NCBI GenBank assembly: GCA_000004985.1
Contig: GG738968.1
DNA from: Naegleria gruberi
Lineage: Eukaryota
DNA length: 43,173 bases
Reading direction: 5' to 3' (one strand)
Shown here: piece after piece, positions 1 through 43,173 of the stretch
How positions within the stretch are numbered: the stretch's first letter is position 1
Layout: each line of letters opens with the position of its first letter
The notes under the pieces: model-generated
Told to the model about the DNA's origin: nothing
What the model saw: only the letters and a program-made list of their open reading frames with translations
The model's database searches: none
Position numbers and translations under genes: made by a program

Positions 1-133
1 AGAAGAAGGTGTCGAGCCTGAGTTGTTTAGTGTCGTCCTTCTTGGGAGTGTTGGATCGGGAGGGTGAGACAAGGCTTGATTTTCTCTTCTTGTTGTTTGC
101 AGTGGGCGATTTGAGTGCAGACTTTGGTGGCAT
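1..133 (-). CDS. 5'-partial gene (N-terminal 44 codons, runs off the window start): basic, Ser/Pro-rich N-terminus MPPKSALKSPTANNKKRKSSLVSPSRSNTPKKDDTKQLRLDTFF..., hypothetical (nuclear-protein-like)
   Basis: Reverse-complement ATG at 133-131 is preceded on the coding strand by an 8-A run (tcAAAAAAAA-ATG), the start context seen for the other genes here. Frame is open to the window edge. Codons are enriched in C-ending forms (ccc, tcc, aac, aag, gac, ctc) unlike neighbouring genes. Not in the ORF track because it runs off the edge. Alternative reading: a plus-strand frame (KKVSS...GGIFF*, stop about 141-143) could instead be the C-terminus of an upstream gene. Confidence 0.3.
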   Translation of the reverse strand, partial: MPPKSALKSPTANNKKRKSSLVSPSRSNTPKKDDTKQLRLDTFF

Positions 134-836
134 TTTTTTTTGATGTAATTTGAAACATTTTTCATTTATTTAAAATTTTAAATGTAACGGTCAGATTTTT
201 GAAACTGCCAAAATTCAGCAAGCCAAGATAACAAATGTGAGGTGTTCTCAACTCTAAACTTGACTTTCCACAATTTAATCCAACAATTCCCTTTCAAATT
301 ATCTACACCGATATTATAGAATTCCAAAAAGGAAGGCCACCAATCGATTCTCGTCCAAAACAGCAAATTTTTTAAGCAATTACTCCACTCTACTTCCATC
401 AAGTTAAAAAGAACGAACTCAATTTCCAACTCTCTGATAACATTAAATAAAAACAATTGAAACTCATAGAAGAAAACAAGCTAATCTCAAGCAGAGTTTA
501 TGAGTTTCGAATTAGCAATAAGTAAGTTATCAAGCAAAACAACAAACATCGTCATCATATTCAATTTGGAAATTTTATTTCAATATTAATAACAATTAAC
601 CGCGTCGTCGCTTATCTTTCGTATTTCTTCTACTTTGACTACTCTCAATTTGAATATCAAATAATGTCAACTGATGTTTTTTTGATGGAATGTGTATTGA
701 AATATAATGCATCAAAACGGTATCATCTCTAGTCATTTGTGAATCTACTCACCCAACTATTAATGTATGCATTGGAAGAAACTCTTTCGAATATCTCTTC
801 ATCCAACTAAAAAACAAATAAGCAAAAACAATAAGA

Positions 837-1250
837 ATGACAAACAACACTCAAACTTCGCCACCACCTGAGGCTGGTTCTCCAGAATCTAATAGACCTT
901 CATCGCCAATGAATTCTTCCACCACTACTTCTTCATATTTAAATGACAATAATTCATCACCACCTTTGGGAGGAGCAACTAATCAAACTAAGAACACGAC
1001 GACTGCATCTTCGCCTCCTATTCATATTCAACAACAGATACATCCTATTGGAAACAAACCAAATGTTTCGTCTAATGTTTCCATTAAGAAAGTAGTAACC
1101 ATTGCATCACCTTCTTCAGTAAACAAACCACCAGCTCAATCACAAGCTGGTATTGTCAATCAGAGCGAAAGTGGTAGATCAGGAGGTTCTTTCAGTCATA
1201 GTAAAATCACCGTACGAACATGTTGTGGTGTGGTTGAGTTGACTCAATAA
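837..1250 (+). CDS. hypothetical low-complexity S/T/P/N-rich protein, 137 aa (MTNNTQTSPPPEAGSPESNRPSSP...SHSKITVRTCCGVVELTQ*), no recognisable domain; may be a 5' exon of a larger gene continuing into the mask
   Basis: ORF-track ORF. ATG in A-rich context (aaaaacaataagaATGac), TAA stop at 1248-1250, 6 bp before the N run begins. Composition is typical of disordered low-complexity protist proteins. No catalytic or structural motif recognised. Confidence 0.45.
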   Translation: MTNNTQTSPPPEAGSPESNRPSSPMNSSTTTSSYLNDNNSSPPLGGATNQTKNTTTASSPPIHIQQQIHPIGNKPNVSSNVSIKKVVTIASPSSVNKPPAQSQAGIVNQSESGRSGGSFSHSKITVRTCCGVVELTQ

Positions 1251-1256
1251 ATAGCT

Positions 1257-4200
1257 NNNNNNNNNNNNNNNNNNNNNNNNNNNNNNNNNNNNNNNNNNNN
1301 NNNNNNNNNNNNNNNNNNNNNNNNNNNNNNNNNNNNNNNNNNNNNNNNNNNNNNNNNNNNNNNNNNNNNNNNNNNNNNNNNNNNNNNNNNNNNNNNNNNN
1401 NNNNNNNNNNNNNNNNNNNNNNNNNNNNNNNNNNNNNNNNNNNNNNNNNNNNNNNNNNNNNNNNNNNNNNNNNNNNNNNNNNNNNNNNNNNNNNNNNNNN
1501 NNNNNNNNNNNNNNNNNNNNNNNNNNNNNNNNNNNNNNNNNNNNNNNNNNNNNNNNNNNNNNNNNNNNNNNNNNNNNNNNNNNNNNNNNNNNNNNNNNNN
1601 NNNNNNNNNNNNNNNNNNNNNNNNNNNNNNNNNNNNNNNNNNNNNNNNNNNNNNNNNNNNNNNNNNNNNNNNNNNNNNNNNNNNNNNNNNNNNNNNNNNN
1701 NNNNNNNNNNNNNNNNNNNNNNNNNNNNNNNNNNNNNNNNNNNNNNNNNNNNNNNNNNNNNNNNNNNNNNNNNNNNNNNNNNNNNNNNNNNNNNNNNNNN
1801 NNNNNNNNNNNNNNNNNNNNNNNNNNNNNNNNNNNNNNNNNNNNNNNNNNNNNNNNNNNNNNNNNNNNNNNNNNNNNNNNNNNNNNNNNNNNNNNNNNNN
1901 NNNNNNNNNNNNNNNNNNNNNNNNNNNNNNNNNNNNNNNNNNNNNNNNNNNNNNNNNNNNNNNNNNNNNNNNNNNNNNNNNNNNNNNNNNNNNNNNNNNN
2001 NNNNNNNNNNNNNNNNNNNNNNNNNNNNNNNNNNNNNNNNNNNNNNNNNNNNNNNNNNNNNNNNNNNNNNNNNNNNNNNNNNNNNNNNNNNNNNNNNNNN
2101 NNNNNNNNNNNNNNNNNNNNNNNNNNNNNNNNNNNNNNNNNNNNNNNNNNNNNNNNNNNNNNNNNNNNNNNNNNNNNNNNNNNNNNNNNNNNNNNNNNNN
2201 NNNNNNNNNNNNNNNNNNNNNNNNNNNNNNNNNNNNNNNNNNNNNNNNNNNNNNNNNNNNNNNNNNNNNNNNNNNNNNNNNNNNNNNNNNNNNNNNNNNN
2301 NNNNNNNNNNNNNNNNNNNNNNNNNNNNNNNNNNNNNNNNNNNNNNNNNNNNNNNNNNNNNNNNNNNNNNNNNNNNNNNNNNNNNNNNNNNNNNNNNNNN
2401 NNNNNNNNNNNNNNNNNNNNNNNNNNNNNNNNNNNNNNNNNNNNNNNNNNNNNNNNNNNNNNNNNNNNNNNNNNNNNNNNNNNNNNNNNNNNNNNNNNNN
2501 NNNNNNNNNNNNNNNNNNNNNNNNNNNNNNNNNNNNNNNNNNNNNNNNNNNNNNNNNNNNNNNNNNNNNNNNNNNNNNNNNNNNNNNNNNNNNNNNNNNN
2601 NNNNNNNNNNNNNNNNNNNNNNNNNNNNNNNNNNNNNNNNNNNNNNNNNNNNNNNNNNNNNNNNNNNNNNNNNNNNNNNNNNNNNNNNNNNNNNNNNNNN
2701 NNNNNNNNNNNNNNNNNNNNNNNNNNNNNNNNNNNNNNNNNNNNNNNNNNNNNNNNNNNNNNNNNNNNNNNNNNNNNNNNNNNNNNNNNNNNNNNNNNNN
2801 NNNNNNNNNNNNNNNNNNNNNNNNNNNNNNNNNNNNNNNNNNNNNNNNNNNNNNNNNNNNNNNNNNNNNNNNNNNNNNNNNNNNNNNNNNNNNNNNNNNN
2901 NNNNNNNNNNNNNNNNNNNNNNNNNNNNNNNNNNNNNNNNNNNNNNNNNNNNNNNNNNNNNNNNNNNNNNNNNNNNNNNNNNNNNNNNNNNNNNNNNNNN
3001 NNNNNNNNNNNNNNNNNNNNNNNNNNNNNNNNNNNNNNNNNNNNNNNNNNNNNNNNNNNNNNNNNNNNNNNNNNNNNNNNNNNNNNNNNNNNNNNNNNNN
3101 NNNNNNNNNNNNNNNNNNNNNNNNNNNNNNNNNNNNNNNNNNNNNNNNNNNNNNNNNNNNNNNNNNNNNNNNNNNNNNNNNNNNNNNNNNNNNNNNNNNN
3201 NNNNNNNNNNNNNNNNNNNNNNNNNNNNNNNNNNNNNNNNNNNNNNNNNNNNNNNNNNNNNNNNNNNNNNNNNNNNNNNNNNNNNNNNNNNNNNNNNNNN
3301 NNNNNNNNNNNNNNNNNNNNNNNNNNNNNNNNNNNNNNNNNNNNNNNNNNNNNNNNNNNNNNNNNNNNNNNNNNNNNNNNNNNNNNNNNNNNNNNNNNNN
3401 NNNNNNNNNNNNNNNNNNNNNNNNNNNNNNNNNNNNNNNNNNNNNNNNNNNNNNNNNNNNNNNNNNNNNNNNNNNNNNNNNNNNNNNNNNNNNNNNNNNN
3501 NNNNNNNNNNNNNNNNNNNNNNNNNNNNNNNNNNNNNNNNNNNNNNNNNNNNNNNNNNNNNNNNNNNNNNNNNNNNNNNNNNNNNNNNNNNNNNNNNNNN
3601 NNNNNNNNNNNNNNNNNNNNNNNNNNNNNNNNNNNNNNNNNNNNNNNNNNNNNNNNNNNNNNNNNNNNNNNNNNNNNNNNNNNNNNNNNNNNNNNNNNNN
3701 NNNNNNNNNNNNNNNNNNNNNNNNNNNNNNNNNNNNNNNNNNNNNNNNNNNNNNNNNNNNNNNNNNNNNNNNNNNNNNNNNNNNNNNNNNNNNNNNNNNN
3801 NNNNNNNNNNNNNNNNNNNNNNNNNNNNNNNNNNNNNNNNNNNNNNNNNNNNNNNNNNNNNNNNNNNNNNNNNNNNNNNNNNNNNNNNNNNNNNNNNNNN
3901 NNNNNNNNNNNNNNNNNNNNNNNNNNNNNNNNNNNNNNNNNNNNNNNNNNNNNNNNNNNNNNNNNNNNNNNNNNNNNNNNNNNNNNNNNNNNNNNNNNNN
4001 NNNNNNNNNNNNNNNNNNNNNNNNNNNNNNNNNNNNNNNNNNNNNNNNNNNNNNNNNNNNNNNNNNNNNNNNNNNNNNNNNNNNNNNNNNNNNNNNNNNN
4101 NNNNNNNNNNNNNNNNNNNNNNNNNNNNNNNNNNNNNNNNNNNNNNNNNNNNNNNNNNNNNNNNNNNNNNNNNNNNNNNNNNNNNNNNNNNNNNNNNNNN

Positions 4201-7200
4201 NNNNNNNNNNNNNNNNNNNNNNNNNNNNNNNNNNNNNNNNNNNNNNNNNNNNNNNNNNNNNNNNNNNNNNNNNNNNNNNNNNNNNNNNNNNNNNNNNNNN
4301 NNNNNNNNNNNNNNNNNNNNNNNNNNNNNNNNNNNNNNNNNNNNNNNNNNNNNNNNNNNNNNNNNNNNNNNNNNNNNNNNNNNNNNNNNNNNNNNNNNNN
4401 NNNNNNNNNNNNNNNNNNNNNNNNNNNNNNNNNNNNNNNNNNNNNNNNNNNNNNNNNNNNNNNNNNNNNNNNNNNNNNNNNNNNNNNNNNNNNNNNNNNN
4501 NNNNNNNNNNNNNNNNNNNNNNNNNNNNNNNNNNNNNNNNNNNNNNNNNNNNNNNNNNNNNNNNNNNNNNNNNNNNNNNNNNNNNNNNNNNNNNNNNNNN
4601 NNNNNNNNNNNNNNNNNNNNNNNNNNNNNNNNNNNNNNNNNNNNNNNNNNNNNNNNNNNNNNNNNNNNNNNNNNNNNNNNNNNNNNNNNNNNNNNNNNNN
4701 NNNNNNNNNNNNNNNNNNNNNNNNNNNNNNNNNNNNNNNNNNNNNNNNNNNNNNNNNNNNNNNNNNNNNNNNNNNNNNNNNNNNNNNNNNNNNNNNNNNN
4801 NNNNNNNNNNNNNNNNNNNNNNNNNNNNNNNNNNNNNNNNNNNNNNNNNNNNNNNNNNNNNNNNNNNNNNNNNNNNNNNNNNNNNNNNNNNNNNNNNNNN
4901 NNNNNNNNNNNNNNNNNNNNNNNNNNNNNNNNNNNNNNNNNNNNNNNNNNNNNNNNNNNNNNNNNNNNNNNNNNNNNNNNNNNNNNNNNNNNNNNNNNNN
5001 NNNNNNNNNNNNNNNNNNNNNNNNNNNNNNNNNNNNNNNNNNNNNNNNNNNNNNNNNNNNNNNNNNNNNNNNNNNNNNNNNNNNNNNNNNNNNNNNNNNN
5101 NNNNNNNNNNNNNNNNNNNNNNNNNNNNNNNNNNNNNNNNNNNNNNNNNNNNNNNNNNNNNNNNNNNNNNNNNNNNNNNNNNNNNNNNNNNNNNNNNNNN
5201 NNNNNNNNNNNNNNNNNNNNNNNNNNNNNNNNNNNNNNNNNNNNNNNNNNNNNNNNNNNNNNNNNNNNNNNNNNNNNNNNNNNNNNNNNNNNNNNNNNNN
5301 NNNNNNNNNNNNNNNNNNNNNNNNNNNNNNNNNNNNNNNNNNNNNNNNNNNNNNNNNNNNNNNNNNNNNNNNNNNNNNNNNNNNNNNNNNNNNNNNNNNN
5401 NNNNNNNNNNNNNNNNNNNNNNNNNNNNNNNNNNNNNNNNNNNNNNNNNNNNNNNNNNNNNNNNNNNNNNNNNNNNNNNNNNNNNNNNNNNNNNNNNNNN
5501 NNNNNNNNNNNNNNNNNNNNNNNNNNNNNNNNNNNNNNNNNNNNNNNNNNNNNNNNNNNNNNNNNNNNNNNNNNNNNNNNNNNNNNNNNNNNNNNNNNNN
5601 NNNNNNNNNNNNNNNNNNNNNNNNNNNNNNNNNNNNNNNNNNNNNNNNNNNNNNNNNNNNNNNNNNNNNNNNNNNNNNNNNNNNNNNNNNNNNNNNNNNN
5701 NNNNNNNNNNNNNNNNNNNNNNNNNNNNNNNNNNNNNNNNNNNNNNNNNNNNNNNNNNNNNNNNNNNNNNNNNNNNNNNNNNNNNNNNNNNNNNNNNNNN
5801 NNNNNNNNNNNNNNNNNNNNNNNNNNNNNNNNNNNNNNNNNNNNNNNNNNNNNNNNNNNNNNNNNNNNNNNNNNNNNNNNNNNNNNNNNNNNNNNNNNNN
5901 NNNNNNNNNNNNNNNNNNNNNNNNNNNNNNNNNNNNNNNNNNNNNNNNNNNNNNNNNNNNNNNNNNNNNNNNNNNNNNNNNNNNNNNNNNNNNNNNNNNN
6001 NNNNNNNNNNNNNNNNNNNNNNNNNNNNNNNNNNNNNNNNNNNNNNNNNNNNNNNNNNNNNNNNNNNNNNNNNNNNNNNNNNNNNNNNNNNNNNNNNNNN
6101 NNNNNNNNNNNNNNNNNNNNNNNNNNNNNNNNNNNNNNNNNNNNNNNNNNNNNNNNNNNNNNNNNNNNNNNNNNNNNNNNNNNNNNNNNNNNNNNNNNNN
6201 NNNNNNNNNNNNNNNNNNNNNNNNNNNNNNNNNNNNNNNNNNNNNNNNNNNNNNNNNNNNNNNNNNNNNNNNNNNNNNNNNNNNNNNNNNNNNNNNNNNN
6301 NNNNNNNNNNNNNNNNNNNNNNNNNNNNNNNNNNNNNNNNNNNNNNNNNNNNNNNNNNNNNNNNNNNNNNNNNNNNNNNNNNNNNNNNNNNNNNNNNNNN
6401 NNNNNNNNNNNNNNNNNNNNNNNNNNNNNNNNNNNNNNNNNNNNNNNNNNNNNNNNNNNNNNNNNNNNNNNNNNNNNNNNNNNNNNNNNNNNNNNNNNNN
6501 NNNNNNNNNNNNNNNNNNNNNNNNNNNNNNNNNNNNNNNNNNNNNNNNNNNNNNNNNNNNNNNNNNNNNNNNNNNNNNNNNNNNNNNNNNNNNNNNNNNN
6601 NNNNNNNNNNNNNNNNNNNNNNNNNNNNNNNNNNNNNNNNNNNNNNNNNNNNNNNNNNNNNNNNNNNNNNNNNNNNNNNNNNNNNNNNNNNNNNNNNNNN
6701 NNNNNNNNNNNNNNNNNNNNNNNNNNNNNNNNNNNNNNNNNNNNNNNNNNNNNNNNNNNNNNNNNNNNNNNNNNNNNNNNNNNNNNNNNNNNNNNNNNNN
6801 NNNNNNNNNNNNNNNNNNNNNNNNNNNNNNNNNNNNNNNNNNNNNNNNNNNNNNNNNNNNNNNNNNNNNNNNNNNNNNNNNNNNNNNNNNNNNNNNNNNN
6901 NNNNNNNNNNNNNNNNNNNNNNNNNNNNNNNNNNNNNNNNNNNNNNNNNNNNNNNNNNNNNNNNNNNNNNNNNNNNNNNNNNNNNNNNNNNNNNNNNNNN
7001 NNNNNNNNNNNNNNNNNNNNNNNNNNNNNNNNNNNNNNNNNNNNNNNNNNNNNNNNNNNNNNNNNNNNNNNNNNNNNNNNNNNNNNNNNNNNNNNNNNNN
7101 NNNNNNNNNNNNNNNNNNNNNNNNNNNNNNNNNNNNNNNNNNNNNNNNNNNNNNNNNNNNNNNNNNNNNNNNNNNNNNNNNNNNNNNNNNNNNNNNNNNN

Positions 7201-10200
7201 NNNNNNNNNNNNNNNNNNNNNNNNNNNNNNNNNNNNNNNNNNNNNNNNNNNNNNNNNNNNNNNNNNNNNNNNNNNNNNNNNNNNNNNNNNNNNNNNNNNN
7301 NNNNNNNNNNNNNNNNNNNNNNNNNNNNNNNNNNNNNNNNNNNNNNNNNNNNNNNNNNNNNNNNNNNNNNNNNNNNNNNNNNNNNNNNNNNNNNNNNNNN
7401 NNNNNNNNNNNNNNNNNNNNNNNNNNNNNNNNNNNNNNNNNNNNNNNNNNNNNNNNNNNNNNNNNNNNNNNNNNNNNNNNNNNNNNNNNNNNNNNNNNNN
7501 NNNNNNNNNNNNNNNNNNNNNNNNNNNNNNNNNNNNNNNNNNNNNNNNNNNNNNNNNNNNNNNNNNNNNNNNNNNNNNNNNNNNNNNNNNNNNNNNNNNN
7601 NNNNNNNNNNNNNNNNNNNNNNNNNNNNNNNNNNNNNNNNNNNNNNNNNNNNNNNNNNNNNNNNNNNNNNNNNNNNNNNNNNNNNNNNNNNNNNNNNNNN
7701 NNNNNNNNNNNNNNNNNNNNNNNNNNNNNNNNNNNNNNNNNNNNNNNNNNNNNNNNNNNNNNNNNNNNNNNNNNNNNNNNNNNNNNNNNNNNNNNNNNNN
7801 NNNNNNNNNNNNNNNNNNNNNNNNNNNNNNNNNNNNNNNNNNNNNNNNNNNNNNNNNNNNNNNNNNNNNNNNNNNNNNNNNNNNNNNNNNNNNNNNNNNN
7901 NNNNNNNNNNNNNNNNNNNNNNNNNNNNNNNNNNNNNNNNNNNNNNNNNNNNNNNNNNNNNNNNNNNNNNNNNNNNNNNNNNNNNNNNNNNNNNNNNNNN
8001 NNNNNNNNNNNNNNNNNNNNNNNNNNNNNNNNNNNNNNNNNNNNNNNNNNNNNNNNNNNNNNNNNNNNNNNNNNNNNNNNNNNNNNNNNNNNNNNNNNNN
8101 NNNNNNNNNNNNNNNNNNNNNNNNNNNNNNNNNNNNNNNNNNNNNNNNNNNNNNNNNNNNNNNNNNNNNNNNNNNNNNNNNNNNNNNNNNNNNNNNNNNN
8201 NNNNNNNNNNNNNNNNNNNNNNNNNNNNNNNNNNNNNNNNNNNNNNNNNNNNNNNNNNNNNNNNNNNNNNNNNNNNNNNNNNNNNNNNNNNNNNNNNNNN
8301 NNNNNNNNNNNNNNNNNNNNNNNNNNNNNNNNNNNNNNNNNNNNNNNNNNNNNNNNNNNNNNNNNNNNNNNNNNNNNNNNNNNNNNNNNNNNNNNNNNNN
8401 NNNNNNNNNNNNNNNNNNNNNNNNNNNNNNNNNNNNNNNNNNNNNNNNNNNNNNNNNNNNNNNNNNNNNNNNNNNNNNNNNNNNNNNNNNNNNNNNNNNN
8501 NNNNNNNNNNNNNNNNNNNNNNNNNNNNNNNNNNNNNNNNNNNNNNNNNNNNNNNNNNNNNNNNNNNNNNNNNNNNNNNNNNNNNNNNNNNNNNNNNNNN
8601 NNNNNNNNNNNNNNNNNNNNNNNNNNNNNNNNNNNNNNNNNNNNNNNNNNNNNNNNNNNNNNNNNNNNNNNNNNNNNNNNNNNNNNNNNNNNNNNNNNNN
8701 NNNNNNNNNNNNNNNNNNNNNNNNNNNNNNNNNNNNNNNNNNNNNNNNNNNNNNNNNNNNNNNNNNNNNNNNNNNNNNNNNNNNNNNNNNNNNNNNNNNN
8801 NNNNNNNNNNNNNNNNNNNNNNNNNNNNNNNNNNNNNNNNNNNNNNNNNNNNNNNNNNNNNNNNNNNNNNNNNNNNNNNNNNNNNNNNNNNNNNNNNNNN
8901 NNNNNNNNNNNNNNNNNNNNNNNNNNNNNNNNNNNNNNNNNNNNNNNNNNNNNNNNNNNNNNNNNNNNNNNNNNNNNNNNNNNNNNNNNNNNNNNNNNNN
9001 NNNNNNNNNNNNNNNNNNNNNNNNNNNNNNNNNNNNNNNNNNNNNNNNNNNNNNNNNNNNNNNNNNNNNNNNNNNNNNNNNNNNNNNNNNNNNNNNNNNN
9101 NNNNNNNNNNNNNNNNNNNNNNNNNNNNNNNNNNNNNNNNNNNNNNNNNNNNNNNNNNNNNNNNNNNNNNNNNNNNNNNNNNNNNNNNNNNNNNNNNNNN
9201 NNNNNNNNNNNNNNNNNNNNNNNNNNNNNNNNNNNNNNNNNNNNNNNNNNNNNNNNNNNNNNNNNNNNNNNNNNNNNNNNNNNNNNNNNNNNNNNNNNNN
9301 NNNNNNNNNNNNNNNNNNNNNNNNNNNNNNNNNNNNNNNNNNNNNNNNNNNNNNNNNNNNNNNNNNNNNNNNNNNNNNNNNNNNNNNNNNNNNNNNNNNN
9401 NNNNNNNNNNNNNNNNNNNNNNNNNNNNNNNNNNNNNNNNNNNNNNNNNNNNNNNNNNNNNNNNNNNNNNNNNNNNNNNNNNNNNNNNNNNNNNNNNNNN
9501 NNNNNNNNNNNNNNNNNNNNNNNNNNNNNNNNNNNNNNNNNNNNNNNNNNNNNNNNNNNNNNNNNNNNNNNNNNNNNNNNNNNNNNNNNNNNNNNNNNNN
9601 NNNNNNNNNNNNNNNNNNNNNNNNNNNNNNNNNNNNNNNNNNNNNNNNNNNNNNNNNNNNNNNNNNNNNNNNNNNNNNNNNNNNNNNNNNNNNNNNNNNN
9701 NNNNNNNNNNNNNNNNNNNNNNNNNNNNNNNNNNNNNNNNNNNNNNNNNNNNNNNNNNNNNNNNNNNNNNNNNNNNNNNNNNNNNNNNNNNNNNNNNNNN
9801 NNNNNNNNNNNNNNNNNNNNNNNNNNNNNNNNNNNNNNNNNNNNNNNNNNNNNNNNNNNNNNNNNNNNNNNNNNNNNNNNNNNNNNNNNNNNNNNNNNNN
9901 NNNNNNNNNNNNNNNNNNNNNNNNNNNNNNNNNNNNNNNNNNNNNNNNNNNNNNNNNNNNNNNNNNNNNNNNNNNNNNNNNNNNNNNNNNNNNNNNNNNN
10001 NNNNNNNNNNNNNNNNNNNNNNNNNNNNNNNNNNNNNNNNNNNNNNNNNNNNNNNNNNNNNNNNNNNNNNNNNNNNNNNNNNNNNNNNNNNNNNNNNNNN
10101 NNNNNNNNNNNNNNNNNNNNNNNNNNNNNNNNNNNNNNNNNNNNNNNNNNNNNNNNNNNNNNNNNNNNNNNNNNNNNNNNNNNNNNNNNNNNNNNNNNNN

Positions 10201-13200
10201 NNNNNNNNNNNNNNNNNNNNNNNNNNNNNNNNNNNNNNNNNNNNNNNNNNNNNNNNNNNNNNNNNNNNNNNNNNNNNNNNNNNNNNNNNNNNNNNNNNNN
10301 NNNNNNNNNNNNNNNNNNNNNNNNNNNNNNNNNNNNNNNNNNNNNNNNNNNNNNNNNNNNNNNNNNNNNNNNNNNNNNNNNNNNNNNNNNNNNNNNNNNN
10401 NNNNNNNNNNNNNNNNNNNNNNNNNNNNNNNNNNNNNNNNNNNNNNNNNNNNNNNNNNNNNNNNNNNNNNNNNNNNNNNNNNNNNNNNNNNNNNNNNNNN
10501 NNNNNNNNNNNNNNNNNNNNNNNNNNNNNNNNNNNNNNNNNNNNNNNNNNNNNNNNNNNNNNNNNNNNNNNNNNNNNNNNNNNNNNNNNNNNNNNNNNNN
10601 NNNNNNNNNNNNNNNNNNNNNNNNNNNNNNNNNNNNNNNNNNNNNNNNNNNNNNNNNNNNNNNNNNNNNNNNNNNNNNNNNNNNNNNNNNNNNNNNNNNN
10701 NNNNNNNNNNNNNNNNNNNNNNNNNNNNNNNNNNNNNNNNNNNNNNNNNNNNNNNNNNNNNNNNNNNNNNNNNNNNNNNNNNNNNNNNNNNNNNNNNNNN
10801 NNNNNNNNNNNNNNNNNNNNNNNNNNNNNNNNNNNNNNNNNNNNNNNNNNNNNNNNNNNNNNNNNNNNNNNNNNNNNNNNNNNNNNNNNNNNNNNNNNNN
10901 NNNNNNNNNNNNNNNNNNNNNNNNNNNNNNNNNNNNNNNNNNNNNNNNNNNNNNNNNNNNNNNNNNNNNNNNNNNNNNNNNNNNNNNNNNNNNNNNNNNN
11001 NNNNNNNNNNNNNNNNNNNNNNNNNNNNNNNNNNNNNNNNNNNNNNNNNNNNNNNNNNNNNNNNNNNNNNNNNNNNNNNNNNNNNNNNNNNNNNNNNNNN
11101 NNNNNNNNNNNNNNNNNNNNNNNNNNNNNNNNNNNNNNNNNNNNNNNNNNNNNNNNNNNNNNNNNNNNNNNNNNNNNNNNNNNNNNNNNNNNNNNNNNNN
11201 NNNNNNNNNNNNNNNNNNNNNNNNNNNNNNNNNNNNNNNNNNNNNNNNNNNNNNNNNNNNNNNNNNNNNNNNNNNNNNNNNNNNNNNNNNNNNNNNNNNN
11301 NNNNNNNNNNNNNNNNNNNNNNNNNNNNNNNNNNNNNNNNNNNNNNNNNNNNNNNNNNNNNNNNNNNNNNNNNNNNNNNNNNNNNNNNNNNNNNNNNNNN
11401 NNNNNNNNNNNNNNNNNNNNNNNNNNNNNNNNNNNNNNNNNNNNNNNNNNNNNNNNNNNNNNNNNNNNNNNNNNNNNNNNNNNNNNNNNNNNNNNNNNNN
11501 NNNNNNNNNNNNNNNNNNNNNNNNNNNNNNNNNNNNNNNNNNNNNNNNNNNNNNNNNNNNNNNNNNNNNNNNNNNNNNNNNNNNNNNNNNNNNNNNNNNN
11601 NNNNNNNNNNNNNNNNNNNNNNNNNNNNNNNNNNNNNNNNNNNNNNNNNNNNNNNNNNNNNNNNNNNNNNNNNNNNNNNNNNNNNNNNNNNNNNNNNNNN
11701 NNNNNNNNNNNNNNNNNNNNNNNNNNNNNNNNNNNNNNNNNNNNNNNNNNNNNNNNNNNNNNNNNNNNNNNNNNNNNNNNNNNNNNNNNNNNNNNNNNNN
11801 NNNNNNNNNNNNNNNNNNNNNNNNNNNNNNNNNNNNNNNNNNNNNNNNNNNNNNNNNNNNNNNNNNNNNNNNNNNNNNNNNNNNNNNNNNNNNNNNNNNN
11901 NNNNNNNNNNNNNNNNNNNNNNNNNNNNNNNNNNNNNNNNNNNNNNNNNNNNNNNNNNNNNNNNNNNNNNNNNNNNNNNNNNNNNNNNNNNNNNNNNNNN
12001 NNNNNNNNNNNNNNNNNNNNNNNNNNNNNNNNNNNNNNNNNNNNNNNNNNNNNNNNNNNNNNNNNNNNNNNNNNNNNNNNNNNNNNNNNNNNNNNNNNNN
12101 NNNNNNNNNNNNNNNNNNNNNNNNNNNNNNNNNNNNNNNNNNNNNNNNNNNNNNNNNNNNNNNNNNNNNNNNNNNNNNNNNNNNNNNNNNNNNNNNNNNN
12201 NNNNNNNNNNNNNNNNNNNNNNNNNNNNNNNNNNNNNNNNNNNNNNNNNNNNNNNNNNNNNNNNNNNNNNNNNNNNNNNNNNNNNNNNNNNNNNNNNNNN
12301 NNNNNNNNNNNNNNNNNNNNNNNNNNNNNNNNNNNNNNNNNNNNNNNNNNNNNNNNNNNNNNNNNNNNNNNNNNNNNNNNNNNNNNNNNNNNNNNNNNNN
12401 NNNNNNNNNNNNNNNNNNNNNNNNNNNNNNNNNNNNNNNNNNNNNNNNNNNNNNNNNNNNNNNNNNNNNNNNNNNNNNNNNNNNNNNNNNNNNNNNNNNN
12501 NNNNNNNNNNNNNNNNNNNNNNNNNNNNNNNNNNNNNNNNNNNNNNNNNNNNNNNNNNNNNNNNNNNNNNNNNNNNNNNNNNNNNNNNNNNNNNNNNNNN
12601 NNNNNNNNNNNNNNNNNNNNNNNNNNNNNNNNNNNNNNNNNNNNNNNNNNNNNNNNNNNNNNNNNNNNNNNNNNNNNNNNNNNNNNNNNNNNNNNNNNNN
12701 NNNNNNNNNNNNNNNNNNNNNNNNNNNNNNNNNNNNNNNNNNNNNNNNNNNNNNNNNNNNNNNNNNNNNNNNNNNNNNNNNNNNNNNNNNNNNNNNNNNN
12801 NNNNNNNNNNNNNNNNNNNNNNNNNNNNNNNNNNNNNNNNNNNNNNNNNNNNNNNNNNNNNNNNNNNNNNNNNNNNNNNNNNNNNNNNNNNNNNNNNNNN
12901 NNNNNNNNNNNNNNNNNNNNNNNNNNNNNNNNNNNNNNNNNNNNNNNNNNNNNNNNNNNNNNNNNNNNNNNNNNNNNNNNNNNNNNNNNNNNNNNNNNNN
13001 NNNNNNNNNNNNNNNNNNNNNNNNNNNNNNNNNNNNNNNNNNNNNNNNNNNNNNNNNNNNNNNNNNNNNNNNNNNNNNNNNNNNNNNNNNNNNNNNNNNN
13101 NNNNNNNNNNNNNNNNNNNNNNNNNNNNNNNNNNNNNNNNNNNNNNNNNNNNNNNNNNNNNNNNNNNNNNNNNNNNNNNNNNNNNNNNNNNNNNNNNNNN

Positions 13201-16200
13201 NNNNNNNNNNNNNNNNNNNNNNNNNNNNNNNNNNNNNNNNNNNNNNNNNNNNNNNNNNNNNNNNNNNNNNNNNNNNNNNNNNNNNNNNNNNNNNNNNNNN
13301 NNNNNNNNNNNNNNNNNNNNNNNNNNNNNNNNNNNNNNNNNNNNNNNNNNNNNNNNNNNNNNNNNNNNNNNNNNNNNNNNNNNNNNNNNNNNNNNNNNNN
13401 NNNNNNNNNNNNNNNNNNNNNNNNNNNNNNNNNNNNNNNNNNNNNNNNNNNNNNNNNNNNNNNNNNNNNNNNNNNNNNNNNNNNNNNNNNNNNNNNNNNN
13501 NNNNNNNNNNNNNNNNNNNNNNNNNNNNNNNNNNNNNNNNNNNNNNNNNNNNNNNNNNNNNNNNNNNNNNNNNNNNNNNNNNNNNNNNNNNNNNNNNNNN
13601 NNNNNNNNNNNNNNNNNNNNNNNNNNNNNNNNNNNNNNNNNNNNNNNNNNNNNNNNNNNNNNNNNNNNNNNNNNNNNNNNNNNNNNNNNNNNNNNNNNNN
13701 NNNNNNNNNNNNNNNNNNNNNNNNNNNNNNNNNNNNNNNNNNNNNNNNNNNNNNNNNNNNNNNNNNNNNNNNNNNNNNNNNNNNNNNNNNNNNNNNNNNN
13801 NNNNNNNNNNNNNNNNNNNNNNNNNNNNNNNNNNNNNNNNNNNNNNNNNNNNNNNNNNNNNNNNNNNNNNNNNNNNNNNNNNNNNNNNNNNNNNNNNNNN
13901 NNNNNNNNNNNNNNNNNNNNNNNNNNNNNNNNNNNNNNNNNNNNNNNNNNNNNNNNNNNNNNNNNNNNNNNNNNNNNNNNNNNNNNNNNNNNNNNNNNNN
14001 NNNNNNNNNNNNNNNNNNNNNNNNNNNNNNNNNNNNNNNNNNNNNNNNNNNNNNNNNNNNNNNNNNNNNNNNNNNNNNNNNNNNNNNNNNNNNNNNNNNN
14101 NNNNNNNNNNNNNNNNNNNNNNNNNNNNNNNNNNNNNNNNNNNNNNNNNNNNNNNNNNNNNNNNNNNNNNNNNNNNNNNNNNNNNNNNNNNNNNNNNNNN
14201 NNNNNNNNNNNNNNNNNNNNNNNNNNNNNNNNNNNNNNNNNNNNNNNNNNNNNNNNNNNNNNNNNNNNNNNNNNNNNNNNNNNNNNNNNNNNNNNNNNNN
14301 NNNNNNNNNNNNNNNNNNNNNNNNNNNNNNNNNNNNNNNNNNNNNNNNNNNNNNNNNNNNNNNNNNNNNNNNNNNNNNNNNNNNNNNNNNNNNNNNNNNN
14401 NNNNNNNNNNNNNNNNNNNNNNNNNNNNNNNNNNNNNNNNNNNNNNNNNNNNNNNNNNNNNNNNNNNNNNNNNNNNNNNNNNNNNNNNNNNNNNNNNNNN
14501 NNNNNNNNNNNNNNNNNNNNNNNNNNNNNNNNNNNNNNNNNNNNNNNNNNNNNNNNNNNNNNNNNNNNNNNNNNNNNNNNNNNNNNNNNNNNNNNNNNNN
14601 NNNNNNNNNNNNNNNNNNNNNNNNNNNNNNNNNNNNNNNNNNNNNNNNNNNNNNNNNNNNNNNNNNNNNNNNNNNNNNNNNNNNNNNNNNNNNNNNNNNN
14701 NNNNNNNNNNNNNNNNNNNNNNNNNNNNNNNNNNNNNNNNNNNNNNNNNNNNNNNNNNNNNNNNNNNNNNNNNNNNNNNNNNNNNNNNNNNNNNNNNNNN
14801 NNNNNNNNNNNNNNNNNNNNNNNNNNNNNNNNNNNNNNNNNNNNNNNNNNNNNNNNNNNNNNNNNNNNNNNNNNNNNNNNNNNNNNNNNNNNNNNNNNNN
14901 NNNNNNNNNNNNNNNNNNNNNNNNNNNNNNNNNNNNNNNNNNNNNNNNNNNNNNNNNNNNNNNNNNNNNNNNNNNNNNNNNNNNNNNNNNNNNNNNNNNN
15001 NNNNNNNNNNNNNNNNNNNNNNNNNNNNNNNNNNNNNNNNNNNNNNNNNNNNNNNNNNNNNNNNNNNNNNNNNNNNNNNNNNNNNNNNNNNNNNNNNNNN
15101 NNNNNNNNNNNNNNNNNNNNNNNNNNNNNNNNNNNNNNNNNNNNNNNNNNNNNNNNNNNNNNNNNNNNNNNNNNNNNNNNNNNNNNNNNNNNNNNNNNNN
15201 NNNNNNNNNNNNNNNNNNNNNNNNNNNNNNNNNNNNNNNNNNNNNNNNNNNNNNNNNNNNNNNNNNNNNNNNNNNNNNNNNNNNNNNNNNNNNNNNNNNN
15301 NNNNNNNNNNNNNNNNNNNNNNNNNNNNNNNNNNNNNNNNNNNNNNNNNNNNNNNNNNNNNNNNNNNNNNNNNNNNNNNNNNNNNNNNNNNNNNNNNNNN
15401 NNNNNNNNNNNNNNNNNNNNNNNNNNNNNNNNNNNNNNNNNNNNNNNNNNNNNNNNNNNNNNNNNNNNNNNNNNNNNNNNNNNNNNNNNNNNNNNNNNNN
15501 NNNNNNNNNNNNNNNNNNNNNNNNNNNNNNNNNNNNNNNNNNNNNNNNNNNNNNNNNNNNNNNNNNNNNNNNNNNNNNNNNNNNNNNNNNNNNNNNNNNN
15601 NNNNNNNNNNNNNNNNNNNNNNNNNNNNNNNNNNNNNNNNNNNNNNNNNNNNNNNNNNNNNNNNNNNNNNNNNNNNNNNNNNNNNNNNNNNNNNNNNNNN
15701 NNNNNNNNNNNNNNNNNNNNNNNNNNNNNNNNNNNNNNNNNNNNNNNNNNNNNNNNNNNNNNNNNNNNNNNNNNNNNNNNNNNNNNNNNNNNNNNNNNNN
15801 NNNNNNNNNNNNNNNNNNNNNNNNNNNNNNNNNNNNNNNNNNNNNNNNNNNNNNNNNNNNNNNNNNNNNNNNNNNNNNNNNNNNNNNNNNNNNNNNNNNN
15901 NNNNNNNNNNNNNNNNNNNNNNNNNNNNNNNNNNNNNNNNNNNNNNNNNNNNNNNNNNNNNNNNNNNNNNNNNNNNNNNNNNNNNNNNNNNNNNNNNNNN
16001 NNNNNNNNNNNNNNNNNNNNNNNNNNNNNNNNNNNNNNNNNNNNNNNNNNNNNNNNNNNNNNNNNNNNNNNNNNNNNNNNNNNNNNNNNNNNNNNNNNNN
16101 NNNNNNNNNNNNNNNNNNNNNNNNNNNNNNNNNNNNNNNNNNNNNNNNNNNNNNNNNNNNNNNNNNNNNNNNNNNNNNNNNNNNNNNNNNNNNNNNNNNN

Positions 16201-19200
16201 NNNNNNNNNNNNNNNNNNNNNNNNNNNNNNNNNNNNNNNNNNNNNNNNNNNNNNNNNNNNNNNNNNNNNNNNNNNNNNNNNNNNNNNNNNNNNNNNNNNN
16301 NNNNNNNNNNNNNNNNNNNNNNNNNNNNNNNNNNNNNNNNNNNNNNNNNNNNNNNNNNNNNNNNNNNNNNNNNNNNNNNNNNNNNNNNNNNNNNNNNNNN
16401 NNNNNNNNNNNNNNNNNNNNNNNNNNNNNNNNNNNNNNNNNNNNNNNNNNNNNNNNNNNNNNNNNNNNNNNNNNNNNNNNNNNNNNNNNNNNNNNNNNNN
16501 NNNNNNNNNNNNNNNNNNNNNNNNNNNNNNNNNNNNNNNNNNNNNNNNNNNNNNNNNNNNNNNNNNNNNNNNNNNNNNNNNNNNNNNNNNNNNNNNNNNN
16601 NNNNNNNNNNNNNNNNNNNNNNNNNNNNNNNNNNNNNNNNNNNNNNNNNNNNNNNNNNNNNNNNNNNNNNNNNNNNNNNNNNNNNNNNNNNNNNNNNNNN
16701 NNNNNNNNNNNNNNNNNNNNNNNNNNNNNNNNNNNNNNNNNNNNNNNNNNNNNNNNNNNNNNNNNNNNNNNNNNNNNNNNNNNNNNNNNNNNNNNNNNNN
16801 NNNNNNNNNNNNNNNNNNNNNNNNNNNNNNNNNNNNNNNNNNNNNNNNNNNNNNNNNNNNNNNNNNNNNNNNNNNNNNNNNNNNNNNNNNNNNNNNNNNN
16901 NNNNNNNNNNNNNNNNNNNNNNNNNNNNNNNNNNNNNNNNNNNNNNNNNNNNNNNNNNNNNNNNNNNNNNNNNNNNNNNNNNNNNNNNNNNNNNNNNNNN
17001 NNNNNNNNNNNNNNNNNNNNNNNNNNNNNNNNNNNNNNNNNNNNNNNNNNNNNNNNNNNNNNNNNNNNNNNNNNNNNNNNNNNNNNNNNNNNNNNNNNNN
17101 NNNNNNNNNNNNNNNNNNNNNNNNNNNNNNNNNNNNNNNNNNNNNNNNNNNNNNNNNNNNNNNNNNNNNNNNNNNNNNNNNNNNNNNNNNNNNNNNNNNN
17201 NNNNNNNNNNNNNNNNNNNNNNNNNNNNNNNNNNNNNNNNNNNNNNNNNNNNNNNNNNNNNNNNNNNNNNNNNNNNNNNNNNNNNNNNNNNNNNNNNNNN
17301 NNNNNNNNNNNNNNNNNNNNNNNNNNNNNNNNNNNNNNNNNNNNNNNNNNNNNNNNNNNNNNNNNNNNNNNNNNNNNNNNNNNNNNNNNNNNNNNNNNNN
17401 NNNNNNNNNNNNNNNNNNNNNNNNNNNNNNNNNNNNNNNNNNNNNNNNNNNNNNNNNNNNNNNNNNNNNNNNNNNNNNNNNNNNNNNNNNNNNNNNNNNN
17501 NNNNNNNNNNNNNNNNNNNNNNNNNNNNNNNNNNNNNNNNNNNNNNNNNNNNNNNNNNNNNNNNNNNNNNNNNNNNNNNNNNNNNNNNNNNNNNNNNNNN
17601 NNNNNNNNNNNNNNNNNNNNNNNNNNNNNNNNNNNNNNNNNNNNNNNNNNNNNNNNNNNNNNNNNNNNNNNNNNNNNNNNNNNNNNNNNNNNNNNNNNNN
17701 NNNNNNNNNNNNNNNNNNNNNNNNNNNNNNNNNNNNNNNNNNNNNNNNNNNNNNNNNNNNNNNNNNNNNNNNNNNNNNNNNNNNNNNNNNNNNNNNNNNN
17801 NNNNNNNNNNNNNNNNNNNNNNNNNNNNNNNNNNNNNNNNNNNNNNNNNNNNNNNNNNNNNNNNNNNNNNNNNNNNNNNNNNNNNNNNNNNNNNNNNNNN
17901 NNNNNNNNNNNNNNNNNNNNNNNNNNNNNNNNNNNNNNNNNNNNNNNNNNNNNNNNNNNNNNNNNNNNNNNNNNNNNNNNNNNNNNNNNNNNNNNNNNNN
18001 NNNNNNNNNNNNNNNNNNNNNNNNNNNNNNNNNNNNNNNNNNNNNNNNNNNNNNNNNNNNNNNNNNNNNNNNNNNNNNNNNNNNNNNNNNNNNNNNNNNN
18101 NNNNNNNNNNNNNNNNNNNNNNNNNNNNNNNNNNNNNNNNNNNNNNNNNNNNNNNNNNNNNNNNNNNNNNNNNNNNNNNNNNNNNNNNNNNNNNNNNNNN
18201 NNNNNNNNNNNNNNNNNNNNNNNNNNNNNNNNNNNNNNNNNNNNNNNNNNNNNNNNNNNNNNNNNNNNNNNNNNNNNNNNNNNNNNNNNNNNNNNNNNNN
18301 NNNNNNNNNNNNNNNNNNNNNNNNNNNNNNNNNNNNNNNNNNNNNNNNNNNNNNNNNNNNNNNNNNNNNNNNNNNNNNNNNNNNNNNNNNNNNNNNNNNN
18401 NNNNNNNNNNNNNNNNNNNNNNNNNNNNNNNNNNNNNNNNNNNNNNNNNNNNNNNNNNNNNNNNNNNNNNNNNNNNNNNNNNNNNNNNNNNNNNNNNNNN
18501 NNNNNNNNNNNNNNNNNNNNNNNNNNNNNNNNNNNNNNNNNNNNNNNNNNNNNNNNNNNNNNNNNNNNNNNNNNNNNNNNNNNNNNNNNNNNNNNNNNNN
18601 NNNNNNNNNNNNNNNNNNNNNNNNNNNNNNNNNNNNNNNNNNNNNNNNNNNNNNNNNNNNNNNNNNNNNNNNNNNNNNNNNNNNNNNNNNNNNNNNNNNN
18701 NNNNNNNNNNNNNNNNNNNNNNNNNNNNNNNNNNNNNNNNNNNNNNNNNNNNNNNNNNNNNNNNNNNNNNNNNNNNNNNNNNNNNNNNNNNNNNNNNNNN
18801 NNNNNNNNNNNNNNNNNNNNNNNNNNNNNNNNNNNNNNNNNNNNNNNNNNNNNNNNNNNNNNNNNNNNNNNNNNNNNNNNNNNNNNNNNNNNNNNNNNNN
18901 NNNNNNNNNNNNNNNNNNNNNNNNNNNNNNNNNNNNNNNNNNNNNNNNNNNNNNNNNNNNNNNNNNNNNNNNNNNNNNNNNNNNNNNNNNNNNNNNNNNN
19001 NNNNNNNNNNNNNNNNNNNNNNNNNNNNNNNNNNNNNNNNNNNNNNNNNNNNNNNNNNNNNNNNNNNNNNNNNNNNNNNNNNNNNNNNNNNNNNNNNNNN
19101 NNNNNNNNNNNNNNNNNNNNNNNNNNNNNNNNNNNNNNNNNNNNNNNNNNNNNNNNNNNNNNNNNNNNNNNNNNNNNNNNNNNNNNNNNNNNNNNNNNNN

Positions 19201-22200
19201 NNNNNNNNNNNNNNNNNNNNNNNNNNNNNNNNNNNNNNNNNNNNNNNNNNNNNNNNNNNNNNNNNNNNNNNNNNNNNNNNNNNNNNNNNNNNNNNNNNNN
19301 NNNNNNNNNNNNNNNNNNNNNNNNNNNNNNNNNNNNNNNNNNNNNNNNNNNNNNNNNNNNNNNNNNNNNNNNNNNNNNNNNNNNNNNNNNNNNNNNNNNN
19401 NNNNNNNNNNNNNNNNNNNNNNNNNNNNNNNNNNNNNNNNNNNNNNNNNNNNNNNNNNNNNNNNNNNNNNNNNNNNNNNNNNNNNNNNNNNNNNNNNNNN
19501 NNNNNNNNNNNNNNNNNNNNNNNNNNNNNNNNNNNNNNNNNNNNNNNNNNNNNNNNNNNNNNNNNNNNNNNNNNNNNNNNNNNNNNNNNNNNNNNNNNNN
19601 NNNNNNNNNNNNNNNNNNNNNNNNNNNNNNNNNNNNNNNNNNNNNNNNNNNNNNNNNNNNNNNNNNNNNNNNNNNNNNNNNNNNNNNNNNNNNNNNNNNN
19701 NNNNNNNNNNNNNNNNNNNNNNNNNNNNNNNNNNNNNNNNNNNNNNNNNNNNNNNNNNNNNNNNNNNNNNNNNNNNNNNNNNNNNNNNNNNNNNNNNNNN
19801 NNNNNNNNNNNNNNNNNNNNNNNNNNNNNNNNNNNNNNNNNNNNNNNNNNNNNNNNNNNNNNNNNNNNNNNNNNNNNNNNNNNNNNNNNNNNNNNNNNNN
19901 NNNNNNNNNNNNNNNNNNNNNNNNNNNNNNNNNNNNNNNNNNNNNNNNNNNNNNNNNNNNNNNNNNNNNNNNNNNNNNNNNNNNNNNNNNNNNNNNNNNN
20001 NNNNNNNNNNNNNNNNNNNNNNNNNNNNNNNNNNNNNNNNNNNNNNNNNNNNNNNNNNNNNNNNNNNNNNNNNNNNNNNNNNNNNNNNNNNNNNNNNNNN
20101 NNNNNNNNNNNNNNNNNNNNNNNNNNNNNNNNNNNNNNNNNNNNNNNNNNNNNNNNNNNNNNNNNNNNNNNNNNNNNNNNNNNNNNNNNNNNNNNNNNNN
20201 NNNNNNNNNNNNNNNNNNNNNNNNNNNNNNNNNNNNNNNNNNNNNNNNNNNNNNNNNNNNNNNNNNNNNNNNNNNNNNNNNNNNNNNNNNNNNNNNNNNN
20301 NNNNNNNNNNNNNNNNNNNNNNNNNNNNNNNNNNNNNNNNNNNNNNNNNNNNNNNNNNNNNNNNNNNNNNNNNNNNNNNNNNNNNNNNNNNNNNNNNNNN
20401 NNNNNNNNNNNNNNNNNNNNNNNNNNNNNNNNNNNNNNNNNNNNNNNNNNNNNNNNNNNNNNNNNNNNNNNNNNNNNNNNNNNNNNNNNNNNNNNNNNNN
20501 NNNNNNNNNNNNNNNNNNNNNNNNNNNNNNNNNNNNNNNNNNNNNNNNNNNNNNNNNNNNNNNNNNNNNNNNNNNNNNNNNNNNNNNNNNNNNNNNNNNN
20601 NNNNNNNNNNNNNNNNNNNNNNNNNNNNNNNNNNNNNNNNNNNNNNNNNNNNNNNNNNNNNNNNNNNNNNNNNNNNNNNNNNNNNNNNNNNNNNNNNNNN
20701 NNNNNNNNNNNNNNNNNNNNNNNNNNNNNNNNNNNNNNNNNNNNNNNNNNNNNNNNNNNNNNNNNNNNNNNNNNNNNNNNNNNNNNNNNNNNNNNNNNNN
20801 NNNNNNNNNNNNNNNNNNNNNNNNNNNNNNNNNNNNNNNNNNNNNNNNNNNNNNNNNNNNNNNNNNNNNNNNNNNNNNNNNNNNNNNNNNNNNNNNNNNN
20901 NNNNNNNNNNNNNNNNNNNNNNNNNNNNNNNNNNNNNNNNNNNNNNNNNNNNNNNNNNNNNNNNNNNNNNNNNNNNNNNNNNNNNNNNNNNNNNNNNNNN
21001 NNNNNNNNNNNNNNNNNNNNNNNNNNNNNNNNNNNNNNNNNNNNNNNNNNNNNNNNNNNNNNNNNNNNNNNNNNNNNNNNNNNNNNNNNNNNNNNNNNNN
21101 NNNNNNNNNNNNNNNNNNNNNNNNNNNNNNNNNNNNNNNNNNNNNNNNNNNNNNNNNNNNNNNNNNNNNNNNNNNNNNNNNNNNNNNNNNNNNNNNNNNN
21201 NNNNNNNNNNNNNNNNNNNNNNNNNNNNNNNNNNNNNNNNNNNNNNNNNNNNNNNNNNNNNNNNNNNNNNNNNNNNNNNNNNNNNNNNNNNNNNNNNNNN
21301 NNNNNNNNNNNNNNNNNNNNNNNNNNNNNNNNNNNNNNNNNNNNNNNNNNNNNNNNNNNNNNNNNNNNNNNNNNNNNNNNNNNNNNNNNNNNNNNNNNNN
21401 NNNNNNNNNNNNNNNNNNNNNNNNNNNNNNNNNNNNNNNNNNNNNNNNNNNNNNNNNNNNNNNNNNNNNNNNNNNNNNNNNNNNNNNNNNNNNNNNNNNN
21501 NNNNNNNNNNNNNNNNNNNNNNNNNNNNNNNNNNNNNNNNNNNNNNNNNNNNNNNNNNNNNNNNNNNNNNNNNNNNNNNNNNNNNNNNNNNNNNNNNNNN
21601 NNNNNNNNNNNNNNNNNNNNNNNNNNNNNNNNNNNNNNNNNNNNNNNNNNNNNNNNNNNNNNNNNNNNNNNNNNNNNNNNNNNNNNNNNNNNNNNNNNNN
21701 NNNNNNNNNNNNNNNNNNNNNNNNNNNNNNNNNNNNNNNNNNNNNNNNNNNNNNNNNNNNNNNNNNNNNNNNNNNNNNNNNNNNNNNNNNNNNNNNNNNN
21801 NNNNNNNNNNNNNNNNNNNNNNNNNNNNNNNNNNNNNNNNNNNNNNNNNNNNNNNNNNNNNNNNNNNNNNNNNNNNNNNNNNNNNNNNNNNNNNNNNNNN
21901 NNNNNNNNNNNNNNNNNNNNNNNNNNNNNNNNNNNNNNNNNNNNNNNNNNNNNNNNNNNNNNNNNNNNNNNNNNNNNNNNNNNNNNNNNNNNNNNNNNNN
22001 NNNNNNNNNNNNNNNNNNNNNNNNNNNNNNNNNNNNNNNNNNNNNNNNNNNNNNNNNNNNNNNNNNNNNNNNNNNNNNNNNNNNNNNNNNNNNNNNNNNN
22101 NNNNNNNNNNNNNNNNNNNNNNNNNNNNNNNNNNNNNNNNNNNNNNNNNNNNNNNNNNNNNNNNNNNNNNNNNNNNNNNNNNNNNNNNNNNNNNNNNNNN

Positions 22201-25200
22201 NNNNNNNNNNNNNNNNNNNNNNNNNNNNNNNNNNNNNNNNNNNNNNNNNNNNNNNNNNNNNNNNNNNNNNNNNNNNNNNNNNNNNNNNNNNNNNNNNNNN
22301 NNNNNNNNNNNNNNNNNNNNNNNNNNNNNNNNNNNNNNNNNNNNNNNNNNNNNNNNNNNNNNNNNNNNNNNNNNNNNNNNNNNNNNNNNNNNNNNNNNNN
22401 NNNNNNNNNNNNNNNNNNNNNNNNNNNNNNNNNNNNNNNNNNNNNNNNNNNNNNNNNNNNNNNNNNNNNNNNNNNNNNNNNNNNNNNNNNNNNNNNNNNN
22501 NNNNNNNNNNNNNNNNNNNNNNNNNNNNNNNNNNNNNNNNNNNNNNNNNNNNNNNNNNNNNNNNNNNNNNNNNNNNNNNNNNNNNNNNNNNNNNNNNNNN
22601 NNNNNNNNNNNNNNNNNNNNNNNNNNNNNNNNNNNNNNNNNNNNNNNNNNNNNNNNNNNNNNNNNNNNNNNNNNNNNNNNNNNNNNNNNNNNNNNNNNNN
22701 NNNNNNNNNNNNNNNNNNNNNNNNNNNNNNNNNNNNNNNNNNNNNNNNNNNNNNNNNNNNNNNNNNNNNNNNNNNNNNNNNNNNNNNNNNNNNNNNNNNN
22801 NNNNNNNNNNNNNNNNNNNNNNNNNNNNNNNNNNNNNNNNNNNNNNNNNNNNNNNNNNNNNNNNNNNNNNNNNNNNNNNNNNNNNNNNNNNNNNNNNNNN
22901 NNNNNNNNNNNNNNNNNNNNNNNNNNNNNNNNNNNNNNNNNNNNNNNNNNNNNNNNNNNNNNNNNNNNNNNNNNNNNNNNNNNNNNNNNNNNNNNNNNNN
23001 NNNNNNNNNNNNNNNNNNNNNNNNNNNNNNNNNNNNNNNNNNNNNNNNNNNNNNNNNNNNNNNNNNNNNNNNNNNNNNNNNNNNNNNNNNNNNNNNNNNN
23101 NNNNNNNNNNNNNNNNNNNNNNNNNNNNNNNNNNNNNNNNNNNNNNNNNNNNNNNNNNNNNNNNNNNNNNNNNNNNNNNNNNNNNNNNNNNNNNNNNNNN
23201 NNNNNNNNNNNNNNNNNNNNNNNNNNNNNNNNNNNNNNNNNNNNNNNNNNNNNNNNNNNNNNNNNNNNNNNNNNNNNNNNNNNNNNNNNNNNNNNNNNNN
23301 NNNNNNNNNNNNNNNNNNNNNNNNNNNNNNNNNNNNNNNNNNNNNNNNNNNNNNNNNNNNNNNNNNNNNNNNNNNNNNNNNNNNNNNNNNNNNNNNNNNN
23401 NNNNNNNNNNNNNNNNNNNNNNNNNNNNNNNNNNNNNNNNNNNNNNNNNNNNNNNNNNNNNNNNNNNNNNNNNNNNNNNNNNNNNNNNNNNNNNNNNNNN
23501 NNNNNNNNNNNNNNNNNNNNNNNNNNNNNNNNNNNNNNNNNNNNNNNNNNNNNNNNNNNNNNNNNNNNNNNNNNNNNNNNNNNNNNNNNNNNNNNNNNNN
23601 NNNNNNNNNNNNNNNNNNNNNNNNNNNNNNNNNNNNNNNNNNNNNNNNNNNNNNNNNNNNNNNNNNNNNNNNNNNNNNNNNNNNNNNNNNNNNNNNNNNN
23701 NNNNNNNNNNNNNNNNNNNNNNNNNNNNNNNNNNNNNNNNNNNNNNNNNNNNNNNNNNNNNNNNNNNNNNNNNNNNNNNNNNNNNNNNNNNNNNNNNNNN
23801 NNNNNNNNNNNNNNNNNNNNNNNNNNNNNNNNNNNNNNNNNNNNNNNNNNNNNNNNNNNNNNNNNNNNNNNNNNNNNNNNNNNNNNNNNNNNNNNNNNNN
23901 NNNNNNNNNNNNNNNNNNNNNNNNNNNNNNNNNNNNNNNNNNNNNNNNNNNNNNNNNNNNNNNNNNNNNNNNNNNNNNNNNNNNNNNNNNNNNNNNNNNN
24001 NNNNNNNNNNNNNNNNNNNNNNNNNNNNNNNNNNNNNNNNNNNNNNNNNNNNNNNNNNNNNNNNNNNNNNNNNNNNNNNNNNNNNNNNNNNNNNNNNNNN
24101 NNNNNNNNNNNNNNNNNNNNNNNNNNNNNNNNNNNNNNNNNNNNNNNNNNNNNNNNNNNNNNNNNNNNNNNNNNNNNNNNNNNNNNNNNNNNNNNNNNNN
24201 NNNNNNNNNNNNNNNNNNNNNNNNNNNNNNNNNNNNNNNNNNNNNNNNNNNNNNNNNNNNNNNNNNNNNNNNNNNNNNNNNNNNNNNNNNNNNNNNNNNN
24301 NNNNNNNNNNNNNNNNNNNNNNNNNNNNNNNNNNNNNNNNNNNNNNNNNNNNNNNNNNNNNNNNNNNNNNNNNNNNNNNNNNNNNNNNNNNNNNNNNNNN
24401 NNNNNNNNNNNNNNNNNNNNNNNNNNNNNNNNNNNNNNNNNNNNNNNNNNNNNNNNNNNNNNNNNNNNNNNNNNNNNNNNNNNNNNNNNNNNNNNNNNNN
24501 NNNNNNNNNNNNNNNNNNNNNNNNNNNNNNNNNNNNNNNNNNNNNNNNNNNNNNNNNNNNNNNNNNNNNNNNNNNNNNNNNNNNNNNNNNNNNNNNNNNN
24601 NNNNNNNNNNNNNNNNNNNNNNNNNNNNNNNNNNNNNNNNNNNNNNNNNNNNNNNNNNNNNNNNNNNNNNNNNNNNNNNNNNNNNNNNNNNNNNNNNNNN
24701 NNNNNNNNNNNNNNNNNNNNNNNNNNNNNNNNNNNNNNNNNNNNNNNNNNNNNNNNNNNNNNNNNNNNNNNNNNNNNNNNNNNNNNNNNNNNNNNNNNNN
24801 NNNNNNNNNNNNNNNNNNNNNNNNNNNNNNNNNNNNNNNNNNNNNNNNNNNNNNNNNNNNNNNNNNNNNNNNNNNNNNNNNNNNNNNNNNNNNNNNNNNN
24901 NNNNNNNNNNNNNNNNNNNNNNNNNNNNNNNNNNNNNNNNNNNNNNNNNNNNNNNNNNNNNNNNNNNNNNNNNNNNNNNNNNNNNNNNNNNNNNNNNNNN
25001 NNNNNNNNNNNNNNNNNNNNNNNNNNNNNNNNNNNNNNNNNNNNNNNNNNNNNNNNNNNNNNNNNNNNNNNNNNNNNNNNNNNNNNNNNNNNNNNNNNNN
25101 NNNNNNNNNNNNNNNNNNNNNNNNNNNNNNNNNNNNNNNNNNNNNNNNNNNNNNNNNNNNNNNNNNNNNNNNNNNNNNNNNNNNNNNNNNNNNNNNNNNN

Positions 25201-28200
25201 NNNNNNNNNNNNNNNNNNNNNNNNNNNNNNNNNNNNNNNNNNNNNNNNNNNNNNNNNNNNNNNNNNNNNNNNNNNNNNNNNNNNNNNNNNNNNNNNNNNN
25301 NNNNNNNNNNNNNNNNNNNNNNNNNNNNNNNNNNNNNNNNNNNNNNNNNNNNNNNNNNNNNNNNNNNNNNNNNNNNNNNNNNNNNNNNNNNNNNNNNNNN
25401 NNNNNNNNNNNNNNNNNNNNNNNNNNNNNNNNNNNNNNNNNNNNNNNNNNNNNNNNNNNNNNNNNNNNNNNNNNNNNNNNNNNNNNNNNNNNNNNNNNNN
25501 NNNNNNNNNNNNNNNNNNNNNNNNNNNNNNNNNNNNNNNNNNNNNNNNNNNNNNNNNNNNNNNNNNNNNNNNNNNNNNNNNNNNNNNNNNNNNNNNNNNN
25601 NNNNNNNNNNNNNNNNNNNNNNNNNNNNNNNNNNNNNNNNNNNNNNNNNNNNNNNNNNNNNNNNNNNNNNNNNNNNNNNNNNNNNNNNNNNNNNNNNNNN
25701 NNNNNNNNNNNNNNNNNNNNNNNNNNNNNNNNNNNNNNNNNNNNNNNNNNNNNNNNNNNNNNNNNNNNNNNNNNNNNNNNNNNNNNNNNNNNNNNNNNNN
25801 NNNNNNNNNNNNNNNNNNNNNNNNNNNNNNNNNNNNNNNNNNNNNNNNNNNNNNNNNNNNNNNNNNNNNNNNNNNNNNNNNNNNNNNNNNNNNNNNNNNN
25901 NNNNNNNNNNNNNNNNNNNNNNNNNNNNNNNNNNNNNNNNNNNNNNNNNNNNNNNNNNNNNNNNNNNNNNNNNNNNNNNNNNNNNNNNNNNNNNNNNNNN
26001 NNNNNNNNNNNNNNNNNNNNNNNNNNNNNNNNNNNNNNNNNNNNNNNNNNNNNNNNNNNNNNNNNNNNNNNNNNNNNNNNNNNNNNNNNNNNNNNNNNNN
26101 NNNNNNNNNNNNNNNNNNNNNNNNNNNNNNNNNNNNNNNNNNNNNNNNNNNNNNNNNNNNNNNNNNNNNNNNNNNNNNNNNNNNNNNNNNNNNNNNNNNN
26201 NNNNNNNNNNNNNNNNNNNNNNNNNNNNNNNNNNNNNNNNNNNNNNNNNNNNNNNNNNNNNNNNNNNNNNNNNNNNNNNNNNNNNNNNNNNNNNNNNNNN
26301 NNNNNNNNNNNNNNNNNNNNNNNNNNNNNNNNNNNNNNNNNNNNNNNNNNNNNNNNNNNNNNNNNNNNNNNNNNNNNNNNNNNNNNNNNNNNNNNNNNNN
26401 NNNNNNNNNNNNNNNNNNNNNNNNNNNNNNNNNNNNNNNNNNNNNNNNNNNNNNNNNNNNNNNNNNNNNNNNNNNNNNNNNNNNNNNNNNNNNNNNNNNN
26501 NNNNNNNNNNNNNNNNNNNNNNNNNNNNNNNNNNNNNNNNNNNNNNNNNNNNNNNNNNNNNNNNNNNNNNNNNNNNNNNNNNNNNNNNNNNNNNNNNNNN
26601 NNNNNNNNNNNNNNNNNNNNNNNNNNNNNNNNNNNNNNNNNNNNNNNNNNNNNNNNNNNNNNNNNNNNNNNNNNNNNNNNNNNNNNNNNNNNNNNNNNNN
26701 NNNNNNNNNNNNNNNNNNNNNNNNNNNNNNNNNNNNNNNNNNNNNNNNNNNNNNNNNNNNNNNNNNNNNNNNNNNNNNNNNNNNNNNNNNNNNNNNNNNN
26801 NNNNNNNNNNNNNNNNNNNNNNNNNNNNNNNNNNNNNNNNNNNNNNNNNNNNNNNNNNNNNNNNNNNNNNNNNNNNNNNNNNNNNNNNNNNNNNNNNNNN
26901 NNNNNNNNNNNNNNNNNNNNNNNNNNNNNNNNNNNNNNNNNNNNNNNNNNNNNNNNNNNNNNNNNNNNNNNNNNNNNNNNNNNNNNNNNNNNNNNNNNNN
27001 NNNNNNNNNNNNNNNNNNNNNNNNNNNNNNNNNNNNNNNNNNNNNNNNNNNNNNNNNNNNNNNNNNNNNNNNNNNNNNNNNNNNNNNNNNNNNNNNNNNN
27101 NNNNNNNNNNNNNNNNNNNNNNNNNNNNNNNNNNNNNNNNNNNNNNNNNNNNNNNNNNNNNNNNNNNNNNNNNNNNNNNNNNNNNNNNNNNNNNNNNNNN
27201 NNNNNNNNNNNNNNNNNNNNNNNNNNNNNNNNNNNNNNNNNNNNNNNNNNNNNNNNNNNNNNNNNNNNNNNNNNNNNNNNNNNNNNNNNNNNNNNNNNNN
27301 NNNNNNNNNNNNNNNNNNNNNNNNNNNNNNNNNNNNNNNNNNNNNNNNNNNNNNNNNNNNNNNNNNNNNNNNNNNNNNNNNNNNNNNNNNNNNNNNNNNN
27401 NNNNNNNNNNNNNNNNNNNNNNNNNNNNNNNNNNNNNNNNNNNNNNNNNNNNNNNNNNNNNNNNNNNNNNNNNNNNNNNNNNNNNNNNNNNNNNNNNNNN
27501 NNNNNNNNNNNNNNNNNNNNNNNNNNNNNNNNNNNNNNNNNNNNNNNNNNNNNNNNNNNNNNNNNNNNNNNNNNNNNNNNNNNNNNNNNNNNNNNNNNNN
27601 NNNNNNNNNNNNNNNNNNNNNNNNNNNNNNNNNNNNNNNNNNNNNNNNNNNNNNNNNNNNNNNNNNNNNNNNNNNNNNNNNNNNNNNNNNNNNNNNNNNN
27701 NNNNNNNNNNNNNNNNNNNNNNNNNNNNNNNNNNNNNNNNNNNNNNNNNNNNNNNNNNNNNNNNNNNNNNNNNNNNNNNNNNNNNNNNNNNNNNNNNNNN
27801 NNNNNNNNNNNNNNNNNNNNNNNNNNNNNNNNNNNNNNNNNNNNNNNNNNNNNNNNNNNNNNNNNNNNNNNNNNNNNNNNNNNNNNNNNNNNNNNNNNNN
27901 NNNNNNNNNNNNNNNNNNNNNNNNNNNNNNNNNNNNNNNNNNNNNNNNNNNNNNNNNNNNNNNNNNNNNNNNNNNNNNNNNNNNNNNNNNNNNNNNNNNN
28001 NNNNNNNNNNNNNNNNNNNNNNNNNNNNNNNNNNNNNNNNNNNNNNNNNNNNNNNNNNNNNNNNNNNNNNNNNNNNNNNNNNNNNNNNNNNNNNNNNNNN
28101 NNNNNNNNNNNNNNNNNNNNNNNNNNNNNNNNNNNNNNNNNNNNNNNNNNNNNNNNNNNNNNNNNNNNNNNNNNNNNNNNNNNNNNNNNNNNNNNNNNNN

Positions 28201-28876
28201 NNNNNNNNNNNNNNNNNNNNNNNNNNNNNNNNNNNNNNNNNNNNNNNNNNNNNNNNNNNNNNNNNNNNNNNNNNNNNNNNNNNNNNNNNNNNNNNNNNNN
28301 NNNNNNNNNNNNNNNNNNNNNNNNNNNNNNNNNNNNNNNNNNNNNNNNNNNNNNNNNNNNNNNNNNNNNNNNNNNNNNNNNNNNNNNNNNNNNNNNNNNN
28401 NNNNNNNNNNNNNNNNNNNNNNNNNNNNNNNNNNNNNNNNNNNNNNNNNNNNNNNNNNNNNNNNNNNNNNNNNNNNNNNNNNNNNNNNNNNNNNNNNNNN
28501 NNNNNNNNNNNNNNNNNNNNNNNNNNNNNNNNNNNNNNNNNNNNNNNNNNNNNNNNNNNNNNNNNNNNNNNNNNNNNNNNNNNNNNNNNNNNNNNNNNNN
28601 NNNNNNNNNNNNNNNNNNNNNNNNNNNNNNNNNNNNNNNNNNNNNNNNNNNNNNNNNNNNNNNNNNNNNNNNNNNNNNNNNNNNNNNNNNNNNNNNNNNN
28701 NNNNNNNNNNNNNNNNNNNNNNNNNNNNNNNNNNNNNNNNNNNNNNNNNNNNNNNNNNNNNNNNNNNNNNNNNNNNNNNNNNNNNNNNNNNNNNNNNNNN
28801 NNNNNNNNNNNNNNNNNNNNNNNNNNNNNNNNNNNNNNNNNNNNNNNNNNNNNNNNNNNNNNNNNNNNNNNNNNNN
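1257..28876. other. hard-masked region (27,620 N); content undeterminable
   Basis: Uninterrupted run of n. The 9217-aa ORF at 1244-28897 in the ORF track is an artefact of translating N as X. Confidence 1.
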
Positions 28877-30225
28877 GAATATGGTTATATCATTCACTAG
28901 AATAAATGTTTGTAAACTATATAGTTTGATTTCTAGTGATTGGTCATTAATTTTGCAACCAGGTTCATGCTCCTTATGATAAGTTTACTTTCGAATATAT
29001 ACAATTACAAATGAAAATGGAAATAAAAATTCTCAATTAATTTTGATGTTTGTAATTAATGACAGGTTTTGAGATAATGGTGGGCTAGGAACATATCGAA
29101 AATGATTTTCTTGCCGTTTGCCCTCTTGATGTGTTTTGAAGCCAAGCGTCATCTTTTAAATTTCTAAATTGCAACATGGTAATGTTTCTGTTTGACTAAT
29201 TCAAGGTATTTTCCTCCCTTCTTAATTCTCTTTCCATAATTTGAATCGTACAATGAGCCATCTAGATTTTCATGATTTGCAATTGATACAAAGTCGCTAA
29301 TGCTGGGCCCAAATGCAAAACCTAGTTGTCCTATCTACTTTAATGTCCAACATTTTAGAGGATAGAACGTTTTTTCCCACTAGTAATATCACCATCAAGA
29401 GTTCTTCATCAGATATCTCGAAATCCTTTCTTTTCTTCTGGTTTTTTCAATTTTTTTTTAGAGTCACAGATTTTCTTCTCCCTTAATGAATTATTTCACC
29501 AAGCTTCGAAATTTCTTCTCCAAATTGCTCCATTTTTCATTTTGAATCAACCCATGGTTGGATGTCAGTACAGAGTGCCTTAAAAATCACCTTATTGGTA
29601 TTACTTAATTCCATATCAAGCTGGGAAGGCCTTAATTAATGACAAAGGGCGAAAATGAAAGAAAACTTGATAAGGTGTTCTTTGAACAAAACCACATGTT
29701 CAGGAGCAACGCCCAAACTTGTGTAAGCAATCATTTAATCAAGAACCAACACTCTTACTTTGGGGAGTTCAATATTTACTCAAACATTTATGTAATATTT
29801 CAATACCCATCTATATCCCAAATTTCATTCAAAAATAAAGAGTGAGCACTTGGTATCTTCTTGGAAAAGGACTGGGAGCAACCATCTGTCATTGAGCTCA
29901 GAAAGAAATTCATATTTATTTTCAAATGCCACATCAAAGCATCGAAGGAGATTGGCTTCACACATGATTTTAAGCAATTTGGAAATACAAGTAAAGTGCT
30001 TTATTTTGAAACATCACAAAAAATCAAACAACAATCTTTTAATAATTAGCTGAAGATTGAGCCTTTTCAAATAATATCAAGTCTTTATTCAATAATTGCC
30101 AAATCCTTACAATTTTTATCTCACGATCTGGCAAACATTGAAATTGTTAATTAATCATGATCGATTGTTTAATAGATTGATCAAAAAACAGATTGATTAG
30201 ATGGATTTTAATCGATCAACATGGA
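28877..30225. other. about 1.35-kb stretch with no convincing coding capacity (UTR/intergenic or degraded sequence) between two masked blocks
   Basis: Stop codons in all six frames. Only three short (62-68 aa), mutually overlapping ORFs with no recognisable content. Moderate AT content, pyrimidine-rich tract about 29400-29560. No tRNA-like T-arm (GGTTCGANTCC) found. Confidence 0.4.
30158..30220. repeat. short cluster of GATTGAT / ATCGAT-type motifs (tgatcGATTGttt..aGATTGATc..caGATTGATtagATgGATttt..aATCGATcaac)
   Basis: Direct reading: GATTGAT at 30175-30181 and 30191-30197, GATTG at 30163-30167, palindromic ATCGAT at 30211-30216, GATCGA at 30159-30164, all within about 60 bp immediately abutting the second N run. 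Confidence 0.5.
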
Positions 30226-33200
30226 NNNNNNNNNNNNNNNNNNNNNNNNNNNNNNNNNNNNNNNNNNNNNNNNNNNNNNNNNNNNNNNNNNNNNNNNNNN
30301 NNNNNNNNNNNNNNNNNNNNNNNNNNNNNNNNNNNNNNNNNNNNNNNNNNNNNNNNNNNNNNNNNNNNNNNNNNNNNNNNNNNNNNNNNNNNNNNNNNNN
30401 NNNNNNNNNNNNNNNNNNNNNNNNNNNNNNNNNNNNNNNNNNNNNNNNNNNNNNNNNNNNNNNNNNNNNNNNNNNNNNNNNNNNNNNNNNNNNNNNNNNN
30501 NNNNNNNNNNNNNNNNNNNNNNNNNNNNNNNNNNNNNNNNNNNNNNNNNNNNNNNNNNNNNNNNNNNNNNNNNNNNNNNNNNNNNNNNNNNNNNNNNNNN
30601 NNNNNNNNNNNNNNNNNNNNNNNNNNNNNNNNNNNNNNNNNNNNNNNNNNNNNNNNNNNNNNNNNNNNNNNNNNNNNNNNNNNNNNNNNNNNNNNNNNNN
30701 NNNNNNNNNNNNNNNNNNNNNNNNNNNNNNNNNNNNNNNNNNNNNNNNNNNNNNNNNNNNNNNNNNNNNNNNNNNNNNNNNNNNNNNNNNNNNNNNNNNN
30801 NNNNNNNNNNNNNNNNNNNNNNNNNNNNNNNNNNNNNNNNNNNNNNNNNNNNNNNNNNNNNNNNNNNNNNNNNNNNNNNNNNNNNNNNNNNNNNNNNNNN
30901 NNNNNNNNNNNNNNNNNNNNNNNNNNNNNNNNNNNNNNNNNNNNNNNNNNNNNNNNNNNNNNNNNNNNNNNNNNNNNNNNNNNNNNNNNNNNNNNNNNNN
31001 NNNNNNNNNNNNNNNNNNNNNNNNNNNNNNNNNNNNNNNNNNNNNNNNNNNNNNNNNNNNNNNNNNNNNNNNNNNNNNNNNNNNNNNNNNNNNNNNNNNN
31101 NNNNNNNNNNNNNNNNNNNNNNNNNNNNNNNNNNNNNNNNNNNNNNNNNNNNNNNNNNNNNNNNNNNNNNNNNNNNNNNNNNNNNNNNNNNNNNNNNNNN
31201 NNNNNNNNNNNNNNNNNNNNNNNNNNNNNNNNNNNNNNNNNNNNNNNNNNNNNNNNNNNNNNNNNNNNNNNNNNNNNNNNNNNNNNNNNNNNNNNNNNNN
31301 NNNNNNNNNNNNNNNNNNNNNNNNNNNNNNNNNNNNNNNNNNNNNNNNNNNNNNNNNNNNNNNNNNNNNNNNNNNNNNNNNNNNNNNNNNNNNNNNNNNN
31401 NNNNNNNNNNNNNNNNNNNNNNNNNNNNNNNNNNNNNNNNNNNNNNNNNNNNNNNNNNNNNNNNNNNNNNNNNNNNNNNNNNNNNNNNNNNNNNNNNNNN
31501 NNNNNNNNNNNNNNNNNNNNNNNNNNNNNNNNNNNNNNNNNNNNNNNNNNNNNNNNNNNNNNNNNNNNNNNNNNNNNNNNNNNNNNNNNNNNNNNNNNNN
31601 NNNNNNNNNNNNNNNNNNNNNNNNNNNNNNNNNNNNNNNNNNNNNNNNNNNNNNNNNNNNNNNNNNNNNNNNNNNNNNNNNNNNNNNNNNNNNNNNNNNN
31701 NNNNNNNNNNNNNNNNNNNNNNNNNNNNNNNNNNNNNNNNNNNNNNNNNNNNNNNNNNNNNNNNNNNNNNNNNNNNNNNNNNNNNNNNNNNNNNNNNNNN
31801 NNNNNNNNNNNNNNNNNNNNNNNNNNNNNNNNNNNNNNNNNNNNNNNNNNNNNNNNNNNNNNNNNNNNNNNNNNNNNNNNNNNNNNNNNNNNNNNNNNNN
31901 NNNNNNNNNNNNNNNNNNNNNNNNNNNNNNNNNNNNNNNNNNNNNNNNNNNNNNNNNNNNNNNNNNNNNNNNNNNNNNNNNNNNNNNNNNNNNNNNNNNN
32001 NNNNNNNNNNNNNNNNNNNNNNNNNNNNNNNNNNNNNNNNNNNNNNNNNNNNNNNNNNNNNNNNNNNNNNNNNNNNNNNNNNNNNNNNNNNNNNNNNNNN
32101 NNNNNNNNNNNNNNNNNNNNNNNNNNNNNNNNNNNNNNNNNNNNNNNNNNNNNNNNNNNNNNNNNNNNNNNNNNNNNNNNNNNNNNNNNNNNNNNNNNNN
32201 NNNNNNNNNNNNNNNNNNNNNNNNNNNNNNNNNNNNNNNNNNNNNNNNNNNNNNNNNNNNNNNNNNNNNNNNNNNNNNNNNNNNNNNNNNNNNNNNNNNN
32301 NNNNNNNNNNNNNNNNNNNNNNNNNNNNNNNNNNNNNNNNNNNNNNNNNNNNNNNNNNNNNNNNNNNNNNNNNNNNNNNNNNNNNNNNNNNNNNNNNNNN
32401 NNNNNNNNNNNNNNNNNNNNNNNNNNNNNNNNNNNNNNNNNNNNNNNNNNNNNNNNNNNNNNNNNNNNNNNNNNNNNNNNNNNNNNNNNNNNNNNNNNNN
32501 NNNNNNNNNNNNNNNNNNNNNNNNNNNNNNNNNNNNNNNNNNNNNNNNNNNNNNNNNNNNNNNNNNNNNNNNNNNNNNNNNNNNNNNNNNNNNNNNNNNN
32601 NNNNNNNNNNNNNNNNNNNNNNNNNNNNNNNNNNNNNNNNNNNNNNNNNNNNNNNNNNNNNNNNNNNNNNNNNNNNNNNNNNNNNNNNNNNNNNNNNNNN
32701 NNNNNNNNNNNNNNNNNNNNNNNNNNNNNNNNNNNNNNNNNNNNNNNNNNNNNNNNNNNNNNNNNNNNNNNNNNNNNNNNNNNNNNNNNNNNNNNNNNNN
32801 NNNNNNNNNNNNNNNNNNNNNNNNNNNNNNNNNNNNNNNNNNNNNNNNNNNNNNNNNNNNNNNNNNNNNNNNNNNNNNNNNNNNNNNNNNNNNNNNNNNN
32901 NNNNNNNNNNNNNNNNNNNNNNNNNNNNNNNNNNNNNNNNNNNNNNNNNNNNNNNNNNNNNNNNNNNNNNNNNNNNNNNNNNNNNNNNNNNNNNNNNNNN
33001 NNNNNNNNNNNNNNNNNNNNNNNNNNNNNNNNNNNNNNNNNNNNNNNNNNNNNNNNNNNNNNNNNNNNNNNNNNNNNNNNNNNNNNNNNNNNNNNNNNNN
33101 NNNNNNNNNNNNNNNNNNNNNNNNNNNNNNNNNNNNNNNNNNNNNNNNNNNNNNNNNNNNNNNNNNNNNNNNNNNNNNNNNNNNNNNNNNNNNNNNNNNN

Positions 33201-35081
33201 NNNNNNNNNNNNNNNNNNNNNNNNNNNNNNNNNNNNNNNNNNNNNNNNNNNNNNNNNNNNNNNNNNNNNNNNNNNNNNNNNNNNNNNNNNNNNNNNNNNN
33301 NNNNNNNNNNNNNNNNNNNNNNNNNNNNNNNNNNNNNNNNNNNNNNNNNNNNNNNNNNNNNNNNNNNNNNNNNNNNNNNNNNNNNNNNNNNNNNNNNNNN
33401 NNNNNNNNNNNNNNNNNNNNNNNNNNNNNNNNNNNNNNNNNNNNNNNNNNNNNNNNNNNNNNNNNNNNNNNNNNNNNNNNNNNNNNNNNNNNNNNNNNNN
33501 NNNNNNNNNNNNNNNNNNNNNNNNNNNNNNNNNNNNNNNNNNNNNNNNNNNNNNNNNNNNNNNNNNNNNNNNNNNNNNNNNNNNNNNNNNNNNNNNNNNN
33601 NNNNNNNNNNNNNNNNNNNNNNNNNNNNNNNNNNNNNNNNNNNNNNNNNNNNNNNNNNNNNNNNNNNNNNNNNNNNNNNNNNNNNNNNNNNNNNNNNNNN
33701 NNNNNNNNNNNNNNNNNNNNNNNNNNNNNNNNNNNNNNNNNNNNNNNNNNNNNNNNNNNNNNNNNNNNNNNNNNNNNNNNNNNNNNNNNNNNNNNNNNNN
33801 NNNNNNNNNNNNNNNNNNNNNNNNNNNNNNNNNNNNNNNNNNNNNNNNNNNNNNNNNNNNNNNNNNNNNNNNNNNNNNNNNNNNNNNNNNNNNNNNNNNN
33901 NNNNNNNNNNNNNNNNNNNNNNNNNNNNNNNNNNNNNNNNNNNNNNNNNNNNNNNNNNNNNNNNNNNNNNNNNNNNNNNNNNNNNNNNNNNNNNNNNNNN
34001 NNNNNNNNNNNNNNNNNNNNNNNNNNNNNNNNNNNNNNNNNNNNNNNNNNNNNNNNNNNNNNNNNNNNNNNNNNNNNNNNNNNNNNNNNNNNNNNNNNNN
34101 NNNNNNNNNNNNNNNNNNNNNNNNNNNNNNNNNNNNNNNNNNNNNNNNNNNNNNNNNNNNNNNNNNNNNNNNNNNNNNNNNNNNNNNNNNNNNNNNNNNN
34201 NNNNNNNNNNNNNNNNNNNNNNNNNNNNNNNNNNNNNNNNNNNNNNNNNNNNNNNNNNNNNNNNNNNNNNNNNNNNNNNNNNNNNNNNNNNNNNNNNNNN
34301 NNNNNNNNNNNNNNNNNNNNNNNNNNNNNNNNNNNNNNNNNNNNNNNNNNNNNNNNNNNNNNNNNNNNNNNNNNNNNNNNNNNNNNNNNNNNNNNNNNNN
34401 NNNNNNNNNNNNNNNNNNNNNNNNNNNNNNNNNNNNNNNNNNNNNNNNNNNNNNNNNNNNNNNNNNNNNNNNNNNNNNNNNNNNNNNNNNNNNNNNNNNN
34501 NNNNNNNNNNNNNNNNNNNNNNNNNNNNNNNNNNNNNNNNNNNNNNNNNNNNNNNNNNNNNNNNNNNNNNNNNNNNNNNNNNNNNNNNNNNNNNNNNNNN
34601 NNNNNNNNNNNNNNNNNNNNNNNNNNNNNNNNNNNNNNNNNNNNNNNNNNNNNNNNNNNNNNNNNNNNNNNNNNNNNNNNNNNNNNNNNNNNNNNNNNNN
34701 NNNNNNNNNNNNNNNNNNNNNNNNNNNNNNNNNNNNNNNNNNNNNNNNNNNNNNNNNNNNNNNNNNNNNNNNNNNNNNNNNNNNNNNNNNNNNNNNNNNN
34801 NNNNNNNNNNNNNNNNNNNNNNNNNNNNNNNNNNNNNNNNNNNNNNNNNNNNNNNNNNNNNNNNNNNNNNNNNNNNNNNNNNNNNNNNNNNNNNNNNNNN
34901 NNNNNNNNNNNNNNNNNNNNNNNNNNNNNNNNNNNNNNNNNNNNNNNNNNNNNNNNNNNNNNNNNNNNNNNNNNNNNNNNNNNNNNNNNNNNNNNNNNNN
35001 NNNNNNNNNNNNNNNNNNNNNNNNNNNNNNNNNNNNNNNNNNNNNNNNNNNNNNNNNNNNNNNNNNNNNNNNNNNNNNNNN
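30226..35081. other. hard-masked region (4,856 N); content undeterminable
   Basis: Run of n. All X-filled ORFs spanning it in the ORF track are artefacts. Confidence 1.
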
Positions 35082-35884
35082 GAATTGCATGTTATGAATT
35101 CCGATAATGGAAAGACAAAAGTGACCAAAACTAAAATTGAAATAATTGAGAGAATTAACATGATCAAATTGGTGGTATCATTAATACATGCTTGATTCGG
35201 ATATCTCATCAATGAAGCAATCATATCAGAAGATTCATCAGCATCATTCATCATCATTGTTGAACTACAATTGAGAAAACCAAGCAACACATAAACAAAC
35301 AACAAGGAGAATGGTTTTACAATCAAAGCACAATAAAACGTAAACCATTTCAATTTCTTATAATACTTGTTCTGTTTGTTGGCTAATCGAATTGAAATTA
35401 CATAAAAAACAGCCATAATCAATATAATTGCAATGAAAACAGAACCAATTCCAACAACACCCAAATAAGGAATCATTCTTGCAATCAAAGTCGTTGGAAA
35501 ATTGAAAGCATCAATTAAAATATAACTTCCAACATGTCCCCATTTAAAATCTGAAAGAGTTGTCATGAAAATTAAACACCACATCCAATAAACATTCACA
35601 AATAAAAAGATTGAATAATTTTTCCATCCCTTCTTTGCTTCACAATCTTGTAAAGTGATAATACTATTGGTGAGTAATATCTTTGCCTGATAAGTGATTG
35701 AATTAGTTTCGGTTGTGGTTGTATGAGTGTTGGCACTGTGCAAACTTTCAGAACCGACATGAGATGGTGTTGGTTGAAGCATTGAGGAAGAGAAAGCTAC
35801 ATTGGTATTTTGTTCGAGCAGGTTATTGGAAGAGGAGGATGAACCATTACTTGCATTAGGTACTGCAAGTAAGTCTTCGTTCAT
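35082..35884 (-). CDS. N-terminal part (about 267 codons) of a multi-pass integral membrane protein (at least 5 predicted TM helices after a 95-aa S/T-rich N-terminal region); continues into masked sequence; family not recognised
   Basis: First true ATG of the minus-strand ORF at 35884-35882 in A-rich context (aaaaacaacacaATGaac), giving MNEDLLAVPNASNGSSSSSNN.... Hydrophobic segments: YSIFLFVNVYWMWCLIFMTTL, ILIDAFNFPTTLIARMIPYLG, VVGIGSVFIAIILIMAVFYVISI, FTFYCALIVKPFSLLFVYVLLGFL, LIMLILSIISILVLVTFVFPL. Basic loop KQNKYYKKLKW (positive-inside). A 35-aa loop with 2 Cys and N-x-S/T sites is probably extracellular. The upstream part of the ORF-track ORF (MKAKDIVSHK...) starts at a TTG and is probably 5'UTR. 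Confidence 0.6.
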
Positions 35885-36208
35885 TGTGTTGTTTTTCTTT
35901 TGATTTGATGAAGTGGAAGGAAAGATGCTGAAATCCAAAAAATGCAAGTAAACTCTGAGTTTGTGCGAAACAATGTCTTTAGCTTTCAAATCGAATTTAT
36001 GTTCCGATATGTATTAGAGAAGCTCTTTTGGTAAATTCTATTTCGTGTATGGTATTGTTGTACAGGGATATTTCCTTTTGTATTTGGTCTGCCAACCCAT
36101 CATGAAAACGCAGTTTCATGTTGTACTGTTTGCCCTGATGATGGCGCAAGAGTACATTACAAGACTTCAATGTTGTATTACATTTGAAACGTATTGATGC
36201 AACAAGGT

Positions 36209-36214
36209 TTTATT
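36209..36214 (-). terminator. candidate polyadenylation signal AATAAA for the upstream minus-strand gene
   Basis: Plus strand tttatt at 36209-36214 is AATAAA on the minus strand, 44-49 nt downstream of the TAA stop (36258-36260, minus strand). No other canonical hexamer in the 270-bp spacer. Confidence 0.35.
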
Positions 36215-36257
36215 TTACAAAAAACGTATAATTGTAAAATAGAAATTTATAAATCTC

Positions 36258-36913
36258 TTAAGGTTCTTCAGCGAGTGTTGCGTAATTTCCATTTCCATCA
36301 TTTTGATTTTGTGGAGCGGTTTGTCCTTGTTTCTTCTTGTAAATGTAATATCCAACACCAATGACAATTGCAATAATTATCATCAAAATAAATCCTACAA
36401 GAACAACGATATATGATTTGTCACCCTTTTCTGTGATAATTGTTCCAGCACTACTTGATGTTGGCTTATTGCTTGATGTGCTTGGTTTGTTTGGGGATGG
36501 AGTTGGTTTGTTTGGAGATGGAGTTGGTTGAGGAGTCTTACCACTGCTAGATGTTGGTGGAGTTATTGGTTGAGCAATAAGGGCAAAAGATGAAGGCCAA
36601 TGAGTAGTTGAGCATACAACTGAATAAGTGCTTGCTGTTGCTCCTTGTTGTGAACTCAAAATGGTGGTTGTAACTCTGTCAGTCTTCCAAGAATCAGTGG
36701 TCTTATCGTAATATGCACAAGCAATTCTGGACAAGGCGACACTATGTCTTGCTAATACAGATGTTGGAACGACTATATTGTGCATGTTTAAAAGGATTGG
36801 ATCAGGAAGGTTATTTAATTCTACTCTTTGGTTGTTTCCTTGTTGAGTAATGATGAATGTAACAGCAGGGCTCAATACTTTAGAGTTAACACTTCTAATA
36901 TCAGAAACTGATG
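36258..36913 (-). CDS. C-terminal part (at least 218 codons) of a type-I surface protein: degenerate GPS-like (GAIN subdomain-B-like) motif, Pro/Thr/Ser-rich mucin-like stalk, single TM helix, short cytoplasmic tail; upstream part masked
   Basis: The open frame extends from 36911 (not the TTG 'M' chosen by the ORF track) to TAA at 36258. GPS-like motif about 36579-36719: C53-x9-W63...YSVVC88-STT-H92-W-PSSFAL, i.e. C...W...C-x-x-x-H-(L)-x-x-F-A-L, with one Cys pair retained and the other lost. Stalk PTSSSGKTPQPTPSPNKPTPSPNKPSTSSNKPTSSS. TM helix YIVVLVGFILMIIIAIVIGVGYYIY (36339-36413) followed by a KKK stop-transfer. Tail QGQTAPQNQNDGNGNYATLAEEP* with YATL. Confidence 0.7.
36484..36525. repeat. 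21-bp perfect-register tandem repeat x2 (ggtttgtttggRgatggagtt), encoding the PTPSPNK stalk repeat on the minus strand
   Basis: 36484-36504 ggtttgtttggggatggagtt and 36505-36525 ggtttgtttggagatggagtt differ at one base. They lie inside the P/T/S-rich stalk of the CDS at 36258-36913. Confidence 0.8.
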
Positions 36914-39900
36914 NNNNNNNNNNNNNNNNNNNNNNNNNNNNNNNNNNNNNNNNNNNNNNNNNNNNNNNNNNNNNNNNNNNNNNNNNNNNNNNNNNNNNNN
37001 NNNNNNNNNNNNNNNNNNNNNNNNNNNNNNNNNNNNNNNNNNNNNNNNNNNNNNNNNNNNNNNNNNNNNNNNNNNNNNNNNNNNNNNNNNNNNNNNNNNN
37101 NNNNNNNNNNNNNNNNNNNNNNNNNNNNNNNNNNNNNNNNNNNNNNNNNNNNNNNNNNNNNNNNNNNNNNNNNNNNNNNNNNNNNNNNNNNNNNNNNNNN
37201 NNNNNNNNNNNNNNNNNNNNNNNNNNNNNNNNNNNNNNNNNNNNNNNNNNNNNNNNNNNNNNNNNNNNNNNNNNNNNNNNNNNNNNNNNNNNNNNNNNNN
37301 NNNNNNNNNNNNNNNNNNNNNNNNNNNNNNNNNNNNNNNNNNNNNNNNNNNNNNNNNNNNNNNNNNNNNNNNNNNNNNNNNNNNNNNNNNNNNNNNNNNN
37401 NNNNNNNNNNNNNNNNNNNNNNNNNNNNNNNNNNNNNNNNNNNNNNNNNNNNNNNNNNNNNNNNNNNNNNNNNNNNNNNNNNNNNNNNNNNNNNNNNNNN
37501 NNNNNNNNNNNNNNNNNNNNNNNNNNNNNNNNNNNNNNNNNNNNNNNNNNNNNNNNNNNNNNNNNNNNNNNNNNNNNNNNNNNNNNNNNNNNNNNNNNNN
37601 NNNNNNNNNNNNNNNNNNNNNNNNNNNNNNNNNNNNNNNNNNNNNNNNNNNNNNNNNNNNNNNNNNNNNNNNNNNNNNNNNNNNNNNNNNNNNNNNNNNN
37701 NNNNNNNNNNNNNNNNNNNNNNNNNNNNNNNNNNNNNNNNNNNNNNNNNNNNNNNNNNNNNNNNNNNNNNNNNNNNNNNNNNNNNNNNNNNNNNNNNNNN
37801 NNNNNNNNNNNNNNNNNNNNNNNNNNNNNNNNNNNNNNNNNNNNNNNNNNNNNNNNNNNNNNNNNNNNNNNNNNNNNNNNNNNNNNNNNNNNNNNNNNNN
37901 NNNNNNNNNNNNNNNNNNNNNNNNNNNNNNNNNNNNNNNNNNNNNNNNNNNNNNNNNNNNNNNNNNNNNNNNNNNNNNNNNNNNNNNNNNNNNNNNNNNN
38001 NNNNNNNNNNNNNNNNNNNNNNNNNNNNNNNNNNNNNNNNNNNNNNNNNNNNNNNNNNNNNNNNNNNNNNNNNNNNNNNNNNNNNNNNNNNNNNNNNNNN
38101 NNNNNNNNNNNNNNNNNNNNNNNNNNNNNNNNNNNNNNNNNNNNNNNNNNNNNNNNNNNNNNNNNNNNNNNNNNNNNNNNNNNNNNNNNNNNNNNNNNNN
38201 NNNNNNNNNNNNNNNNNNNNNNNNNNNNNNNNNNNNNNNNNNNNNNNNNNNNNNNNNNNNNNNNNNNNNNNNNNNNNNNNNNNNNNNNNNNNNNNNNNNN
38301 NNNNNNNNNNNNNNNNNNNNNNNNNNNNNNNNNNNNNNNNNNNNNNNNNNNNNNNNNNNNNNNNNNNNNNNNNNNNNNNNNNNNNNNNNNNNNNNNNNNN
38401 NNNNNNNNNNNNNNNNNNNNNNNNNNNNNNNNNNNNNNNNNNNNNNNNNNNNNNNNNNNNNNNNNNNNNNNNNNNNNNNNNNNNNNNNNNNNNNNNNNNN
38501 NNNNNNNNNNNNNNNNNNNNNNNNNNNNNNNNNNNNNNNNNNNNNNNNNNNNNNNNNNNNNNNNNNNNNNNNNNNNNNNNNNNNNNNNNNNNNNNNNNNN
38601 NNNNNNNNNNNNNNNNNNNNNNNNNNNNNNNNNNNNNNNNNNNNNNNNNNNNNNNNNNNNNNNNNNNNNNNNNNNNNNNNNNNNNNNNNNNNNNNNNNNN
38701 NNNNNNNNNNNNNNNNNNNNNNNNNNNNNNNNNNNNNNNNNNNNNNNNNNNNNNNNNNNNNNNNNNNNNNNNNNNNNNNNNNNNNNNNNNNNNNNNNNNN
38801 NNNNNNNNNNNNNNNNNNNNNNNNNNNNNNNNNNNNNNNNNNNNNNNNNNNNNNNNNNNNNNNNNNNNNNNNNNNNNNNNNNNNNNNNNNNNNNNNNNNN
38901 NNNNNNNNNNNNNNNNNNNNNNNNNNNNNNNNNNNNNNNNNNNNNNNNNNNNNNNNNNNNNNNNNNNNNNNNNNNNNNNNNNNNNNNNNNNNNNNNNNNN
39001 NNNNNNNNNNNNNNNNNNNNNNNNNNNNNNNNNNNNNNNNNNNNNNNNNNNNNNNNNNNNNNNNNNNNNNNNNNNNNNNNNNNNNNNNNNNNNNNNNNNN
39101 NNNNNNNNNNNNNNNNNNNNNNNNNNNNNNNNNNNNNNNNNNNNNNNNNNNNNNNNNNNNNNNNNNNNNNNNNNNNNNNNNNNNNNNNNNNNNNNNNNNN
39201 NNNNNNNNNNNNNNNNNNNNNNNNNNNNNNNNNNNNNNNNNNNNNNNNNNNNNNNNNNNNNNNNNNNNNNNNNNNNNNNNNNNNNNNNNNNNNNNNNNNN
39301 NNNNNNNNNNNNNNNNNNNNNNNNNNNNNNNNNNNNNNNNNNNNNNNNNNNNNNNNNNNNNNNNNNNNNNNNNNNNNNNNNNNNNNNNNNNNNNNNNNNN
39401 NNNNNNNNNNNNNNNNNNNNNNNNNNNNNNNNNNNNNNNNNNNNNNNNNNNNNNNNNNNNNNNNNNNNNNNNNNNNNNNNNNNNNNNNNNNNNNNNNNNN
39501 NNNNNNNNNNNNNNNNNNNNNNNNNNNNNNNNNNNNNNNNNNNNNNNNNNNNNNNNNNNNNNNNNNNNNNNNNNNNNNNNNNNNNNNNNNNNNNNNNNNN
39601 NNNNNNNNNNNNNNNNNNNNNNNNNNNNNNNNNNNNNNNNNNNNNNNNNNNNNNNNNNNNNNNNNNNNNNNNNNNNNNNNNNNNNNNNNNNNNNNNNNNN
39701 NNNNNNNNNNNNNNNNNNNNNNNNNNNNNNNNNNNNNNNNNNNNNNNNNNNNNNNNNNNNNNNNNNNNNNNNNNNNNNNNNNNNNNNNNNNNNNNNNNNN
39801 NNNNNNNNNNNNNNNNNNNNNNNNNNNNNNNNNNNNNNNNNNNNNNNNNNNNNNNNNNNNNNNNNNNNNNNNNNNNNNNNNNNNNNNNNNNNNNNNNNNN

Positions 39901-41851
39901 NNNNNNNNNNNNNNNNNNNNNNNNNNNNNNNNNNNNNNNNNNNNNNNNNNNNNNNNNNNNNNNNNNNNNNNNNNNNNNNNNNNNNNNNNNNNNNNNNNNN
40001 NNNNNNNNNNNNNNNNNNNNNNNNNNNNNNNNNNNNNNNNNNNNNNNNNNNNNNNNNNNNNNNNNNNNNNNNNNNNNNNNNNNNNNNNNNNNNNNNNNNN
40101 NNNNNNNNNNNNNNNNNNNNNNNNNNNNNNNNNNNNNNNNNNNNNNNNNNNNNNNNNNNNNNNNNNNNNNNNNNNNNNNNNNNNNNNNNNNNNNNNNNNN
40201 NNNNNNNNNNNNNNNNNNNNNNNNNNNNNNNNNNNNNNNNNNNNNNNNNNNNNNNNNNNNNNNNNNNNNNNNNNNNNNNNNNNNNNNNNNNNNNNNNNNN
40301 NNNNNNNNNNNNNNNNNNNNNNNNNNNNNNNNNNNNNNNNNNNNNNNNNNNNNNNNNNNNNNNNNNNNNNNNNNNNNNNNNNNNNNNNNNNNNNNNNNNN
40401 NNNNNNNNNNNNNNNNNNNNNNNNNNNNNNNNNNNNNNNNNNNNNNNNNNNNNNNNNNNNNNNNNNNNNNNNNNNNNNNNNNNNNNNNNNNNNNNNNNNN
40501 NNNNNNNNNNNNNNNNNNNNNNNNNNNNNNNNNNNNNNNNNNNNNNNNNNNNNNNNNNNNNNNNNNNNNNNNNNNNNNNNNNNNNNNNNNNNNNNNNNNN
40601 NNNNNNNNNNNNNNNNNNNNNNNNNNNNNNNNNNNNNNNNNNNNNNNNNNNNNNNNNNNNNNNNNNNNNNNNNNNNNNNNNNNNNNNNNNNNNNNNNNNN
40701 NNNNNNNNNNNNNNNNNNNNNNNNNNNNNNNNNNNNNNNNNNNNNNNNNNNNNNNNNNNNNNNNNNNNNNNNNNNNNNNNNNNNNNNNNNNNNNNNNNNN
40801 NNNNNNNNNNNNNNNNNNNNNNNNNNNNNNNNNNNNNNNNNNNNNNNNNNNNNNNNNNNNNNNNNNNNNNNNNNNNNNNNNNNNNNNNNNNNNNNNNNNN
40901 NNNNNNNNNNNNNNNNNNNNNNNNNNNNNNNNNNNNNNNNNNNNNNNNNNNNNNNNNNNNNNNNNNNNNNNNNNNNNNNNNNNNNNNNNNNNNNNNNNNN
41001 NNNNNNNNNNNNNNNNNNNNNNNNNNNNNNNNNNNNNNNNNNNNNNNNNNNNNNNNNNNNNNNNNNNNNNNNNNNNNNNNNNNNNNNNNNNNNNNNNNNN
41101 NNNNNNNNNNNNNNNNNNNNNNNNNNNNNNNNNNNNNNNNNNNNNNNNNNNNNNNNNNNNNNNNNNNNNNNNNNNNNNNNNNNNNNNNNNNNNNNNNNNN
41201 NNNNNNNNNNNNNNNNNNNNNNNNNNNNNNNNNNNNNNNNNNNNNNNNNNNNNNNNNNNNNNNNNNNNNNNNNNNNNNNNNNNNNNNNNNNNNNNNNNNN
41301 NNNNNNNNNNNNNNNNNNNNNNNNNNNNNNNNNNNNNNNNNNNNNNNNNNNNNNNNNNNNNNNNNNNNNNNNNNNNNNNNNNNNNNNNNNNNNNNNNNNN
41401 NNNNNNNNNNNNNNNNNNNNNNNNNNNNNNNNNNNNNNNNNNNNNNNNNNNNNNNNNNNNNNNNNNNNNNNNNNNNNNNNNNNNNNNNNNNNNNNNNNNN
41501 NNNNNNNNNNNNNNNNNNNNNNNNNNNNNNNNNNNNNNNNNNNNNNNNNNNNNNNNNNNNNNNNNNNNNNNNNNNNNNNNNNNNNNNNNNNNNNNNNNNN
41601 NNNNNNNNNNNNNNNNNNNNNNNNNNNNNNNNNNNNNNNNNNNNNNNNNNNNNNNNNNNNNNNNNNNNNNNNNNNNNNNNNNNNNNNNNNNNNNNNNNNN
41701 NNNNNNNNNNNNNNNNNNNNNNNNNNNNNNNNNNNNNNNNNNNNNNNNNNNNNNNNNNNNNNNNNNNNNNNNNNNNNNNNNNNNNNNNNNNNNNNNNNNN
41801 NNNNNNNNNNNNNNNNNNNNNNNNNNNNNNNNNNNNNNNNNNNNNNNNNNN
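36914..41851. other. hard-masked region (4,938 N); content undeterminable
   Basis: Run of n. The 1838-aa minus ORF (36872-42388) and the plus ORFs across it are artefacts joined through N. Confidence 1.
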
Positions 41852-42388
41852 ACCAGTCATTAACGAAACTGTGACTGTGTTTGGATTGGTCAACTTGACA
41901 GTATTAGCTGGAAGGCCATCAGTGTTTTCATTAGATGATGAACCTGATGCTGCAACACCAGCAATGGTTGATACAACAGTAGGAATGTTATCGAAAACTT
42001 CTTGTTCAGGATCAACAATAACACCAGTCCAATTATAAGTTAATTTTCTGATTAAATTATTTGCTCTGTCAATAATGATCAAATCTTGAGGTCTTTCATC
42101 TTCTACCAAATTTACAAGAGGTGTAGGAATTGTTCTAGGATAGAATGCAATAGCGTGTGGATGACCGATTGGTGTATCAAGTCCATTATAGCCATCACCA
42201 AGATTACCTCCAGCGATGGTTTCCAATTTGTATGTAGGAGCCAAGTTGTTATCTGAAGATGTTGCATTGATGGTAGTAGTACTAAACAACAACATCATCA
42301 AGAGAAGGCTACTAATAAATAAAGATAATAAATATTCGTGATGAGAAAAAGATTTTACTCTCCCTGCAGAGTCGAAAAACCTCTTCAT
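41852..42388 (-). CDS. N-terminal 179 codons of a secreted/surface protein: signal peptide (or signal anchor) followed by NHL-type beta-propeller repeat(s); probably the 5' end of the same gene whose C-terminus is at 36258-36913
   Basis: ATG at 42388-42386 in context ggcacaaaaATGaag. MKRFFDSAGRVKSFSHHEYLLSLFISSLLLMMLLFSTTTINA has a charged n-region, a 20-aa hydrophobic core and a small-residue cleavage-like site TINA. NHL-like repeat about 42041-42220: LETIAGGNLGDGYNGLDTPIGHPHAIAF...LIIIDRANNLIRKL, matching the IAG..G..DG...P...A / D..N..I.K consensus. A second IAG-x-G-...-DG-LP-A...V start is at 41861-41974. N-x-S/T sequons NAT and NWT suggest an ectodomain. Confidence 0.6.
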
Positions 42389-42716
42389 TTTTGTGCCTTT
42401 TTTTCTTCTTGTCGATTCACTCTACTTGTGCATAAGAGAAGAATGTTTGATGGATGGGAAGTAATTTTGGAAGGGCAAGGGCAGAAAGTATGTTGTTTGA
42501 TGCTAAGAAGTGATCTCCGCATTTTGATTTTGTTGGAGTAAATTTAATTGGCTGATTATTTTTTGTTAGTCTTCTTTTTGTCTTCCATTTACGAGAAGAT
42601 CTTCACGAAAGATTATTTAAAGATAGCATTGTGAATTCAGCAAATTTTTATTTTTTTTAAATTATGAATTGTTTATTCTTGTAACGGTAACTTTTACTGC
42701 CCGCCACGTTTAAAAA
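42389..42716. promoter_or_regulatory. 328-bp divergent intergenic/promoter region between the minus-strand receptor gene (ATG 42388) and the plus-strand AP-endonuclease gene (ATG 42717)
   Basis: No plausible ORF (the 67-aa ORF 42338-42541 is antisense to the receptor start). AT-rich with T-runs (42651-42658) about 60 bp upstream of the APE ATG. Both flanking ATGs are in A-run contexts. Confidence 0.4.
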
Positions 42717-43173
42717 ATGAAAAGAAAGCAAGAAACAAAAAACACCAAGAAATTATCTTCATCATCCAATGAAGGACCAACAAAAAAGTTGAAGCAATCC
42801 AACCTTCTCTCCCTATTCAAGGCACCTTCATCACCTCCAGCCTCATCGCAATCCTCTACTGATACTGACTCATTGACAATAGTAGAGGAGAGTAAAACCT
42901 TCTTGGGCACGAATAATAGCTATGAATTGAACAAGCAATTTAAATTCATCAGCTGGAATGTGAATGGAATATCTGCCGTCTTTAGGAAGGAACCCAATTA
43001 TTTGAAAATGTTGGTAGAGAAGGAAGAACCTACTTGTCTTTGTTTGCAAGAGACTAAGCTTTCTGAAGATGTAAAATTATCGGAAATGGCACAATATAAA
43101 TTCAAGAATTATATTGGACACTTTAACACTTCTAGGGCAAGAAAAGGATACTCTGGTACTGCTTGTTTTGTTC
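42717..43173 (+). CDS. 5' part (152 codons, continues beyond window) of an apurinic/apyrimidinic (AP) endonuclease of the exonuclease III / APE1 family (EEP superfamily) with an about 75-aa Lys/Ser-rich N-terminal extension
   Basis: ATG at 42717 (gtttaaaaaATGaaa), preceded by an in-frame TAA. Translation: MKRKQETKNTKKLSSSSNEGPTKKLKQSNLLSLFKAPSSPPASSQSSTDTDSLTIVEESKTFLGTNNSYELNKQFKFISWNVNGISAVFRKEPNYLKMLVEKEEPTCLCLQETKLSEDVKLSEMAQYKFKNYIGHFNTSRARKGYSGTACFV. FISWNVNGI matches the N-terminal catalytic motif (human APE1 KICSWNVDGL, E. coli Xth SFNINGL). VEKEEPTCLCLQETK matches VKEEAPDILCLQETK in human APE1 (metal-binding Glu) and GLQETK in Xth. KGYSG matches EGYSGVG (APE1). Alignments are from memory of those sequences. 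Not in the ORF track because it has no stop inside the window. Confidence 0.85.
   Translation, partial: MKRKQETKNTKKLSSSSNEGPTKKLKQSNLLSLFKAPSSPPASSQSSTDTDSLTIVEESKTFLGTNNSYELNKQFKFISWNVNGISAVFRKEPNYLKMLVEKEEPTCLCLQETKLSEDVKLSEMAQYKFKNYIGHFNTSRARKGYSGTACFV

What the first reader, a model, noticed from the sequence alone, without database searches (positions are those of the whole stretch)
36258..42388. Surface receptor-like protein with NHL-propeller, degenerate GPS-like motif, mucin stalk and a single-pass anchor
The two readable ends share a strand and fit one large type-I membrane protein. The N-terminus at 41852-42388 has a signal peptide and NHL-type repeat(s). The C-terminus at 36258-36913 has a GPS-like Cys/Trp motif, an O-glycosylation-type P/T/S stalk with tandem repeats, one TM helix and a 26-aa tail. 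GPS/GAIN modules ahead of a single TM helix, rather than a 7TM or polycystin body, are uncommon. In an early-branching eukaryote they bear on the origin of adhesion-GPCR and polycystin autoproteolytic modules. The middle roughly 1,650 codons are masked, so the full architecture cannot be seen.
Basis: partly seen in the sequence, partly recalled or inferred. Interest (0 to 1): 0.55.

Follow-up and report, generated by a model that had tools for sequence, protein, structure and literature searches.

The report
Naegleria surface protein split by gap
These are probably the two ends of one large, only partly sequenced Naegleria gruberi cell-surface protein, with propeller repeats at the front and, next to the membrane, a degenerate module resembling the self-cleaving GAIN/GPS domain of animal adhesion receptors; that resemblance and the one-gene reading are both only tentatively supported.

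Summary
The sequence features are real. On the minus strand there is an N-terminal fragment with a hydrophobic leader and two NHL-type blades. There is also a C-terminal fragment with a conserved Cys/Trp motif, a Pro/Thr/Ser stalk with a 21-nt tandem repeat, one TM helix and a 26-aa tail.

The window is a whole N. gruberi scaffold that is 87% N. The "masked middle" is almost certainly a real assembly gap. The NCBI model XP_002668715 bridges it with a 5,081-nt pseudo-intron whose GT is the last two readable bases. Gap length and reading frames are therefore uninformative.

A metagenomic homologue (P0008) is one continuous gene: signal peptide, about 900 aa of teneurin-type NHL repeats, EGF repeats, the same juxtamembrane module, TM and the same YxxLxEE tail. 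This favours one gene here (about 0.75).

GAIN/GPS membership is tentative:
- Against: no Pfam or PDB sequence hit, and our own AF2 model gives only noise.
- For: hhalign against real GPS motifs gives P = 0.007 in the expected register.
- The canonical HL|T site and two of the four cysteines are missing, so autoproteolysis is unlikely.

Moderately interesting; unresolved until the gap is sequenced.

The parts
41852..42388 (-). N-terminal coding fragment (179 aa). It starts at the first ATG after an in-frame stop and is open to the gap edge.
   Evidence: It is identical to residues 1-178 of XP_002668715 and to residues 1-147 of XP_002676156 from Met32 onwards.
42281..42334 (-). Hydrophobic h-region (YLLSLFISSLLLMMLLFS) of a probable signal peptide. 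A possible cleavage site lies after INA (residue 42).
   Evidence: Kyte-Doolittle window maximum of 2.09 at residues 19-38. The homologue has a classical signal peptide at the same position relative to its first NHL blade. No SignalP-type tool was available.
42035..42220 (-). NHL-type blade 1 (TIAGGNLGDG...DLIIIDRANNLIRKLTY).
   Evidence: Blade HMM built from P0008, domain 1. BLASTP against the P0008 blades, E=0.002.
41852..41974 (-). NHL-type blade 2, cut off by the gap (VSTIAG...TVSLMTG). XP_002676156 shows how it continues: DIYFVENNPTWSIKKID.
   Evidence: With the extension added there is a weak TEN_NHL hit, E=0.046.
36914..41851 (.). Run of 4,938 N: an assembly gap, not a mask. True length and content are unknown. 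By homology it probably holds more NHL blades and EGF-like repeats.
   Evidence: The NCBI gene model splices GT(41853-41852)...AG(36774-36773) across it. The four readable contigs are only 1.2-1.8 kb each, and 86.7% of the scaffold is N.
36261..36911 (-). C-terminal coding fragment (217 aa), open at the gap edge. The stop codon TAA is at 36258-36260.
36573..36872 (-). Juxtamembrane beta-rich module (residues 14-113), homologous to the module between the EGF repeats and the TM helix of P0008.
   Evidence: Smith-Waterman score 132 against shuffles of 29+-4.7, z=21.9, using the ectodomain only. BLASTP E=8e-18.
36573..36719 (-). GPS-like motif CAYYD-x5-W...VVCSTTHWPSSFALIA (residues 65-113). AF2 predicts five beta-strands here, and the last one (SSFALIA) is Stachel-like.
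   Evidence: Invariant Cys and Trp residues. Five predicted strands. hhalign register against real GPS motifs, with empirical P of about 0.004-0.008.
36432..36572 (-). Pro/Thr/Ser-rich mucin-like stalk. It includes the 7-aa repeat PTPSPNK x 2.3 (DNA 36482-36529).
36339..36413 (-). Single transmembrane helix, YIVVLVGFILMIIIAIVIGVGYYIY.
   Evidence: Hydropathy maximum of 3.46. It aligns with the TM helix of P0008.
36261..36338 (-). 26-aa cytoplasmic tail. It begins with KKK and ends in a conserved C-terminal motif, NYATLAEEP (YxxL at 36273-36284).
   Evidence: Tail residues K193, K194, P200, N202, N204, Y210, L213, E215 and E216 are invariant in the homologues.

Best explanation
The two readable ends are the 5' and 3' parts of one gene of Naegleria gruberi NEG-M. 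The gene encodes a large type-I surface glycoprotein, probably 1,400-2,000 aa, and its middle was never sequenced.

Its parts, from the N-terminus:
- A signal peptide takes the protein into the secretory pathway.
- Teneurin-type NHL beta-propeller repeats form the ligand- or substrate-binding head. By homology, EGF-like repeats lie in the unsequenced part.
- A membrane-proximal beta-sandwich resembles subdomain B of the GAIN domain. It ends in a GPS-like five-strand motif.
- A Pro/Thr/Ser stalk, presumably O-glycosylated, lifts the ectodomain off the membrane.
- One TM helix anchors the protein.
- A short tail carries a conserved C-terminal YxxL-x-EE motif. I infer this to be a tyrosine-based (YxxPhi) sorting or endocytosis signal.

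The GPS-like motif keeps the first and third GPS cysteines (the C1-C3 disulphide pair), a Trp and a Stachel-like strand (SSFALIA). It lacks the C2-C4 pair and the canonical His-Leu|Thr triad: this protein has H-W-P-S and the homologue has F-W-L-T. The module is therefore most likely a structural, non-cleaving relic, or a precursor-like form, rather than an active autoprotease.

Shown: the sequence features, homology of both ends to the single-gene homologue, and the gap artefacts.
Inferred: gene unity, the GAIN relationship, glycosylation, the sorting signal, and an adhesion or recognition role.
For: Gene and assembly:
- P0001 (XP_002668715) joins the two fragments across the N run. Its intron GT is the last two readable bases.
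- On another scaffold the same ORF reads straight through that point (GDIYFVENN...). The N run is therefore a real gap, and the ORF continues into it.
- Both fragments are open at the gap edges and lie on the same strand.

Architecture of the homologue:
- P0008 on L002 has a signal peptide followed by the first blade (MSRTKLVIVIFVMVLFLSHVFTQPAVKYRISTLAGGG).
- It also has TEN_NHL 1.9e-34, NHL 3e-13 and EGF_Teneurin 1.7e-16.
- It has the same module, TM helix and tail.
- The C-terminal module occurs only once among N. gruberi proteins in two database searches.

NHL: the blade HMM scores 24.1 bits against at most 8.1 in 2,000 shuffles.

GAIN-like module:
- Foldseek's top six hits are all GAIN domains (E 5e-3 to 8e-2).
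- hhalign against real GPS motifs gives P=0.0071. Column-shuffle controls reached that score in 1/250 and 2/250 trials.
- The five predicted strands match the 'GPS forms five beta-strands' description in PMC3321182.
- The retained Cys pair matches the CL1 C801-C832 disulphide.
- The final strand matches the tethered-agonist consensus TxFAVLM quoted in PMC12716839.
Against: - Gene unity is not demonstrated. The fragments are out of frame if the gap length is taken literally, and no transcript or full-length protein exists in the libraries searched.
- An identical N-terminus is annotated as part of a cyclase on a 401.6-kb scaffold.
- There is no Pfam GPS or GAIN hit for this fragment or for the homologue's module at E<=10.
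- There is no GAIN hit in PDB sequence or profile searches.
- Pairwise Smith-Waterman against the latrophilin GPS is not significant (z -0.5 to 2.2).
- Both AF2 models are low confidence (pLDDT 44 and 48.6).
- The model of this window's own fragment gave only noise in Foldseek.
- HHsuite's own probability is only 5.5%.
- The complete module in the homologue is about 165 aa, whereas GAIN is about 320 aa. It has no helical subdomain A.
Confidence: 0.55

Rival explanations
1. Two different genes. The N-fragment starts an NHL protein that ends inside the gap, or belongs to another locus. The C-fragment is the end of a second gene that starts inside the gap. The scaffold link comes only from mate pairs.
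For: - The frames differ across the N run.
- The scaffold is 87% N and is built from four contigs of 1.2-1.8 kb.
- The same N-terminus, 100% identical over 147 aa, lies on a 401.6-kb scaffold upstream of a cyclase gene. This contig is therefore redundant, and its placement is questionable.
Against: - The gap length is only an estimate, so frame is uninformative.
- The cyclase fusion is topologically impossible as a real protein. It has two blades of an extracellular propeller followed, with no TM helix between them, by a cytosolic TPR_TmcB domain. It therefore looks like another merged gene model.
- The homologue carries both end types in one gene.
- No second N. gruberi protein with the C-terminal module was found that could supply another N-terminus.
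- A type-I C-terminus needs a signal peptide, and the N-fragment provides one at the expected distance and orientation.
Confidence: 0.22
2. One gene, but the juxtamembrane module is a lineage-specific beta-sandwich (Ig-, ZU5- or SEA-like spacer). Its resemblance to GPS is convergent or due to chance, and AlphaFold drew a GAIN-like shape only because of the short motif.
For: - No HMM or profile hit to GPS or GAIN.
- HHsuite probability of 5.5%.
- Low pLDDT in both models.
- This window's own model does not hit GAIN.
- The module is half the size of GAIN.
- The catalytic His is not conserved between the two homologues.
Against: - Two different structure-comparison programs put GAIN domains of six or seven different adhesion GPCRs at the very top, out of 350,000 and 48,000 chains.
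- The hhalign register reproduces every landmark (upstream xPVVFTxxH strand, C1, Trp, C3, His, FAVL strand) with an empirical P of about 0.004-0.008 for a hypothesis fixed in advance.
- The pair of cysteines that is retained is exactly one native disulphide pair.
Confidence: 0.3
3. One gene, with a functional minimal GAIN domain that does autoproteolyse (for example at Pro106|Ser107 here and Leu|Thr in the homologue). The NHL head would stay non-covalently attached and could be shed.
For: - hhalign places Ser107 at the nucleophile (P1') position and His104 at the general-base column.
- The homologue has a canonical Leu|Thr pair.
Against: - There is a one-residue insertion (Trp105) between His and P1.
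- P1 is Pro in this protein.
- His is Phe in the homologue, so neither sequence has the full H-L|S/T triad.
- The C2-C4 disulphide, which holds the scissile turn in CL1 (PMC3321182), is absent.
Confidence: 0.1

Closest known systems
GAIN domain / GPS motif of adhesion GPCRs and polycystin-1-like proteins (Pfam PF01825 GPS, PF16489 GAIN; structures 4DLQ and 4DLO)
   Same: - Membrane-proximal position.
- Five-strand C-terminal motif.
- An upstream 'DP-hydrophobic strand-H' element.
- A first Cys followed by an aromatic residue, and a Trp about 10 residues later.
- A third Cys four residues before a His.
- A final hydrophobic strand [ST]xF[AT][LV][IL][AM], like the tethered agonist TxFAVLM.
- GAIN domains are the top structural matches of the homologue's model.
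   Different: - No Pfam hit.
- About 165 aa in the complete homologue, against about 320 aa for GAIN, with no helical subdomain A.
- Two of the four cysteines are absent.
- No intact His-Leu|Ser/Thr triad.
- It is followed by a 47-aa mucin-like stalk and a single TM helix, not a 7TM or 11TM body. There is therefore no receptor core for a tethered agonist to activate.
Teneurin-type NHL plus EGF ectodomains (Pfam TEN_NHL PF25021, EGF_Teneurin PF23106)
   Same: The homologue P0008 hits TEN_NHL (1.9e-34) and EGF_Teneurin (1.7e-16). This N-fragment matches its blades and gives a weak TEN_NHL hit (E=0.046).
   Different: - Teneurins are type-II proteins in which the EGF repeats come before the NHL domain, and they carry a YD shell and a Tox-GHH domain.
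- This protein is type I. In the homologue the NHL repeats come before the EGF repeats, and no YD or toxin parts were seen.
- The Pfam names only indicate the best-matching repeat subtype.
Pre-holozoan GAIN-containing proteins (Dictyostelium discoideum and Tetrahymena thermophila; Arac et al. 2012, PMC3321182)
   Same: A GAIN/GPS-like module in a protist, outside the holozoan GAIN-7TM context. This fits the view that GAIN predates its linkage to 7TM (PMC12716839).
   Different: Those domains were reported to have conserved GPS motifs and the full GAIN secondary-structure pattern. This one is degenerate and shorter, and it comes from Heterolobosea (Discoba). I found no report of GAIN in that group in the searched literature.
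Mucin-stalked type-I adhesion or endocytic receptors with YxxPhi tails (general class)
   Same: Signal peptide, globular head, PTS stalk, one TM helix, and a short basic-then-acidic tail with YxxL near the C-terminus.
   Different: No experimental data exist. The sorting function of YATL is inferred from the general YxxPhi rule and was not tested.

Membership tests
GAIN domain / GPS motif (PF16489 / PF01825) | Significant match to the Pfam GPS or GAIN HMM | tested here: not met
   There is no hit at E<=10 for the C-fragment or for the P0008 module alone. Full-length P0008 has none at E<=1.
GAIN domain / GPS motif (PF16489 / PF01825) | Subdomain B fold: a twisted beta-sandwich whose last five strands are the GPS | tested here: inconclusive
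- Model of this window's fragment (pLDDT 48.6): five strands are predicted, but there is no GAIN hit.
GAIN domain / GPS motif (PF16489 / PF01825) | Helical subdomain A (about 100 aa, six helices) upstream of subdomain B | tested here: not met
   In the complete homologue only about 165 aa separate the last EGF repeat from the TM helix, and only two or three short helices are predicted there. In this window that region lies in the gap and cannot be tested.
GAIN domain / GPS motif (PF16489 / PF01825) | Four conserved Cys (C1-C3 and C2-C4 disulphides) and two Trp | tested here: not met
   Only the C1 and C3 equivalents (Cys65 and Cys100) and one aligned Trp (Trp75) are present. The C2 and C4 positions are Val80 and Thr102 (disulphide map).
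GAIN domain / GPS motif (PF16489 / PF01825) | Autoproteolysis site His-Leu|Ser/Thr/Cys | tested here: not met
   This protein has H104-W105-P106-S107 and the homologue has F-W-L-T. Neither carries the intact triad. Cleavage itself cannot be tested with these tools.
GAIN domain / GPS motif (PF16489 / PF01825) | Profile-level sequence similarity to GPS in a consistent register | tested here: inconclusive
   hhalign score 19.3, P=0.0071, probability 5.5%, over 59 columns. Shuffle controls reached that score in 1/250 and 2/250 trials. Pairwise Smith-Waterman is not significant.
GAIN domain / GPS motif (PF16489 / PF01825) | Position immediately before the first TM helix of a 7TM (adhesion GPCR) or 11TM (PKD1-like) body | tested here: not met
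   A 47-aa PTS stalk follows, then a single TM helix and a 26-aa tail ending at a stop codon.
NHL repeat beta-propeller (PF01436 / TEN_NHL PF25021) | Match to the NHL or TEN_NHL HMMs | tested here: inconclusive
   - There is no Pfam hit for the 179-aa fragment.
- With the 27-aa continuation taken from XP_002676156, TEN_NHL scores E=0.046 (13.1 bits, against a cutoff of 27.1).
- The homologue P0008 passes both models.
- A blade HMM built from P0008 scores the fragment 24.1 bits, against at most 8.1 in 2,000 shuffles.
NHL repeat beta-propeller (PF01436 / TEN_NHL PF25021) | Five or six tandem blades closing a propeller | not testable with these tools
   Only blade 1 and part of blade 2 are sequenced. 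The rest lies in the gap at 36914-41851.
Type-I single-pass membrane protein | Cleavable N-terminal signal peptide, one TM helix and a cytoplasmic C-terminus in the same polypeptide | tested here: inconclusive
   The leader and the TM helix are each present, and the homologue has both in one gene. Their continuity here is not shown because of the gap. No SignalP or DeepTMHMM tool was available.

The most novel reading that the evidence does not exclude
Heterolobosean amoebae (Discoba) carry a minimal GAIN module that consists of subdomain B only. It has a GPS-like motif with one disulphide and a Stachel-like last strand, and it sits on a single-pass, teneurin-like NHL-EGF surface receptor. If so, the GPS/Stachel fold existed as a juxtamembrane module of simple type-I adhesion proteins close to the root of eukaryotes. 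Only later did it gain subdomain A, efficient autoproteolysis and linkage to 7TM or 11TM bodies.
Probability: 0.35. Interest if true: 0.65.

Novelty: new variant of a known kind. Interest (0 to 1): 0.4.

Why it matters
If the module is truly GAIN-related, GAIN/GPS-like folds extend to Discoba. It would also show them in a new context: a single TM helix behind an NHL/EGF head, without subdomain A. That bears on how the autoproteolytic, tethered-agonist module of adhesion GPCRs and polycystins was assembled. Current work places the GAIN-7TM fusion in stem holozoans and notes that GAIN itself is older (PMC12716839, PMC3321182).

In practice, two RefSeq models need correction:
- XP_002668715 is an artefact that bridges an assembly gap.
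- XP_002676156 is a chimera of this gene's 5' end and a cyclase.

If the module is not GAIN-related, this is an ordinary lineage-specific amoebal surface glycoprotein that happens to be incompletely sequenced.

Tried and rejected
- Word-indexed protein search with the N-fragment returned nothing, not even the identical P0001. The same search with the module alignment returned only P0001 and missed P0004, whose own sequence was in the query. I treat negatives from that tool as unreliable.
- Two JGI metagenome scans with the module alignment gave 157 pattern matches, none confirmed.
- Exact-protein lookups of P0001 and P0002 to fetch their scaffolds found nothing on record. I therefore could not read the 401.6-kb scaffold.
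- phmmer and profile searches of PDB sequences with either fragment or with the module profile gave only noise.
- The AF2 model of this window's own C-fragment gave no informative Foldseek hits.
- Pairwise Smith-Waterman against the verified latrophilin GPS sequences was not significant.
- Literature searches for Naegleria with GAIN, GPS or NHL found no papers.
- Rejected: the C-fragment as an independent small gene starting at Met43. Homology to P0008 extends upstream of Met43 (from Ser14), and such a protein would lack a signal peptide.
- Rejected: the NHL-cyclase fusion (XP_002676156) as a real protein. There is no TM helix between the extracellular blades and the cytosolic TPR domain, and two blades cannot close a propeller.
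- Rejected: the idea that the N runs are masking applied after the fact. The public gene model is spliced exactly at the N-run edge.

Full report
WHAT THE WINDOW IS

Only four stretches of the 43,173-nt window are readable: 1-1256, 28877-30225, 35082-36913 and 41852-43173. The remaining 37,414 nt (86.7%) are N.

The C-terminal fragment matches one database protein at 100% identity. This is P0001 = XP_002668715 / EFC35971 / D2W4N1, 'predicted protein [Naegleria gruberi]', 349 aa, whose contig is 43,173 nt long. The window is therefore a complete small scaffold of the N. gruberi NEG-M assembly.

THE 'MASKED' MIDDLE IS A REAL GAP

P0001 consists of the N-fragment (residues 1-178) joined directly to the C-fragment from 'VVPTS...'. 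Mapping it back gives exon 42388..41854, a 5,081-nt 'intron', and exon 36772..36258. The intron's GT is the last two readable bases before the N run (41853-41852), and its AG is at 36774-36773.

A second N. gruberi protein is P0002 = XP_002676156, on a 401,612-nt scaffold. It is 100% identical to N-fragment residues 32-178. It reads straight through that 'donor' site in frame...SLMTG-DIYFVENNPTWSIKKIDINALLIQTQW.

The gene predictor therefore saw Ns in this scaffold. The N run is an assembly gap whose length (4,938) is a scaffolder's estimate. Two consequences follow:
- The frame mismatch between the two fragments (42388-36911 = 5,477, not divisible by 3) is uninformative.
- The '1,650 masked codons' do not exist as data.

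XP_002668715 is a gap-bridging artefact. It also discards 46 open codons (SVSDIR...MHNI) on the 3' side of the gap.

CHECK OF THE OBSERVATION

N-fragment (41852-42388, minus strand):
- It begins at the first Met after an in-frame stop. It lies downstream of a divergent Exo_endo_phos (AP-endonuclease-like) gene on the plus strand.
- The leader is MKRFFDSAGRVKSFSHHE-YLLSLFISSLLLMMLLFS-TTTINA|TSS, i.e. a basic n-region, a 16-18-residue h-region and a small-residue c-region.

C-fragment (36261-36911; stop at 36258-36260):
- It is open right up to the gap edge.
- It contains Cys65, Trp75, Cys100 and Trp105.
- It has a 47-aa stalk that is 67% Pro/Ser/Thr, with a 21-nt x 2.3 tandem repeat (PTPSPNK).
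- It has a very hydrophobic 25-aa TM helix and a 26-aa tail.

What is not present is any Pfam NHL, GPS or GAIN hit at E<=10.

RELATIVES

An exhaustive phmmer search of 1.84 billion representatives with P0001 found only seven proteins at E<=1e-3. Besides P0001 itself and P0002, the informative hit is P0004 (455 aa, ENA metagenome). Its 90% cluster also holds P0008 (1,315 aa, on a 10-kb contig, L002).

P0008 has these features:
- It hits TEN_NHL (1.9e-34, six stretches), NHL (3e-13), EGF_Teneurin (1.7e-16) and EGF_2.
- About 165 aa then separate the EGF repeats from a TM helix and a short tail.
- Just upstream of the called ORF, in a frame offset by one base, L002 encodes MSRTKLVIVIFVMVLFLSHVFTQPAVKYRISTLAGGGDF. 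This is a classical signal peptide running straight into the first NHL blade. Our sequence at the same place reads ...NLAPTYKLETIAGGNLGDG.

The C-fragment aligns to P0008 residues 1158-1314 with E=8e-18. Using the ectodomain part alone, the Smith-Waterman score is 132 against 29+-4.7 for shuffles, z=21.9. Invariant positions include both Cys, both Trp and the block S-V-x-C-S-T-x-x-W-x-x-S-F-x-L-I-A. In the tail they include KK...P.N.N...Y-x-x-L-x-E-E.

The N-fragment aligns to P0008 blades in register (E=0.002). An HMM of 13 P0008 blades scores it 24.1 bits, or 30.2 bits with the P0002 continuation. The best of 2,000 shuffles scored 8.1. With the continuation added, Pfam gives a sub-threshold TEN_NHL hit (E=0.046).

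ONE GENE OR TWO?

In favour of one gene:
- The fragments are on the same strand, and both ORFs are open at the gap edges.
- The mate-pair distance of about 4.9 kb suits a protein of this family. The P0008 gene is about 4.1 kb.
- Both ends are homologous to the two ends of a single-gene homologue.
- No other N. gruberi protein carries the C-terminal module. A type-I C-terminus still needs a signal peptide from somewhere.

Against:
- Continuity is not shown.
- The N-terminal contig is duplicated in the assembly. On the large scaffold it is modelled as the first 175 aa of an adenylate/guanylate cyclase.

That cyclase model is itself implausible. It places two blades of an extracellular propeller directly in front of a cytosolic TPR_TmcB domain with no TM helix between them. 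The junction '...IQTQW|LDSNNCVFS-MSLLKRASS' looks like a splice into the cyclase's 5' end. I estimate about 0.75 for one gene.

IS THE MODULE GPS/GAIN-LIKE?

Negative evidence:
- No Pfam GPS or GAIN hit for the fragment or for the homologue's module.
- No GAIN chain in phmmer or profile searches of PDB sequences.
- Pairwise scores against the verified CL1 and ADGRL3 GPS sequences are not significant.
- AF2 with a three-sequence alignment is low confidence for both targets (pLDDT 44 and 48.6).
- The model of this window's own fragment yields only noise in Foldseek.

Positive evidence from structure comparison. The model of the homologue's complete module was compared with the PDB by two programs.
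- Foldseek's top six hits are all GAIN domains: BAI3 4DLO (E=5e-3), CD97, GPR97, BAI2 and GPR110.
- GAIN chains are a tiny fraction of those libraries, so the model is GAIN-like beyond chance. What remains uncertain is whether the model is right.

Positive evidence from profiles. I collected six real GPS sequences from PDB alignments and aligned them (A4). I then ran hhalign against the module alignment (A3).
- The score is 19.3, P=0.0071, over 59 columns.
- Column-shuffled controls (mean 10.2, sd 2.3) reached that score in 1/250 and 2/250 trials.
- HHsuite's calibrated probability is only 5.5%.

The register is the one expected from the motif:

| This protein | GPS reference |
|---|---|
| NLPDPILL | YLADPVVF (the strand before the GPS) |
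| Cys65 | C1 |
| Trp75 | the conserved Trp |
| Val80 | C2 |
| Cys100 | C3 |
| Thr102 | C4 |
| His104 | His |
| Trp105 | one-residue insertion |
| Pro106 | Leu (P1) |
| Ser107 | Thr (P1') |
| SFALI | NFAVL |

In CL1 the disulphides are C801-C832 and C820-C834 (PMC3321182). The protein therefore keeps exactly one native pair (C1-C3) and has lost the other pair together. AF2 predicts five strands across the motif (residues 63-69, 74-76, 81-86, 95-101 and 108-113). This matches the five-strand GPS described in that paper. The last strand, SSFALIA (TSFTLIA in P0008), resembles the tethered-agonist consensus TxFAVLM (PMC12716839).

Overall I put about 0.65-0.7 on a genuine relationship to GAIN subdomain B. 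It is not a canonical member, for these reasons:
- Subdomain A is absent in the complete homologue.
- Two of the four cysteines are missing.
- Neither homologue has an intact H-L|S/T triad (H-W-P-S here, F-W-L-T there).
- The module is followed by a mucin-like stalk and a single TM helix.

Autoproteolysis is therefore unlikely (about 0.1-0.15).

HOW IT PROBABLY WORKS (INFERENCE)

This is a large secreted-pathway type-I glycoprotein. Its NHL propeller(s), and probably EGF repeats, bind a ligand such as substrate, prey surface or another cell. The GAIN-B-like sandwich and the O-glycosylated PTS stalk act as a rigid spacer. The short tail (KKK...NYATLAEEP) carries a YxxPhi-type motif that is conserved to the C-terminus in the homologues. 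This suggests adaptor-mediated sorting or endocytosis, as in phagocytic or adhesion receptors. None of this was tested.

LITERATURE CONTEXT

GAIN domains were reported in Dictyostelium and Tetrahymena (PMC3321182). The GAIN-7TM module is thought to have arisen in stem holozoans, with GAIN itself being older (PMC12716839). I found no paper linking Naegleria with GAIN, GPS or NHL. PMC9928731 lists the NEG-M assembly as 40.9 Mb with 35% GC, which is compatible with the roughly 33-35% GC of the readable blocks.

VERDICT

- Observation: partly confirmed.
- Interpretation: partly supported.
- The most solid new facts are the assembly gap, the two faulty RefSeq models, and the existence of a single-gene homologue with the predicted architecture.
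- The GAIN/GPS relationship is plausible but rests on low-confidence models and a modest profile score.
- Interest is moderate (0.4).
- Novelty: a new variant of a known kind, if the GAIN relationship holds.

Noticed in passing
window 36772-41854 (minus strand): RefSeq protein XP_002668715 (NAEGRDRAFT_82325, 349 aa) is a gap-bridging gene model. Its single 5,081-nt intron consists almost entirely of the N run, and its GT donor is the last two bases before the gap. The model also drops 46 open codons next to the gap.
   Followed up: yes
window 41852-42295, versus P0002 (XP_002676156) on a 401,612-nt N. gruberi scaffold: The N-terminal 147 aa (from Met32) are 100% identical to the start of an annotated adenylate/guanylate cyclase on another scaffold. 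This small scaffold is therefore at least partly redundant (an unplaced or haplotype copy). The cyclase model looks like a chimera of two genes.
   Followed up: partly
window 42714-43172 (+): The start of a divergently transcribed gene with an Exo_endo_phos (AP-endonuclease / ExoIII-like) domain (Pfam E=2e-5). It runs off the end of the scaffold. About 325 nt of shared upstream region separate it from the ATG at 42388.
   Followed up: partly
window 35084-35884 (-): The next gene downstream on the same strand starts at ATG 35884 (MNEDLLAVPN...). It encodes a Ser/Thr/Asn-rich N-terminus followed by several hydrophobic helices, then runs into the next gap. It has no Pfam hit.
   Followed up: partly
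window 837-1247 (+): An ORF of 137 aa rich in Ser/Thr/Pro/Asn (MTNNTQTSPPPEAGSPESN...), open almost to the edge of the 27.6-kb gap. It has no Pfam hit. It may be a low-complexity N-terminus of another gene.
   Followed up: no
L002 3987-4140: In the metagenomic homologue, the signal-peptide and first-blade coding stretch is one base out of frame with the 1,315-aa ORF (near ...agtgtgggtgggatacgt...). This is probably an assembly indel, or possibly a very short intron. The automatic gene call therefore misses the signal peptide.
   Followed up: partly
L002 1037-1804 and 8115-9047: The contig carrying the homologue also encodes a G-alpha subunit and a Tyr/Ser-Thr-type protein kinase, and it has 39% GC. 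It therefore comes from a eukaryote, presumably an amoeba-like protist. The organism was not identified.
   Followed up: no
tool behaviour: The word-indexed homology search failed to return proteins that contain the query verbatim. P0001 was missed for the N-fragment, and P0004 was missed for the alignment that included it.
   Followed up: partly
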